In this document: positions 1 through 62,486 of the stretch, one piece after another
How the letters are laid out: each line of letters opens with the position of its first letter
Position numbering within the stretch: the stretch's first letter is position 1
Assembly (NCBI GenBank): GCA_050999585.1
Contig: JBPCPC010000191.1
Location: 1-62,486 of the forward strand
From: Solirubrobacteraceae bacterium
GTDB lineage: Bacteria; Actinomycetota; Thermoleophilia; Solirubrobacterales; Solirubrobacteraceae
DNA: 62,486 nucleotides
Direction: 5' to 3'
The notes under the pieces: model-generated
The model's database searches: none
What the model saw: the letters and a program-made list of their open reading frames with translations, nothing else
Told to the model about the DNA's origin: nothing
Translations under genes and position numbers: made by a program

Positions 1-610
1 GCAGCGGCCCGGGCGCGGCCGGGCACGGTCGCGGGCCTGCAGCGCCAGCCGGCCCGCGCGGAATCCAGCTGGCTGCTCTGTGGTCGTTCAGGCCGGGTGC
101 GCGCGGGGGTAAACGGCCACGAGTGGCGGTGGCGGACGGCTGATGGCCGATTTCCCTCCAGGGGCGAGGGTGAACGACGTTCACCGCCTGGGCGGCAGCA
201 GTCATGGCCGAAAACGACCGCGTAGCCCGAGCCGCCGATCGATCGTCACCGGCCGGGGTTCGGTTGGCAAACGGTTCGCGCAAACCCGTTTCCGCGGAAG
301 CGCTTTGGCCACGGGGGCTACAGCGTGATTTCCCGAGGCGTTCCTAGTGCTCTTGAGTTCCGGGGCGCCGGTGTTAGGGACCGGTGTCCGACTCTTCCCG
401 CTGACAGCAATCTATCCTCGCGCCGTCTGCGGCTCCCAACGAAACCACCGAGCGGCAACCAGCAGGTCGAAGGCAGCTCGGGCGGCGAGGATCCCGAGGT
501 CGGCGGCGGTGATCCCAGTGCCGGTCGCGACAACGGCGAGGCCACGCTGGATTCCCGCTGCAAGGTGCTCGAGCCCGAACACCTTCCCGACGGTCGCCAG
601 CCAGCTCTGG

Positions 611-3196
611 TCACTTCGCCGCGAGCCAGTCGGTGCCGACGCCGGCCTCCACCGCAAGCGGTGGGTCGAGCGCATACGCTCCCGCCATCTCCCGTACGGC
701 GATCTGCTTGACCTGCTCGGCTTCGTCGGCGGGCCCCTCGAACAGCAGCTCGTCGTGGATCTGCAGCACCAGCTTGGTCTGCAGGTCCGCATCGCGTAGC
801 GCGGCATCACAGCGGACCATCGCCACCTTCATGATGTCCGCCGCGGTCCCCTGGATGACCATGTTCACCGCGAAGCGCTCGCCCTGCTTGCGCAGCTCCC
901 ACCGCCGGGCGCGCAGCTCTGGCACCTGGCGCCGGCGCCCGAACAGGGTCGAGACGTAGCCGTGCTCGGTGCCCTGGGCGATCGTCTCCTCGATGAACCG
1001 CTCGACGGCCGGGAAGCCGGCCAGGTAGCGCTGGATGAACTCGTCGGCCTCTGACTGCGGAATGTCGAGCCGGTCGGCCATCCCGTAGGCCGACAGCCCG
1101 TAGACGATCCCGTAGTTGATCATCTTGGCCTTCGAGCGCATCCCGGGATCGATCTGGTCGGGCTGCACCCCGAACACCCGGCACGCGGTCGCGGTGTGCA
1201 CATCCTCACCGCGGCGGAAGATCTCCTTGAGCACGTCTTCGGAGGCGATGTGAGCCAGCAGCCGCAGCTCGACCTGGGAGTAGTCGGCCGAGACCAGCAG
1301 GCTCCCGGGCTCCGCCACGAAACACGCCCTGATCTCGCGTCCCAGCTCGGTGCGGATTGGGATGTTCTGCAGGTTCGGGTTATTCGACGACAACCGGCCG
1401 GTGGTGGCCGCCGTCTGATTAAACGTGGTGTGCAGACGGTCGCGCGGGTCGACCAGCAGTGGCAGCGCGTCTAAATACGTCTGGGCGAGCTTGGTCAGCT
1501 CGCGCCAGCGCTCGATCTTGGGGATGATCTCGTGCTCGGAACGGATCGCCTGCAGCACCCGGGCATCGGTGGAGTAGCCGGTCTTGCCGCGGCGTTTGCG
1601 CGAGAGCCCGAGCTTGGCGAACAGGACCTCCTCCAGCTGTTTGGGCGAACCGAGCGTGAACTCCTCACCCGCCAGTTCGTAGATCTCTGACTCCAGCGCG
1701 TCGGCCTCGGCCTTCACACGCTCGGAGATCTCGTGCAGGCGCTCAGTTTCGAGCTTGACGCCGGCCTGCTCCATCTCGCGCAGGATGCGCACGATCGGCA
1801 GCTCGACGTCCTGCAGCAGATCGGTCAGCCCGCGGCCGCGGATCTCCTCGCGCTGCCACTGCGCCAGCGCTGCGACCAAACGCGCGTCCGCGCCCGCCCC
1901 CTCCTCGACATCGGTGGCGAAGCCCCGATCCTCGCACAGCTCGCGGAACGGATACGCGCGCCGAGCCGGTTCCAGCAGATAGGCCGCGACCTCGGTGTCG
2001 TGGGCCAGCGTCTGTGGCACCTCCCCGAGCGCCTTGGCGTCGTGAGCGATCACCGGGCGTGCGCCGACGGCGACGACGAGCGCCTCGGCACAGTCGCACG
2101 CTCCGGTCGTGACCTCGCCTTGAGACTCAACGTAGGCGCCAAAGCTCCAGCGCTGGTTCTCACCGAACAGCGCGCCCTCGGGGGTGTCGGGCATGCGCAC
2201 CGCGACCGCGACCTCGGCGCCGGCGGGGATCCTCTCGATGTCCGTCAGCGAGCCGGTGCGCAGCTTCGCGGGCAGCGCCTGTTCGGCCACCGGGGCGGGT
2301 GCGGCAGCCTCGGCTGAACCGAGCGCCTCCTCCAGTCGGCGCAGCGGGTCGCGCAGCTCGAACTCCCGGAACACGTCGCGCAGCCGCGAGCGGTCGGGCT
2401 GCGCAGAGACGAACTCGGCGACATCGAGGCCGTCGAGCGGGATGTCGCGTTTCGCTGTCGCCAGATGCTTGGAGATGCGGGCGTTGTCGGCGTGCTCGGT
2501 CAGGTTCTGCTTGCGCTTGGCGCCGGAGATCTCGTTGATGCTGTCCAGGACGCTCTCGAGCGAGCCGAAACGCTGCAGCAGGTCGGCCGCAGTCTTGTCG
2601 CCGATCCCCGGAACGCCGGGAATGTTGTCCGACGTGTCGCCCTTGAGCCCGATGAAGTCAGGGACCAGCTCGGGCGGGATCCCGTAGCGATCGATCACGC
2701 CGTCGCGGTCGTACACGCGCGTGTCCGTGATCCCCCGGGATGTGGTCATGATCGACACCTGGTCGTCGACAAGCTGATAGGCGTCGCGGTCACCGGTCAC
2801 GACCATCACCTCGATCGGCGGATCCTGGGTCTTGGCGAGCTCGGCCAGCGAGGCGATTACGTCGTCGGCCTCATAGCCGTCGACCTTCAGGTTGCGGTAA
2901 CCGAACGCGTCCACCAGGGGTTCCAGGTGCGGCCACTGTTCCTTGAGCAGGTCGGGGCGGCTGGAGCGCTGCGCCTTGTACTCGGCGTAGACCTCCTTGC
3001 GACCGGATGAGCCGGCATCCCACACGACCACGGTCGCCTTGGGGCCGTAGTCGGTGAGGATCTTGACCAGCATCGAGGCGAAGCCGAAGATCGCGTTGGT
3101 GGGCACCCCGGTGGAGGTCGCGATCGACTCGGGCAGCGCGAAGAACGCCCGGTAGGCGAGGCTGTTGCCGTCGATCAGGAAGAGCTCGTCAGCCAT
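611..3196 (-). CDS. polA: DNA polymerase I
   Basis: N-terminal 5'-3' exonuclease (LIDGNSLAYRAFFA, DNIPGVPGIG), Pol A motifs TGRLSS..PNLQNIP, DYSQVELRLLAH, KMINYGIVYG, QIHDEL. Confidence 0.98.
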   Translation of the reverse strand: MADELFLIDGNSLAYRAFFALPESIATSTGVPTNAIFGFASMLVKILTDYGPKATVVVWDAGSSGRKEVYAEYKAQRSSRPDLLKEQWPHLEPLVDAFGYRNLKVDGYEADDVIASLAELAKTQDPPIEVMVVTGDRDAYQLVDDQVSIMTTSRGITDTRVYDRDGVIDRYGIPPELVPDFIGLKGDTSDNIPGVPGIGDKTAADLLQRFGSLESVLDSINEISGAKRKQNLTEHADNARISKHLATAKRDIPLDGLDVAEFVSAQPDRSRLRDVFREFELRDPLRRLEEALGSAEAAAPAPVAEQALPAKLRTGSLTDIERIPAGAEVAVAVRMPDTPEGALFGENQRWSFGAYVESQGEVTTGACDCAEALVVAVGARPVIAHDAKALGEVPQTLAHDTEVAAYLLEPARRAYPFRELCEDRGFATDVEEGAGADARLVAALAQWQREEIRGRGLTDLLQDVELPIVRILREMEQAGVKLETERLHEISERVKAEADALESEIYELAGEEFTLGSPKQLEEVLFAKLGLSRKRRGKTGYSTDARVLQAIRSEHEIIPKIERWRELTKLAQTYLDALPLLVDPRDRLHTTFNQTAATTGRLSSNNPNLQNIPIRTELGREIRACFVAEPGSLLVSADYSQVELRLLAHIASEDVLKEIFRRGEDVHTATACRVFGVQPDQIDPGMRSKAKMINYGIVYGLSAYGMADRLDIPQSEADEFIQRYLAGFPAVERFIEETIAQGTEHGYVSTLFGRRRQVPELRARRWELRKQGERFAVNMVIQGTAADIMKVAMVRCDAALRDADLQTKLVLQIHDELLFEGPADEAEQVKQIAVREMAGAYALDPPLAVEAGVGTDWLAAK

Positions 3197-3271
3197 CGTG
3201 ATCTGAGCCTATCTCGCGAGTCGGTGTGACCCTGAGCAGACGGCTTCCGCGACCGGCCGCGCGGGAATAAC

Positions 3272-4753
<1,482 letters not shown>

Positions 4754-4788
4754 TCGATCGCGGGGCGCGATCGTTTCTCACAGACCTC

Positions 4789-4851
4789 TGCCGTGGCCGT
4801 GGCCTTGGCCTTGGCCTTGGCCTTGGTCTTGGCCTTGGTCTTGGCCTTGGC
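4789..4851. repeat. Intergenic hexamer tandem repeat (GGCCTT/GGTCTT/GGCCGT) x~10
   Basis: Directly visible: tgccgtggccgtggccttggccttggccttggccttggtcttggccttggtcttggccttggc. Confidence 0.95.
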
Positions 4852-4897
4852 GAAAGTGTGAAATCGGCAACAGCGAGGGGTGTAGGCGCGGGCGCTC

Positions 4898-6313
4898 GTG
4901 GCTCTTGATGGCATGGAAAGCCACAAGAACTCGCATTCCTCCCAATCCCCGGACCTCGCTGACCGGCGCGGGGCTCAGACGCCGAAACGCACCACCTCAA
5001 GCCCGTACCTCGTCCAGGTGCTCGGGCAGGGGCAGAGATTGCGCGTGGAGGGCACGAAGTACTGCCGCGCCGGGGCGATCGCGACCGTGCAGCGCGGGTT
5101 GGTCTCACGCGGCCAGCTCCTGCAGGCCGGCTTGAGCCATGACGTGATCCGCCGCCTGGTCCGGCGACATTGGCTGATCGAGGTGTATCCCGGGGTCTTT
5201 GCCGTCGGCTACTACAGGGCGGCGGACGTGCCGGTCGTTCGCGAGACCGCCGCGGCGCTCGCCGTGCGCTCGCCCGGCTGGCTCAGCCACCAGTCGGCCG
5301 CGGCGGTGTGGGGCGTGACCTGCATCAACGAGTACGCCGAGCCTGCCCATGTGACGGTGGCGGTGGACTCCGCCCCCCACCGCGCCGGCGTTCAGGTGCA
5401 TCGCAGCCACTCACTCCAAGCCGCAGACCGCCGCATCCACGACGGCCTGCCGGTCACGTCTCCAAACAGGATGCTGCTGGATGTCGCGGCTGAGTCCACG
5501 GATCGCGAGCTGGAGCGAGCGTGTGACGATGTGCTCGTCAAGCGCCTGGCTCGCGCATCCGACGTGCGCCAGGTCCTGGCGAGCGCTAACGGGCATCGGG
5601 GACGCAAGCGGTGGCAGTCGGTCCTGGACACCCATACCGAGACGACCCTGACCCGGTCTGAGGCCGAGGAGCGCATGCTGATGCTGATTCGCGCCAGTGG
5701 CCTCCCCGAACCCGTGGTCAATCATCGGCTGCACGGGTTCGAGGTCGACTTCCACTGGCCCAGGGAGCGGCTCGTGCTTGAGGTCGACGGCTTTCGCTAT
5801 CACTCCTCGCGAACGGCCTTCGAGCGAGACCGGGAGCGAGACGCGATCCTGAGCCCACACGGGCTCAGCCTGATGCGCGTCACCTGGCGTCAGCTGCAGG
5901 ACGAGCCGCTGGCCGTGATCGCACGGCTCGCCCAGGCACTCGCGACGGCGGAGGCCTCAGGCGTGGAGCTCCCGATGACGTCATCTGGCGGGCAGCTTGT
6001 GAAATGGGCATGGCGGGTCCGCGCAACCCGGTCCAGCCACCGTCGCAACCCGGGCACACCCACGCCTAGGCGCACCCACGTCCGGAGCTACTCCGAGACG
6101 CCCCCCGACGGCGTGTCTGAATTGGGTGGCGCGTCCACCACCGCAGGCGGCCCCTCGGCCACCGCGACGCCGGCCCCCGGCCCGCGCGAGCGCTTGGGCA
6201 ACGGCCCCTCCTCCTTCCACGCCGACCCGGGCCGGCCGGGCAGCAGGAGCACGATCAGGAACCCGACGAAGGTCAGGATCAGCCCAAAGGTCAGGCCGAG
6301 GCGCTCACCGTAG
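4898..6313 (+). CDS. AbiEi-like wHTH + DUF559 (Vsr-like) endonuclease domain protein; start uncertain, recognisable domain ends near 5945
   Basis: QRGLVSRGQLLQAGLS...YPGVFAVG, LSHQSAAAVWG, LPVTSPNRMLLD, EVDFHWP..RLVLEVDGFRYH...DRERDAIL..MRVTW. Confidence 0.85.
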   Translation: MALDGMESHKNSHSSQSPDLADRRGAQTPKRTTSSPYLVQVLGQGQRLRVEGTKYCRAGAIATVQRGLVSRGQLLQAGLSHDVIRRLVRRHWLIEVYPGVFAVGYYRAADVPVVRETAAALAVRSPGWLSHQSAAAVWGVTCINEYAEPAHVTVAVDSAPHRAGVQVHRSHSLQAADRRIHDGLPVTSPNRMLLDVAAESTDRELERACDDVLVKRLARASDVRQVLASANGHRGRKRWQSVLDTHTETTLTRSEAEERMLMLIRASGLPEPVVNHRLHGFEVDFHWPRERLVLEVDGFRYHSSRTAFERDRERDAILSPHGLSLMRVTWRQLQDEPLAVIARLAQALATAEASGVELPMTSSGGQLVKWAWRVRATRSSHRRNPGTPTPRRTHVRSYSETPPDGVSELGGASTTAGGPSATATPAPGPRERLGNGPSSFHADPGRPGSRSTIRNPTKVRISPKVRPRRSP

Positions 6314-6411
6314 CCCTTGCGCTCGGCGAGCCACGCGCCACCGGCGGCCGACAGCAGCCAGATGAACAGCAGGTACAGCGCCGTGGCGCCGATCGTGGCG
6401 AACACGGTCAT
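6088..6411 (-). CDS. Small hypothetical membrane protein (2 TM), last gene of liv operon
   Basis: Two hydrophobic helices, host-like codon usage, 7 nt after livF stop. Confidence 0.75.
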   Translation of the reverse strand: MTVFATIGATALYLLFIWLLSAAGGAWLAERKGYGERLGLTFGLILTFVGFLIVLLLPGRPGSAWKEEGPLPKRSRGPGAGVAVAEGPPAVVDAPPNSDTPSGGVSE

Positions 6412-6418
6412 CGCACGC

Positions 6419-7126
6419 TCATGTCCCCAGGTACGCGCGCTGGACCTCGGGGTCGTCGCGCAGCTGATCGGAGGCGTTGGCCAGGACCACCCGGCCGGTC
6501 TCCATCACGTAGCCGCGGGTCGAGGCCTCGAGTGCGTAGTTGGCGTTCTGCTCGACCAGCAGGATCGACACCCCCGAGCGGTTGATCTCGCCGATCGTCT
6601 CATAGATGCGCTGCACCAGGATCGGCGCGATCCCCATCGAGGGCTCGTCGAGCATCAGCAGCCGGGGCCGGGCCATCAATGCGCGGCCGATCGCCAGCAT
6701 CTGCTGCTCCCCGCCCGACATCGTCCCCGCCTTCTGCTTCTCGCGCTCCTTCAGGCGGGGGAACAGGACATAGACCCGCTCCAGATCGGCGTTGACCTCG
6801 GTCCCGCGGCGGTGATGGGCCCCGAGGTCGAGGTTCTCACGCACGCTCATGCGCGGGAAGCAGTGGCGGCCCTCGGGCGAGAGCGCGATCCCGTGGCCGG
6901 GGATGTCGTGGGCCGGCACTCGCGTGATGTCGCGGCCAGCGAAGCGGATCCGGCCTGAGCTGGCGGGCGTCAGGCCCGAGATCGATCGCAACGTCGTCGA
7001 CTTGCCAGCGCCGTTGGAGCCGATCAGGGTCACAACCTCACCCTCCTCGACGGTCAGCGAGATGCCCTTCAGCGCCTCGATCGACCCGTAGTGGGTGTGG
7101 ATGTCGTCGACCTCGAGGAGCGCCAT
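6419..7126 (-). CDS. livF: Branched-chain amino acid ABC transporter ATPase
   Basis: GSNGAGKST, MSGGEQQMLAIGRALM, LDEPSMG, LLVEQNA. Confidence 0.95.
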   Translation of the reverse strand: MALLEVDDIHTHYGSIEALKGISLTVEEGEVVTLIGSNGAGKSTTLRSISGLTPASSGRIRFAGRDITRVPAHDIPGHGIALSPEGRHCFPRMSVRENLDLGAHHRRGTEVNADLERVYVLFPRLKEREKQKAGTMSGGEQQMLAIGRALMARPRLLMLDEPSMGIAPILVQRIYETIGEINRSGVSILLVEQNANYALEASTRGYVMETGRVVLANASDQLRDDPEVQRAYLGT

Positions 7127-7947
7127 CAGTCCTGCTTGCCCAGGTAGGCCTCGATCACGCGCGGGTCGGTGCGCACGACGGCGGGCGAGCCCTCGGCGAT
7201 CTTCTCGCCGTGATCGAGCACCCAGACGTGCTCGGAGACGCCCATCACGACCTTCATGTCGTGCTCGATCAGCAGGATCGTCAGCTTCAGGTCGTCGCGC
7301 AGCTTGCGCATGAAGTCCGTCAGCTGGCCGGACTCCTGCGGGTTCATGCCGGCGGTCGGCTCGTCGAGCAGCAGCAGCGTCGGTTCCGACGCCAGCGCCC
7401 GGGCGATCTCAACTCGCCGCTGATCTCCGTAGGAGAGCTCGGTGGCGAGCTGATCGGCCGCTGCCGGGCTCAGACCGACATAGGCGAGCAGCTCCCGGGC
7501 CCGATCGCGGACGTCGCGCTCCTCTTTACGGATCCACGGCGGGCGTAGGATCGAGCCGACCAGGCCTCCTCGCATCCGGGCGTGGCGGCCGATCATCACG
7601 TTCTCAAGCGCGGTCATCGCGCCGAACAGACGGATGTTCTGAAACGTCCGGGCGACGCCGAAACCGGTGATCCGGTCCGGACGGACCCGGCTGATGTCGC
7701 GGTCGCCGAGCAGGATCCGCCCGGCCGTCGGTTTGTACAGCCCGGTGAGCATGTTGAACAGCGTCGTCTTGCCGGCCCCGTTGGGTCCGATCAGTGACAC
7801 GATCGACAGTCCCGGGACCTCGATCGAGACGTCGTTGACGGCCACCAGGCCACCGAACTCCTTGGTCACGTGCTCGACGCGCATCGCCACCGAAGCCGGT
7901 CCTGCGCCCCCGGATGCCTGCGCGGTGATCGGTGCTTCGGCGCTCAC
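7126..7947 (-). CDS. livG: Branched-chain amino acid ABC transporter ATPase
   Basis: GPNGAGKTT, ARTFQNIRLF, LSYGDQRRVEIARAL, VIEAYLG. Confidence 0.95.
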   Translation of the reverse strand: MSAEAPITAQASGGAGPASVAMRVEHVTKEFGGLVAVNDVSIEVPGLSIVSLIGPNGAGKTTLFNMLTGLYKPTAGRILLGDRDISRVRPDRITGFGVARTFQNIRLFGAMTALENVMIGRHARMRGGLVGSILRPPWIRKEERDVRDRARELLAYVGLSPAAADQLATELSYGDQRRVEIARALASEPTLLLLDEPTAGMNPQESGQLTDFMRKLRDDLKLTILLIEHDMKVVMGVSEHVWVLDHGEKIAEGSPAVVRTDPRVIEAYLGKQD

Positions 7948-9122
7948 GAGCCGGGCGCCTCCGACAGCTGAGCGTCCTCGGCCGCGATCTCAGAGGTCAT
8001 CTCCATCCGCCGTCTTCGCTCGGGGATCAGGCCCTGCGGGCGCAGCACCATGACCAGCACCAGCAGGAACCCGAAGATCCCGTACTCGACCGTGGACAGC
8101 GAGAAGTTCAGGCCGAGCTTCTGCGGCAAGCTGTTGAGCACGTCGGGGATCAGGTAGTTGTTGATGTAGCCGAGCATCAGACCACCCACCAGCGCCCCCC
8201 AGATCGAGCCCAGGCCGCCGATGATCACCATCGCCAGCACGAAGATCGAGAACCCGAACTGGAACTGGCCGGCGTTGACCTCGGTGTAGTAGGTGCCCAG
8301 AAACGCTCCCGACATGCCGCCGAACATGGCGCCGATCGCGTACGCGGAGAGCTTCGTGCGCACCGACGGGATGCCCATTGAGATGGCCGCGACCTCATCC
8401 TCGCGCAGCGCCACCCAGGCCCGGCCCAGACGCGAGTCGCGCAAGCGCAGGTTGACGAACACGACGATCAGCAGGATCGCGAAGATCAGCCAGTACCAGG
8501 GTCTGAGATTGAGCAGGTTAAATAACCCGATGCCCGGGAAATACGGCGGGTCAACGGCGCTGATCCCGAGCTGGCCGGCGGTCAGCGTCATCCCCCCACC
8601 GAGCTGCACGCTCTGGCCGTTGACGGCCACGACGCCGATGATCTCCCCGAACGCGAGCGTGACGATCGCGATATAATCCCCGCGCAGCCGCAGGGTGGGC
8701 AGGCCGATCAGCATCCCGGCGATCGCACAAATCGCCGCCGCCGCGATCAGGATCAGGATGAAGTTCAGGTGCACACCGATCTCGCTCGCGGCCACGCCCG
8801 AGACGCCGACGTGGACGTGCGCCTTGAAGAAGAAGTCTGAGCCAAACCAGCCCAGCGAGTAGGCGCCCAACGCGTAGAAGGCGACATAGCCGAGGTCCAG
8901 CAGACCGGCGAAGCCGACGACCACGTTCAGCCCCAGCGACATCACCGCAAATGCGACCGCGATGATCGTCGCGTTCATGAAGCCGCTGTTCTGGGCGAAG
9001 AAGAACGGCAGCACGATCCCGATCACGATCAGCGCGCCGGCCAGCCCGCGTGACCACCACGACGGCAGGCGACCCTCGATCGCCGCGCGCCACTCGCGCA
9101 GCTGGGCTCGGAGCTCGCTCAT
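7944..9122 (-). CDS. livM: Branched-chain amino acid ABC transporter permease
   Basis: GLNVVVGFAGLLDLGYVAFY, LRLRGDYIAIVTLAFGEI, GRAWVALREDE. Confidence 0.95.
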   Translation of the reverse strand: MSELRAQLREWRAAIEGRLPSWWSRGLAGALIVIGIVLPFFFAQNSGFMNATIIAVAFAVMSLGLNVVVGFAGLLDLGYVAFYALGAYSLGWFGSDFFFKAHVHVGVSGVAASEIGVHLNFILILIAAAAICAIAGMLIGLPTLRLRGDYIAIVTLAFGEIIGVVAVNGQSVQLGGGMTLTAGQLGISAVDPPYFPGIGLFNLLNLRPWYWLIFAILLIVVFVNLRLRDSRLGRAWVALREDEVAAISMGIPSVRTKLSAYAIGAMFGGMSGAFLGTYYTEVNAGQFQFGFSIFVLAMVIIGGLGSIWGALVGGLMLGYINNYLIPDVLNSLPQKLGLNFSLSTVEYGIFGFLLVLVMVLRPQGLIPERRRRMEMTSEIAAEDAQLSEAPGS

Positions 9123-9156
9123 CGAGCCTCGCCTCGCTCGGGTCCCAGCACGCCGG

Positions 9157-10266
9157 TCATCCGGCCTCCCGGGTCTCCTCGCCCAGCAGGCCGCGGGGTC
9201 GCAGGATCATGACCACGATCAGGTAGACGAACACGACCGCCTCGGTCCACTGCGGGCCGATGCGCGAGTCCGACAGCGCCTGGATCACGCCGATGATCAG
9301 GCCGCCGAGGACCGCGCCGCGGACGTTGCCGATCCCGCCCATCACCGCAGCGGTGAAGGCGATCAGGCCGGCCTCGAAGCCCTGGAAATACCAGACGTTG
9401 GTTTCGTACAGGGCGTAGACCAGGCCCGCCGCCCCGGCCAGCATCCCGCCGAGCAGGAACGTCAGCGAGATCGTCTGGTTGACGTTGATGCCCATCAGCC
9501 GGGCCGCCTCGGGATCCTGGGCGGTGGCCCGCATCGCCCGCCCCGGACGGGTGCTGGCGATGAACCAACCCAGGCCGAACACCAGCGGCAGCATCACCAG
9601 CAGCGCCAACAGGTAGCCGCGCACGATCGGCACACCCGAGATGTGAAATACGGTCTGGCCCTGGTGGATCAGGTCGTTGACGCCCTGCGGAGAGCCGCCC
9701 AGCCACAGCAGGCCGACGTTCTGCAGGATGAACGAGAAGCCGACGGCGGTGATCAGCGGCGCCAGCTTGGGCGCGCCGCGCAGCGGCCGGTAGGCGACGC
9801 GCTCGATCAGCACGTTGAGCGAGCCGCACACGAACATCGAGATCACCAGCGTGGCCAGCAGCCCGAGGATCAGGCCGAGTGGGCCGGTGGCCAGCCCGAG
9901 CCCGAGCGTGCCCCAGAGGCCCGCGGACGTGAACGAGCCGATCATGAACAGGTCGCCGTGGGCGAAGTTGATCAGCTCGATGATCCCGTACACGAGCGTG
10001 TAGCCGATCGCGATCAGCGCCCAGATCGCCCCGTTGGAGAGCCCCTGCACGACGTTGAAGCCGAGATGGCTGAGATCGTGGTGGATCAGCGGATGGCCGT
10101 GTGCGAAGCCCGCCGCATATCCGTGCGTGAGGTCGCGGACGCCGTAGTAGATCGGCAATGCCGCCAATGCCACCAACAGGCCCCAGCGCCCGGCGGCTCG
10201 CCGGATCGCCGCCAGCGGACGCACCGCCGGGGCGGGCAGGCGTGGCGTGAACGAGGACGCTTCCAC
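9157..10266 (-). CDS. livH: Branched-chain amino acid ABC transporter permease
   Basis: ALIAIGYTLVYGIIELINFAHG, GRAMRATAQD, AFTAAVMGGIG. Confidence 0.95.
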   Translation of the reverse strand: MEASSFTPRLPAPAVRPLAAIRRAAGRWGLLVALAALPIYYGVRDLTHGYAAGFAHGHPLIHHDLSHLGFNVVQGLSNGAIWALIAIGYTLVYGIIELINFAHGDLFMIGSFTSAGLWGTLGLGLATGPLGLILGLLATLVISMFVCGSLNVLIERVAYRPLRGAPKLAPLITAVGFSFILQNVGLLWLGGSPQGVNDLIHQGQTVFHISGVPIVRGYLLALLVMLPLVFGLGWFIASTRPGRAMRATAQDPEAARLMGINVNQTISLTFLLGGMLAGAAGLVYALYETNVWYFQGFEAGLIAFTAAVMGGIGNVRGAVLGGLIIGVIQALSDSRIGPQWTEAVVFVYLIVVMILRPRGLLGEETREAG

Positions 10267-10286
10267 GAGCGGGAGAGAATAGGTGA

Positions 10287-10312
10287 GGGGAGGGCGCCGT
10301 GGCGCCCTCCCC
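10287..10312. terminator. Perfect 12-bp GC inverted repeat between binding-protein gene and livH (partial terminator or mRNA stabiliser)
   Basis: ggggagggcgcc-gt-ggcgccctcccc, 12 nt downstream of the SBP stop. Confidence 0.7.
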
Positions 10313-10324
10313 CGGCACTTCGGT

Positions 10325-11611
10325 CTAGTGGACCGTCTTGGTTGGCGTGATCGTCTTGTAGAACACCGGCTCGCCGGCGCTGTTGACCTTGTACAGGCCG
10401 TAGGACTTCAGCGTCGTGTCACCGTTGGCGTCGAAGCCGTAGTTGCCGAGCACCGAGGCGCGGCTCTTGGTCGCGAACAGGGCGCTGAGCACGGCCGTCT
10501 TGCTCGGGCCGGCCTTGGCGATCGTGTCGAGGCCGAGCTTCATCGCCTCGTAGCCGTAGATCGCATACGGGTCGGGTTGCGCGGTGCCGTACTTGGCCTT
10601 GTAGGCGGCGAGGAACGACTTGCCGCCGGGGTAGGCGGACAGGTTCTGGGTCGCCACCGTGCACTGCATCAACGGATACAGCGCCGCCGGCACGCCACCC
10701 TTCTTCTGCGACGTGTAGGAGTCGGTGCAGGCGCCGTCCGGAGAGAACAACTTTGCCTTGGGCAGCGCCGCATGGACGTCCTTGGTGATCTGCACCGCAC
10801 CGTTGGAGACGATTCCGGAGAAGAAGAAGCAGTCCGCTCCCTGTCCCTGGATCGTGCTCGCGTAGGAGCGGAAGTTCGGCGCCGTCGGATCGATCCCCGT
10901 GTCACTGGTGATCGTCACGCCGTAGTCGTTCTTCTCCAGTCCCAGCAACGTCCCCAGGCCCTGGCCGTAGGCCTCCTTGTCGTTGGCCACCGCGACCTTG
11001 GTGCAGCCGGCCTGCTTCATCGCGATCAGGTCGGCGGCCGCCTGGATCGAGTCGATCGGCACGATCCGTAGGTAATTTCGCTTGCCGGTCGGGTAGTACT
11101 TCTGCGGCTCGCCGGGCGCTGAGCCCGGGAGATTGGTGGTCAGTCCGACGTACGTGTTGGCAGGACTGACCATCGGGACGCCGGCCTGGTTGAGGATCGG
11201 GATCGAGATCTCGCTCGCTCCCGAGTTGAACTCACCGATGTAGTACGCCGCCTTCGGGTCGGCCGCCACCTTGCGGGCGTCGGCCGCCGTCTGACCGGGA
11301 TCCCACTTGCCGGCCGCGGCCGTCGAGTCATCCAGCGACGTGTAGTTGACGGTGTACTTGCCGGCCTTGCCGCCGGCCTGCGAGAGCGCGAGCTTGATCC
11401 CGTCCACCAACGGACCGGTCTGCGCGCTCGATGCCCCCTGCAGCGGCAGGCTGGAGTAGATGTCGACGGTCGAGCCTCCGCCGCTGCCGCCACTGCTGCC
11501 GCTGGAGGCGGCGCTGCTGCTCGAACTGGAACTCGAGCTGCTGCCGCAGGCGGTTACCGCCGCCAGCGTGCCCACGACCAGGCATACCCTAATCGCCTTG
11601 GCCAAACTCAT
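10325..11611 (-). CDS. Branched-chain amino acid ABC substrate-binding lipoprotein (LivJ/LivK family)
   Basis: Lipobox VTAC, Ser/Gly linker, YIGEFNSGAS, MVSPANT, YAIYGYEAM; GAGGAGG RBS upstream. Confidence 0.93.
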   Translation of the reverse strand: MSLAKAIRVCLVVGTLAAVTACGSSSSSSSSSSAASSGSSGGSGGGSTVDIYSSLPLQGASSAQTGPLVDGIKLALSQAGGKAGKYTVNYTSLDDSTAAAGKWDPGQTAADARKVAADPKAAYYIGEFNSGASEISIPILNQAGVPMVSPANTYVGLTTNLPGSAPGEPQKYYPTGKRNYLRIVPIDSIQAAADLIAMKQAGCTKVAVANDKEAYGQGLGTLLGLEKNDYGVTITSDTGIDPTAPNFRSYASTIQGQGADCFFFSGIVSNGAVQITKDVHAALPKAKLFSPDGACTDSYTSQKKGGVPAALYPLMQCTVATQNLSAYPGGKSFLAAYKAKYGTAQPDPYAIYGYEAMKLGLDTIAKAGPSKTAVLSALFATKSRASVLGNYGFDANGDTTLKSYGLYKVNSAGEPVFYKTITPTKTVH

Positions 11612-11824
11612 AGTCGTCCTCCTCTAGTGAAACCGGCGTCGGTTACCGGTGGCGGGAGAGTAGTGCGGGGCTCAGACCGCAGCAAGCACCGGCGCACTTT
11701 TCATCACCGAGAGCGGTCCGCTTAACCGAACGGAAACGTCGCTGAGCCGCCGCGCCCGGCGGGGTGTTGATGCAAGTGTCGAAACCAACGCCCGCCGGCT
11801 TCGCCGGGTGTCGCAACCCGACGT

Positions 11825-13087
11825 TCAGCCCGACAGCGCCTTGAAGAACACCAGCCGTCCGTCCTGGATCCGATACACCCCGTAGTGGTGCAGCGTGGTG
11901 TCACCATGATCGTCGATACTGTAGGTGCCGAGCACGCTGTGGCGGTTGCGCGTGTCGAAAATCGCGTCGGTGACCCGCGAGCGTACCGCTGGCCGGGCGC
12001 CGTGATCGGTCCCGCGCTCGATCGCGTCGAGCATCAGGCTCATCGCCTCATACCCGAAGATCGCGTCCGGCTCCCAGGCGCCGAAGCGGCGCGCGTAGGC
12101 GGCCTCAAAGCGACGTCCGAGCGGCGGGTACGCCTGGTCGTCGAGCGTCGGCACGGTGAGCAGCATGCGCGCGCCCACCGCCGGGCGGATGCCGCCGGAG
12201 ATCGGATCCACGAACCCGGCCTCGGCCAGTCCCGCGGTCGCGAACAGCTTGACCGCCGGCAGCGCCCGCGCGATCTGGTCGGTGAGCGCCACGGCGTTGT
12301 CCTGCGCCAGAGCGCTGATCAGTACGCAGTCGGCATGGCTCTGCGCGATGGTCTGGGCCAGTGCCGTGTAGTCGGTCACACGCGGGTCGTACTGGTCGTT
12401 GCCGGCCACCACGAGGTGGGCCGCCTTGGCCGCGGCCTGGAAACTCATCGCCGCATCGGAGCCGTCCACCTCACCGTCATCGAGCACATAGGTGCTCCGG
12501 CACCCCGCCTCGCTCTGGAGCGTCACCTGGACGGCCGCCTGCACGGAGTCATTGGGGATCACCCGGGCGAACGTCCGCAGTCCCGTCGGGTAGTACTTCT
12601 GCGGCTCACCGGGCGAGGCCTCAGGCCCGCCCTCGGTCAGCCCGACGGCGCTGCTCGTGGGGCTGATCTGAGGCACGCCGGCGCGGCTCAGCAGCGGAAT
12701 CGAGACGGCGGTGGCACCCGAGTTGAGGTCGCCGAGATAGCCGATCGTGGTCGGGTCGACAATCGCCAGGTGAGCGTTGGCGGTCGTCTGGCCGGGATCC
12801 CAGCCTCGGCTCGCCGTGGTGGCATCGTCGAGCGTGCGCAGGACGATCCGATCGCGCCCGATGCGCCCCCCAATCGCCGCCAGCGCCATGCGCGCCCCGC
12901 CCAGCACCGCCTCACCGCCGGGCGCCGACGGTCCGATGTAAGGGAGGCTGACGTAGATCGAGAGCCGCCGCCCGTGGACGCGGTTGCCGGGCGGCGCCTT
13001 GTCCGCGCTGCCGCACCCGGCCACCAGCAGGACACTCGCCAGCAGCCCGCCGAGAACCGTCAGCCGAGCCCGAGCGCGACCGATCAA
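11825..13087 (-). CDS. LivJ-family substrate-binding lipoprotein paralog
   Basis: Lipobox VAGC, YLGDLNSGAT, PGEPQKYYPTG, AIFGYEAM. Confidence 0.9.
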   Translation of the reverse strand: MIGRARARLTVLGGLLASVLLVAGCGSADKAPPGNRVHGRRLSIYVSLPYIGPSAPGGEAVLGGARMALAAIGGRIGRDRIVLRTLDDATTASRGWDPGQTTANAHLAIVDPTTIGYLGDLNSGATAVSIPLLSRAGVPQISPTSSAVGLTEGGPEASPGEPQKYYPTGLRTFARVIPNDSVQAAVQVTLQSEAGCRSTYVLDDGEVDGSDAAMSFQAAAKAAHLVVAGNDQYDPRVTDYTALAQTIAQSHADCVLISALAQDNAVALTDQIARALPAVKLFATAGLAEAGFVDPISGGIRPAVGARMLLTVPTLDDQAYPPLGRRFEAAYARRFGAWEPDAIFGYEAMSLMLDAIERGTDHGARPAVRSRVTDAIFDTRNRHSVLGTYSIDDHGDTTLHHYGVYRIQDGRLVFFKALSG

Positions 13088-14250
13088 GGCTGTGAGCCGG
13101 GAACCAGCCTTCCGCCCGCGGGGTGCGCGATGACGAACGGCGCGATGCTGGTGTCCCCGGCGTTGATCGCATAGGTGCCCAGCACCGAATTGGCGTCACT
13201 GTGCAGGGTCCGGAAGCGCGCCACCGCCAGCGCGCGGCTGTTGGCGTTGATCCCCTCCCCGGCCAGCACCGCCAGCAACGATCTCATCGCCTCATAGCCG
13301 AAGATCGCCTGTGGCTGCGGCGCGTGGCCGTACGCGGTGCGAAATGCGGACACGAACTGCTTGCCCGCCGGCGTAAGCGTCGCGTTGGTGAAGCCGGGGG
13401 ACGTGACGTAGAGATGGGATTGGGCGGCGGCGCTCAGGCGGGCCACGAACGAGTCGTCGTAGAGCGCCGACGGTGCGAACAGGTCAGCGCCGGGACGTGC
13501 GCTCGCCGCCTGATTGAGCGCCGATATCGCCCGTGAGCCCGGGAGTCCGCCGTAGAACACCGCGTCGGCATCGGTGACACCTGAGGCCAGCGTCAGTCCC
13601 TTGGCCTGTGCCGCCTGGCGAACCTCGAGCGCAATCGAGGCGCCGTAGGCGCTGCCATCATCGGCGATGTAGAGCTTGGTCAAATGGCGTGACTGCATCG
13701 CGGCGACCAGTGCCCCGGCCTCCTGAGCCGTGGTCGGCGCCAGACGCGCAAACGTCTGGTGGAAGGTTCCGCTGGCCGGGAAGTAGTTGCCCGGCGCACC
13801 GCTGACCGCCGCGGTGGCGTGACTCAGGTAGATCGCGGTGTCGGTCGGACTGACCTCCAGCAGGCCGACCTGATTGGTGATCTGCACCGAGACCCCCGAG
13901 GTCCCGGGGCCGATCTCTCCCAGGTAGGCGATCGCCTTCTTGTCCTGCACCGCCGCGCGGGCGTTGGCCGAGATCTCGTGGCCGTGCCGCGAGATCAGCT
14001 TGACCTGATAGCGGCCTGCCTTACCGCCGGACTGCTTGGAGGCGAGCTGCTCGGCGTCGACGACGTCGCCCGCGACTGACCCGACCGGGCCCGCCGGCTG
14101 CGACGCGTAGACGTCCAGCGTCGAGCCGACGACGGTCACCGCCGAGCTGGTGGGCGTCGTCGACGAGCATCCGGAGAGGACCGCCGCGAGCAGGGCGACG
14201 CACGCGCCCAGCGACGCCCCACGGGTCCGTAGCAGCCCGACGCCGCGCAC
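13084..14250 (-). CDS. Divergent LivJ-family substrate-binding lipoprotein paralog
   Basis: Lipobox LSGC, AIAYLGEI, VSPTDT, QAIFGYEAM. Confidence 0.85.
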   Translation of the reverse strand: MRGVGLLRTRGASLGACVALLAAVLSGCSSTTPTSSAVTVVGSTLDVYASQPAGPVGSVAGDVVDAEQLASKQSGGKAGRYQVKLISRHGHEISANARAAVQDKKAIAYLGEIGPGTSGVSVQITNQVGLLEVSPTDTAIYLSHATAAVSGAPGNYFPASGTFHQTFARLAPTTAQEAGALVAAMQSRHLTKLYIADDGSAYGASIALEVRQAAQAKGLTLASGVTDADAVFYGGLPGSRAISALNQAASARPGADLFAPSALYDDSFVARLSAAAQSHLYVTSPGFTNATLTPAGKQFVSAFRTAYGHAPQPQAIFGYEAMRSLLAVLAGEGINANSRALAVARFRTLHSDANSVLGTYAINAGDTSIAPFVIAHPAGGRLVPGSQP

Positions 14251-14262
14251 GGGTACGAATGT

Positions 14263-14424
14263 CTAGTCCCGCCGGCCGGGCAGGAACGGCAGCAGGTTGC
14301 GGACGCCGATCGCGATCAGCACCATCAGGATGGCGAGCCCGATCGCATCCAGTCCGCTCACGTTGAGCGACCACATGACGATCCAGGCGCACAGGCCAGC
14401 AGTGGCGGTGAGGACGAGACCCAT
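14263..14424 (-). CDS. 53-aa membrane protein absent from the ORF track
   Basis: Own translation MGLVLTATAGLCAWIVMWSLNVSGLDAIGLAILMVLIAIGVRNLLPFLPGRRD*; fills the trpA-SBP gap with GC3-rich codons. Confidence 0.75.
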   Translation of the reverse strand: MGLVLTATAGLCAWIVMWSLNVSGLDAIGLAILMVLIAIGVRNLLPFLPGRRD

Positions 14425-14436
14425 CGGTTTGAGATC

Positions 14437-15252
14437 CTAGACCAAGGGCTCTGAGAGCGCCGCCGAGAAGCCGCGGATGAGCTCCGCCACGGCCTCCGCC
14501 GGGTTCTCGGCCTCCCCGGCAGCGCGGACCAGCCGGCTGCCGACGATCACGCCGTCGGCCCCGGCGGCGGCCGCGGCGGCCGCCTGCTCAGGGGTGCCGA
14601 TCCCGAACCCGAGCGCCACCGGCACTTTGGTGTGCGCGGCGGCGCGGGCGATCATCGCCTGCGGGGTCGCCTCTGCGTCGGTGCGCTCGCCCGTCGTGCC
14701 GGTCACCGAGACCGCGTACAGAAAGCCGCTGGCGCCGCCGCCGATCTGTGCCATCCGGTCGGCGGGCGTGGTCGGCGCGACCAGCGGGACGAACGCCAGC
14801 CGGCGCTGGCCGCAGCCGGCCCGCGCGTCAGCCGCCTCCTCGAGCGGGAGGTCGGGGACGATCAGGCCGCTGACGCCGGCGGCCACCAGCTCATCAAGGA
14901 AGCGCTCGAGCCCGCGAGCGAGGATCGGGTTCGAGTAGCACATGACGATCACCGGGACGTGCTCGGCGATCGCGGAGCAGACCTCGAGCAGCGCGGGCAG
15001 CGTGGCGCCGGCGTTCAGCGCCACGGTGGCGGCGGCGTGGATCACCGTCCCGTCGGCCAGCGGGTCCGAGAACGGGATCCCGAGCTCCACCAGATCCGCC
15101 CCGGCCTCGGCATAGGCCAGGCCGATCGCGCGCGAGGCCTCGAGGTCGGGATAGCCGCCCATCAGGTACGGCATCAGCGCGGCCCGGCGCCCGTCGGCGC
15201 GCGCGCGGGCGAACGCCTCGGCGATCCGTTCGGTGCCCTCGCCGGAGATCAC
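14437..15252 (-). CDS. trpA: Tryptophan synthase alpha chain
   Basis: [33 protein letters not shown]. Confidence 0.97.
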
Positions 15253-16436
15253 TGGGGGGCCGGGTTCTGGATCACGGCCAGCGCCTCCGCCAGGTCCTTA
15301 TCGCCACGGCCCGACATGCAGATGAGATCGAGTTCGGAGTCGGGATCGGTCATCGCCCAGGCGAGCGCGTGGGAGCTCTCCAGCGCCGGAATGATCCCCT
15401 CCAGGCGGGCCGTTCGAGCAAACGCCTCGAGCGCCTGCGCGTCGGTGATGCCCACGTAGCGGGCGCGACCCTGGTCGCGCAGCCAGGCATGCTCGGGGCC
15501 GCTGCCGGGATAGTCCAGGCCGGCGGAGATCGAGTGAGCCTCCAGGATCTGACCATCCTCGTCCTGCATCACCGCCGAATACGCGCCGTGCAGGACGCCG
15601 CCGCGCCCGCCCGGTCCCGCGACGGTCAGGGGCGCCCCGTGGCGCCCGGAGTCCAGCCCCTCCCCCGCCGCCTCGACCCCGATCAGCCGCACGTCGGCAT
15701 CGTCCACGAACGGGATGAACATGCCGATCGAGTTCGACCCACCGCCGACGCAGGCGATCACCCGATCGGGCAGCCGGCCGGCCTGCGCCAGGATCTGCGC
15801 CCGGGCCTCCTCGCAAATCACCCGCTGCAGGTCGCGCACGAGCGCCGGATACGGAGCCGGGCCGACGCACGAGCCGATGATGTAGTGCGTCGTCTCGACG
15901 TTGGCGACCCAGTCGCGAATCGCGGCCGAGACCGCCTCCTTGAGCGTGCGCGCGCCCGCCTGCACCGGCTCCACGCGTGCGCCCAGCAACCCCATCCGGT
16001 CGACGTTGGGCTGCTGGCGGCGCATGTCCTCGGTCCCCATGTAGACGATGCACTCCAAGTCGAGCAGCGCGCAGGCGGTGGCCGCGGCCACGCCGTGCTG
16101 CCCGGCCCCGGTCTCGGCGATGACCCGCCGCTTGCCCATCCGCCGCGCCAGCAGCGCCTGACCAAGCGCGTTGTTGATCTTGTGCGCCCCGGTGTGGTTG
16201 AGGTCCTCGCGCTTGAGGTAGATCGAGTGGCCGGCGGCCTCGCTCAGGCGCGCGGCCTCGTACAGCGGCGTCGGACGGCCGACGTAGTGGTGCAGGAGCG
16301 CATCGAGCTCTGAGTGAAACGCCGGGTCCTCGCGGGCCGCAATCCAGGCCAGCTCCAGCTCGGCCAGCGCGGGCATCAGCGTCTCAGGCACGTACTGGCC
16401 CCCGTAGGGACCGAAGCGGTGCTCAACGACGCTCAT
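15249..16436 (-). CDS. trpB: Tryptophan synthase beta chain
   Basis: [41 protein letters not shown]. Confidence 0.98.
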
Positions 16437-17092
16437 GCCACCTCGACGGCCGCGGTCGACGCCACCGCGTCGGCGAACGCCTGCAGCTTGCCGTGATCCT
16501 TGCGGGGCGGGTGGGCCGGATCCTCGACGCCGCTGGCGACGTCCACAGCGAACGGGCGCGCGATCTGAATCGCCTCGGCCACGTTACCGGGGGTCAGGCC
16601 GCCGGCGAGGATCGCCGGCAGCTTGTGTCCGTGAGTCCGGGCCAGCTCCCAGGCGAACGTCTCACCGCTGCCGCCGCGAGCGTCCTTGACATAGCTGTCG
16701 AGCAGATGGAAGTCGGTGTGAAACGGACCGAGCGCCTGGATGTCGGCACGGCTGCGCACCCGCGCAGCCTTGATCACCCGGCAGCCGGTGCGCCGAGCGG
16801 CCTCGGCGCAGAACGACGGGCCCTCCTCGCCGTGCAGCTGCAGCATCGTCAAGCCGATCTCGTCGGCGGCCCGGGCCACCTGCTCGAGCGTCGGGTTGAC
16901 GAACACGCCGACCAGTTCGACGCGACGGCGATGCGCAGCGGCGATCTCAGCCGCGATCCCCACCCGGCAGTGCCGAGGCGATCCCGGCCACAGGATCATG
17001 CCCAGCGCCCAGGCGCCGGCGGCGACCGCGGCGTCCGCATCGGCGGGCTGGGTGATCCCACAGAACTTGATCTTGGGGGCGATCGTGTCCAC
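16433..17092 (-). CDS. trpF: Phosphoribosylanthranilate isomerase
   Basis: [39 protein letters not shown]. Confidence 0.96.
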
Positions 17093-17140
17093 CCCCCCAT
17101 CGTAGGCGGACTCCGGCCTGGCTTGAGCTGGGCCCCGACA

Positions 17141-17938
17141 CTAAACGACGACTCCGGTCAGCTCGCGGCAGGCGCGCTCGACGTCGGGAGAGCGCATCAG
17201 CGCCTCACCCACCAGCGCGGCGTCGACCCCGGCCTGCGCGACCTGCTCCAGATCGGCCCGCGTGCGCAGACCGGACTCCGAGACCACGGTGACCCCGGCG
17301 GGGACGTCGGCGAGCAGCTCCAGCGTGCGCGAGGTGTCGACCTGGAGCGTGGCCAGATCGCGGTTGTTGATCCCGATCACGGCGGCCCCGATCCCGGCGG
17401 CGATCTCCAGCTCGGCCCGGTCGTGGACCTCGACGAGCACACCGAGGCCGAGAGCGAGCGCCTGCGCCTGCAACCGGCCCAGCCGTTGGGCATCCAGCGC
17501 GGCCACGATCAGCAGGATCGCGTCGGCGCCGGCCGCCATCGATTCGACCACCTGGTACGGGTCGACGACGAAGTCCTTGCGCAGGATCGGCAGTTTCACG
17601 ATCGCGCGCGTGCGGCGCAGGTCATCCAACGTGCCGCCGAAGCCGACCTGCTCGGTGAGCACCGACAGCGCGGCTGCGCCCCCGCGTTCGTAGGCGGTGA
17701 CCACGTCCTCGAGCCTCAGGTCCTCGCGGATCGTGCCCGCCGACGGCGAGCGCCGCTTGTGCTCGGCGATCACCGAAACGCGTCCGCCGACGCGCGCCAG
17801 CGCCGCGGCGAACGGGCGCGGCGGGTCAGACGCGGCCCGCTCCTGCGCCGCGGACTGCAGCTCGCTCAGCGGCACCGCGGCGCGCCGGCCCTCCACATCC
17901 CCGCGGGTGCGCGCGACGATCCGCTCCAGCTCGTTCAC
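17141..17938 (-). CDS. trpC: Indole-3-glycerol phosphate synthase
   Basis: IAEHKRRSPSAG, LSVLTE, LRKDF, GINNRDL, VSESG. Confidence 0.97.
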   Translation of the reverse strand: MNELERIVARTRGDVEGRRAAVPLSELQSAAQERAASDPPRPFAAALARVGGRVSVIAEHKRRSPSAGTIREDLRLEDVVTAYERGGAAALSVLTEQVGFGGTLDDLRRTRAIVKLPILRKDFVVDPYQVVESMAAGADAILLIVAALDAQRLGRLQAQALALGLGVLVEVHDRAELEIAAGIGAAVIGINNRDLATLQVDTSRTLELLADVPAGVTVVSESGLRTRADLEQVAQAGVDAALVGEALMRSPDVERACRELTGVVV

Positions 17939-18996
17939 CCCGCCACCGTCGCCGGGTCGGCGAGCCGGTGGGTGGCGTCGACAAAGCGTTCCAGTGCGTT
18001 CGCGGCGGCGCCGGAGTCGACCGCCGCGCGAGCGGCCCCGACCCCGTCGGCGAGCGTCGACGCGCCGCCGCCGGCGTAGATCGCGGCGCCACCATTGAGC
18101 ACCGCCACGCCCAGGGCGGGGTGCGCGGAGCCGTATTCGCCGGCGAAGATCGCCCGGGTGATCTCGGCGTTGAGCGCCGGGGCGCCGCCCGGAATCGCGT
18201 CCTCGGGCGCTGTGGCTAGTCCGAGGTCCTCGGGCGACACCCGGTATTCCGAGATTCCGTCGGCGGTCACCTCGACCACCTGGGTCGGCGCGCAGATGCT
18301 GAGCTCGTCGAGCCCGTCGAGGCTGGAGACCAGCAGCGCGTGCTCGGTGCCCAGCAGCGCGAGCGCGCCGGCCATCGTCGGCAGGTAGGCGGCATCTGAG
18401 ACCCCGATCAGCTGGCGCATCGCGCCCGCCGGATTGGTCAGCGGTCCGAGGAAGTTGAAGATCGTGCGCACCGCCAGCTTGGCGCGGACGGAGACCACGT
18501 ACCGCGTCGCCTGATGATGGGCGGGGGCGAACATGAAGCCGAACCCGACGTCCTCGATGCAGCGCGCCACGGCGGCCGGGGTCAGATCGATCCGCGCCCC
18601 CAGCGCCTCGAGCACGTCGGCGGAGCCCGACAGTCCCGTGGCCGAGCGGTTGCCGTGCTTGGCCACGACGCAGCCGGCGCCGGCGGCGATCAGCGCCGCC
18701 GTCGTGGAGACATTGAACGTCCGCCGCCCGCCACCGGTACCGGCGGTGTCCAGCAGGCCGTCGCGATTGACCGGCACCGAAGTGGCCAGCGCGCGCATCG
18801 TGCGGGCCAGGCCGGCGAGCTCCTCGACGGTCTCGCCCTTGGTGCGCAGCGCGATCAGGAACCCGGCGATCTGGACCTCGGAGGCGTTGCCGGCCATGAT
18901 TTGCGCCAGGACCGCCGAGGTCTGGTCCGCGCTCAGGTCCCGCCCGGAGGCGAGCGCGTCGATCGCGCGGGGCAGCAGGTCGGCGTCGGCGCTCAT
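17935..18996 (-). CDS. trpD: Anthranilate phosphoribosyltransferase (start trimmed to the ATG overlapping the trpG stop)
   Basis: DTAGTGG, FNVST, AKHGNRS, RTIFNFLGPLTNP; ATGA overlap at 18993-18996. Confidence 0.96.
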   Translation of the reverse strand: MSADADLLPRAIDALASGRDLSADQTSAVLAQIMAGNASEVQIAGFLIALRTKGETVEELAGLARTMRALATSVPVNRDGLLDTAGTGGGRRTFNVSTTAALIAAGAGCVVAKHGNRSATGLSGSADVLEALGARIDLTPAAVARCIEDVGFGFMFAPAHHQATRYVVSVRAKLAVRTIFNFLGPLTNPAGAMRQLIGVSDAAYLPTMAGALALLGTEHALLVSSLDGLDELSICAPTQVVEVTADGISEYRVSPEDLGLATAPEDAIPGGAPALNAEITRAIFAGEYGSAHPALGVAVLNGGAAIYAGGGASTLADGVGAARAAVDSGAAANALERFVDATHRLADPATVAG

Positions 18997-19556
18997 GCGG
19001 GGGTGAGGAAATTGGCCAGCAGCTCGCGGCCCTGCTCGGTGAGCACCGACTCGGGGTGAAACTGCACGCCCTCGGCCGGCAGCTCGCGGTGGCGGACGGC
19101 CATCACGATGCCGTCGGCGGCGGCGCTGCGCTCCAGCACCGCCGGGAGCTCGGGCGCCGCGATCAGCGAGTGGTAGCGGCCGACCTGCAGCGACGAGCTC
19201 AGCCCCCGGAAGATCGTCCGGCCGTCGTGCTCGATCCGCGTCGTCTTGCCGTGCACGGGCTGGTGGGTGATCACCCGGCCGCCCCACGCCTGCACGAGCG
19301 CCTGATGGCCGAGGCACACGCCAAGCGTGGGGATGCGCGCCTCGGGGAACCGTCGCACGGCCTCCAGCGAGATCCCGGCGTCGTCGGGGGTGCACGGCCC
19401 GGGCGACACGATCACCCGGTCATAGCCGCGGATCAGCAGCTCCGACACGGTCGCGCGGTCGTTGCGCACAACCTCGAGCTCGCCGCCGAGCTCGCCCACG
19501 TACTGAACAAGGTTGTAGGTGAAGCTGTCGTAGTTGTCGATCACCAGGACGCGCAC
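18993..19556 (-). CDS. trpG: Anthranilate synthase component II
   Basis: IDNYDSFTYNL, SPGPCTP, GVCLGHQ, RYHSL, QFHPES. Confidence 0.96.
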   Translation of the reverse strand: MRVLVIDNYDSFTYNLVQYVGELGGELEVVRNDRATVSELLIRGYDRVIVSPGPCTPDDAGISLEAVRRFPEARIPTLGVCLGHQALVQAWGGRVITHQPVHGKTTRIEHDGRTIFRGLSSSLQVGRYHSLIAAPELPAVLERSAAADGIVMAVRHRELPAEGVQFHPESVLTEQGRELLANFLTPA

Positions 19557-19558
19557 GG

Positions 19559-21058
19559 CTATGGCCAGTCGGGTTGGGCGACGGCCAGCTCGATCGCCTG
19601 CAGGACGGCCTGGGACTTGGCCACCGACTCGCGGTATTCGTAGTCGGGCTTGGCATCGGCGACGGTCCCCCCGCCCGCCTGGATGTGAGCGACGCCGTCC
19701 TTGACCACGACCGTGCGAATGTGGATGCAGGTGTCCAGCTCGCCGGTGTAGCTGACCCAGCCGATCGCGCCGCCATAGCCGCCGCGCTTGACCGGCTCCA
19801 GCTCGTCGATGATCTGCATCGCGCGGACCTTGGGCGCGCCCGAGAGCGTCCCCGCCGGCAGTACCGAGCGCAGCGCGTCCAGCGGCCCCACTCCGGGGCG
19901 CAGCCGGCCGATCACGCTGGAGACGATGTGCATCACGTGGCTGTAGTTCTCCACAGCCATGAAGCTCTCCACCTCGCCCGAGCCGTACTCGCAGACACGG
20001 CCGAGATCGTTGCGACCGAGGTCGCCGAGCATCACGTGCTCGGCCCGCTCCTTCTCGTCGGCCAGCAGTTCCTGGGCCATCCGCTGATCCTCCTCGATCG
20101 TCGCTCCGCGCGGCCGCGTGCCGGCGATCGGCCGGGTGGCGACGCGGCGGCCGCCGACGGTGATCAGCGGCTCGGGGCTGGCGCCGGCGATCTCGAAGTC
20201 CCCGAAGTCAAGGAAGTACATGTACGGGCTGGGGTTCACGGCGCGCAGACCGCGGTAGATCGAAAACGCCTGCACGGGGACCGGCGCCGACCAGCGTTGC
20301 GAGGGCACCACCTGGAAGACGTCGCCCGCGTAGATGTACTCGATGATCCGGCTGACCATCGCCTCGAACTGCTCCCGCGGCATGTTGGACCGAAAGCTGG
20401 GCGCTGCCCTGCCGGGGTCGGGTTGAACCGAACCCCGTCCACCCTGCGGGATCGGACCCTCCAGGCGCCAGCGGATATCGGAGATCTGCCGTGCGGCGCG
20501 GGCGTAGGCGGCCTCGAGATCGTCCTGCACGTAGACGTTGGACAGCACCGTGACGGTGTGCTTGAGGTGGTCAAAGACAACCAGCGCGTCGGTGAACATC
20601 AGGGCCAGGTCGGGCAGGCCGAGCGGATCGGGGTTCGGCGGCCCCAGAGGCTCGACCGAGCGCACCAGGTCATAGGCGAAGAAGCCGACGGCACCCCCGG
20701 CGAATGGGAGCGACAGGCCCGGCACGTCGGGCGGCGCCCGTAGTCGGTTCAGCTCGGTCTGCGCCAGCGCGTACGGATCGCCCGGATCGCCCAGCGACCA
20801 GCGCACCACCTTGCGCGGCCGGACGCCGATGAAGGAATAGCGACCGACGCGCCCCTGATCGGCGGACTCCAGCAGGAACGCCGGGTCGGTGGGGTGTGCG
20901 TCGCGGAGCTTGAGGAACGCCGAGACCGGCGTCTGGGTGTCGTCGAGGTAGGTCTGGTGCAGCGGGATCACGTCATGGTCGCGGGCGAGCTCGCGCACCG
21001 TCTCCAGCGACGGAAACGGCCCGGCCCGGCCGAGCCTGGACTCAGCGGCGACGGCCAT
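19559..21058 (-). CDS. trpE: Anthranilate synthase component I
   Basis: [35 protein letters not shown]. Confidence 0.96.
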
Positions 21059-21647
21059 CGAGCACCCGCTCGGCGTCGGCCAGCGTCAGCCCGCGGCCGG
21101 CCAGCAGCACGGCCACGTGGTAGAGCACGTCGGCGGCCTCCTCGGCCACACGCTCGTCGGTCTCCTCGCGCGCGGCCCGGACGACCTCCTCGGCCTCCTC
21201 GCGGACCTTGGCCCCGGCCAGCCCCGGATCGTCGAGCAGAGTGGTCGTGTAGGAGCCCGCGGGACGGACGGCCGCCCGGTCGGCGATCGTGCGCTCGAGC
21301 TTGGGGAGCACCTCATACGGAGCCTGCGGTTCTGATTCGCCGCGGAAAAAGCAGGTGCGCTCGCCGGTGTGGCAGGCCGGGCCGGCGGGTTGCACCAGAG
21401 CCACCAGCGCGTCGCCGTCGCAGTCATAGCGGATCGCCCTGACCGTCTGGGTGTTGCCCGAGGTGGCGCCCTTGTGCCACAGCTGCTGGCGCGCGCGGCT
21501 GAAGAAATGGATCTCGCCGGTCTCTCGGGTCAGGGCCAGCGCCTCGGCGTTCATGTAGGCCAGCGTCAGCACCTCGCCGGTACGCCAGTCCTGCGCGATG
21601 CAGGGCACCAGGCCACGGTCGTCATATGCCACCTGGGAGTCGTCCAC
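21042..21647 (-). CDS. hisIE: Bifunctional phosphoribosyl-AMP cyclohydrolase / phosphoribosyl-ATP diphosphatase
   Basis: [41 protein letters not shown]. Confidence 0.95.
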
Positions 21648-21719
21648 GTCGCCGACGATTCTACGGGCGCGGATGATTGCGATATTTGTCCCGCCGGCCG
21701 GGCCAAATATCGCGACCGC

Positions 21720-23892
21720 TCAGACCGGAGCGCCGAGCGCGACGATCTCGGCAGGGCTCCAGTTCTCCAGCAACATGCGCATCTCCGCCGTGCTCAACGT
21801 CTTGGAGAACAGATAGCCCTGGCCGAACTCGCAGCCCAGCGAGCGCAGGCGGCGCAGCTGGTCGGCGCACTCAATCCCTCGGCGATCACCGGCAGCCCGA
21901 GCGAATGCGCCAGCGCGACGGTGGAGCGCACGATCACATCGTTGCCGTCGTCCGCGGCGGTGATCGTGGAGACGAAGCTGCGGTCGATCTTCAGCGCGTC
22001 GACGGGGAACTGGTGCAGCGCGGTCAGCGACGAATAGCCGGTCCCGAAGTCATCCAGGTGCAGCCGGACGCCCGAGCCGCAGACCTCGGAGAACACGTGC
22101 TGGGTGCGCTCGACCTCCTGCATCAGGGTGGACTCGGTGATCTCGAGCGTGAGCGCGCTGGCGGGCAGCGCGGCCGAGCTGATCGCCGCGCGGACCTGCT
22201 TGGGCAGCCCGGGGTCCTCGAGCTGGCGGCCCGACAGATTGACCGACATGCCGACCTCCTCGCCGATCAGCCCGTCGGCGCGCCAGCCGGCCAGGGTCTC
22301 CAGCGCGCCGACCAACACCTGCTGGCCGAGTGCCCCGATCACGCCGGTCTCCTCGGCGATCGTGATGAACTCGGTCGGAGACAAGTTCCCGCCCGCCCAA
22401 TCTTCCGGCCACCGAGCCAGTGCCTCCTGGCCGCAGATGTTGCCGCTGGCCAGGTCGATGATCGGCTGGTAGTGGATGCCCAGCAGCGAGCACTCGATGA
22501 CCTGGCGCAGCTCGGTCTCCCGCGTCAGGCGATCGACGACCGGCAGTGCATGCTCTCGTCGAACACAGCGTTGCGCGAGCGGCCGCGGCGCTTGGCGTCA
22601 TACATGGCGATGTCGGCATTGCGTAGCAGGTCGCTCGACTCGAGGCCGGGCGAGCTCACGGCAACGCCGATGCTGGCGGTCACAAACAGCTCGTTGCCAT
22701 CGATCTCGAACGGCTCGTCGAGTGAGTGCAGGATCCGGTCGGCGACCACCGTGGCGTCCTGCGCGCCGACGACGTCCTCGAGCAGGACCGTGAACTCGTC
22801 GCCGCCGATCCGAGCGACCGTGTCACCGGGGCGCAGCGCCGCCGACACGCGTTGCGCCGCGCGATCAGCAGGTTGTCGCCGACGGCATGGCTGAGGCTGT
22901 CGTTGACCAGCTTGAAGCGATCGATGTCCAGGAATAGCACCGCGCAGCCGATGTGCGGGTCGCGGGTCGCCCGCTGCAGGATCTGGTTGACGCGATCGAC
23001 GAACAGCGTGCGGTTGGGCAGGCCCGTGAGCGTGTCGTGCAGGGCGTCGTGCTGCAGGCGCAGCTGCGCGACCCGCCGGTCGGTGATGTCTGGGAGGGAG
23101 CCCGCCATCCGCGTCGGGCGGCCGTCCAGGCCCCGGATGGCGAGACCGCGGGTCATCACCCAGCGCCAGCTGCCGTCGGCGTGGCGCATCCGATGCTCGG
23201 ACTGCAGGTGCGGGGTGTTTCCGTCCAGGTAGGCCTCGATCGCACCGCGCAGCCGCAGCACGTCGCCGGGGTGCACAAGCGCGAACCAGGCGGCGGGATC
23301 GTCGTCCGGCGCCGTCTCGGGCCGCCCCAGAATCGCGTGCCAGCGGGGCGAGAAGTAGATCCGGCCGGCGCTCAGATCCCAGTCCCAGATGCCGTCGTTG
23401 GTGGCTCGCACGGCCAACGAGTAGCGCTCCTCGGATAGCAGCCGGTCGCGGATCGCCCGCTGGTGGCTGATCGCGTAGCGGATCGAGCGCTCCAGCACAA
23501 GCGGGTCGAGTTGCTGCTTGACCAGGTAGTCGGTGACCCCCAGCGCGGTCGCCTCGAGGTCCATCTCATACGTCGCTTCGCCGGTGAGCATGATCACCGG
23601 CGCCGGCGGACGGTTGGCGAATCCCTCGCGGACCAGCTCCAGGCCCGGGTGGGCGCCGAGCCGGTAGTCGACCACATACACGTCGTGGCGCTGCTCGCGG
23701 ATTGCCGGCAGACCCTCGTCGTACTCAGAGCGCCAGTCCACGGCGAAGCGCGCCCGTGCGGGCGGCGGCGCCGGGGTGGGCGCGGTGCACATCCCCCGGC
23801 GGCTGGACGAGCATCTCGCGCGTGACCAGGTAGTCGTCCTCGTCATCCGCGACGAGCAGGACCCGCACGGGCTCAGGAGCCGGCGTGATCAT
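21720..23892 (-). pseudogene. REC-PAS-GGDEF-EAL c-di-GMP enzyme, multiply frameshifted
   Basis: Fragments in different frames: RVLLVADDEDDYL (REC), DGIWDWDL (PAS), HDTLTGLPNR, RIGGDEF, HYQPI..QEALARW, LDDFGTGYSSL, GCEFGQGYLFS; breaks near 23780, 22855, 22540, 22385 and 21870. Confidence 0.85.
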
Positions 23893-24339
23893 GCATGTCT
23901 CCGTCGGGCAGCTCGACGATCTCGAACCAGTACTGGGTCCACGTCTTCATCACGTCGACCAGGCCCCCGAACGTGACCGGCTTGGTGATGAACGAGCTCA
24001 CGCCGAGGTCGTAGGTGCTGAGCACGTCGGCCTCGTCCTTGGACGTCGTCAGCACGACGACCGGAATCCGCCGCAGCGACTCATCGGCCTTGATCACCGC
24101 GAGCGCCTCGCGCCCATCCATCTTCGGCATGTTGAGGTCGAGCAGGATGATCCCGGGGCGGGGGGCCGGCGCCTCGCTCCAGCGACCTTCGTGACGCAGG
24201 TAGTCGAGCAGGTCCTGACCGTCGACGACGAACTTCATCTCGTTGGCCAGACGCGAGTCCTGGAGCGCGTCGCGCGCGAGCTCGCGGTCCTCCTCGTCGT
24301 CGTCGGCGAGCAGGATCGTGAACGGTCGGGTGGGGACAT
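23873..24339 (-). CDS. Single-domain response regulator (Rcp1-like); apparent 1-nt deletion just after the natural ATG
   Basis: ILLADDDEED, LLDLNMPKMDG, VLTTS, FITKP; ATG coupled to the kinase stop (TGATG) is out of frame by one base at the C4 run 24332-24335. Confidence 0.85.
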
Positions 24340-26129
24340 CAGGCTGCGACAAACGGCTCCTTGGTGGTTGCGGACCCGGGCGACACATCGTCTGACCGCG
24401 GGGCGTCTGACACCGCCTCCGTGCGCTGCGTCTGCATCGTCACCGTGAACGTCGAGCCCTCGTCGGGGACGCTGCGAGCCACGATCGTCCCACCGTGCCG
24501 TTCGGCGATCTTGCGGCAGAGCGCCAGACCGATTCCGGTGCCCGGGTAGGTCCCGCGGCCGTGCAGACGCTCGAATACGCGGAAGATGCGCTGGCTGTAC
24601 TGGGGATCGAAGCCGATGCCGTTGTCGCTCACGCTGAGCGTCACCCAACCGGGCTCGTGCGTGGCGCTCACATCGACCTCGCAGGTGACATCCTCGCGGC
24701 GGAACTTAACCGCGTTGGAGACGAGGTTCTGGACCAGCTGGCGCATCTGCGGGGCGTCGGCGTTGATCGTCGGCAGCTTGCCCGCGCGGACGAGCGCGCC
24801 GCTGCGGTTGATCTGGTCAGAGAGATCCTCGAGCACATCGGCGGCGATCGTGTTCAGGTCGACCGCGGTGAACGGACGAGCGTGGGTCGAGACCCGGGAG
24901 TAGCGCAGCAGATCCTCGATCAGGGTCTGCATCCGCTCCGCGGACGAGTTTGCGCGGCGCAGGTAATCCAGGCCACGCTCGGACAGCACGCCGGCCTCGG
25001 TCTCGGTGATCCGCTCGGTGAACGTGCGCACCTTGCGCAGCGGCTCCTGCAGGTCATGGGAGGCGATCGAGGCGAACTGGTCGAGCTCGGTGTTGGAGCG
25101 CACCAGCTCACTCGCCTGGCGCTCGAGCTCCTCGTTGGAACGAGCGAGCGCGCGGTTAGAATCCTCCAGGGCGCCGTTGACGTCCTCCAGGCTGAGCTTG
25201 GCATCGGCCAGCTCCACGTTGGCGCCGATCAGCTTGTCGTTGATCGCGGTGACGCGGTCGGCATCGCGGAACGAGCGACGCACCAGCAGCAGCGAGGCGA
25301 AAGCGACCAGGCCGAAGGCGACGAAGATCACCCACGGCAGGTAGTGCCGGGGGCCGGAGACGCTGGCGAAGAAGTCGCCGGCGGGTGCCGAGAGGATGAT
25401 CTTCCACGTGGTGTTGGTCAGTGGCACCTGGTCGAAGTAGCGGTTCTTAACGGTCCCGGAACCGTGGGAGAGCGTCTCCAGCTGCGTCGGGGTGTGGAAC
25501 ACGTAACCGGCAGGACGCTGGGGGTCGGTGGACGCGAGCACGACGCCGTCGCCGTCGAGCAGCAGCGTGTGATGGCCCTGCACGCCGGGGATCTTGTGCA
25601 GCTCGGAGGCGGTGAACGCCTCCAGGGCCTGCGGGGAGAAACCGGTCATCAGGATGCGCGGACCCGCCTTCGTGCGCAGCCGCGTCGCGAAGTTGATGAC
25701 GCCGAGCTTTCCGTACGGGCGGACGTTGCCCAGCGCCCACGGCCGGCCGTGCTGGATCTGCGACACGGCGCTCGGCGCCGCGATCGTAGCTGCCGCCTGT
25801 GCGGTGAAACCCGCGGAGTGCGCCAGTACGCGGCCGCCCGAGTCCAGCAGCGCCAGGTACATGTTGGCGCCGCGATTTCGCTGCAGCAGACGGTTGGAGA
25901 CGGTCGGCGTGCCGTAGGCCGCCAACACGGCGGCGCTCGGCTGACTGGTCGCCTGAAAGACCGTGTCGAGCAGGCCGCCGACCAGTACCGCGCGCTGATG
26001 TGCGGTGGACTCCAGCGCCGTGCGCGACTGAGACTGGTTGGCGGAGAGCTCGACCGCGAACACCGCCATCAGCGCCAGGACGATCATCGCGCCGGCATTC
26101 AGGGCGGCAATTCCCTCCTTGCGTCTCAT
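24339..26129 (-). CDS. Membrane sensor histidine kinase (extracellular Cache-like region, Cph1-type kinase core)
   Basis: Two TMs, coiled coil, H-box FASIASHDLQEPLRK, NLVSNAVKF, DNGIG, FERLH, GTGIGL; start uncertain. Confidence 0.92.
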   Translation of the reverse strand: MRRKEGIAALNAGAMIVLALMAVFAVELSANQSQSRTALESTAHQRAVLVGGLLDTVFQATSQPSAAVLAAYGTPTVSNRLLQRNRGANMYLALLDSGGRVLAHSAGFTAQAAATIAAPSAVSQIQHGRPWALGNVRPYGKLGVINFATRLRTKAGPRILMTGFSPQALEAFTASELHKIPGVQGHHTLLLDGDGVVLASTDPQRPAGYVFHTPTQLETLSHGSGTVKNRYFDQVPLTNTTWKIILSAPAGDFFASVSGPRHYLPWVIFVAFGLVAFASLLLVRRSFRDADRVTAINDKLIGANVELADAKLSLEDVNGALEDSNRALARSNEELERQASELVRSNTELDQFASIASHDLQEPLRKVRTFTERITETEAGVLSERGLDYLRRANSSAERMQTLIEDLLRYSRVSTHARPFTAVDLNTIAADVLEDLSDQINRSGALVRAGKLPTINADAPQMRQLVQNLVSNAVKFRREDVTCEVDVSATHEPGWVTLSVSDNGIGFDPQYSQRIFRVFERLHGRGTYPGTGIGLALCRKIAERHGGTIVARSVPDEGSTFTVTMQTQRTEAVSDAPRSDDVSPGSATTKEPFVAA

Positions 26130-26251
26130 CGGCTCATCGGCCCCCGTAAAAAACGCGTTCCGGTCAGCCTCGCTATCGGCCCGGTTAAGGGTCCTCGCCC
26201 GGCGGCTGTAGGTTTTGCGCTGGAAGTTCGGCAAATGTAATATCCGAACCT

Positions 26252-27133
26252 CTACTCGATCCCCAGACGGTCGAGCACACGTTCGTCCGCCCGCCAGTGC
26301 CGCCGGACGCGCACCGACAGCTCCAGGTGCACGCTGCTGGCCAGTTCCTGCTCGATCGTGCGGCGCGCAGCGGTCCCGATCGACTTGATCATCCGGCCGC
26401 CCGCGCCGATCAGAATTCCCTTCTGCGACTCGGTTTCGGTCAGCACCACGGCCGCGATGCGGATCAGGTCGGCCCGGGGATGGCTGATCTCCTCGACCTC
26501 GACCTCGACCGCATGCGGAACCTCCTCACGGGTGCGGGCCAGCACCTGCTCGCGGACCAGTTCGGCGAGCATCACCGACGGCTCCTGGTCTGAGCGCTGG
26601 GTCTCGGGGAAGTAGAGCGGTCCGACCGGCAGCTGCGAGACCAGGTGATCCACCAGCGTGGGTACCCCGGTCCCCCGGCGAGCCGATACGGGGAAGATCT
26701 CAGCGCCCACATCCAACGCCTCGGCGCCGGCCAAGGTGACCGCGATCCGCGCCTCCTGCGCCCGGTCGATCTTGTTGACCGCGATCGAGATCGGCACCGG
26801 AGAACGTCTCAGCAGCTCGGCGATGAAACGATCACCGGGACCGATTCCCTGCTGGGCGTTGACCACCAGCAGGCACGCGTCGGCGTCGGCGAGCTCGTGC
26901 TCCACCCGCCGCTGCATACGCTCGGTGAGCGCGTCGCGCGGCCGCTGCACGCCCGGCAGGTCAACCAGGATCAGCTGCCAGTCCGGGCCGTTGGCGACGC
27001 CTCGGATCGCCCGCCGGGTGGTCTGGGGCTTGTCGGAGACGATCGCCACCTTGGCACCGACGATCGCGTTGGCGAGCGTCGACTTGCCGACGTTGGGACG
27101 GCCCGCCAGCGCGACGAACCCCGAGCGGGTCAC
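26252..27133 (-). CDS. era: GTPase Era
   Basis: RSGFVALAGRPNVGKSTL, KPQTTR, DLPG, NKID, KH domain SQKGILIG; start uncertain. Confidence 0.96.
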   Translation of the reverse strand: MTRSGFVALAGRPNVGKSTLANAIVGAKVAIVSDKPQTTRRAIRGVANGPDWQLILVDLPGVQRPRDALTERMQRRVEHELADADACLLVVNAQQGIGPGDRFIAELLRRSPVPISIAVNKIDRAQEARIAVTLAGAEALDVGAEIFPVSARRGTGVPTLVDHLVSQLPVGPLYFPETQRSDQEPSVMLAELVREQVLARTREEVPHAVEVEVEEISHPRADLIRIAAVVLTETESQKGILIGAGGRMIKSIGTAARRTIEQELASSVHLELSVRVRRHWRADERVLDRLGIE

Positions 27134-27168
27134 GCTCTGGACCGGGGCGCCCGGGGCCTCACCGGCAG

Positions 27169-27627
27169 CTAACTCACCCACCGCATCAGCTCCGCCTGCA
27201 GCGCCAGCATCTCGCCGGCGTCGGTCTCATGGTCCATGCCGCTCAGGTGCAGCGCACCGTGGACGACGGCCTCGCGCACGTCATCGGTGTACGCGGTGCA
27301 GATCACGATGTCGCCGAGCTCGCGCGGGCCGGCGCTGGGGGCGTCCTCGTCGACACCGAAGGACAGCACGTCGGTGGGCGCGTCGATCAGCCGGTGCTCG
27401 CGGTTGAGATCGCGGATGCGCTCATCGCCGACGAACTCGATTGCCACGTGGCCCTCGTCGATGCCGGCCGAGGACAGGGCCAGCGCACACAGCTCCTCCA
27501 GCTCGACCGCAGTCGGCGGGCGGATCGGTTGGGCGGGATCCGGTGGGTCGGGTGGGGTCATGGGGTTGGGTGGGTTCGTGGGGTCAAACTCAACGACCTC
27601 GATCCCGATCACCTCGACGTCGAGCAT
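27169..27627 (-). CDS. ybeY: rRNA maturation RNase YbeY with Pro-rich N-terminal insertion
   Basis: LNREHR..DAPTDVLSF, LGDIVIC, HGALHLSGMDH; GAGGAG RBS before ATG 27627. Confidence 0.93.
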   Translation of the reverse strand: MLDVEVIGIEVVEFDPTNPPNPMTPPDPPDPAQPIRPPTAVELEELCALALSSAGIDEGHVAIEFVGDERIRDLNREHRLIDAPTDVLSFGVDEDAPSAGPRELGDIVICTAYTDDVREAVVHGALHLSGMDHETDAGEMLALQAELMRWVS

Positions 27628-27666
27628 CAGGGGCTCTCCTCGATGCAAGTGCCCCGATTCGCGACG

Positions 27667-28641
27667 CTAGGCACGCTTGCGTGGCCTCAGTTCGGGCGCC
27701 GCCCGCTGCGCGTGCTCGTCGTAGGCCGCCACGATCCGGCGCACCAGCTTGTGACGGACCACGTCCTCGTCGCCGAAGCGCACGAACTGCACGTCCTCGA
27801 CGTGATCCAGCACGTCGGCGACCGCGACCAGCCCCGACGCCTGCTCACGGGGCAGGTCGATCTGCGTGATGTCGCCGGTGACCACCACCTTGGAGTTGAA
27901 GCCCAGCCGGGTGAGGAACATCTCCATCTGCTCGGGGCTGGTGTTCTGAGCCTCGTCGAGGATGATGAACCTGTCGTTGAGCGTACGCCACCGCATGAAC
28001 GACAGCGGCGCGACATCGATCACCCCGCGCTCGAGGTGCGGGGAGACGCGATCGGACTCGAGCATGTCGTGCAGGGCGTCGAACAGCGGCCGCAGGTAGG
28101 GGTCGACCTTGGCCATCAGGTCGCCGGGCAGGAAACCGAGCCGCTCCCCGGCCTCCACCGCCGGCCGCGTGAGGATGATCCGGTTGACCTCTCGCCGGCT
28201 CAGCGCCGCGGCCGCCAGCGCAACCGCCAGGAATGTCTTGCCGGTGCCGGCCGGCCCGATCCCGAACGTGATCGTGTTGGTGCGGATCGAGTCCACGTAG
28301 CGCTTCTGGTTGACCGTCTTGGGCGCGACCTTGGTCGCCCGGTGGCGCCAGACCACGTCCTCGAGGATCTCCGAGGGTGACTCGTGCTCGTCCAGCGCGC
28401 GGGAAACGGCCTCCACCGTCCCGGGGGCGATCTCATGTCCCTGCCCGATCAGCTCCGACAGCTCGCGCACCACCTCGGCGGCGGCGTCGACTGCGGGCTC
28501 GTCCCCGTCCAGCGAGAGCACGTTGCCGCGGAGGAACACGTCGCAGTCGAGATGGCTCTCCAGTGTGCGCAGCACGGCGTCCTGGCTGCCCGCCAGCTCG
28601 GCGGCGACCGCGTTGTCGAGCTCGATCGTCCGCTTGGGCAC
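27667..28641 (-). CDS. phoH: PhoH-family ATPase
   Basis: GPAGTGKT, TRPAVEAGERLGFLPGD, LDEAQN, TGDITQIDLP, DVVRH. Confidence 0.95.
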   Translation of the reverse strand: MPKRTIELDNAVAAELAGSQDAVLRTLESHLDCDVFLRGNVLSLDGDEPAVDAAAEVVRELSELIGQGHEIAPGTVEAVSRALDEHESPSEILEDVVWRHRATKVAPKTVNQKRYVDSIRTNTITFGIGPAGTGKTFLAVALAAAALSRREVNRIILTRPAVEAGERLGFLPGDLMAKVDPYLRPLFDALHDMLESDRVSPHLERGVIDVAPLSFMRWRTLNDRFIILDEAQNTSPEQMEMFLTRLGFNSKVVVTGDITQIDLPREQASGLVAVADVLDHVEDVQFVRFGDEDVVRHKLVRRIVAAYDEHAQRAAPELRPRKRA

Positions 28642-29072
28642 TAAGAACTCAGCGCCTCGCGCACAGACGCACTCGCGCGCTTACCGTCGGCGCGACCCCC
28701 GGAGGCGGCCATCACCGCTTTCATCACCTGGCCCATGTCCCGCGGATCGGTGGCACCCGTGTCGGCGATCGCCTTGGTCACGATCACACGCAGCTCCTCG
28801 TCCTTCAGCTCGGACGGCAGATAGCCGCCGATCAGCGCGGCCTCTGACTCCTCCTGGTCGGCGAGCTCGGGCCGGCCGCCGCCCCGGAACTGGACGGCCG
28901 CGTCCAGGCGGCGCTTGCGCTCGCGCCGCAGGACGGCCAGCTCATCGCCGGGGCCCTCCTTGCTGTCGCGCTGCAATTCGGACAGCACCAGGCGCAGGGC
29001 TCCCACGCGGACTTTCTCGCCCGCCTTCATCGCGGTCGTAATGTCGGCCCTGAGCCGCTCGGCAACGCTCAT
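28641..29072 (-). CDS. GatB/YqeY domain protein
   Basis: DITTAMKAGEK, RERKRR..A..F..GGR.ELADQE..E, DMGQVMK, RADGK; start trimmed to MSVAERL. Confidence 0.93.
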   Translation of the reverse strand: MSVAERLRADITTAMKAGEKVRVGALRLVLSELQRDSKEGPGDELAVLRRERKRRLDAAVQFRGGGRPELADQEESEAALIGGYLPSELKDEELRVIVTKAIADTGATDPRDMGQVMKAVMAASGGRADGKRASASVREALSS

Positions 29073-29127
29073 CTGACGCCCTTGAAGGATAGACGAGGGC
29101 GCGGCCGCCCACAGCGGCTCGCGATCG

Positions 29128-29173
29128 GGACCTTTGCCGCGTCGGATTTGGACCCTTTGCCGCGTCCGATTTG
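29128..29173. repeat. Two tandem ~23-nt direct repeats, plus a partial third at ~29181
   Basis: ggacctttgccgcgtcggatttg / gaccctttgccgcgtccgatttg. Confidence 0.85.
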
Positions 29174-29221
29174 AGCCCGTGGACCCTTGTCGGGGCCAGG
29201 CCGCGAGCCGACAATCGGTCG

Positions 29222-30583
29222 ATGCGCGCACGCGGCCCTTGCGGCGGACGCGACCAGGACACGATCGAGTACGCCGGCGTGCTGGCGGTCATCGCCGCCG
29301 TGATCGCGCTGATGCTCGGCGTCGTCGACGACGGGCTGGCCAACACGATCAAGAACGGCCTGCGGTCGGACATCTGCAGGGTGCTGCAGTCCGACTGCCC
29401 CGCGCCCGGGGCGACACGGGTCCACACCCAGATCATCGACCGTCGGCACCGCATTCGGGGCCCCCGATCGGCCACGGTCACCCCGTGCCGGTGCTGTCGT
29501 TCCCGGGGACGACCGCGAGTGGCTCGCTGAAGGCCAGCAAGGGGCACGCGTCGGCGAAGGTCGAGCGGGTGATCTCGCGCGGCCACCCGACGTTGAAGCT
29601 GACGTCCGCGGGCTGCGGCGAGCTCGAGCAGCTCCAGGTCTCGACATCGGTCTCGGTCTCGGCGTCGACGAAGGGGGGCGACGGCGGCGCAGGCGGGCAG
29701 GAGGGCGAAGGCGGCGAAGGTACGAAGGGCAGTGTCTCGGGCAGCGCCGGCGTCGAGGTCAACACCTCCTACCAGCTCAACGTCAGCCCGGCGGAGGCGA
29801 ACCAGATCAACGCCGGCGCGACGGGCCCGAACCCGGTCGACCCGCCCTCGCTGGCCCCCGGTGAGAGCATCGTGCTCAACCAGGGGACGTACCAGACGCT
29901 CGGGCTGAGCAGCGCCTACGGGGTGCTGCAGGGCGAGGTCAACTAAAAGTCGGGGCCCCAGGTGACGACCGGCATCGCCGCGCTGCCCGGCGACCAGGTG
30001 CGGGTCTATGTCGGCAACGGCAACCTCGTCCAGAACGCGCTCCAGGCGGGCGTCGGCAACAACGACGTCGGCGTCTCGATCGGTTCCGCGGACACGCAGA
30101 CCAACGGCAACCTGCGCGCGGTCACGATCGATCTCGACTCCGCGTCGGGCTGGAACGCCTACCAGCAGTTCCTGCACACCGGCGGACTGCCGGCCGGGTC
30201 GGCGTCCGGCGTGTCGGATCCGATCACCCAGCAGACCTACGATGACTCGCAGACGATCTCGGCCAAGGCCCAGGCGTTCAGCTTCTCGATCGGGAAGAGC
30301 TGGAAACCCGGACGACCTCTCCCTGACCACGACCGACAACCCCGGCGGCTCGGAGACGACGACGGTCAGCGATCGCCAGAGCGGCGTGACCGCGTACGCG
30401 AGTCAGACGACAGGCCAGCTGGCCACCTACTCGCTGCTGCTGCAGAACGTCGACGCCACCGCGCGCTACACCTTCGCGGCCGAGCTGCGCGTCGCGGAGG
30501 AGACGCACCCCAAGGCCCACGGCCAGGCGCTCGTGGGCCTACTGCACCCGATCGGCAGTCAGCACGGCTGCACGGCGCCATAG
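29222..30583 (+). pseudogene. Disrupted secreted protein with Flp/Tad pilin-like N-terminus
   Basis: DQDTIEYAGVLAVIAAVIALML; frameshift ~29400-29490; in-frame TAA at 29944; frameshift ~30304; fragments have coding-like GC3. Confidence 0.75.
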
Positions 30584-30670
30584 CGGCGCTCAGGACGGAC
30601 GGCAGATGGCAGCACTTGAGCGCAGACGAGGCCACGCGCCCAGAAGGTGGCGCGTGGCCCCGTCGTTGAC

Positions 30671-30868
30671 TCAGCTGCGAACGCCGCTCGCGACCGGCTG
30701 ACTTTCGTACCCCTCAAGCGTCGAGCTCTGCTGCGGTGTCCTCAGGACGGCACGCGTAGAGAGGAGAGAGGGCTCTTGCGGATGCCCGGCACGAGGCTTG
30801 GGCCGCGGAGCGACGACGTCGAGAAGCAGGCCACCGATTGTCACGCCGACTGCGAGTGGATTGGGCAA
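30671..30868 (-). CDS. Candidate small ORF or gene remnant with strong RBS
   Basis: AGGAGGTGA (30883-30875) 6 nt before TTG; atypical codon usage, no recognisable family. Confidence 0.35.
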   Translation of the reverse strand: MPNPLAVGVTIGGLLLDVVAPRPKPRAGHPQEPSLLSTRAVLRTPQQSSTLEGYESQPVASGVRS

Positions 30869-31020
30869 CTGTTCTCACCTCCTCTCAATCCAGATTCCAG
30901 AGATCACAAGCGACGTCACGAAGGATCGTTCAGCGTGGGTGTGCCGACATCGGCCGCGTGGACAAGATTGCGGGCTGCGCCGTTGTCCACGCGGTCGCGC
31001 CCGATCGCCGCCCGCTCGAC

Positions 31021-31851
31021 TCAGCCCCCGGCGGCGCGCGACATCCGCAGCGCCGTCCACTCCGCGCGGGTGCGACGGTCGCGCTCGTCGTATCCGCAGG
31101 CCGCGAAGGCGCCGGCCACCCGATCCGCTTCGGCGCTGAGGATGCCGCTGAGGATCAGCTCGGGCGCCAGCTGTCGTTGCGCGTGAGCCCACTCGATCAG
31201 CGGGCCGGCGAGTACGTTGGCGGCGACCAGATCCGCCGCCGGCACCTGCTCATGGCGCAGATCGAACCGCTGCCCGCGCAGCGCGACCCGGTTGCGCTGG
31301 GCGTTCTCGTCGGTCGCCGCCACCGCGGCCGGGTCGTAGTCCAGGGCGGTCACGGGTGCGTATCCCAGCTTGGCGGCCACGATCGCCAGCACCCCCGAGC
31401 CACAGCCGACGTCTGCGAACGAGCCGGGCGCGCGGCCGCAGGCGCCGAAACGGTCAAGCATCAGCTCCAGGCACAGCCGCGTGGTGGCGTGCGCGCCGGT
31501 CCCGAATGCCTGGGCGGGGTCGATCACCACGTCCAGTGCGGTATCCCCCGGCGGCTCCCAGGGCGGCCGAACCGTCAGCCGGTCGCCGAGCACCAGCGGC
31601 CGGTGGAAGCTGCGCCAGCGCTCTGACCAGTCATCGTCGATCTCCTCGGTGCGCACCGCGACCAGCGCGCCGCCGGCCGCCGCCTCCAGGGCGGGCAGCT
31701 CGGGCAGCTCCCCGGGCGCCCCGTAGACCGCGTACTCGATCACGTCATCGCCAATCTGCACCTCCTCCACCCCACCCGGCGCCAGCTCGATCAGCTCGGC
31801 CAGGACCAGCTCGGCCGCGGCGCGGTCGACCCGGAGCGCGAGCCGAATCAC
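31021..31851 (-). CDS. prmA: Ribosomal protein L11 methyltransferase
   Basis: [41 protein letters not shown]; follows dnaJ. Confidence 0.95.
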
Positions 31852-32999
31852 CCGCCGAAGGCGCGCTTGAGCTTGCCGAGCACGCCGTCCTCGGTGCTCA
31901 GGTTGTGCTCGGTGAGGCTGTCGGCAAGCTTCTCCAGCAGCTCGCGCTGCTCTCGCTTGAGATGGCGCGGGATGACGACGTTGACCACCACCTTGAGGTC
32001 ACCGTGGCGCCGTCCGCGAAGCGCGGGCATCCCCTGGCCGCGGATCGTGAGGGTCTCGTTGGGCTGGGTTCCGGGCGGAATCTCGAGCTCGGTGTCACCC
32101 TCGATCGTCGGCACGGTCACGGTCGTCCCCAACGCCGCCAGCGGAGCGGCGACGTCGACGACGGTCACCAGGTCGTCCTGGCTGCGAACGAAGCGCGTGT
32201 CTTCGCGGACGCGGATCTGCACGTACAGATCGCCGGCCGGGCCGCCGTGCTCCCCCGCGTGGCCGCGTCCGGTGATTCGCATCCGCTGCCCGTCGTCGAT
32301 CCCGGCCGGCACGTCGACGGAGACCGTGACCCGTTGCACCTTCCGCCCACGGCCCGAACATTCCTGGCAGGGGTTGCGGGGCACCTTGCCGTCGCCGCCG
32401 CACTGGTCGCAGGCGGCCGCCCGGACCACCTGGCCGAACGGCGTGCGTGAGACCGCGCGCAGCTGGCCGCTGCCGCCGCACTTGGGGCAGGTCTCGATCG
32501 GTGTGCCCGGCTCGGCGCCGTTGCCGCTGCAGTGCTCGCAGCGGACCACCGCCTCATAGCTGACCTCGATCGCGGCGCCGGATGCCGCCTGCGGGAGTGT
32601 GATCTCGGCGCTGACGGCGACGTCGCCGCCCTGGGCAGCACCGCCGGCTGCCCCGCCGCCGAAGACGCTGGCGAAACCACCGCCGCCGCTGCCGCCGAAG
32701 AACGCCTCGAAGATGTCGGCCACCGAGCCGAAACCCTCGAAGTTGGGCGCATAGCCGCCGCTGCGCAGGCCGTCGTGGCCGTGACGGTCATAGGTCGCCC
32801 GCCGGTCAGCATCAGACAGCACCTCGTAAGCCTCGGCGGCCTCCTTGAACTTGTCCTCGGCGTCGGGATCGTGGCGGTTGACATCGGGATGCAGCTCGCG
32901 GGCGAGCTTGCGGAACGCCTTCTTGATCTCGGCCTCGCCGGCATCGCGGGATACGCCGAGCACCTCGTAGTAATCGCGGGGCATCTGTGAAGCGCTCAC
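31848..32999 (-). CDS. dnaJ: Chaperone DnaJ
   Basis: [11 protein letters not shown], four CxxCxGxG repeats. Confidence 0.97.
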
Positions 33000-33006
33000 G
33001 CCGGCA

Positions 33007-34020
33007 TCACCGTTCCTCGTAGATGTCGGCGACGAAGCTCGAAAGCTGAGCTGCGGCCTCGCGGACCGCCCGGATCGCCTCGCCGTAGTCCATCCGCAGC
33101 GGACCGATCACCGAGACTGCGCCGAGCGCGCGCTGCGGCAGCCCGTAGCCGGCGGCGACCAGCGCCAGCGAGCGCAGCGCGGGGAGCTCGTTCTCGGCCC
33201 CGATCCGGACCGCGACGGTGCGCGTGGCGGTCAGCGCAAAGCGCAGCGCGCCAAGCAGCGCGACCCGGCGCTCGAGCGTGTCCATCAGCAGGTTCAGCTC
33301 CGAGACGTCACCGACGCGTTCGGTCGTCAGCAGGTGGGCGGTGCCGTCGAAGTACAGCGTCGCCTGCGCGGACTCCTCCAGCTCCGTGAACACGGGCGCA
33401 ACCGCCTCCAGGAACTCCAGCTCGGTGTGGCTCAGCGAGGGATCGCTCAGCCGCGTATGCAGCATCCGCGCGCCCAGCCCGAGCCCGACCAAGCGCTCGT
33501 TGAGGTAGCTCGAGGCCCAGTCCGAGAGTCCCGGATCGAGCGGGCGGCGAAACGTGAACAGGCGCTTGGAGACGCCGCCGGTGGACGTGATCACGACCAC
33601 CATCAGCACCTGCGGCTGTAGCGCCAGGACCTCGACGTGGCGGATCGTCGAGGTCTCGATCGGCGGCGCAGACACGATCGCGAGCAGATTCGTCACCTGC
33701 GACAGGGTCTCGGTCGTCACCCGCATCGCCTCGTCGAGCTCGCGGCGCACCAACGACAGTGACAGCCCGGGGCCGGGCGACTGCTCCGGCAGCAGCCGGT
33801 CGACAAAATAGCGATACCCGGCCTCGGTGGGCACCCGGCCGGCCGAGGTGTGAGGATGGGCGAGCAAGCCAAGCTCCTCGAGGCTGGCCAGCTCGTGGCG
33901 AATCGTCGACGGGCCCCACTCAAAGGTGGCGCTCAGCGCCTTGGAGCCCACAGGGGAGCCGCCGTCGAGGTACTCCTCGACGAGCCGGCGCATCACGAGC
34001 TCCTGGCGTTCGGTCAACAT
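33007..34020 (-). CDS. hrcA: Heat-inducible transcription repressor
   Basis: [38 protein letters not shown]. Confidence 0.96.
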
Positions 34021-34079
34021 CGACGCTCGATTTTAGTTCGGTCCCCGACGGCCGAACCGGGCGATGGCGCCGACGCGGC

Positions 34080-34466
34080 TTATTCGACGCGGATTTCGGC
34101 GACGCCCGAGCGGATGATCCGCTTCCCGTTCTGGGTCGCCTCGGAGTCGACCAGCGCCGTGTCACCGTCGAGCTCACGGACGGTGCCGCGGACGATGATC
34201 TCCTGCTCGAGCATCCCCATCCCGCGGAACTGCACCGACAGCCGGGCGAGACTTTCCGGGCCGCCCAGAGCCTCGGTGTGGGCGCGCGCCACCTGCGCCA
34301 TCGTCCACAGTCCGTGCAGGATCCGGCCGGGCAGTCCCACCTGGCGCGCGAACTCCTCGTCGATGTGGATGGGGTTGAAGTCGCCCGAGGCGCCGGCGTA
34401 GCGAACCGTCACATAGCGGTCCGGGGTGACCGTCAGCTCCAGCTCGTCGCCGGGCTGCACGCTCAT
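34080..34466 (-). CDS. MaoC-family dehydratase (HadB-like)
   Basis: RYAGASGDFNPIH, ILHG; ATGA overlap with the upstream gene. Confidence 0.92.
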   Translation of the reverse strand: MSVQPGDELELTVTPDRYVTVRYAGASGDFNPIHIDEEFARQVGLPGRILHGLWTMAQVARAHTEALGGPESLARLSVQFRGMGMLEQEIIVRGTVRELDGDTALVDSEATQNGKRIIRSGVAEIRVE

Positions 34467-34906
34467 CCGCCGGCCCTCACGATGCTGGTCCACAGTCCAG
34501 TCGTGACCGTCTCGCCGCGCTGGTTCACCGAGTCGGTCGCAAACACGAAGAACTCCATCCCGCCGCGCTCGGACACGTCGTCGACGGTGGTCTGGGTTAT
34601 GACCTCATCACCCGCCACGATGAGCGGCCCCCAGCGGAACTCCTGGTTACCGTGGACCATGTGAGCGAAATCGATCCCCACCTCGGGGTCAAACAGCGCC
34701 GGGGTCATCGACCGGATGACGAACACGACGGCGAACATCGGCGGCGCCACCACGTCGGCGTACCCGGCCTGCCGGGCGACCTCGGGGTCGAGATGCAGCG
34801 GGTTGCGCTCCCCGATCGCGTGGGCATACTCGATCACCTTCTCGCGCCCGACCGCATAGGTCGTGGGCGGATAGGTCTTGCCGATCGCGGCGGAGTTGAC
34901 TGCCAT
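34463..34906 (-). CDS. MaoC-family dehydratase N-terminal-type hotdog protein (HadA-like)
   Basis: VGREKV.EYA.AIG, APPMF, VHGNQEF. Confidence 0.9.
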   Translation of the reverse strand: MAVNSAAIGKTYPPTTYAVGREKVIEYAHAIGERNPLHLDPEVARQAGYADVVAPPMFAVVFVIRSMTPALFDPEVGIDFAHMVHGNQEFRWGPLIVAGDEVITQTTVDDVSERGGMEFFVFATDSVNQRGETVTTGLWTSIVRAGG

Positions 34907-34932
34907 CAGCGGCGCAGTCTATGACCGCGGCG

Positions 34933-35010
34933 TCAGATGATCACCGGGACGGCACCGCCGTCCACCGACCACGCCGCCCCGGCGACGTTGGCCGCCGGCT
35001 CTGAGCAGAG
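34933..35010 (-). pseudogene. C-terminal remnant of an SDR oxidoreductase
   Basis: Own translation LCSEPAANVAGAAWSVDGGAVPVII*, a typical SDR tail; no upstream SDR body. Confidence 0.75.
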
Positions 35011-35027
35011 CGCGCTACCTTCCGCCG

Positions 35028-35587
35028 GTGAGCATCGCTGCGTTCGCGGACGCTCTGGCACCGGTGCACCAGCAGTACCTGCTGGAGGCGCGCCAGATGC
35101 AGGCGCTGTCGTTCGCGGTCCACATCCCGCTGAATCCGGTCTCGGTGCTCGTTGGCCTGCTGGCGGTCACGTTCTCCGCGTACCTGGCGGCCGTGTATCT
35201 GGCCGCCGACGCCGCACGAGCAGACGATCCGTCACTGCCCCGCACGACACCCTGGTCGCGTTGGTGGTGGCTGTGCTGGCCGGTGGGGCGATCCTGTTCC
35301 CGTCGCTCGGGCTGCTGTTCACGCTGACGCTGCGCGGGCGGCTGTTCCCGGCCTCGGCGGACTCCGTGCCGCCGCCGTCTCGGCCGCTGGATGGGCCCAC
35401 GGTCGCCACGGCCCGGGGACGCGGGCTGGGCGCGCGGCTGGCGGTCGCGCTGCTCGTCATCGGCGTCGGCATGCTCAACGCCGCCAGCGCCCCGTGGGCG
35501 CACGCGATCGGCGTGGTCAGCCTGCTCGGCTTCATTGTGGTCGCGTTCGCGGCGATCGTGCCGCGGGCGCTCGCGCAGGACCGCTGA
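35028..35587 (+). pseudogene. Collapsed cytochrome bd-type oxidase operon remnant (cydA N-terminus joined to cydB pieces)
   Basis: ARQMQALSFAVHIPL (subunit I start), then NPVSVLVGLLAV..SAYLAAVYLAADA, then in another frame APHDTL..LFPSLGLLF.L.LRGRL (subunit II pieces). Confidence 0.75.
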
Positions 35588-35659
35588 ACGGCCGTCGAGA
35601 CCGCCCTGTGGTCGATTGTGCACCGTATAGACGCTTAGATCGACGGATCAGGCGCGCGA

Positions 35660-37003
35660 TCACGGCGACAACGCCGGGCAGCCGACTTCGCCGGCGTCGA
35701 TCGATGCGACCGTGCTGCGCGGGCTGACGTCGCCGTGGGCGGGCTGCCCGCTCGCGTACCCATCGATGCGGCCCTGCGGGGTGCGCACGCTCCAGGTTCC
35801 GCGCTGCGCTGAGCTGATCGAGAACGCGCGACCGTAGAGCCGGCGCCCCCGCGCCAGGGTGTCGCCGAGCCTCAATCCTCGTGCGGTGACCGCGGCAGTG
35901 GCGTCTTTGCCGCGGTACTGATAGCCGACCAGTCGACCGTGGCCGAACACCAGCGTCAGCTCCTGCGCGCGCAGCAGAGCTCCAGTGGCGGGATTGATCA
36001 CGATCGGCCACGACACCTGGACCACCCCGCATTCGGTCGCCGAAGGCGGCAACGCGGGCCTGCCCAGGGTCCGCTCGATCCTGGCCACCGTCGCGGCGCG
36101 CGGGGTGCCGAAGCGCAGGGGTCCAAAGCCGTCGCCGGTGAGCGTCACCGCCCGCCCGGGGTGGTGCGCCGACGACGGGCCGGGCGCGACGAACGGCGGC
36201 GCGGCCAAACGCTCATGAGCCCGGAAGTCAGCCCGGACCGTGCCGGCGCTTCCCCGCCAGCTCGCCGTCTGCGCCTCGCGGCAGCTGCCGTCGCTGCACG
36301 AGGTGGTGCCTGGGACCTCCGCCGTCGCGATGTTGGCACCGACCGCGACGCGTTGCGCGACCGGCGGGCAGCCGGCCCGGCGGGCTCGGCAGGAGAACCT
36401 CCACCGCACACCGACCACGCCGTCGGGCAGGATGCTCGTCCACCGAGTGGCAGGCTCGCCGGGCGCCGAGGACGGCAACGGGATCACGGTGTAGTCATCG
36501 CCCGCGGTGAAGCTCGAACCGGCGACGTCACCGTCGGCGAACACGATCCACAGCCGCAGCACATAGCCGTTCGGGGCCGCCCGGTCGACGGTCAGGAAGA
36601 CCCGCTCGCCGCCGGGCAGACGACGTGCCAGCCGCTCCAGGCCACGGAGTTCGTGCGGGCGCTTGGATCCGTAGTCGGGCCGCCAGGAGCGGTCCGCGGC
36701 GGTCTGGGGCCGCCGCAGGACCGCGAAGTTGGCCTTCAGCTGAGCCAGCGTGGGCACGCGGCCGACGGCCTGCGAGGAGGGCGGCGCGCTCGGCCCCAGC
36801 TGACCGCCACTGCGACCCTGGTGCCCGAGCAGCGCGATCGCCAGCACGGCCACGACCACCGGCACGGCCACGCCGAAGCCCAGCGCGACGTGGCCCAGGC
36901 GGGGACGGCCGCGATCGCGACCCCAGCGGCGCGCCGGCGCCGCCACCGCTCTCGGGACCGCGGTGCGCAGCTCGGACTCGAGCTGCTCGAAGTAATCGCT
37001 CAT
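35660..37003 (-). CDS. Single-TM protein with large extracellular region, putative anti-sigma factor
   Basis: ATGA-coupled to the ECF sigma; short N-terminal helix MSDYFEQLESELR, one TM, Cys pairs outside. Confidence 0.7.
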   Translation of the reverse strand: MSDYFEQLESELRTAVPRAVAAPARRWGRDRGRPRLGHVALGFGVAVPVVVAVLAIALLGHQGRSGGQLGPSAPPSSQAVGRVPTLAQLKANFAVLRRPQTAADRSWRPDYGSKRPHELRGLERLARRLPGGERVFLTVDRAAPNGYVLRLWIVFADGDVAGSSFTAGDDYTVIPLPSSAPGEPATRWTSILPDGVVGVRWRFSCRARRAGCPPVAQRVAVGANIATAEVPGTTSCSDGSCREAQTASWRGSAGTVRADFRAHERLAAPPFVAPGPSSAHHPGRAVTLTGDGFGPLRFGTPRAATVARIERTLGRPALPPSATECGVVQVSWPIVINPATGALLRAQELTLVFGHGRLVGYQYRGKDATAAVTARGLRLGDTLARGRRLYGRAFSISSAQRGTWSVRTPQGRIDGYASGQPAHGDVSPRSTVASIDAGEVGCPALSP

Positions 37004-37563
37004 GAACCCGCCTGCTTGGTCTCTGGCTGGGCCACGCGCGCCCGGACCCGCGCCAGGCCGCGGCTGACCCGCTGGCGCACCACCGACTCCGAGCACTGCA
37101 GCTCGGCCGCCAGCTCGCCGTAGTCGCGCTCGTCGACGATCCGCGCCCGCACCGCGTCGCGCTCGGCGTGCGGCAGCCGCTCGACGGCGGCCGCGATCGC
37201 CCCGTCACCGAGCGCGGCCAGCTCCTCCACCCGCAGCAGATCCTCGTCCTCGAGCGCCAGCGGGTGGATCTGTAGGCGCCGGCGCACGGCGTCCTGCACG
37301 CGGCCTCGGCGGCGGCTCTCGCGCAGCTTGTTGTGGGCGATCCCGATCAGCCAGGGCGCCGCCGAGTCATGTTGGGCCCGGTAGCGACCACAGGAGCCGA
37401 GCGCGACCGCGAACACCTCGCCGGCCAGGTCGGCCGCCAGCTCGGGATCGCCGGTGGCGCGCATGCCGAAGGCGATCACCAGCCCCAGATGGCGCCGGTA
37501 GAACATGGCGAACGCCTCCGCGTCGCCTCGCGCCGTCTGCGCCAGCAGTCTCTCGTCGTCCAT
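37000..37563 (-). CDS. ECF sigma-70 factor
   Basis: AFAMFYRRH, DLAGEVF, WLIGIAHN (region 2); LPHAERDAV...VRQRVSRGL (region 4). Confidence 0.93.
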   Translation of the reverse strand: MDDERLLAQTARGDAEAFAMFYRRHLGLVIAFGMRATGDPELAADLAGEVFAVALGSCGRYRAQHDSAAPWLIGIAHNKLRESRRRGRVQDAVRRRLQIHPLALEDEDLLRVEELAALGDGAIAAAVERLPHAERDAVRARIVDERDYGELAAELQCSESVVRQRVSRGLARVRARVAQPETKQAGS

Positions 37564-37627
37564 CTGTCGGGTATATGCGAGCAGCCGCCGGGTTGTGACG
37601 GTGTCGCTTGTCAGAATCCTCGCGCAC

Positions 37628-38329
37628 ATGTCCGACGATGCCCAGCTCGACAGTCCCGGTCAGACCGCGTTTCTGTTCGATCTCGACGGCACGCTGATCG
37701 ACAGCGTCTACCAGCACGTGCTCGCCTGGAGCGAGGCGCTGCAGGAGGTCGGTCTCAATCTGTCGGTGTGGAAGCTGCACCGCCGGATCGGGATGAGCGG
37801 CGGCCTGTTCGTCAGCGCCCTGGCTCGGGAGCTCGGTGACCAGCTCGACCCCGAGACGCTCGCCCGCCTGCCCGGGCTGCACACCGAGGCATACATCCGC
37901 CACTACGACACCGTGGCGCCACTACCGGGCGCGGTCGAGCTGCTGAGGACCCTGACCGAGCACCAGGTCCCGTGGGCGATCGCCACCAGCGGCGTCGAGC
38001 GCTACGCCGGGCTGGCCCGCGAGCTCCTGGAGCTGCCCGCCGACACGCCGATGGTCACCCGTGACCAGGTCCGCTACGCCAAGCCCGACCCGGACCTGTT
38101 CCTGACCGCGGCGCGACGGATCGGGGTCGACATCCGCAACAGCCTCGTCGTCGGCGACAGCGTCTGGGATCTGCTGGCCGCGCAGCGGGCGCGCGCGCTC
38201 GGGATCGGCCTGCTGTCGGGCGGATACGGTCGCGAGGAGCTGCTGACCGCCGGCGCGTTCCGCGTCTACGAGGATCCGGCCGACCTGCTCGCGCACCTGG
38301 ACGAGGTGGGGGTCCGGCGTCCGCTGTGA
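37628..38329 (+). CDS. HAD-superfamily hydrolase
   Basis: FDLDGTLIDS, IATS, KPDPD, VVGDSVWD. Confidence 0.93.
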   Translation: MSDDAQLDSPGQTAFLFDLDGTLIDSVYQHVLAWSEALQEVGLNLSVWKLHRRIGMSGGLFVSALARELGDQLDPETLARLPGLHTEAYIRHYDTVAPLPGAVELLRTLTEHQVPWAIATSGVERYAGLARELLELPADTPMVTRDQVRYAKPDPDLFLTAARRIGVDIRNSLVVGDSVWDLLAAQRARALGIGLLSGGYGREELLTAGAFRVYEDPADLLAHLDEVGVRRPL

Positions 38330-38368
38330 TGCTTGAGTCCGCCGAGGCGGCGCGCTAGCCTCGACGCC

Positions 38369-38824
38369 ATGGCACGGCGCGAGAGCCTCCGGGCATCGGA
38401 TTCCGATCGGGAGCTGATCGTCGACCGCCTGCACCAGGCCGCCACCGAGGGCCGGATCGTCGCCGAGGAGCTGGAGCAGCGCGTAAGCGCGGCGCTCACG
38501 GCGCGCACGTACCAGGAGCTGGACGCGACCGTCTCTGACCTCCCGGGACCACGCACCGCCCACCGGCGCGAGCCGGCGCGGCGCTCGGGCGGGCAATGGG
38601 TGGTCTCGACGGTCGCTCACAACCCGATGCTGCTGCTGTTCGCGATCCCGTTGGTCGCGGTGACCGCCGCGATGGTGCTGGCCGCGACGATCGTCTGGTC
38701 GGTGCTGATGATCGTCGTGATGGTGCTCGGCGGACGCCCCCGGGTCGGGGCGCCGCCCTGGATCTACGCCCGGCGCCAGGCCGTGCGCCAGGTCCGCCGC
38801 CGCGCCGGCGGCAACTGGGCCTAG
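38369..38824 (+). CDS. DUF1707 (SHOCT-like) membrane protein
   Basis: LRASDSDRE..V..L..A..EGRI..EEL..R...A..ART..EL.....DLP followed by a TM hairpin. Confidence 0.9.
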   Translation: MARRESLRASDSDRELIVDRLHQAATEGRIVAEELEQRVSAALTARTYQELDATVSDLPGPRTAHRREPARRSGGQWVVSTVAHNPMLLLFAIPLVAVTAAMVLAATIVWSVLMIVVMVLGGRPRVGAPPWIYARRQAVRQVRRRAGGNWA

Positions 38825-38971
38825 CCGCTCCGCGAGTTCACACCTGCACTGCTCGCAGGTGGCGCACGTTTACCCCTTGGGTGGGCTGACTGCACCCGGC
38901 GCCGGCTGCATGCTCTGAGCATGCCTTTTGGCGCCCCCCACACCATCCAGCTTCACACCCAAGAGGAAGCA

Positions 38972-39361
38972 ATGAGCAATCGCAGCTCGATCCTTTCCCG
39001 GTGCCGGCGAGGACTCGCCGCCAGCACCCTTGTCGGCATCCTCGCGGCGTTCGTAATGGCAGGCCCCGCCGCCGCCGCCTCCGGACCCTACGGCGCGATC
39101 GCCATCAACCCGCGCACCGGCGGCGCGGGCGTGTCCTACGGCGCGCCCGCCGAGTGCTACGCCAAGACCCAGGCGCTCGACTCCTGTCGCGGCTATTGCA
39201 ACATCGCCGTGTGGGTGCGCAACGGCTGTGCCGCGGTCGTCCGCTCGCCCGGCTACTTCTTCGCCGGCCTCGGGCTGACCCGGGCCGGAGCGATCCGCAA
39301 CGCGCGCTATCGCTCCGACACCTCTGGAACCGCGCTCGTGGCCTGGACCTGCAGCTACTAG
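38972..39361 (+). CDS. Secreted DUF4189-family protein
   Basis: Signal peptide ending AAAA, YGAIA, AL..C...C..AVW.RNGCAAV, C-terminal W.C; AGAGGA RBS. Confidence 0.85.
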   Translation: MSNRSSILSRCRRGLAASTLVGILAAFVMAGPAAAASGPYGAIAINPRTGGAGVSYGAPAECYAKTQALDSCRGYCNIAVWVRNGCAAVVRSPGYFFAGLGLTRAGAIRNARYRSDTSGTALVAWTCSY

Positions 39362-39363
39362 AG

Positions 39364-40095
39364 CTACTGGGGTCCGCGGCGGATCCGCCAGACGACGCCG
39401 ACCATCTCAAACGCGGCCCCGTTGACGGTGCGGCGGTGCAGGTAGCGCTCACGCGCGAGCTCCTGCGCCGCCGCGCCCAGACCCGTTCGCCAGAATTCGG
39501 CGGTCACCACGTCATCGACCCCGTAGTTGGGGTCGTGCAGGTAGGCGACCAGTCCATCGCCGCCGAGCAGCCGCGCGGCCTCCAGCAACACCCCCGGCGG
39601 CACCTGCGAAGCGTCCTCGCCGACCGGCGCCACGCAGGACAGCGCGTTGGCATCAAGCTCGTACAGCGGCCGAGCCTGCTCAGCGGTCAGCGCCAGCAGG
39701 TCGAGGGTCAGGTACCGGTCATAGAGCCCGGGCCGATCGCGCAGCGCTGCGATGCGGGCGGAGGCGACGATGTCGGTGCCGAGCACCGGATGCAGGCCCT
39801 CCGCGACCAGTGCCTCGCCCGAGACGCCGTTGCCGGCGGCCACGTCGAGCACCCGGACCGTCGACCGGGGCCAGCCGGCGCCGTCGACCGCCGCCGCCAG
39901 GATCGCGGCCAGCCGCGCCGGAGAGGCGCACTGCAGGCGTTCCTGGACGATCTGCTCGTACACGCCGGGCAGCGCGTACACGCGCTCGTAGTCGTGCAGG
40001 TGCAGATCCTCGGTGCGTCCATCCTCATGGGTGACGCGGATGATCTCCTGCCCGATCCGCGGGTCGTCCTGCTCGATCAGCTCGGCTCGCAGCAT
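39364..40095 (-). CDS. Class I SAM-dependent methyltransferase
   Basis: RVLDVAAGNG, GTDI motifs. Confidence 0.85.
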   Translation of the reverse strand: MLRAELIEQDDPRIGQEIIRVTHEDGRTEDLHLHDYERVYALPGVYEQIVQERLQCASPARLAAILAAAVDGAGWPRSTVRVLDVAAGNGVSGEALVAEGLHPVLGTDIVASARIAALRDRPGLYDRYLTLDLLALTAEQARPLYELDANALSCVAPVGEDASQVPPGVLLEAARLLGGDGLVAYLHDPNYGVDDVVTAEFWRTGLGAAAQELARERYLHRRTVNGAAFEMVGVVWRIRRGPQ

Positions 40096-40105
40096 CGCGA
40101 TCGGA

Positions 40106-41917
40106 TCAGCGCGCGTCGCCGAGCTCGAGCACGGCCAGGAACGCCTCCTGGGGCACCTCGATCCGACCGACCTGTTTCATCCGCTGCTTGCCCTTCTTCT
40201 GGGCCTCCAGCAGCTTGCGCTTGCGGCTGATGTCGCCGCCGTAGCACTTCGCGATCACGTCCTTGCGGAATGCCTTGATCGTCTCGCGGGCAACGATCCG
40301 CGAGCCGATCGCCGCCTGGATCGGGACGTCGTACTGCTGGCGGGGGATCTTCTCACGGAGCTTCTCGGTCAGCGTGCGCCCGGCGCTCTGGGCCTTGGAG
40401 CGGTGCACGAGCATCGACAGCGCGTCGATCGGGTCGCCGGCGAGCAGGATGTCGAGCTTGACCAGATCAGAGTCGCGCAGGCCGATCAGGTCGTAGTCCA
40501 GCGACGCGTAGCCGCGAGTACGGGACTTCAGCTGGTCAAAGAAGTCGAGCACGATCTCAGCCAGCGGCAGGTCATAGGTCAGCTGGATGCGCTCCGAGGA
40601 GAGGTAGTGCATCCCGGCATGCTCGCCACGGCGGTCCTGACAGAGCTCCATGATCTGGCCGACGAACTCCTTCGGCGACAGGATCGAAGCGCGGATAAAC
40701 GGCTCGCGGACCTCAGCCACGCGGGCGGGATCGGGGAAATCGTTCGGGCTGTGGATCGGCAGCACGGTGCCGTCGGTGAGGGTGACCTCGTACTCGACGC
40801 TGGGCATCGTCGTCAGCAGTTCCAGGTCGTACTCGCGCTCCAGACGCTCGCGCACGATGTCCATGTGCAGCAGACCGAGGAACCCGCAGCGAAAGCCGAA
40901 GCCGAGCGCCTCCGAGGTCTCCGGCTCCCAGCGCAGCGCCGCGTCGGTGAGGGTGAGCTTCTCCAGCGCGTCGCGCAGGTCGGGGTAATCGTCGGACTCA
41001 ATCGGGAACAGGCCGCAGAAGACCATCGGCTTGACCTCGCGGTAGCCGGGCAGTGGCTCGGAGGCGCCGTGGTGAAGCGTGGTCAGCGTGTCCCCGACAC
41101 GCAGCGCGCTGACGTCCTTGATCCCGGTGATCAGGAAGCCCACCTCGCCCGCGTGCAGCGCCTTGGCCGGGGTCATCTGCGGCGTGAAGAAGCCGATGTC
41201 GTCGATCTCCGCCTCGGTGCGGGCCTGCATCGCCCGGATCGCCTCGCCCTTGGTGAAGGTGCCGTCGACGACCCGGATGTAGGCGATCACGCCGCGGTAC
41301 TGGTCAAACTCGGAGTCGAAGATCAGCGCCCGCGGCGGTGCCTCGGGGTCGCCGTCGGGCGGCGGCACACGCGCGATCAGCTCATCGAGCACGTCGGTGA
41401 TCCCCTCACCCGTCTTGGCGCTGATCCGCCGGACCGCGTCCGCGGGCTCGCCGAGCAGGTCCGCCACTTCCTCGGCGACGCGTTCGGGCTCGGCGCCGGG
41501 CAGGTCGACCTTGTTCAGGCACGGGATCAGCTCGAGACCGGCCTCGACCGCCAGGTAGGTGTTGGCGACCGTCTGGGCCTCGACCCCCTGGGAGGCGTCG
41601 ACAACCAGCAGCGCGCCCTCGCATGCCGCCAGCGAACGCGACACCTCATAGGTGAAATCGACGTGACCCGGGGTGTCGATCAGTTGCAGCTGATACGTCT
41701 GACCGTCATTGGCGGAGGTGTAGAAGACCCGTACCGCCTGGCTCTTGATCGTGATCCCGCGCTCGCGCTCGAGGTCCATCGAGTCCAGCAGCTGGGCCCG
41801 CATCGCCCGCGGGTCGACAGTGTGCGTGAGCTCCAGGATCCGATCGGCCAGCGTCGACTTGCCGTGATCGATGTGGGCGATGATCGAGAAGTTGCGGATG
41901 TGAGCCTGGTCAGCCAT
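40106..41917 (-). CDS. lepA: Elongation factor 4
   Basis: [45 protein letters not shown]. Confidence 0.98.
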
Positions 41918-41961
41918 GCCGCACTGAAGGGTAGAAGCGCCGCGGAGGCGGCCGGATTCGG

Positions 41962-42486
41962 TCAGCGGCCATGCTCGGCGGCGGCGTGGTGATGCTCCTC
42001 CGCCGTGACCCGGCGGGCGATGAACTCGGGCAGCAGACCGAGCTCGTCCAGCGCGCCGCGCCCGGCGACGCCCATCGTCAGCAGGCCGGCGAACAGCGCC
42101 ACGGCGTCGATCGATTTGCGCCCCTGCTGGTCCCAGTAGTCATCCTGGAGGTCGAGCCACAACGCGAACTCGTCCAGCGTCAGCGCCGAGGCGATCCCGT
42201 AGGTGGTGGCGGTCACGCGTGAGGCCCACTCCGGGGACCGGTTGCCGATGCCCAGCCGGTAGGTCCACACATAGCCGATCCCCAGCAGCCCGAAGATCCC
42301 GAACGTGCTGTGGTGAATGTGTCGCCCCCCGGCGCTGACGTTGCGAAACGGGCCGACGTTGGCGCGGATCGCATGGGTGATCCCACGGGCGACCGCGAAC
42401 GCCGTCGTGAAGCCGACCGCACTCAGGAACGCCCGCTCCTGGCGAGGCTTTGCGAAGTGGCGCGCGTAGAACCCTGTCTCGGCCAT
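41962..42486 (-). CDS. Conserved actinobacterial membrane protein (HIHH motif)
   Basis: [28 protein letters not shown]. Confidence 0.8.
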
Positions 42487-42497
42487 CGTCCCTCAGC

Positions 42498-44153
42498 CTA
42501 TCCGCGGCGTAGCCGACCGAGCACCAGCGACTCGATCTGCCGCGCCTCCGGGATCCGCATCAGCAGGACGAGCCGTCCGTACAGCCCACCGGCCACCGTG
42601 AACGCAATCCCGAGGGCGATGATCTGCGCGATCAGCGACAGTCCCAACACGCTGTCAAGGCCCTTCCAGACGAGGTAGCCCAACGCGGCCATCAGCGCGG
42701 TCGCGACGCAGATGCGGATCGTGACCATCGTCGTTTGCGCCATCTCCAGCTGGCCGTTGAAGCCGATTCGCAGCCGCCGCAGCTGCAGCCACGTCATCAC
42801 CACGTTCGCCGCCACCGTGCCGATCACCAGTCCGGCGATGCCCAGCGGCTTGTACAGCGCGAGCGACACGATGATGTCGACGACGATGTTGATCCCGGCG
42901 AGCTTGGTCGGGATCCACGGCCGCTGCAGCGCGAAGAACGTGCGGCTGAGCAACAGGTTCACGCCGGCGAACGGCAGGCTGAAGGCAAACCAGAACAGCG
43001 CCGTCGAGACGCGGTCGGTGGACAGCGGACCGAACGAGCCGTGCTGATAGACCAGGCGCGTGATCGGCGCCGCCAGCACCGCCAGGAGCGCGGCCGACGG
43101 GATCAGCAGCAGGTTGATCTGCCGGATCCCGTTGCCCAGCGTGCGCCGCATCCCGCCCGGGTTGCGCGCCGAGGCCATCCGGCTGAGCGTCGGGAACAGC
43201 ACCGTGGCCACGGCGACGCTGAAGATCCCCTGCGGGAGCATGTAGATCCGGAACGCGTCGTTGATCGCGATCGGGGCATGGATGGAGACCAGCGCGCCCA
43301 GCCCGGCGTTGATGAAGATGTCGAGGTTGATGATCCCGATCGACATCGTCACCGGCAGGAACAGGATCAGTACCTGCCGCACGCGGGGATCACGCCAGTC
43401 CAGCACGAACGACAGCTGGAACTCGACGCGCCGCATCGCCCAGGCGATCATCGCGAACTGCACGATCGTGGCGACCAACCACGCGACCGCGTACGCGTAC
43501 ACGCTGTCCTGGTGGCCCTTGAACTGCGCATGCAGGATCACCAGTAGGACGACGATCACGATGTTCCACACCGCGGGGGCGATCGCCGGGATCGAGAACT
43601 GGTCGTAGGACTGCAGGATGCCCACCAGCAGCCCCATCAGGCTGAGCAGCAGCACGACTGGGAACAGAACGCGCGACAGGCCCACGGTCAAGGCGGTCGG
43701 GATCGCGGTGCCGGTGAACAGCGGTACCACGATCCCGGCCACGCCCATGTAGATCAGGGTCAGGGCCCCGAGCGACAGCAGGATCAGCCAGAACAGCGCC
43801 GACGCCAGCCGGAACGCCTCGCGCTTCTTGCCCGCCTGCAGCAGTTCGGTGAAGATCGGCACGAACGCCGCCGACAGCGCCGCCTGCGAGAACAGGTTGG
43901 AGAACAGATTCGGTACCTGCGAGGCGATCGTGAACGCCGAGCCCGCCCCGGAGGTCCCGAAGTAGCTGGCCTGCACGACCTCGCGGCCGAGGCCCGCGAC
44001 GCGCGAGAGCGCCGTGGCAACCGCAAAGATCGCCGTGCTGATCGCCAGCCTGCGTCGCGGCGGAGGCCCGGCTGGCGGTGGCGTCGGGCCCCTGTGGGGG
44101 GGCGGTGGCGGCGGGGGTGGCAACGCCCCGCCCTCGGTGCTCTGGATCGACAC
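42498..44153 (-). CDS. murJ: Lipid II flippase MurJ
   Basis: TALSRVAGLGRE, AF.IA.QVPN, SAAFVP, LPQGIF..AVATVLFP; start trimmed to GTG after a TACTAT box. Confidence 0.94.
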   Translation of the reverse strand: MSIQSTEGGALPPPPPPPPHRGPTPPPAGPPPRRRLAISTAIFAVATALSRVAGLGREVVQASYFGTSGAGSAFTIASQVPNLFSNLFSQAALSAAFVPIFTELLQAGKKREAFRLASALFWLILLSLGALTLIYMGVAGIVVPLFTGTAIPTALTVGLSRVLFPVVLLLSLMGLLVGILQSYDQFSIPAIAPAVWNIVIVVLLVILHAQFKGHQDSVYAYAVAWLVATIVQFAMIAWAMRRVEFQLSFVLDWRDPRVRQVLILFLPVTMSIGIINLDIFINAGLGALVSIHAPIAINDAFRIYMLPQGIFSVAVATVLFPTLSRMASARNPGGMRRTLGNGIRQINLLLIPSAALLAVLAAPITRLVYQHGSFGPLSTDRVSTALFWFAFSLPFAGVNLLLSRTFFALQRPWIPTKLAGINIVVDIIVSLALYKPLGIAGLVIGTVAANVVMTWLQLRRLRIGFNGQLEMAQTTMVTIRICVATALMAALGYLVWKGLDSVLGLSLIAQIIALGIAFTVAGGLYGRLVLLMRIPEARQIESLVLGRLRRG

Positions 44154-44204
44154 GGAGGGCGCTATAGTACGCGCGGCGCCGGGCACATCCTGGTGCTCCT
44201 TGTC

Positions 44205-44465
44205 ATGGCCAACATTCACTCCCAGAAGAAGCGGATCCTGCGCTCTGAGCGCGAGCGGCTTGAGAACCGGCGTTACACGTCAGCGATCAAGACCTACTTC
44301 CGCCGGCTCGAGGCCGCGGTCGCCGGAGGCGAGTCAGAGACCGCCGAGACCGAGCACCGCACGCTGGTCAAGACGATCGACAAAGCCGTCAAGAACGGCG
44401 CCATTCACCGCAATAACGGCGCTCGCAAGAAGTCCCGCGCCGCCCGCCTGCGCCGCGGCGCCTAG
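44205..44465 (+). CDS. rpsT: 30S ribosomal protein S20
   Basis: MANIHSQKKRI, IDKAV..G.IHRNNGARKKSR. Confidence 0.97.
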   Translation: MANIHSQKKRILRSERERLENRRYTSAIKTYFRRLEAAVAGGESETAETEHRTLVKTIDKAVKNGAIHRNNGARKKSRAARLRRGA

Positions 44466-44552
44466 CCGTCGTCAGGCCAGATCTCCTGGCCCCTACCCCG
44501 TCGACTGATCGCCGCCTCCCCGACCGTCGACCCCAATCGCGTCACCTTCGAG

Positions 44553-45668
44553 GTGGAGCGTATGGAGACGGCCGAGAATGGGCGCGTGGAGCTCTCGGGG
44601 CGCTGGTTCGGAGTACGCGGGCGTCGCTTCGTGCGCCCGTCGTTGACCGTGACGCAGGGCGAGGATGGGCGCGAGAAGCGCTGGCTGGCTGAGCTCGAGC
44701 ACAAACCCTGGGCTGCCGAGGACGGCGAGCTGTGGTTCGCCGCGTTTCCGGTCGACGCCAACCTGGATCAGGCCACCACGATCGAGCTCTCGGTGGCGCC
44801 CGACATCGTGATCGTGCTGCGCTCCAGCGACCGGCAGGCCGACGGCGGGACAGCCGTGGCCGCCAGCGGCGCCAGCAGCCCGATGGCCAAGAACGCGAGC
44901 TCGCGCCGGCCGTCGGCCCGGGCCCAGGACCTGGAACGGCTGACCACCCGGCTGGCGGCCACCGAAGCAGCGCTGGACCGCGAGAGCGAGCGTCGCGCCG
45001 CCACCGAGCAGACGCTCGAGCAACAGCGCACCGAGGTCCGCCAGCTCAGCGCCGAACTGGGGCGCGCGCGGGCCGAGCTCGATCTCGCCCGCACCGTTCA
45101 GCGGGAATCCGAGGCGATGGCCGCCGAACTCGACGCGACGCGACGCGAGCTGCAGGCGATCACCACGCGCCACCGCCAGCTGTCCGACGAGCACGAGCGC
45201 GTGATCGACGCCCACGCCCAGCTCCAGGCCGAGCTGCAGCAGCGCTCGGGGGCGCTGGAGTCCGCACGCGACGCCGTCGAGCAGGAGCGCACCCGAGGCG
45301 CGGTGGCGCTCGACCAGGAGCGCACCCGGCAGACCGAGGCGCTCGCGCAGGAGCGGGCCCGAGGGGCCGACGCGTTGTCCCAGGAGCGAACGCACGTGAC
45401 CGAGCCCGGGCCCGAGCCGGCGGCGGCGGCGGGGGTCACTCAGAATCCCGATTCACCCTCTCGCCGGGGGCGCGCCGAGCAGGCCCGCGCCGAGCAATCG
45501 CACGACGCTCGCCATCGGCCGGTGGCGCCCCACCGGCCCGACCGTCCGATCAATCCGGCGCTGAACGCGCGGCCGAACTGGCTCGGGCGCGCAATGGCCC
45601 TGCTGGTGATCGTGGGCGTGATCGTCGCCGTGTGGCTGGTGCTGCACTCAACGATCCTGCACCACTGA
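44553..45668 (+). CDS. Hypothetical coiled-coil protein with C-terminal TM anchor
   Basis: N-terminal beta-rich region, long E/Q/R/A helix, terminal hydrophobic helix; start uncertain. Confidence 0.8.
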   Translation: MERMETAENGRVELSGRWFGVRGRRFVRPSLTVTQGEDGREKRWLAELEHKPWAAEDGELWFAAFPVDANLDQATTIELSVAPDIVIVLRSSDRQADGGTAVAASGASSPMAKNASSRRPSARAQDLERLTTRLAATEAALDRESERRAATEQTLEQQRTEVRQLSAELGRARAELDLARTVQRESEAMAAELDATRRELQAITTRHRQLSDEHERVIDAHAQLQAELQQRSGALESARDAVEQERTRGAVALDQERTRQTEALAQERARGADALSQERTHVTEPGPEPAAAAGVTQNPDSPSRRGRAEQARAEQSHDARHRPVAPHRPDRPINPALNARPNWLGRAMALLVIVGVIVAVWLVLHSTILHH

Positions 45669-45692
45669 GCCCGCGGCGGCAGCGGATCGCGA

Positions 45693-46682
45693 TCAGGCGG
45701 CGATCCGACCGATCGCCACCAGCGCTGCGGTGTCCTCGCTGCCCCCACCGGGCCCGCCGCCGCGCGACGCGAGCTCCAGGTCGGCGATCTCACAGGTGGC
45801 CCGCCGCAGGCGGTCCGCGCCGGCGTCCCGGGCATCGGCGATCAGCCGGTCGGCGGCCCGCGACGGCATCCGCAGCCGGCGCTTGATCTGCGCCGGGGGC
45901 TCGCCGGCGTCCAGCGCGGTGGCTACGTCATGGGCCTGGCGCACGCGCTGCGAGATCCAGTAGAGCAGTCCGGGCAGGCGCTCGCCCTGCTGGCGGAGCT
46001 GCAGATAGATCCGGACCGCTGCCGCCTGATCTCCGGCGACGAGCGCGTCGGCCACCGTCCAGGCGCGACGCTCGGCCGAGGAGGCGGTCAGCCGGGTGAT
46101 GTCGTCGGCATCGATCGTCACGCCCGCCGGATCGGTGTCGGCGTCGGCGCCCAGTGCCAGCTTCTCCAGCTCGCGCAGCAGCCGCTGCTGGCGCTCGCCG
46201 ACATGGCCGATCAGCGCCCGGGCGGCGTCGGGCTGCAGCGTGATTTCCAGCTCGGCCGCGCGCGCGACCGCCCACTTCGGCAGCTCCCACGGCTTCACGC
46301 TGCTCTCGGTGCTGATGTCCCCCTTGACCGCGCGGACCGCGGCGTGCAGTCGCTCGGGCGCCTGGTTGCGGCTGTCCTCGCGGGCGAAGAACGCGACCGT
46401 GGTCTCGGGCGCGATCCCCTCGACGGAAGCCTGCAGCGCGTCCAGATCCCGATCCTTCCACCGCTCCGCCCCCTCGACGATCACGAACCGGCGGCCGATC
46501 GCGAGCGTCATCGAGTCGAGTTTCGCCGCCACCGCATCCGGGGTCGCCTCCTCTCCCTCCAGCAACTCGAGGCCCTCGGTGCCGCTGAGCGACTCGGCCA
46601 GCTCGCGCAGCCGGGCGCGGCGCTCGGCGATCCGCCCGTGGTCGTCTCCGTGGATCAGGTACGCGGCCTTGAACGCGGGCAT
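45693..46682 (-). CDS. holA: DNA polymerase III delta subunit
   Basis: AYLIHGDD, DAARALIGHVG, RELEKL, AWTVADA; position between leuS and rpsT. Confidence 0.92.
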   Translation of the reverse strand: MPAFKAAYLIHGDDHGRIAERRARLRELAESLSGTEGLELLEGEEATPDAVAAKLDSMTLAIGRRFVIVEGAERWKDRDLDALQASVEGIAPETTVAFFAREDSRNQAPERLHAAVRAVKGDISTESSVKPWELPKWAVARAAELEITLQPDAARALIGHVGERQQRLLRELEKLALGADADTDPAGVTIDADDITRLTASSAERRAWTVADALVAGDQAAAVRIYLQLRQQGERLPGLLYWISQRVRQAHDVATALDAGEPPAQIKRRLRMPSRAADRLIADARDAGADRLRRATCEIADLELASRGGGPGGGSEDTAALVAIGRIAA

Positions 46683-46695
46683 GCCGTGACCGAGT

Positions 46696-47178
46696 CTAGA
46701 TAGGCCGGCCGACGTCGCTCGCGGCGGCCAGCTCCAGCGCCCGGGCGACGGCGGCCGCCGGAGAGCCGGCCGCCTCCACCCCCTGGATCGCCCACGTGTC
46801 CAACCCGACCACGGGCTTGCCGGCGACCAGCGCCAGCGCGATCTCCGAGAGTGTCCCGTAGGCGCCGCCGACCGCAACGGCGACGTCGGCCGCGCGCACG
46901 ATCAGCCCGTTGCGCAGCTCGCCCAGCCCCGTCGGCAACGCAATCCCAACCCACTGATTCGCGCGGCGGCGATCCTCGCCGGGCAGGTACCCGATCACCA
47001 CTCCGCCCGCGCGGTCGGCGCCGCGGCTGGCCGCCGCCATCACCCCCGGTCCCCCGCCGGTGATCACGATCGCGCCCGCCTCGGCCAGGCCGCGGCCGAC
47101 CTCCTCGGCCGCCTGCTCCTGGTCAGGCGTGGCCGCCGAGGCGCCGATCACCGCGACGTACCGAGGGCCAGCGTGCAC
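46696..47178 (-). CDS. TIGR00725 / LOG-like Rossmann protein
   Basis: ITGGGPGVM.AA.RG, RNGLIV, GGAYGTLSEI. Confidence 0.9.
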   Translation of the reverse strand: MHAGPRYVAVIGASAATPDQEQAAEEVGRGLAEAGAIVITGGGPGVMAAASRGADRAGGVVIGYLPGEDRRRANQWVGIALPTGLGELRNGLIVRAADVAVAVGGAYGTLSEIALALVAGKPVVGLDTWAIQGVEAAGSPAAAVARALELAAASDVGRPI

Positions 47179-47187
47179 GGCCGGTGC

Positions 47188-49674
47188 CTACCGGACGACG
47201 ACGTTGACCAGCTTGTCGGGCACCACGATCACTTTGGCCACCTGGCCGCCGTTGATGTGGGCCTGAACCCCCCGGCTGGCCAGCGCCATCTCCTGCAGCT
47301 GCTCGCGCGAGCTACCGGTGGCAGCAGTGACCCGGTCGCGGACCTTGCCGTTGACCTGGCAGACCAGCTGGAAGGTCTCGGCGGTGAGCATGTCGGGGTC
47401 GGCGTCGGGCCACGGCTGCTCCCAGATCCGCTCGCCGGTGAGACGCTCGTAGACCTCAGACGCCAGGTGCGGTGCGAACGGAAACACCAGCGAGGCCGCC
47501 GTGGCGACCGCGAAGCGGCGGGCCTGCGGCGGCGTGTCGGGGTGGCGGTAGAGCTCGTTGACCAGCTCCATCAGGGCCGAGATCGCGGTATTGAAGGCGA
47601 ACCGACCGCGGATGTCCCCAGTCACCTTCTCGATCGCCCAGTTGGCCTTGCGCACCAGCGTCAGGGCGTCGCCGTCGGGTTCGGGCGGCTGCAGGACCGA
47701 GCCCGGATCGGGGCGCGAACCCTCGGTCAGCTGATCGCCGGCACGCCACAGCCGCGCCAGGAACCGGTGCACGCCCTCAACGCCAGAGTCCGACCAGGCG
47801 GCGTCCTGCTCCGGCGGCCCCATGAACAGCACGTAACAGCGCGCTGCGTCGGCGCCGAAGCGCTCGACGATCTCACTCGGAGCGACGACGTTGCCCTTGG
47901 AGCTGGACATCTTGTTGCCGTCGGCGCCGAGGATCATCCCCTGGGTGAACAGCTGCGAGAACGGCTCCTGGGCCTCGAGCAGGCCCATGTCGGCCAGCGC
48001 CTTGACGAAGAAGCGCGCATACATTAGGTGCAGGATCGCGTGCTCGATCCCGCCGATGTAGGTGTCGACCGGCATCCAGCTGTTCAGCACGCGCGGGTCC
48101 CAGGCCGCCTCTTTGTTGCGAGCGTCGCAGTAGCGCAGGAAGTACCAGCTCGAGTCAACGAACGTGTCCATCGTGTCGGTCTCGCGGCGGGTGGCGCCGC
48201 CGCAGTCCGGACACTTGGTGTTGACCCAGTCCTCGGCGGCGGCCAGCGGCGAGCGGCCGCGAGGCTGGTAGTCCTCGACCTCGGGCAGCTCGACCGGCAG
48301 GTCGGATTCCGCGACCGGCACCATCCCGCAGCGCTCGCAGTAGACGATCGGGATCGGGCAGCCCCAGTAGCGCTGGCGTGAGATCAGCCAGTCGCGCAGC
48401 CGGAAGTTCACCGAGGCGTGGCCCACCCCCTCGCGGTCCAGCCAGGCGACGATCGCGTCGCGCCCGGCGACCGCGTCCATCCCGGAGAAGTCGCCGGAGT
48501 TGATCAGCCGCTCGTCATCGGTGTGGGCGGTGAACGCCTGCTCTGAGACGTCGGGATCCGCGGTCCCGGCCGGGGCGACAACCGGGCGGATCGGCAGCCC
48601 GAACGCGGACGCGAAGTCGTAGTCACGCTGATCGTGAGCGGGTACGCCCATGACCGCGCCGGTCCCGTACTCCATCAGCACATAGTCGGCGACGTAGACC
48701 GGGATCTGTTCCCCGTTGACGGGGTTGGTGACGGTCCGGCCCAGCGGCACCCCGGTCTTGGGCTTGTCGGCGTCCCCGCGCGTCTCGGCGGACTCGGTCA
48801 GCGCGCGGTTGACGTACTCGTGGACCTCGGCCTCGTGCTCGGTACCGGCGATCAGACGCAGCACGTCGGGATGCTCGGGCGCCATCACAAAGAAGGTGGC
48901 CCCGAACAGGGTGTCGGGACGCGTGGTGAAGACCGCGTAGTCGAGCCGCAGCTCGTCGCAGCGGAACGTGACCTCGGCGCCTTCGCTGCGTCCGATCCAG
49001 TTGCGCTGCATCGCCTTGACGTTGCCGGGCCACTCGATCTGGTCCAGGTCGTCGAGCAGCCGGTCGGCGTAGTCGGTGATGCGGAAGAACCACTGCTCCA
49101 GCTGGCGCAGCTCCACGACTGCGCCGCAGCGCTCGCAGTGCCCGTCGATCACCTGCTCGTTGGCCAGCACGGTCTGGTCGTGGGGGCACCACTTGACGGC
49201 CGCCTCCTTGCGATAGGCCAGCCCCCGCTCCAGCAGCTGCAGGAAAATCCATTGCGTCCAGCGGTAATAGCTGGGCTGGTGAGTGGCAAGCTCGCGCGAC
49301 CAGTCGATCGAGATCCCCCAGCGGTGAAACCAGTGACGGTAGGCGGCCATCGATTTGTCGGTCGCCTCACGCGGGTGCACGCCGGTCTTGATCGCGTTGT
49401 TCTCGGCCGGCAGCCCGAACGCGTCATAGCCCATCGGGTGCAGCACGCGCTGACCGGTGCGGCGGTGGAAGTGTGCGATCGCGTCGCCGAGCGCATAGTT
49501 CTTGAGATGCCCGACGTGCGGCTCGCCGCTGGGGTAGGGCAGCATCTCCAGCACATAGGCTCGCTCGCCGCCCTCCTCGTCGGGCTCGTTGGTGACCTCC
49601 CAGGTGCCCTCGCGCTCCCACAGCTGCTGCCAACGGGGCTCGATCTCGGCGGGGTCATAGCGGCGCTCGGTCAT
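47188..49674 (-). CDS. leuS: Leucine-tRNA ligase
   Basis: [35 protein letters not shown]; start trimmed to MTERRY. Confidence 0.98.
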
Positions 49675-49747
49675 CTCCGAGGCTGAGGTTACTTGGGCGG
49701 GGGGCGGGTGACGGGCGCGATCGACGCCCGGAGCGTGGGGGCCGCGG

Positions 49748-50599
49748 TCAGGCCACCCGGCGCTGCCCCTGGCGCCCGGCGGCGCAGCAGCGCTTTGCCT
49801 CCAGCAATCGCTGATCGGCCGTCTGCAGCAGCTCCGACGGTTCACCACCGTCATCCGGGAAGACGGCAATTCCGAGGCTGGCACGGACCATCTCGACTCC
49901 GACGGTGACGTCACTGACGGCCTGGGCGATCCGGGTGGCCAGCCGTTCGGTACCCTTCTCATCGGTTTCGGGCGCCAGCACGCAGAACTCGTCACCGCCG
50001 AAGCGGGCGACGGTGTCCTGGCCGCGCATCACCCGCTGCAGCGACGCCGCGACATTGCGCAGCAGATCGTCCCCGGCGGGATGACCAAAGCGGTCATTGA
50101 GCGCCTTGAAGCCGTCGAGGTCGAGCATCGTGAGGGCAAAGCTGCGCCCCGCGCGGTGGTGGCGCGCGACCTCGTAGTCGGCGCAAATCAGCAGCGAGCG
50201 CCGGTTCGCGATCCCGGTTAGCGGATCGGAGAGGGCGTAGCCGCGCAGCGCGGCGCTCTCGCGCACGAGCCGCTCGCGGACCACGATCAGGACCGCGGCG
50301 CAGCCGGCGAGGACCAGCAACAGCAGCGCCGCTGACGGCCGGCCGGACGAGGAGACCACCAGCGCCGGAGCGAGCCCCGCCGCCGCCGCGGCGCCCGCGG
50401 CCAGGACCGCGCCGCGGGGGGTCGCGCACGCCGCACAGGCCAGCATCGCCAGCGGTACGCACAGCCACGTCGCGCCGCCCGCCCGGCCGAACAATGAGAT
50501 CGCCGCGGCGATCACGCAGATCGCCGCCACCCGGGTCGGCGCCGCCGGCGGTCCGAGCGGACCGCGCTGGAACATCCTGGCCTGAGAGGTCGCGCGCAT
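49748..50599 (-). CDS. Membrane diguanylate cyclase
   Basis: N-terminal TMs, [28 protein letters not shown]-site, intact GGDEF; start uncertain (50575 or 50599). Confidence 0.92.
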
Positions 50600-50698
50600 G
50601 GCCAAAGTGTGGCCCGGGCCGCGGACGCGCTTCCCCCCTGCTCTGGCGCCCGGCCGCAGTCTTGCGCGCCGCGACCCCCGCGCGATTACCATGGCGCC

Positions 50699-51397
50699 GT
50701 GACCGAAGACACCTCGCCCCCGTCCCGGGTCCGCGTCCCCGCCGCCGACCGGGTCGCTTCGATCGTCTCGGCTGCCGAGGAGCTGGCCGAGCAGATGCGC
50801 GCCGAGACCGAGAGCCGGGTCCGCGAGCGCATCGCGGAGAGCGACCGCGCCGCCCAGTACCGGGTCGACGCCGCCGAGGAAGAGGCCAGCGAGGTCCTGG
50901 CAACGGCGCGCACCGAGGCCGACCGGCTGCGCCGCGAGGGCCAGCAGCGCGACGAGCAGGCCAAGACGACCGCCACCAGCGAGTCGCTGACGATCGTCGG
51001 CAAGGCCCATGAGAGCGCCGACGCCGCGCTCGCCGAGGCCGAGCAGTCCGCGGCGCGCCGACGCGAGGAGGCCGATCGCTACACCCGTGAGCTGCTCTCC
51101 GAGGCCCGTCAGACCGCTCAGGAGGTCCGCAGCGAGGGCATGGAGCTCGTCGCCAACCTGCGTCAGATGGGCGATGCGCTGCGCTCCAACGCCGAGCGGA
51201 TCCTGCGCGACGTGCAGGGCGTTCACTCGCAGATGATGGCCAAGATCGAGCGCATCGAGCGGACCAGCGGAGTGTCCTTCACCACCTCCACGCGGACGCG
51301 GGGCGACCGCGCCCGGGAGTCGCTGGCGCGCGGCCCGTTCGACGCCGACGACGAAGGCGATGTGCCCAACGTGCCGGAGTTCATCCCCCGCCGCTGA
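50699..51397 (+). CDS. DivIVA/Scy-like coiled-coil protein
   Basis: Repeated A.EEA..L..A..EA..L helices; C-terminal VPEFIPRR. Confidence 0.75.
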   Translation: MTEDTSPPSRVRVPAADRVASIVSAAEELAEQMRAETESRVRERIAESDRAAQYRVDAAEEEASEVLATARTEADRLRREGQQRDEQAKTTATSESLTIVGKAHESADAALAEAEQSAARRREEADRYTRELLSEARQTAQEVRSEGMELVANLRQMGDALRSNAERILRDVQGVHSQMMAKIERIERTSGVSFTTSTRTRGDRARESLARGPFDADDEGDVPNVPEFIPRR

Positions 51398-51431
51398 GCC
51401 CGAGCGGCGTGGGTTCTGTCCGCCGTCGATG

Positions 51432-51445
51432 CGAACATATGTTCG
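51432..51445 (+). promoter_or_regulatory. LexA (SOS) box
   Basis: CGAAC-ATAT-GTTCG, a perfect palindrome matching the Gram-positive/actinobacterial CGAAC-N4-GTTCG consensus; abuts ATG 51446. Confidence 0.85.
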
Positions 51446-52072
51446 ATGCTGAGCTCGAACGCTAAGGGAGCGATCGCAGAGATCGAGGTCGCCGCGGCCG
51501 CCATTCGGCTCGGACTCCCCGTCTTCAAACCGCTCAGCGAGCACGGGCGCTCGGATCTGGCGTTCGAGATCGGCGACCGCATCTGGCGTGTGCAATGCAA
51601 GTGGGGCGGGCTGGCGCCCAACGGCGACACCGTCGTCGTTCGCGTGGGTGGCAACCGCTGTTCGCCGGCCGGGTACATCGCTACGACCTATGGCGAAGAC
51701 GAGACTGATCTGTTCGCTGTGTACTGCGGTGGGCTGGACCGCGCGTACCTATTGCCGATACGACTCGTGGCCGGAAAGCGCGAAATCAGGCTGCGCCTCA
51801 CCCCGGCTCGCAACGGGCAGCAGGCATGTACTACGCTTGCGGAGGATTTCGCTTTCGACGGGGCTGTAGCTCAGCTGGGAGAGCGTCTGGCTGGCAGCCA
51901 GAAGGTCAGGGGTTCGAGCCCCCTCAGCTCCACTTCATCGCCTGAGCCGACCCGGCTCGGGGCAAATGCGTTCCGGGACGGATTTGGGTCCTGGATGGAC
52001 CGCGTCGCCGCCGGCCAAGAGGTGGTGATCACCCGCCACGGCCGCCCGCGGATTCGGCTCAGCCCCGCGTAG
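51446..52072 (+). CDS. PD-(D/E)XK endonuclease (group I intron-associated, I-Ssp6803I-like) fused through a tRNA-encoded linker to a Phd/YefM-type domain
   Basis: KG.IAE, D37, VQCK, Y...E.D.FAVYC...YLLP; codons 139-163 are the tRNA; C-terminal AFRDGFGSWMDRVAAGQEVVITRHGRP. Confidence 0.85.
   Translation: MLSSNAKGAIAEIEVAAAAIRLGLPVFKPLSEHGRSDLAFEIGDRIWRVQCKWGGLAPNGDTVVVRVGGNRCSPAGYIATTYGEDETDLFAVYCGGLDRAYLLPIRLVAGKREIRLRLTPARNGQQACTTLAEDFAFDGAVAQLGERLAGSQKVRGSSPLSSTSSPEPTRLGANAFRDGFGSWMDRVAAGQEVVITRHGRPRIRLSPA
51860..51932 (+). tRNA. tRNA-Ala(GGC), CCA not encoded
   Basis: Full cloverleaf: GGGGCTG/CAGCTCC with G3:U70, D arm GCTC/GAGC, anticodon arm TCTGG-CTGGCAG-CCAGA, T arm AGGGG-TTCGAGC-CCCCT, A73. 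Confidence 0.97.
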
Positions 52073-52087
52073 ACGCGGGACTGATGC

Positions 52088-52600
52088 CTAGCCCGACGCC
52101 GACGCCAGCGCGGCCGCCGACCCCTGGTGGGCCTCGAGCCGCTGCGTGAGCTGCTGGGCCGGCACCGGCCGGCTCAGGTAGTACCCCTTTGGGCGGTCTG
52201 GCCACCGAGCTCGCGCAGCTTGTCCCACACCTCGCGGGTCTCCACCCCCTCCGCGACCACGTCGAGGCCGAGGTTGCGGGCGAGATCAATCGTCGATCGA
52301 GAGACGGATGCCAGCGCCGAGAGCTCGCCGAGCACGACCTTGGCGCGCGTGGGTTAGCGAGCATCGGACGCGCATCAGCGCCTGAGCCTCGGCGTGCCGA
52401 GCCTCAAGCTCGGCCGCGGCTGGGGGGTGGAGCTGTTCATTACCTTCAGCGTTCTCGATCAGCAGCGGCCGGTGACTCTCGATCGCGAAGCGGACGATCG
52501 AGGTGGCGATCGGCCGCCGTTCGTCGAGTCGCCGGACGGCGAGCTCGCGCTGGGTCTCGATGATCCGGGACCGGCGCTGGTCGCCGTCGAGCTGGGCGCC
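52088..52600 (-). pseudogene. Deleted and frameshifted GAF...EAL phosphodiesterase remnant
   Basis: Own translations: SIVRFAIESHRPLLIENAE (GAF-like), TRAKVVLGELSAL..RLSIDD, RSTIDLARNLGLDVVAEGVET, GYYLSRPVPA. Confidence 0.8.
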
Positions 52601-52647
52601 GGGCCTCCCCTGGTCTATCGACGCTCACCGATCGCGGCTTGAGAAGC

Positions 52648-53289
52648 CTAGGTCCGATCCTTGGCCGCCTCCAGCGCCGCCGGCGGGTCCAGCGTCGAGT
52701 CGGGGGGACCGGCTTCGATCAGCGCCAGCGCGCGATCGGCCAGGTCCGCCGCCTCGGCGCCGCCGACGTTCTCGTCGCGCAGCGCGAGGGCGAGCAGCAC
52801 TCCGCGCAGCAGCTCGGGGTTCTGCAGGTCCGCCGGGGGGCCGGCGGGCGGCAGCGAGCGGGTCGCGGCCAGTAGCCCGGCCACGCCCGACCCGCGGCGC
52901 AACAGTCCGCCCGGGTGCTTGTCGGGGATCGTGGCCACGATCGCACCGGTGGCGGGGTTCAGGACCGAGATCCGGCTGCGCAGGCCGTGGCGCTCGAGCG
53001 CGAGCCGGTAGCCCGACAGACGCAGGTATCCAAGCTGGGCCGCCAGCTGGATGAACGCGAGCGCCTCGGCGTCGTCGCGCACCTTGCCGTGGTGCAGCGC
53101 GATCTGCGTGCCGGCGTCGGGCAGGTTGGGATCGGGGTCGGGAGCGACCAGCAGGAACACCTGGGGGCCCAGCCGGCCGGCGCCGACGCCGGCGACGTCG
53201 GCCAGCAGCTGATAGCCGCCGAGGCCGAGCGCGCCGACGATCCCCGGGGGCGCTGGGTGACTGGCGAGATGTCCGGATGCAAATGACAT
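52648..53289 (-). CDS. Hypothetical protein
   Basis: Host-like codon usage, GGAG RBS, directly downstream of the AIM24 gene. Confidence 0.7.
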   Translation of the reverse strand: MSFASGHLASHPAPPGIVGALGLGGYQLLADVAGVGAGRLGPQVFLLVAPDPDPNLPDAGTQIALHHGKVRDDAEALAFIQLAAQLGYLRLSGYRLALERHGLRSRISVLNPATGAIVATIPDKHPGGLLRRGSGVAGLLAATRSLPPAGPPADLQNPELLRGVLLALALRDENVGGAEAADLADRALALIEAGPPDSTLDPPAALEAAKDRT

Positions 53290-53302
53290 GAAGGACTCCC
53301 GG

Positions 53303-54079
53303 CTAGTTGTCCAGCAGCCCGCCGACCAATCCGCCGAGGCCGCCACCGCCCGTGCGCTGGCCGTTGCCGCCGGCGCCCTCGGCCACGGGAGGATGGTAAT
53401 AGGCGCTCTGCAGGCCGACCCGACCGGGGCCGGTGAAGCGGTTGAACACCAGGTTCCCGCCGCCCCCGCTCAGCAAGCCGGTCTTGAACCCGTAGACCTC
53501 CTGGGACATCTGCACCGAGTGATCGCGATACACCCAGCCGCCCGGCTCGATGTCGATTGACTCCCCGGCCTCGAGCTGCTTCTCGAACACGTTGCCGTAG
53601 CCGTGGACCCAGACCACGCCCTCCCGGTCGGCGGCGTAGAACTCGTCGACGAAGAAGCCACCGCCGTAGAGCATGTTGGCGAAGCCCTTGATCCGGCTGT
53701 AGTCGTACTGGACATTGCCGGTGGCGGCTAGAAACTGGTGCTCGCGGACGACGATCCCGTTACCCGCCGGCAGATGCAGAGCGGCGATGTGGCCGGGAGC
53801 GTCGCGGCTGAAGGCTATTTCTCCCGCGGACTGAGCCTCGATCAACAGCAGCGGCATGCCGCCGAAGGCCCGGCGCTTGAGCCCCTTCTTCAGCGGGTGC
53901 AGCCCGATCTGCATGTTCGGGTACTTCCACAGCAGCACGTGGTGCTCGAAGTACACGGGCACCTGGCCGTCCAGCGCCATGTGCAGCACCGGGACGAGCT
54001 CGCCCTCGAGGCGGTAGGTCAGGCCGGGCGCGGCTCCCTGCGGGATCGAGGTCGGCAGGATGGATGGTGCGGTCGGCAT
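53303..54079 (-). CDS. AIM24-family protein
   Basis: GEIAFSRDAPG, VREHQFLAA, VWVHGYGNVF, FTGPGRVGLQS; start trimmed to MPTAPS. Confidence 0.9.
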   Translation of the reverse strand: MPTAPSILPTSIPQGAAPGLTYRLEGELVPVLHMALDGQVPVYFEHHVLLWKYPNMQIGLHPLKKGLKRRAFGGMPLLLIEAQSAGEIAFSRDAPGHIAALHLPAGNGIVVREHQFLAATGNVQYDYSRIKGFANMLYGGGFFVDEFYAADREGVVWVHGYGNVFEKQLEAGESIDIEPGGWVYRDHSVQMSQEVYGFKTGLLSGGGGNLVFNRFTGPGRVGLQSAYYHPPVAEGAGGNGQRTGGGGLGGLVGGLLDN

Positions 54080-54169
54080 CGGCTCTCCTTCGTCGGGTAC
54101 GCCCTCGGGGCAGCCGTGCTTTCCTGGCCCCCGGCGGTCAGACTCAGAAGGTATCGCGATAATCCGACC

Positions 54170-55789
54170 GTGCCACCGATCTACATCACCGGTCATCGCA
54201 ACCCGGACACCGATTCGATTGCCGCCGCGATCGGCTACGCCGAGCTCAAGCACCGGCTCGATCCTCGCAACGAGTACATCCCGGTGCGCCTGGGTGATTC
54301 CAACTCGCAGACCCGGTGGCTGCTGGAGCGCAGTGGCGCCCCGGAGCCCCGTCATCTGCCGCACATCATGGTGCGCGCTCGCGACGTGATGCAGACGAGC
54401 TTCCCGATCACCCGGTACGACGAGCCGGTGCGCGAGGCCGGCCTGGCGATGGGCAAGGCCGACTTGGAGCTGGTGCCGATCGTCGACGACGACGGTGGCC
54501 TGGCCGGCGTGCTGACCGAGCGCGCGCTCGCCCGCCGCTACATCCGCGACTCGCTGCGCACCTCGACGCTCGAGGAGGCGCCGACTTTGGTGAGCGCCGT
54601 CGTCTCGGTGCTGGAGGGCGAGCTGATCACAGGGGAGGACCGCTCGCTGTCGGGCCGGGTCTGGGTGTACGCGATGGACCCGGCCTCTGACAGCGGCATC
54701 ACCGAGGGTGACGTGGTCGTGGTCGGCAACCGTCCGGACGCGCTAGTCCGGGTGATCGAGCTCGGGGCGGCGCTGGTGGTGCTGTCCAACTCGGCGCCGG
54801 TCCCCCAGGCTGCACTGTCGGCGGCTCGCGAGCGCGGCACCGCGATCGTCGTCTCGCCACTGGACAGCTACGTGTCGGGCCGGATGATCACACTGGCGGC
54901 GCCGTGCAGCGCGCTGATGGAGTCAGACCCGCTGACGGTCACCCCCGACTTTCTGCTCGACGACATCTCCGAGCAGATCAAGGAGCTGTACTACGGCGCA
55001 GCCGTAGCCGTCGATGGGAACAACCGGCCGGTGGGACTGGTGACGCGCTCAGATCTGGTCTCGCCGCCGCGGCGCCGGGTGGTGCTCGTGGACCACGCCG
55101 AGCAGGCCCAGAGCGTGGTCGGCATCGGCCAGGCCGAGATCCTGGAGATCCTCGACCACCATCACATCGGCTCGATCGAGACGCGCATCCCGGTCACCGC
55201 GACCTTTGACCCGGTAGGCTCGACGGCGACGCTGGTGGTCGAGCGCTTCCGCCAGGCGGGGATGGAGCCGAGCAACTCGACGGCGGTGATGCTGCTCGGG
55301 GCGGTGCTCTCCGACACGGTGATCCTCAACTCGCCGACGACGACCGAACGTGACCACGGGGTGGTCGAGTACCTGGAGCGGGTGCTGGCACTCGACGCGC
55401 AGGAGCTGGGCCGGGAGATGTTCGAGGCAACCGCCGACGTGTCGGATCTGAGCGCCGACGAGATCGTCAGCGCCGACGCCAAGCGCTACCAGGTCCGCGG
55501 CGATCAAGAGATCTGCATCGCCCAGGTGGAGGTCGTCGGCGGCGGACTGCTGGCGCGCAAGGACGAGCTGCTGGAGGCGATGGCACGGGAGCGCGAGGCC
55601 AAGGAATTCGCGCTGTACGCGCTGATGGTGACCGACGTCGTCGCCAAGGGCACCGAGCTGCTGGTCGCCGGCGACGTCGGCGCCGTGGCGCGGGCGTTCG
55701 GCGTCGAGGCCTTCGACAGCACGATCGAGCTGCCGGACGTGATGAGCCGCAAGAAGCAGGTCGCTCCGCGGCTGATGACCTCTCTGTAG
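54170..55789 (+). CDS. ppaC: Mn-dependent family II inorganic pyrophosphatase with CBS/DRTGG insert
   Basis: GHRNPDTDS, LVDH, LDHH, PVGSTAT, SDT, SRKKQV; GTG 6 nt after GATAAT. Confidence 0.95.
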   Translation: MPPIYITGHRNPDTDSIAAAIGYAELKHRLDPRNEYIPVRLGDSNSQTRWLLERSGAPEPRHLPHIMVRARDVMQTSFPITRYDEPVREAGLAMGKADLELVPIVDDDGGLAGVLTERALARRYIRDSLRTSTLEEAPTLVSAVVSVLEGELITGEDRSLSGRVWVYAMDPASDSGITEGDVVVVGNRPDALVRVIELGAALVVLSNSAPVPQAALSAARERGTAIVVSPLDSYVSGRMITLAAPCSALMESDPLTVTPDFLLDDISEQIKELYYGAAVAVDGNNRPVGLVTRSDLVSPPRRRVVLVDHAEQAQSVVGIGQAEILEILDHHHIGSIETRIPVTATFDPVGSTATLVVERFRQAGMEPSNSTAVMLLGAVLSDTVILNSPTTTERDHGVVEYLERVLALDAQELGREMFEATADVSDLSADEIVSADAKRYQVRGDQEICIAQVEVVGGGLLARKDELLEAMAREREAKEFALYALMVTDVVAKGTELLVAGDVGAVARAFGVEAFDSTIELPDVMSRKKQVAPRLMTSL

Positions 55790-55811
55790 GGGCCGGCGCC
55801 GGGAGCGGCGC

Positions 55812-56210
55812 CTAGACCGGCGAGCCGGTCTGTACGGCCAGCGCCGGCGCCTCGCCCCACAACTGCTCCAGCCGGTAGTACTCGCGTGTGTCCGGGGTGA
55901 AGATGTGGACGATCACGTCGAGGTAGTCCATCAGGATCCAGCGCGACTCGGTGACCCCCTCCACGCGCCGCGGCAGGAGTCCGTGGTCGGACTTCATCCC
56001 GAAGTGGATCGCATCGTGGATCGCCCGCGCCTGACGGTCGGTGCGACCGGTGCAGATCAGGAAGTAGTCGGCGTAGCCGATCATCCCGCGCAGGTCCAGC
56101 TGCACGATCTCCAGCGCCTTGCGGTCGGCCGCCAGATCTGCGATCGCGGCGACCATGGTTTCGGGTGTCGTGATGGTTTCCGGTGTCGTCATGGTCTCGG
56201 GTGTCGTCAT
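55812..56210 (-). CDS. rsfS: Ribosome silencing factor
   Basis: DRKA.EIV.LDL, ADYFLICTG, WILMDY.DVIVHIF, REYY.LE.LW; ATGA overlap with nadD. Confidence 0.95.
   Translation of the reverse strand: MTTPETMTTPETITTPETMVAAIADLAADRKALEIVQLDLRGMIGYADYFLICTGRTDRQARAIHDAIHFGMKSDHGLLPRRVEGVTESRWILMDYLDVIVHIFTPDTREYYRLEQLWGEAPALAVQTGSPV
56157..56210 (-). repeat. 3 x 18-nt in-frame tandem repeat at the rsfS start
   Basis: atgacgacacccgagacc / atgacgacaccggaaacc / atcacgacacccgaaacc. Confidence 0.9.
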
Positions 56211-56812
56211 GCTGCGGGTTGGCTGTACAGGCCGTGTCGTTGGATGTATGCCTCCACTTGATCGGGGACGAAGTAACGGATCGGCTGGCCGGCGGCGACG
56301 CGGTGGCGCAGCATCGTCGAGGAGATGCCGATCCGCGGCATCGAGAAGAACCGGGCTCGGTCTCCGCCGCGCAACTGGTCCAGCGCCTCCTCCACCGCGC
56401 CGCGTGGCGTACCGCGTCGCCTGGCGATCGCCACCGTCGAGAGGCCGAGCACACGCTCGGGTTCCTTCCATTCCGGCAGCCCGGCGGCGATGTCGCCACC
56501 GAGGATCAGCACCAGCTGGTCTTGGGGTGCCCGTTTCTTCAGCTCCACAAGGGTATCGACCGTGAAGGACGGGCCGTCGCGCTCAAGTTCCATGTCGGAC
56601 ACCTGGAACCGCTCGTCGCCGGCCACGGCCAGCCGGCACATCGCCAGCCGGTGCTCGGGACCGGGGTCCTGCTCGACGCGCTTGTGGGGCGGGATCCGTG
56701 CCGGGATCAGCAGCACCCGCTCGAGCGCCAGCTCCCGATGGGCCTCCTGAGCGCACACCAGATGCGCGAGATGGGGCGGATTGAAGGTCCCGCCGAGGAT
56801 CCCTAGGCGCAC
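56207..56812 (-). CDS. nadD: Nicotinate-nucleotide adenylyltransferase
   Basis: GILGGTFNPPHLAH, PPHK, SFTVDTL, ISST; start trimmed to GTG. Confidence 0.96.
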   Translation of the reverse strand: MRLGILGGTFNPPHLAHLVCAQEAHRELALERVLLIPARIPPHKRVEQDPGPEHRLAMCRLAVAGDERFQVSDMELERDGPSFTVDTLVELKKRAPQDQLVLILGGDIAAGLPEWKEPERVLGLSTVAIARRRGTPRGAVEEALDQLRGGDRARFFSMPRIGISSTMLRHRVAAGQPIRYFVPDQVEAYIQRHGLYSQPAA

Positions 56813-56843
56813 AGGGCCGTCCGCCGCGTGGGCCGTGCGCCGC

Positions 56844-58109
56844 TCACCCGCGCGTGTGCCCGGCGCCCTGCACCAGGTACTTGACCGTGCACAGCTCGCG
56901 CAGCCCGATCGGACCGCGCGCGTGAAGCTTCTGCGTGGAATTGCCGATCTCGGCGCCCATCCCGAACTCGTATCCGTCGGTGAACCGCGTCGAGGCGTTG
57001 ACGTACACGCACGCGGCGTCGACTCCGAGTTCGAACGCGCGCGCCGACTCCGTGCTGCCGGTGACGATCGCCTCGGAGTGGCCGCTGCCGTGGGCACTGA
57101 CGTGCGTCAGCGCCTCGTCGACCGAGTCGACGACCGCGACGGCCATCTCCAGGGCCAGGTACTCGGTGTCCCAGTCTTCGGCGGTGGCGACGTCGATCGC
57201 AACGCCCGGCGCAGCCGCGCGAGCGGCCGCGTCACCGTGCAGGGTCACGCCCGCGGCGCTCAGCTCGCGCAGCACATCGGGCAGGAAGCGGTCGGCGACG
57301 TCGGCGTGCACGAGCAGCTTCTCGGCGGCGTTGCAGGTCCCGGGACGCTGCAGCTTGGCGTTGAGCACGATCGCCAGCGCGTCGTCGAGGTCGGCGCTGG
57401 CGTCGACGAACACGTGGTTGTTGCCCGAGGCGGCGTAGATCACCGGCACCGTCGCCACGCCCTTCAGCGCGGCCTTCAGGCCCTCGCCGCCGCGCGGGAT
57501 GATCAGGTCCACGACTCCGGTCTGGGTGGCCAGCTCGGCCAGTTCCTCGCGCTCCCCGCCGGCCAGCAGCGACAACGCTGCGTCCGGCAGGCCGGCCTCG
57601 CTGGCCGCCCGGGCGGCGACGCTGGCCAGCACAGCGTTGCAGTGAAGCGCTGAGCTGGAGCCGCGCAGCACGACCGCGTTGCCCGATTTCAGGCACAGCG
57701 CGGCAGCGTCGATGGTGACGTTGGGACGCGCCTCATAGACGACGGCGATCACGCCGAGCGGCACGCGCACGCGCCGCAGCTGCAGCCCGTTGGGCAGCGT
57801 CGAGCCGTCGATCACCTCGCCGACGGGATCGGGCAGCGATGCGATCGTGCGCACCCCCCTCGCGATCGCGAGGATCCGCTGCTCGTCGAGCTCCAGGCGG
57901 TCCAGCAGCGCGTCGGAAAGGCCGTTGCGCTGGCCGGCTTCCAGGTCGCGGGCGTTGGCCTCAAGAATCTGCTCGGTGCTCTGCGTGAGCGCGTCGGCGA
58001 TCGCCTGCAGCGCCGCGTTCTTGACCTCCGAGCCCAGCGTCGCCAGGGTGCGCGACGCCCGCTTAGCCGCGGCGCAGGTTTGCGAGATCGACAGCGCGGT
58101 GCTTGCCAT
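56844..58109 (-). CDS. proA: Glutamate-5-semialdehyde dehydrogenase
   Basis: VPLGVI.VVYEARPNVT, IPRGG, CNAAE, VNASTRFTDG, STQKLHARGP. Confidence 0.97.
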   Translation of the reverse strand: MASTALSISQTCAAAKRASRTLATLGSEVKNAALQAIADALTQSTEQILEANARDLEAGQRNGLSDALLDRLELDEQRILAIARGVRTIASLPDPVGEVIDGSTLPNGLQLRRVRVPLGVIAVVYEARPNVTIDAAALCLKSGNAVVLRGSSSALHCNAVLASVAARAASEAGLPDAALSLLAGGEREELAELATQTGVVDLIIPRGGEGLKAALKGVATVPVIYAASGNNHVFVDASADLDDALAIVLNAKLQRPGTCNAAEKLLVHADVADRFLPDVLRELSAAGVTLHGDAAARAAAPGVAIDVATAEDWDTEYLALEMAVAVVDSVDEALTHVSAHGSGHSEAIVTGSTESARAFELGVDAACVYVNASTRFTDGYEFGMGAEIGNSTQKLHARGPIGLRELCTVKYLVQGAGHTRG

Positions 58110-58148
58110 GGTCTGGGTTAGGTTACCCCGCCGGGGTGCGACGGCCGC

Positions 58149-59240
58149 TCAGGCGAGCACGAAGTAATCGCGATGGATCGCTTCGTCGGTGGCGCGCGGC
58201 AGCAGCTCGCGGACGGCGGCGGACTGCAGGCCGCGGACCTGGCGCAGCTCGGCTGCCGAATAGTTGCTGATCCCCTTGCCGACGGCCTCGTCCGCATGGG
58301 CGATCTCAACCGCGTCGCCGGCCGCAAACGCGCCGCTCACCTCGACCACGCCGACCGGGAGCAGGCTGGTCCCGCCCTCCCGCAGGGCGCGAGCGGCGCC
58401 GGCGTCGACCAGCACCCGTCCCCGCGCCGGCTTGGCGTACTTCAGCCACAGCTTGAAGCTCGAGTAGCGGCCCTCACGCGCCGGGAACGACGTGCCCACC
58501 GCCTCGCCGGCCGCCGCGCGAGTGATCGTCCCGGGCGTCAGGCCACCGGCGATCACCGTTGGGATGCCGGCCGCGGTCGCCATTTCGGCGGCGACGACCT
58601 TGGAGCGCATCCCCCCCGAGCCCAGCGGCGAGGGCGCTGTCCCAATGTCCAGCTCTGAAAGCGCGGAGAAGTCGCGAACCTCCTGCACCAGGCGCGCGGC
58701 CGGGTCCGAGCGCGGGTCGGCGGTGAACACGCCGTCGGCGTCGGTCAGCAGCAGCAGCTGCTCAGCGCTCAGCAGGATCGCCACCTGGGCGGCCAGGAAG
58801 TCGTTGTTGCCGAAAGAGATCTCGTCGGTGGTGGTGGTGTCGTTCTCGTTGATCACCGGCACGACCCGCCACTCCAGCAGCTTGCGCAACGTCTGGCGGG
58901 CGTTGAGATAGTGCGTCCGGGCACTCATGTCGAAGAACGTCAGCAGCACCTGGGCGGTCGGTACCTGGCGCTCGCGCAGGAGCTCGTCATAGACCTGGTA
59001 CAGCTTGCCCTGCCCGACAGCGCTGGCCGCCTGCAGCTCGTCGATCGCGCGCGGGCGCAGCGGCAACTCCATCACCCCCATCCCCCGCGCGATCGCCCCG
59101 CTGGTGACCACGATCACCGACCGGCCGGCGTGGTGAAGCGCCGCGACCTCGTCACAGACGCGCCCGAGCACGTCGGCGTGCACACGGCCGCGCTCGTCGG
59201 CGACGATGCTCGAGCCCAGTTTGACGACGACACACGTCAC
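58149..59240 (-). CDS. proB: Glutamate 5-kinase
   Basis: VVKLGSS, QAASAVGQ, INENDT, GSGGMRSK, PUA domain SLLPVG. Confidence 0.97.
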   Translation of the reverse strand: MTCVVVKLGSSIVADERGRVHADVLGRVCDEVAALHHAGRSVIVVTSGAIARGMGVMELPLRPRAIDELQAASAVGQGKLYQVYDELLRERQVPTAQVLLTFFDMSARTHYLNARQTLRKLLEWRVVPVINENDTTTTDEISFGNNDFLAAQVAILLSAEQLLLLTDADGVFTADPRSDPAARLVQEVRDFSALSELDIGTAPSPLGSGGMRSKVVAAEMATAAGIPTVIAGGLTPGTITRAAAGEAVGTSFPAREGRYSSFKLWLKYAKPARGRVLVDAGAARALREGGTSLLPVGVVEVSGAFAAGDAVEIAHADEAVGKGISNYSAAELRQVRGLQSAAVRELLPRATDEAIHRDYFVLA

Positions 59241-59354
59241 GGGGCTGAGCTTACGGCGGCGCGGCCGGCGGTAGAGGCCCGGAGCGAGGATTGCAGAGCG
59301 GGATCGGCTTGCCCGGGGCGAGCCCGCTCCGCTAGCCCCGTCTCGCGGGTGAAA

Positions 59355-60680
59355 CTAGGAGACGCCCGGGTCCAGGTCGAACTCGACCCCGGCGAGCTCG
59401 ACATCGTCCCCGGTCGCGAACCCCGCCGCCTCCAGCGCCCGCAGCACCCCGATGCCCTTCAGCCGGCGTTCGAGATGGGCCAGGGCCTCCTCGTTGTCGA
59501 GGTCATAGCGTGCCACCAGCCGCTCGATCCCGGAGCCCTCGACGGCGAAGCTGCTGTCCCCCGTGCGCCGGACCGTGAACGCTCGCGGAGCCGCCGGGCG
59601 AAACGTTCGGTGCTCGGCCAGCTCCCCCGGCGACTCCTCGCCCAGCTGCGCCAGCGCTGCCACGGACGGCGGCGGCGCATCCACCGGAACGCGCCGCACC
59701 AGCTCGGCCGCCAGCTCATCAAGCCCCAGATGGGTCGCCGAGGAGGTGACCAGCACCGGGGTATCAGACCCCGCCTGCGCCAGCCGCTCAGACCAGAATT
59801 GTCTCGCGGTGGCCGCGGTGTCGGTGTCGACGAGATCGGCCTTGGACAGGGCCAGCACCCTGGGCAATGAGGCCAGGCGCGGGTCGTGGGCGGCCAGTTC
59901 GCGCTCCACGGTCGCGTGGTTGACCTGCGGATCGGACCCGTCCAGCGGCGCCAGATCCAGGACGTGCACGAGCAGCCGCGTCCGCTCCACGTGCGCGAGG
60001 AACTCGTGGCCCAGCCCGGCGCCTTCGCTGGCGCCCTCGATCAGGCCCGGGATGTCGGCGATCACCAGCTGCCGGGTCTCGGTCTGAAGTGTCCCCAGGA
60101 CCGGCGCGAGCGTCGTGAACGGATACCCGGCGACCTTGGGTTGCGCGCGGGTGATCCGCGCCAGCAGCGAGGACTTGCCGGCGTTGGGCAGCCCGATCAG
60201 CCCCACGTCGGCAAGCAGCTTGAGCTGCAGCGTCAGCCAGGTCTCGTCGCCGGGCAGACCGCGCTCGGCGAACCGCGGCGTCTGGTGGGTGGGGCCGGCG
60301 AAGCGCTTGTTGCCGCGGCCGCCCGGCCCTCCCCGCGCGATCACCGCGCGCTGGCCGGCCGTCACCATGTCATGACGGGTTCCATCGGACTCGACCAGCA
60401 CCTCGGTCCCGGGAGGCACGCGCAGGTCGAGCCCGGAGCCGTCAGCGCCATGGCGCAGCGCGCCCTCCCCGTGGCCGCCACGGCCCGCCTTGAAGTGAGC
60501 GAGGCGGCGAAACGCCTCGAGGTCGCGCAACGAGTCGTCGCACACCAGCACGACGTCACCGCCGCGTCCCCCGTCGCCGCCGTCGGGGCCACCCCTGGGC
60601 ACGTGGGCCTCGCGGCGAAAGCTGAGGCAGCCGTCGCCGCCGGCGCCGGCCTGAACGTGGATTCGAGCTCGATCGTGCAT
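59355..60680 (-). CDS. obgE: GTPase ObgE/CgtA
   Basis: GGPDGGDGGRGG, GLPNAGKSSL, YPFTTL, DIPGLIEGA, C-terminal OCT domain. Confidence 0.97.
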   Translation of the reverse strand: MHDRARIHVQAGAGGDGCLSFRREAHVPRGGPDGGDGGRGGDVVLVCDDSLRDLEAFRRLAHFKAGRGGHGEGALRHGADGSGLDLRVPPGTEVLVESDGTRHDMVTAGQRAVIARGGPGGRGNKRFAGPTHQTPRFAERGLPGDETWLTLQLKLLADVGLIGLPNAGKSSLLARITRAQPKVAGYPFTTLAPVLGTLQTETRQLVIADIPGLIEGASEGAGLGHEFLAHVERTRLLVHVLDLAPLDGSDPQVNHATVERELAAHDPRLASLPRVLALSKADLVDTDTAATARQFWSERLAQAGSDTPVLVTSSATHLGLDELAAELVRRVPVDAPPPSVAALAQLGEESPGELAEHRTFRPAAPRAFTVRRTGDSSFAVEGSGIERLVARYDLDNEEALAHLERRLKGIGVLRALEAAGFATGDDVELAGVEFDLDPGVS

Positions 60681-60694
60681 GCTGTGCAGACACT

Positions 60695-61384
60695 ATGGCC
60701 GATCCGATTTTCCTCATCACCGGCGCGTCGTCGGGCATCGGGGCCGCCACCGCTCGCGCCGCCGCGCAGGCGGGCTACCGGGTGGCGCTCGCGGCGCGCT
60801 CCCTCGAGCGGCTCACCGTCCTGGCCGACGAGCTCGGCGGAACCGACCGGGCGCTGGCGATGCAATGCGACGTGACCGAGTTTGATCAGCAGGAGACGAT
60901 GGTGAGGCGGACGCTGGAGCATTTCGGCGGCGGACTCGACGTAGTCTTCGCGAACGCCGGGTTCGGCGCCAAGCGCGGCTTCCTCAACGAGTCCCCCGAG
61001 CTCTGGCGCGCGATGGTCCTGACCAACGTGTACGGCGCCGCGCTCACGATCCGCGCCACGATCACTGCGCTCCGGGAGTCACGGGGCCACCTGCTGCTGA
61101 CCGGCTCCGTGGCCGGCCGGCGCGCGCTGCCGGGCTCGCTGTACTCGGCGACCAAGTGGGCCGTGACGGGGCTGGCCGAGTCGGCCCGCCAGGAGCTCAA
61201 CGGCTCCGGCGTACGGGTGACGCTGGTCGAGCCCGGGATGACCGACACGCCGTTCTTCACCAATCGTCCGCCCGATCCACTGCTTGCGCCGGACGTCGCC
61301 GGCGCGGTGATGTGGGCGGTCTCCCAGCCGCCGCACGTTGACGTCAACGAGATCCTGATCCGCCCGACGTCGCAGGACGGCTGA
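60695..61384 (+). CDS. SDR oxidoreductase
   Basis: TGASSGIG, ANAG, YSATK. Confidence 0.93.
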   Translation: MADPIFLITGASSGIGAATARAAAQAGYRVALAARSLERLTVLADELGGTDRALAMQCDVTEFDQQETMVRRTLEHFGGGLDVVFANAGFGAKRGFLNESPELWRAMVLTNVYGAALTIRATITALRESRGHLLLTGSVAGRRALPGSLYSATKWAVTGLAESARQELNGSGVRVTLVEPGMTDTPFFTNRPPDPLLAPDVAGAVMWAVSQPPHVDVNEILIRPTSQDG

Positions 61385-61465
61385 TCGCCCCCCCGCGGCG
61401 GCCTCAGCCAGCCCCATAAGCTGTCGGCGCCAGCAGGTTCCATCAACGTCCGGGACGTCGCAGCG

Positions 61466-61873
61466 GTGTCGATCGTGCAGGAGTTCAGGAAGTTCATCTT
61501 GCGAGGAAACCTCGTTGAGCTGGCGGTGGCGTTCATCATCGGCGCACTGTTCGCCGCGCTGGTCAAGGCCTTCATCGCCGACCTGATCACCCCGATCATC
61601 GCCCTGATCGTCGGCCAGCCCAACTTCAGCGCCCTGAAGTTCACGATCAACTCGAGTCAGTTCATGTACGGCGACTTCCTTAACAACGTGATCACGTTTG
61701 TCGTCACGGCCGCGGTGATCTTCTTCTTCGTCGTCAAGCCCTACGACGTGATGCTCTCGCGTCGCGCCAAGGAGGATCCCGACAGCAAGGAGTGCCCGGA
61801 GTGCACGTCGGCGATCCCGATCAAGGCGCGTCGCTGCCCACAATGCACCGCCGAGCTGACCGGCGCCGCCTGA
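61466..61873 (+). CDS. mscL: Large-conductance mechanosensitive channel with C-terminal zinc ribbon
   Basis: EFRKFILRGNLVELAVAFIIG, YGDFLN; CPEC...CPQC tail. Confidence 0.95.
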   Translation: MSIVQEFRKFILRGNLVELAVAFIIGALFAALVKAFIADLITPIIALIVGQPNFSALKFTINSSQFMYGDFLNNVITFVVTAAVIFFFVVKPYDVMLSRRAKEDPDSKECPECTSAIPIKARRCPQCTAELTGAA

Positions 61874-61895
61874 CCGAGGACGCGCCCCGGCGGGT

Positions 61896-62177
61896 TTAGC
61901 CGACGGTCTGAGCCGCCGCCGGCGTCTCGCCGGGGACGACCGAGATCACGCGGCCACGGCGGCCACGGCTGAACTCGACCAGGCCGGCGGACTTGGCGAA
62001 GATCGTGTCGTCGCGGCCGATGCCGACGCCGACGCCGGGCTTGAAGACCGTGCCGCGCTGGCGCACGATGATCTCGCCGCCGGTGACGGTCTGACCGGCG
62101 AAGACCTTCACGCCCAGGCGCTGCGCGTTGGAGTCGCGTCCGTTGCGGCTGGAGCCCAGTCCCTTCTTATGCGCCAT
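61896..62177 (-). CDS. rpmA: 50S ribosomal protein L27
   Basis: [24 protein letters not shown]. Confidence 0.98.
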
Positions 62178-62478
62178 TGCTCATCTCCGTGACCTCGATC
62201 CGTGTCAGTTCCTGGCGGTGGCCCTGGGTGCGCTTGTAGCCCTGCTTGGGCTTGTACTTGAAGACGCGGATCTTCTTGCCGCGCTCGTGGCTCAGCACCT
62301 TGGCCGCCACCGTGACCTTCCCCAGCCCGTCGCGATCGAAGACGGTGTCCGAGGAGCGAAAGAGCATGGGCTGGAGGGCCACCGTGGCCCCCTCGGCCTC
62401 GGGCAGGCGCTCGACGAGCAGGGTCTGCCCCTTCTCGACGCGGTACTGCTTACCGCCGGTCTTGATGATCGCGTACAT
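62167..62478 (-). CDS. rplU: 50S ribosomal protein L21
   Basis: [16 protein letters not shown]. Confidence 0.98.
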
Positions 62479-62486
62479 GGTTCAGG

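Follow-up and report, generated by a model that had tools for sequence, protein, structure and literature searches.

An open reading frame of 208 codons with no stop inside (51446-52072, forward strand) was identified in the window, the whole 62,486 nt stretch of Solirubrobacteraceae DNA that was analysed. It encodes, in order, a nuclease of the I-Ssp6803I family (residues 1-138), an intact tRNA-Ala(GGC) read in frame and a Phd/VapB46-type domain. Comparison with related loci suggests that the gene probably encodes a homing endonuclease without an intron, induced by DNA damage, which would cleave non-self anticodon arms and co-convert its own, presumably immune, tRNA. Selfish spread by the cutting of rival tRNA alleles is likely, and would explain the variability of the anticodon stem. 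New in this analysis are a predicted LexA box with a PafBC-type promoter, a predicted -10 element of the tRNA inside the codons of the nuclease and the observed hypervariability of the anticodon arm.

Nuclease, tRNA and Phd domain in one reading frame

The PD-(D/E)XK nuclease domain (residues 1-138; 51446..51859, forward strand) belongs to PF11645, the I-Ssp6803I family, with the PDDEXK_5 profile matching residues 4-137 at 78 bits (cut-off 26.1). The nearest solved structure by sequence is that of I-Ssp6803I (2OST, E 4e-5), and this is also the closest fold to the AlphaFold model of the nuclease (pLDDT ~90; Foldseek E 2.2e-11, TM(target) 0.79). The catalytic E...PD...QxK motif is intact and was aligned to 2OST, and E12, D37, Q50 and K52 are unchanged in all 116 homologues of the alignment; 2OST possesses an Asp near its N-terminus where the aligned residue here is Ala9, a position that varies among homologues. 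The dN/dS of the nuclease core is 0.18 (4 pairs), in keeping with purifying selection.

The tRNA-Ala(GGC) (51860..51932, end 51932/3, forward strand; ARAGORN and Rfam RF00005, 66.6 bits) is intact and doubles as codons 139-163, its first base being the first base of codon 139 on the strand of the nuclease. It forms a cloverleaf in which G3:U70 and A73 are present and CCA is not encoded, and stem changes among the tRNA-Ala(GGC) loci compared are compensatory; MFE folding, with a z of -0.9, was uninformative. Its sequence has the features expected of a functional tRNA. In the host assembly, which is 92% complete, this is the single copy of tRNA-Ala with a GGC anticodon and the nuclease is the only PF11645 member. 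The peptide encoded by the tRNA (141-164) is predicted to be disordered (pLDDT <50), while both flanking domains are confident in the AlphaFold model.

The C-terminal segment (51950..52072, forward strand) is a predicted DNA-binding and dimerisation domain of Phd/YefM type, resembling the N-terminal domain of VapB46, and runs to the stop codon without a toxin-binding tail. Residues 169-207 match TIGR01552 at 23.4 bits, above the cut-off of 20.8, and fit the VapB46 N-terminal domain (6JQY) at 0.8 Å, the rmsd to folds of the Phd/YefM and VapB46 antitoxins being 0.6-0.8 Å over ~40 residues; the PF02604 profile gives 28.9 bits, slightly under its cut-off of 29.8. No in-frame ATG, GTG or TTG occurs between the tRNA and Met184. 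Rfam searches over 50000-54000 returned the tRNA only, with no group I intron or other structured RNA, and the tRNA is uninterrupted, ruling out a group I intron-encoded endonuclease. The coiled-coil gene upstream (50699..51397, forward strand) gave no Pfam match over cut-off; it is part of the host locus, flanking the element from outside, and is syntenic in many alleles.

These results bear out the anatomy read in the earlier note: the 208-codon frame with E12, D37 and Q50-x-K52, the PF11645 assignment, the tRNA starting at codon 139 on the same strand, the tRNA peptide that it quoted, the Phd-like domain lacking a start of its own and the absence of an intron. Its naming of the last domain holds by TIGR01552 and falls just short by PF02604.

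Distribution and alleles

PF11645 nucleases were identified in 63 of 301 genomes of the class, in five families, and none was found among 184 genomes of four other large families of the class. A further 40 loci of the class were compared, excluding 9 weak or contig-edge ones; 39 of them lie beside a tRNA (Ala GGC/TGC, Thr TGT, Arg CCG, Tyr GTA or Ser TGA) and the fortieth is at a contig end. In other Actinomycetota classes 21 of 21 loci adjoin a tRNA, with Arg TCT added, and altogether PF11645 abuts tRNAs of seven isotype-anticodon classes. One additional locus, in a genome marked unpublished, carries none of the claims made here. The regular position of a free-standing nuclease gene next to a conserved target gene is a locus type that supports homing. 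Within the best 80 of 255 viral matches no fused element was found; L221 alone bears a nuclease, apparently within an intron of a tRNA gene, and the rest are tRNA-only.

At tRNA-Ala(GGC) the host family has 11 intact, 2 partial and 10 nuclease-free alleles (23 loci), and its sister family 8 intact, 6 partial and 10 nuclease-free (24 loci), one with a Phd fragment. Many occupied and nuclease-free alleles, from the host family and from GTDB matches, share the same syntenic site (leuS, coiled-coil gene), and intact, frameshifted, truncated and deleted alleles are seen at one such site. Several nuclease-free alleles are deletion derivatives rather than never-invaded sites, and several retain the last ~35 nt of the nuclease gene, which hold the predicted tRNA promoter. 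In three contigs from public runs of two studies, the upstream gene is joined to the tRNA via a stub of 28-33 nt; these joints were taken at 85% likeness and probably come from related organisms. Nuclease-free forms at the same site, with a pattern of gain, decay and loss, support homing. The nuclease tree has only 4 changes of family, which is weak evidence of lateral spread.

The earlier note had proposed a selfish element homing without an intron, hard to delete and spreading into empty tRNA loci. Nuclease-free alleles do exist in relatives at the same syntenic site, and a selfish intron-less homing element is still the best reading. Difficulty of deletion is refuted: nuclease-free alleles are common and only the last ~35 nt persist, so the nuclease is easy to delete. 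The idea of an empty locus as target likewise gives way, the likely target being the anticodon arm of tRNA alleles that differ in the stem.

Predicted promoter and LexA signals

A predicted PafBC-type promoter, TGTCCG-N10-GAACAT (51417..51438, forward strand), precedes the gene and fits the reported consensus tGTCgg(N10)tA(N3)T (PMC8635444). The ATG lies 7 nt downstream of the -10, so a leaderless mRNA is implied. Among 74 intact nucleases, 55 have the GTC..N10..A...T geometry on their 5' side, whereas 2-5 have it when the spacing is set to other values. It also precedes recA and lexA of this genome, which encodes a tandem WYL gene pair, as well as housekeeping-like genes; because of the latter, the motif can only suggest damage-specific expression. 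A role of GTCCG as an operator for Phd was ruled out, the motif preceding Phd-less nucleases, recA, lexA and other genes.

The perfectly palindromic CGAAC-N4-GTTCG (51432..51445, forward strand), a predicted LexA (SOS) box, overlaps the -10 and abuts the start codon. It fits the consensus reported for Streptomyces LexA, tCGAAC-N4-GNNCGa (PMC9380542), and 16 strict matches in this genome include boxes 5' of lexA, uvrA and one of its two dinB genes. The box occurs in 44 of 46 fused and 9 of 25 unfused intact loci and in none of 41 nuclease-free ones. By this box, shared with lexA and repair genes, the gene is placed in the predicted LexA regulon. The dual LexA and PafBC promoter described for mycobacterial recA (PMC8682763, PMC8635444) likewise combines the 22-nt GTC..N10..A...T element with a LexA box. 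Compared with that description, the predicted sites here overlap at one leaderless start and the -26 element is GTCCG, not GTCGG.

A third signal, the predicted -10 hexamer of the tRNA (TACGCT, 51832..51837, forward strand), lies inside nuclease codons 129-131. TAnnnT at -28/-29 from the tRNA, within nuclease codons, was identified in 67 of 71 Phd-bearing loci; the -10 of nuclease-free loci is mostly 16-21 nt upstream of the tRNA. At the embedded -10 the frequency of T at third codon positions is 0.73 and 0.71, versus a mean of 0.13 elsewhere, and this element is what survives as the stub of deletion alleles.

Anticodon arm and its co-variation with the nuclease

The 17-bp anticodon arm (51886..51902, forward strand) forms a perfect inverted repeat around the central anticodon G and is the candidate nuclease target and immunity determinant. 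In the two main nuclease-bearing families the Ala(GGC) arm has 17 forms in 36 genomes, whereas in the same genomes Gly(GCC) and Asp(GTC) each have 3 in 34 and Val(GAC) has 8 in 35 (hand counts). A single form of the Ala(GGC) arm is seen in each of two families that lack the nuclease (14 and 10 genomes). Other nuclease-flanked tRNAs vary in a similar manner, with 17 forms in 23 loci for Tyr(GTA), 10 in 11 for Thr(TGT) and 7 in 7 for Arg(TCT); bystander Thr(GGT) genes in the same loci have 3 in 16. The moderate variability of the Val(GAC) arm counts against this pattern.

In a set of 180 non-redundant nucleases, 143 rows are unambiguous and show 90 changes of the arm, versus 103-113 when shuffled. 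A hypervariable beta-strand region of the nuclease (51641..51784, forward strand; dN/dS 0.43-0.52, 4 pairs) is its predicted DNA-reading surface. Of 71 variable columns, the four most strongly associated with the arm are residues 66, 67, 79 and 113 (permutation within clades, 0/200 nulls for each), which lie on predicted beta-strands or adjacent to them. Whether a nuclease cuts or spares its own arm cannot be read from this co-variation.

Control by LexA and PafBC-type signals, purifying selection, co-variation of arm and nuclease residues and patchy presence would fit defence as well as homing. A nuclease serving the host could be induced in the SOS response to restrict foreign tRNA-gene DNA, such as phage tRNA genes or tRNA-derived attachment sites, with the variant arm as antidote, the tRNA linkage keeping nuclease and immunity together and no homing taking place; phage contigs with tRNA-Ala genes do exist. 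We consider this unlikely. Restriction gives no need for the gene to displace and then re-supply the promoter of the tRNA, tight abutment arose at all seven isotype-anticodon classes and likewise in a family of HNH type that is unrelated (see below), and the known relative is a homing enzyme.

Homing on the anticodon arm has also to be weighed against a selfish gene that is linked to the tRNA and has its target elsewhere, in another conserved part of the tRNA or at the 5' junction, with arm variation as a by-product of break repair or relaxed constraint. SegB is reported to recognise a T-arm motif of tRNA genes (PMC2330249), and independent-pair sign tests of the four residue-base associations were underpowered and not significant (median p 0.45-1). 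The arm of the present locus, TCTGGC, is moreover the commonest among nuclease-free alleles of family f8 (8/13) and is also found in 2 of 13 intact f8 elements. We nevertheless hold a target outside the arm to be rather improbable, since arm variation is compensatory, leaving the arm perfectly palindromic in 141 of 146 loci, the arm tracks specific beta-strand residues beyond clade structure and its length equals that of the I-Ssp6803I specificity profile. The frequency of TCTGGC in nuclease-free f8 alleles does mean that occupied alleles are not simply those with a non-ancestral arm. Within the order, arm variability is about equal in alleles without and with the nuclease (0.89 vs 0.92), and homing on the anticodon arm therefore needs the added assumption of past occupancy.

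Predicted translation through the tRNA

The reading frame was followed at the DNA level in 60 loci from the best 80 of 149 GTDB matches, after 19 tRNA-only loci and one at a contig end were dropped, together with the tRNA-Ala(GGC) loci of the class survey; a few genomes are present in both sets. Frame 0 of this tRNA is stop-free in 41 of 41 nuclease-free loci, the control for chance. A stop-free tRNA is thus expected in itself and was discarded as a sign of translation.

Fusion recurs across the Solirubrobacterales, and 49 loci combine an intact nuclease with Phd, 46 of them in one frame, where chance would give about one third. Spacers between tRNA and Phd range from 11 to 65 nt and are always 2 mod 3 after 73-nt tRNAs (22 loci) and always 1 mod 3 in the 24 loci where a D-loop insertion lengthens the tRNA to 74 nt, so that the additional nucleotide is compensated downstream; the length of the tRNA has changed at least five times on the nuclease tree. 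In the 73-nt tRNA an A at stem position 27 would bring TAG into the frame, and it occurs in 0 of 37 such Phd loci; it occurs in 7 of 33 Phd loci with 74-nt tRNAs, all seven from one clade. At the protein level, the best 120 of 1088 matches all span a tRNA-like peptide, in a set selected for full length. Judged from these sequences, the conserved in-frame position of Phd is not due to chance, and real, selected translation through the tRNA is very probable.

Some of the same loci might be read as incidental read-through, in which the nuclease acts as a protein of 138-165 residues and Phd is made separately or is a silent toxin-antitoxin remnant. Besides the open frame of nuclease-free loci, 25 of 74 intact nucleases are without Phd, 15 of 46 fused loci possess some in-frame ATG, GTG or TTG near the start of Phd, and tRNA processing should cut the mRNA. 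Yet the frame is kept despite variable spacers and repeated changes in tRNA length, the possible Phd starts are scattered and accompanied by a Shine-Dalgarno-like (SD) site in 1 of 46 loci, with none at 51446-52072, the Phd domain has a dN/dS of 0.11 (4 usable pairs only) and no conserved toxin gene follows Phd on the same strand in the 45 loci examined. On inspection and in an all-against-all BLAST, the ORFs downstream on that strand (29 of at least 70 aa) resemble antisense shadows or unrelated genes. Incidental read-through is accordingly very unlikely, the more so as an independent fusion exists at tRNA-Tyr. In the 25 Phd-less intact nucleases the ORF stops before the tRNA in 1, inside it in 5 and just after it in 19, and fusion to Phd is one architecture among several of this nuclease. 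The possibility raised beforehand that homologues normally stop ahead of the tRNA applies to a single Phd-less gene.

The second fusion belongs to a distant PF11645 subfamily that reads through tRNA-Tyr(GTA) in 9 of 16 loci of the class, using all three frames. Its nuclease shows no significant BLAST match to the 208-aa protein. The Tyr fusions share a C-terminal domain beyond the tRNA, for which weak matches to PF04014 (MazE) were obtained in 4 of 8 proteins scanned, all below cut-off. The tRNA-Tyr/MazE-like fusion is, by these comparisons, independent of the Ala/Phd fusion, and the recurrent in-frame read-through predicted in the earlier note is hence found at a second isotype.

A type II toxin-antitoxin system was rejected, Phd having no conserved start of its own (SD and start in 1/46) and no conserved toxin gene after it in the 45 loci. 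A fused toxin-antitoxin, with the nuclease as an anticodon RNase or DNase toxin that Phd neutralises in cis and the variant tRNA resists, could draw on the twofold recruitment of antitoxin-type domains (Phd, MazE-like) and on the stress-type promoter, but is highly improbable given the fold of a DNA endonuclease, the presence of only the DNA-binding N-terminal part of Phd (6JQY match) and the many intact, unfused nucleases.

Proposed homing mechanism

In the homing reading preferred here, the element would have displaced the native promoter of the tRNA and given it a new -10 in its own last codons. The PafBC-type promoter, lying under the LexA box, would yield a leaderless mRNA only once damage or incoming DNA has turned recombination on. 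Ribosomes would pass through the tRNA and append the Phd domain, whose probable role is to restrain or focus the nuclease by dimerisation or DNA binding, with autoregulation as another possibility. All fused genes and 24 of 25 unfused ones have their stop codon within or past the tRNA; RNase P cleavage at the 5' end of the tRNA should therefore leave a stop-less nuclease mRNA for clearance by tmRNA, a built-in damper. A tmRNA is present in the host genome.

With two alleles in one cell, the susceptible arm would be cut and gene conversion would import the nuclease, the tRNA variant and Phd, along the general break-repair pathway described for homing (PMC3984707, PMC2988022). After fixation the nuclease may decay, shrink to a promoter stub or yield to a variant with a new specificity, and arms and recognition residues would keep turning over. 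The scheme has no need of never-invaded alleles, since older variants would be displaced by newer ones in such turnover.

A broader proposal is offered tentatively, and we would stop somewhat short of favouring it. There may be a class of selfish, damage-induced nucleases (PD-(D/E)XK and, separately, HNH-type), each wrapping one tRNA and engaged in a rock-paper-scissors race on the anticodon stem, in which allele-by-allele replacement drives stem evolution. In the Ala and Tyr cases ~75 nt would serve as tRNA, linker, target and immunity determinant, and RNase P off-switch, with antitoxin domains captured twice.

Relation to known systems

I-Ssp6803I is a group I intron homing endonuclease of the Synechocystis tRNA-fMet and cuts at the anticodon of tRNA-fMet. 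The present nuclease resembles it in family, fold, the aligned E12, D37, Q50 and K52 and the association with a tRNA gene, and the specificity profile of 17 bp reported for I-Ssp6803I (PMC3424549) corresponds to the length of the anticodon arm. It differs in that there is no intron, an intact tRNA lies inside the ORF, a Phd domain is added and DNA-damage promoter motifs are present. Since the tRNA is intact and within the ORF, immunity cannot come from an interrupted target. On its profile match and gene structure, the gene is classed as a PF11645 member, and neither as an intron-encoded homing endonuclease nor as a type II toxin-antitoxin.

Free-standing nucleases of phage T4 offer a parallel in mode of action, and by analogy the gene probably works as they do. 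SegB is a phage-borne, free-standing GIY-YIG enzyme reported to cut tRNA-gene DNA at a T-arm motif of many tRNAs (PMC2330249), and the segG ORF is described as holding promoters of gene 32, which favours its retention (PMC2988022). Common to both are a nuclease beside tRNA genes and a host-gene promoter embedded in a nuclease ORF. SegB has no tRNA read-through, whereas the nuclease described here is chromosomal and isotype-specific, abuts its likely target and appears to co-evolve with the anticodon arm. With Phd/YefM and VapB46 antitoxins the C-terminal domain shares the N-terminal DNA-binding and dimerisation fold (PF02604, TIGR01552, 6JQY); unlike them it has no separate gene, toxin-binding tail or toxin partner and is joined via a linker encoded by the tRNA.

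Full-text searches, with subscription journals and preprint supplements outside their scope, returned nothing on this arrangement. It is a conserved instance in which a bacterial tRNA gene, itself intact, also serves as coding sequence between two folded domains, as seen in the compensation of frame and in the repeat at a second tRNA. It further suggests a testable cause for fast divergence of the anticodon stem in core tRNA genes, a set commonly regarded as near-static. If the homing reading is true, intron-less homing extends from T4-like phages to bacterial chromosomes and is tied to the SOS/PafBC response. The 180 non-redundant natural pairs of nuclease and arm (41 unambiguous arm forms) constitute a library from which to learn the DNA-recognition code of a small PD-(D/E)XK enzyme whose site presumably spans 17 bp. 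Such genes would be truncated or dropped by annotation pipelines in which overlaps between coding sequences and tRNAs are suppressed.

An HNH-like family beside tRNA-Asn and tRNA-Lys

Another gene of this genome, preceded by a LexA box, encodes a protein that combines HTH domains with an HNH-like CxxC/His motif; its ORF ends inside a tRNA-Asn. The HNH-like motif was read by eye, and only HTH families are among the 25 Pfam matches listed. All 25 relatives examined flank a tRNA, namely tRNA-Asn(GTT) in 20 cases and tRNA-Lys(TTT) in 5, and a LexA box was identified for 19 of the 25. Among the 20 tRNA-Asn loci beside these relatives, 13 stem forms were observed.

tRNA genes associated with nucleases

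The PF11645 nuclease family, to which the element's N-terminal domain belongs, includes a subfamily whose ORFs run across tRNA-Tyr(GTA), with three different reading frames in use (comparison loci L102, L104-L106, L108, L110, L111, L113 and L117). These ORFs continue into an AbrB/MazE-like domain, with weak matches to PF04014 in four of the eight scanned. Other orientations also occur: the nuclease converges on tRNA-Ala(TGC) or diverges from tRNA-Thr(TGT), tRNA-Arg(CCG/TCT) and tRNA-Ala(GGC) (L094, L095, L100; L083, L089-L091, L098, L301, L302, L313, L318, L330). On a viral contig, a PF11645 gene (L221, 1908-2420; profile score 103 bits) apparently sits within an intron that interrupts one tRNA gene of a cluster of tRNAs, which is the canonical I-Ssp6803I-like layout.

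A 243-aa protein possessing two HTH domains and an HNH-like motif is encoded elsewhere in the same genome (G000; L201, 937-1668, contig C127). Its gene is preceded by a LexA box and its ORF terminates within tRNA-Asn(GTT). All 25 relatives fetched adjoin tRNA-Asn or tRNA-Lys(TTT), with variable stems. These proteins form a putative second nuclease family whose lifestyle matches that of the PF11645 element.

Variation of the tRNAs

The anticodon-loop 32-38 pair of tRNA-Ala(GGC) is A-U, C-G or G-C depending on the locus, and is nearly always Watson-Crick; the identity of this pair could affect decoding accuracy. A pattern search for tRNA-Ala(GGC) gave matches in none of 58 genomes of family f6 and none of 21 of family f10 in the class-wide survey. 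Genomes of both families may lack this tRNA or carry a diverged form, which calls its essentiality into question. The anticodon stem of tRNA-Val(GAC) is moderately variable (8 forms in 35 genomes).

LexA boxes and promoter motif

LexA boxes were also identified in G000 60-330 nt 5' of tRNA-Gln(TTG), tRNA-Gln(CTG) and tRNA-Tyr (C60:460, C126:6780 and C94:5066; L202, L203 and L204). No intact nuclease was seen beside these tRNAs, and the boxes are possibly scars of lost elements or else SOS-linked tRNA promoters. Genome-wide, YGTCCG-N10-TAnnnT is enriched at spacer 10 (30 matches versus 3-13 at other spacers). It stands 5' of recA and lexA as well as of housekeeping-like genes, and many of the genes it precedes are apparently leaderless. 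The motif perhaps represents a clade-specific PafBC-like, or a general, promoter class.

Downstream flank

Just downstream of the element, a short EAL-domain fragment (PF00563, 53 aa; 52127-52380, reverse strand) probably represents what is left of a pseudogene. The interval 51934-52660 is skipped in related contigs.
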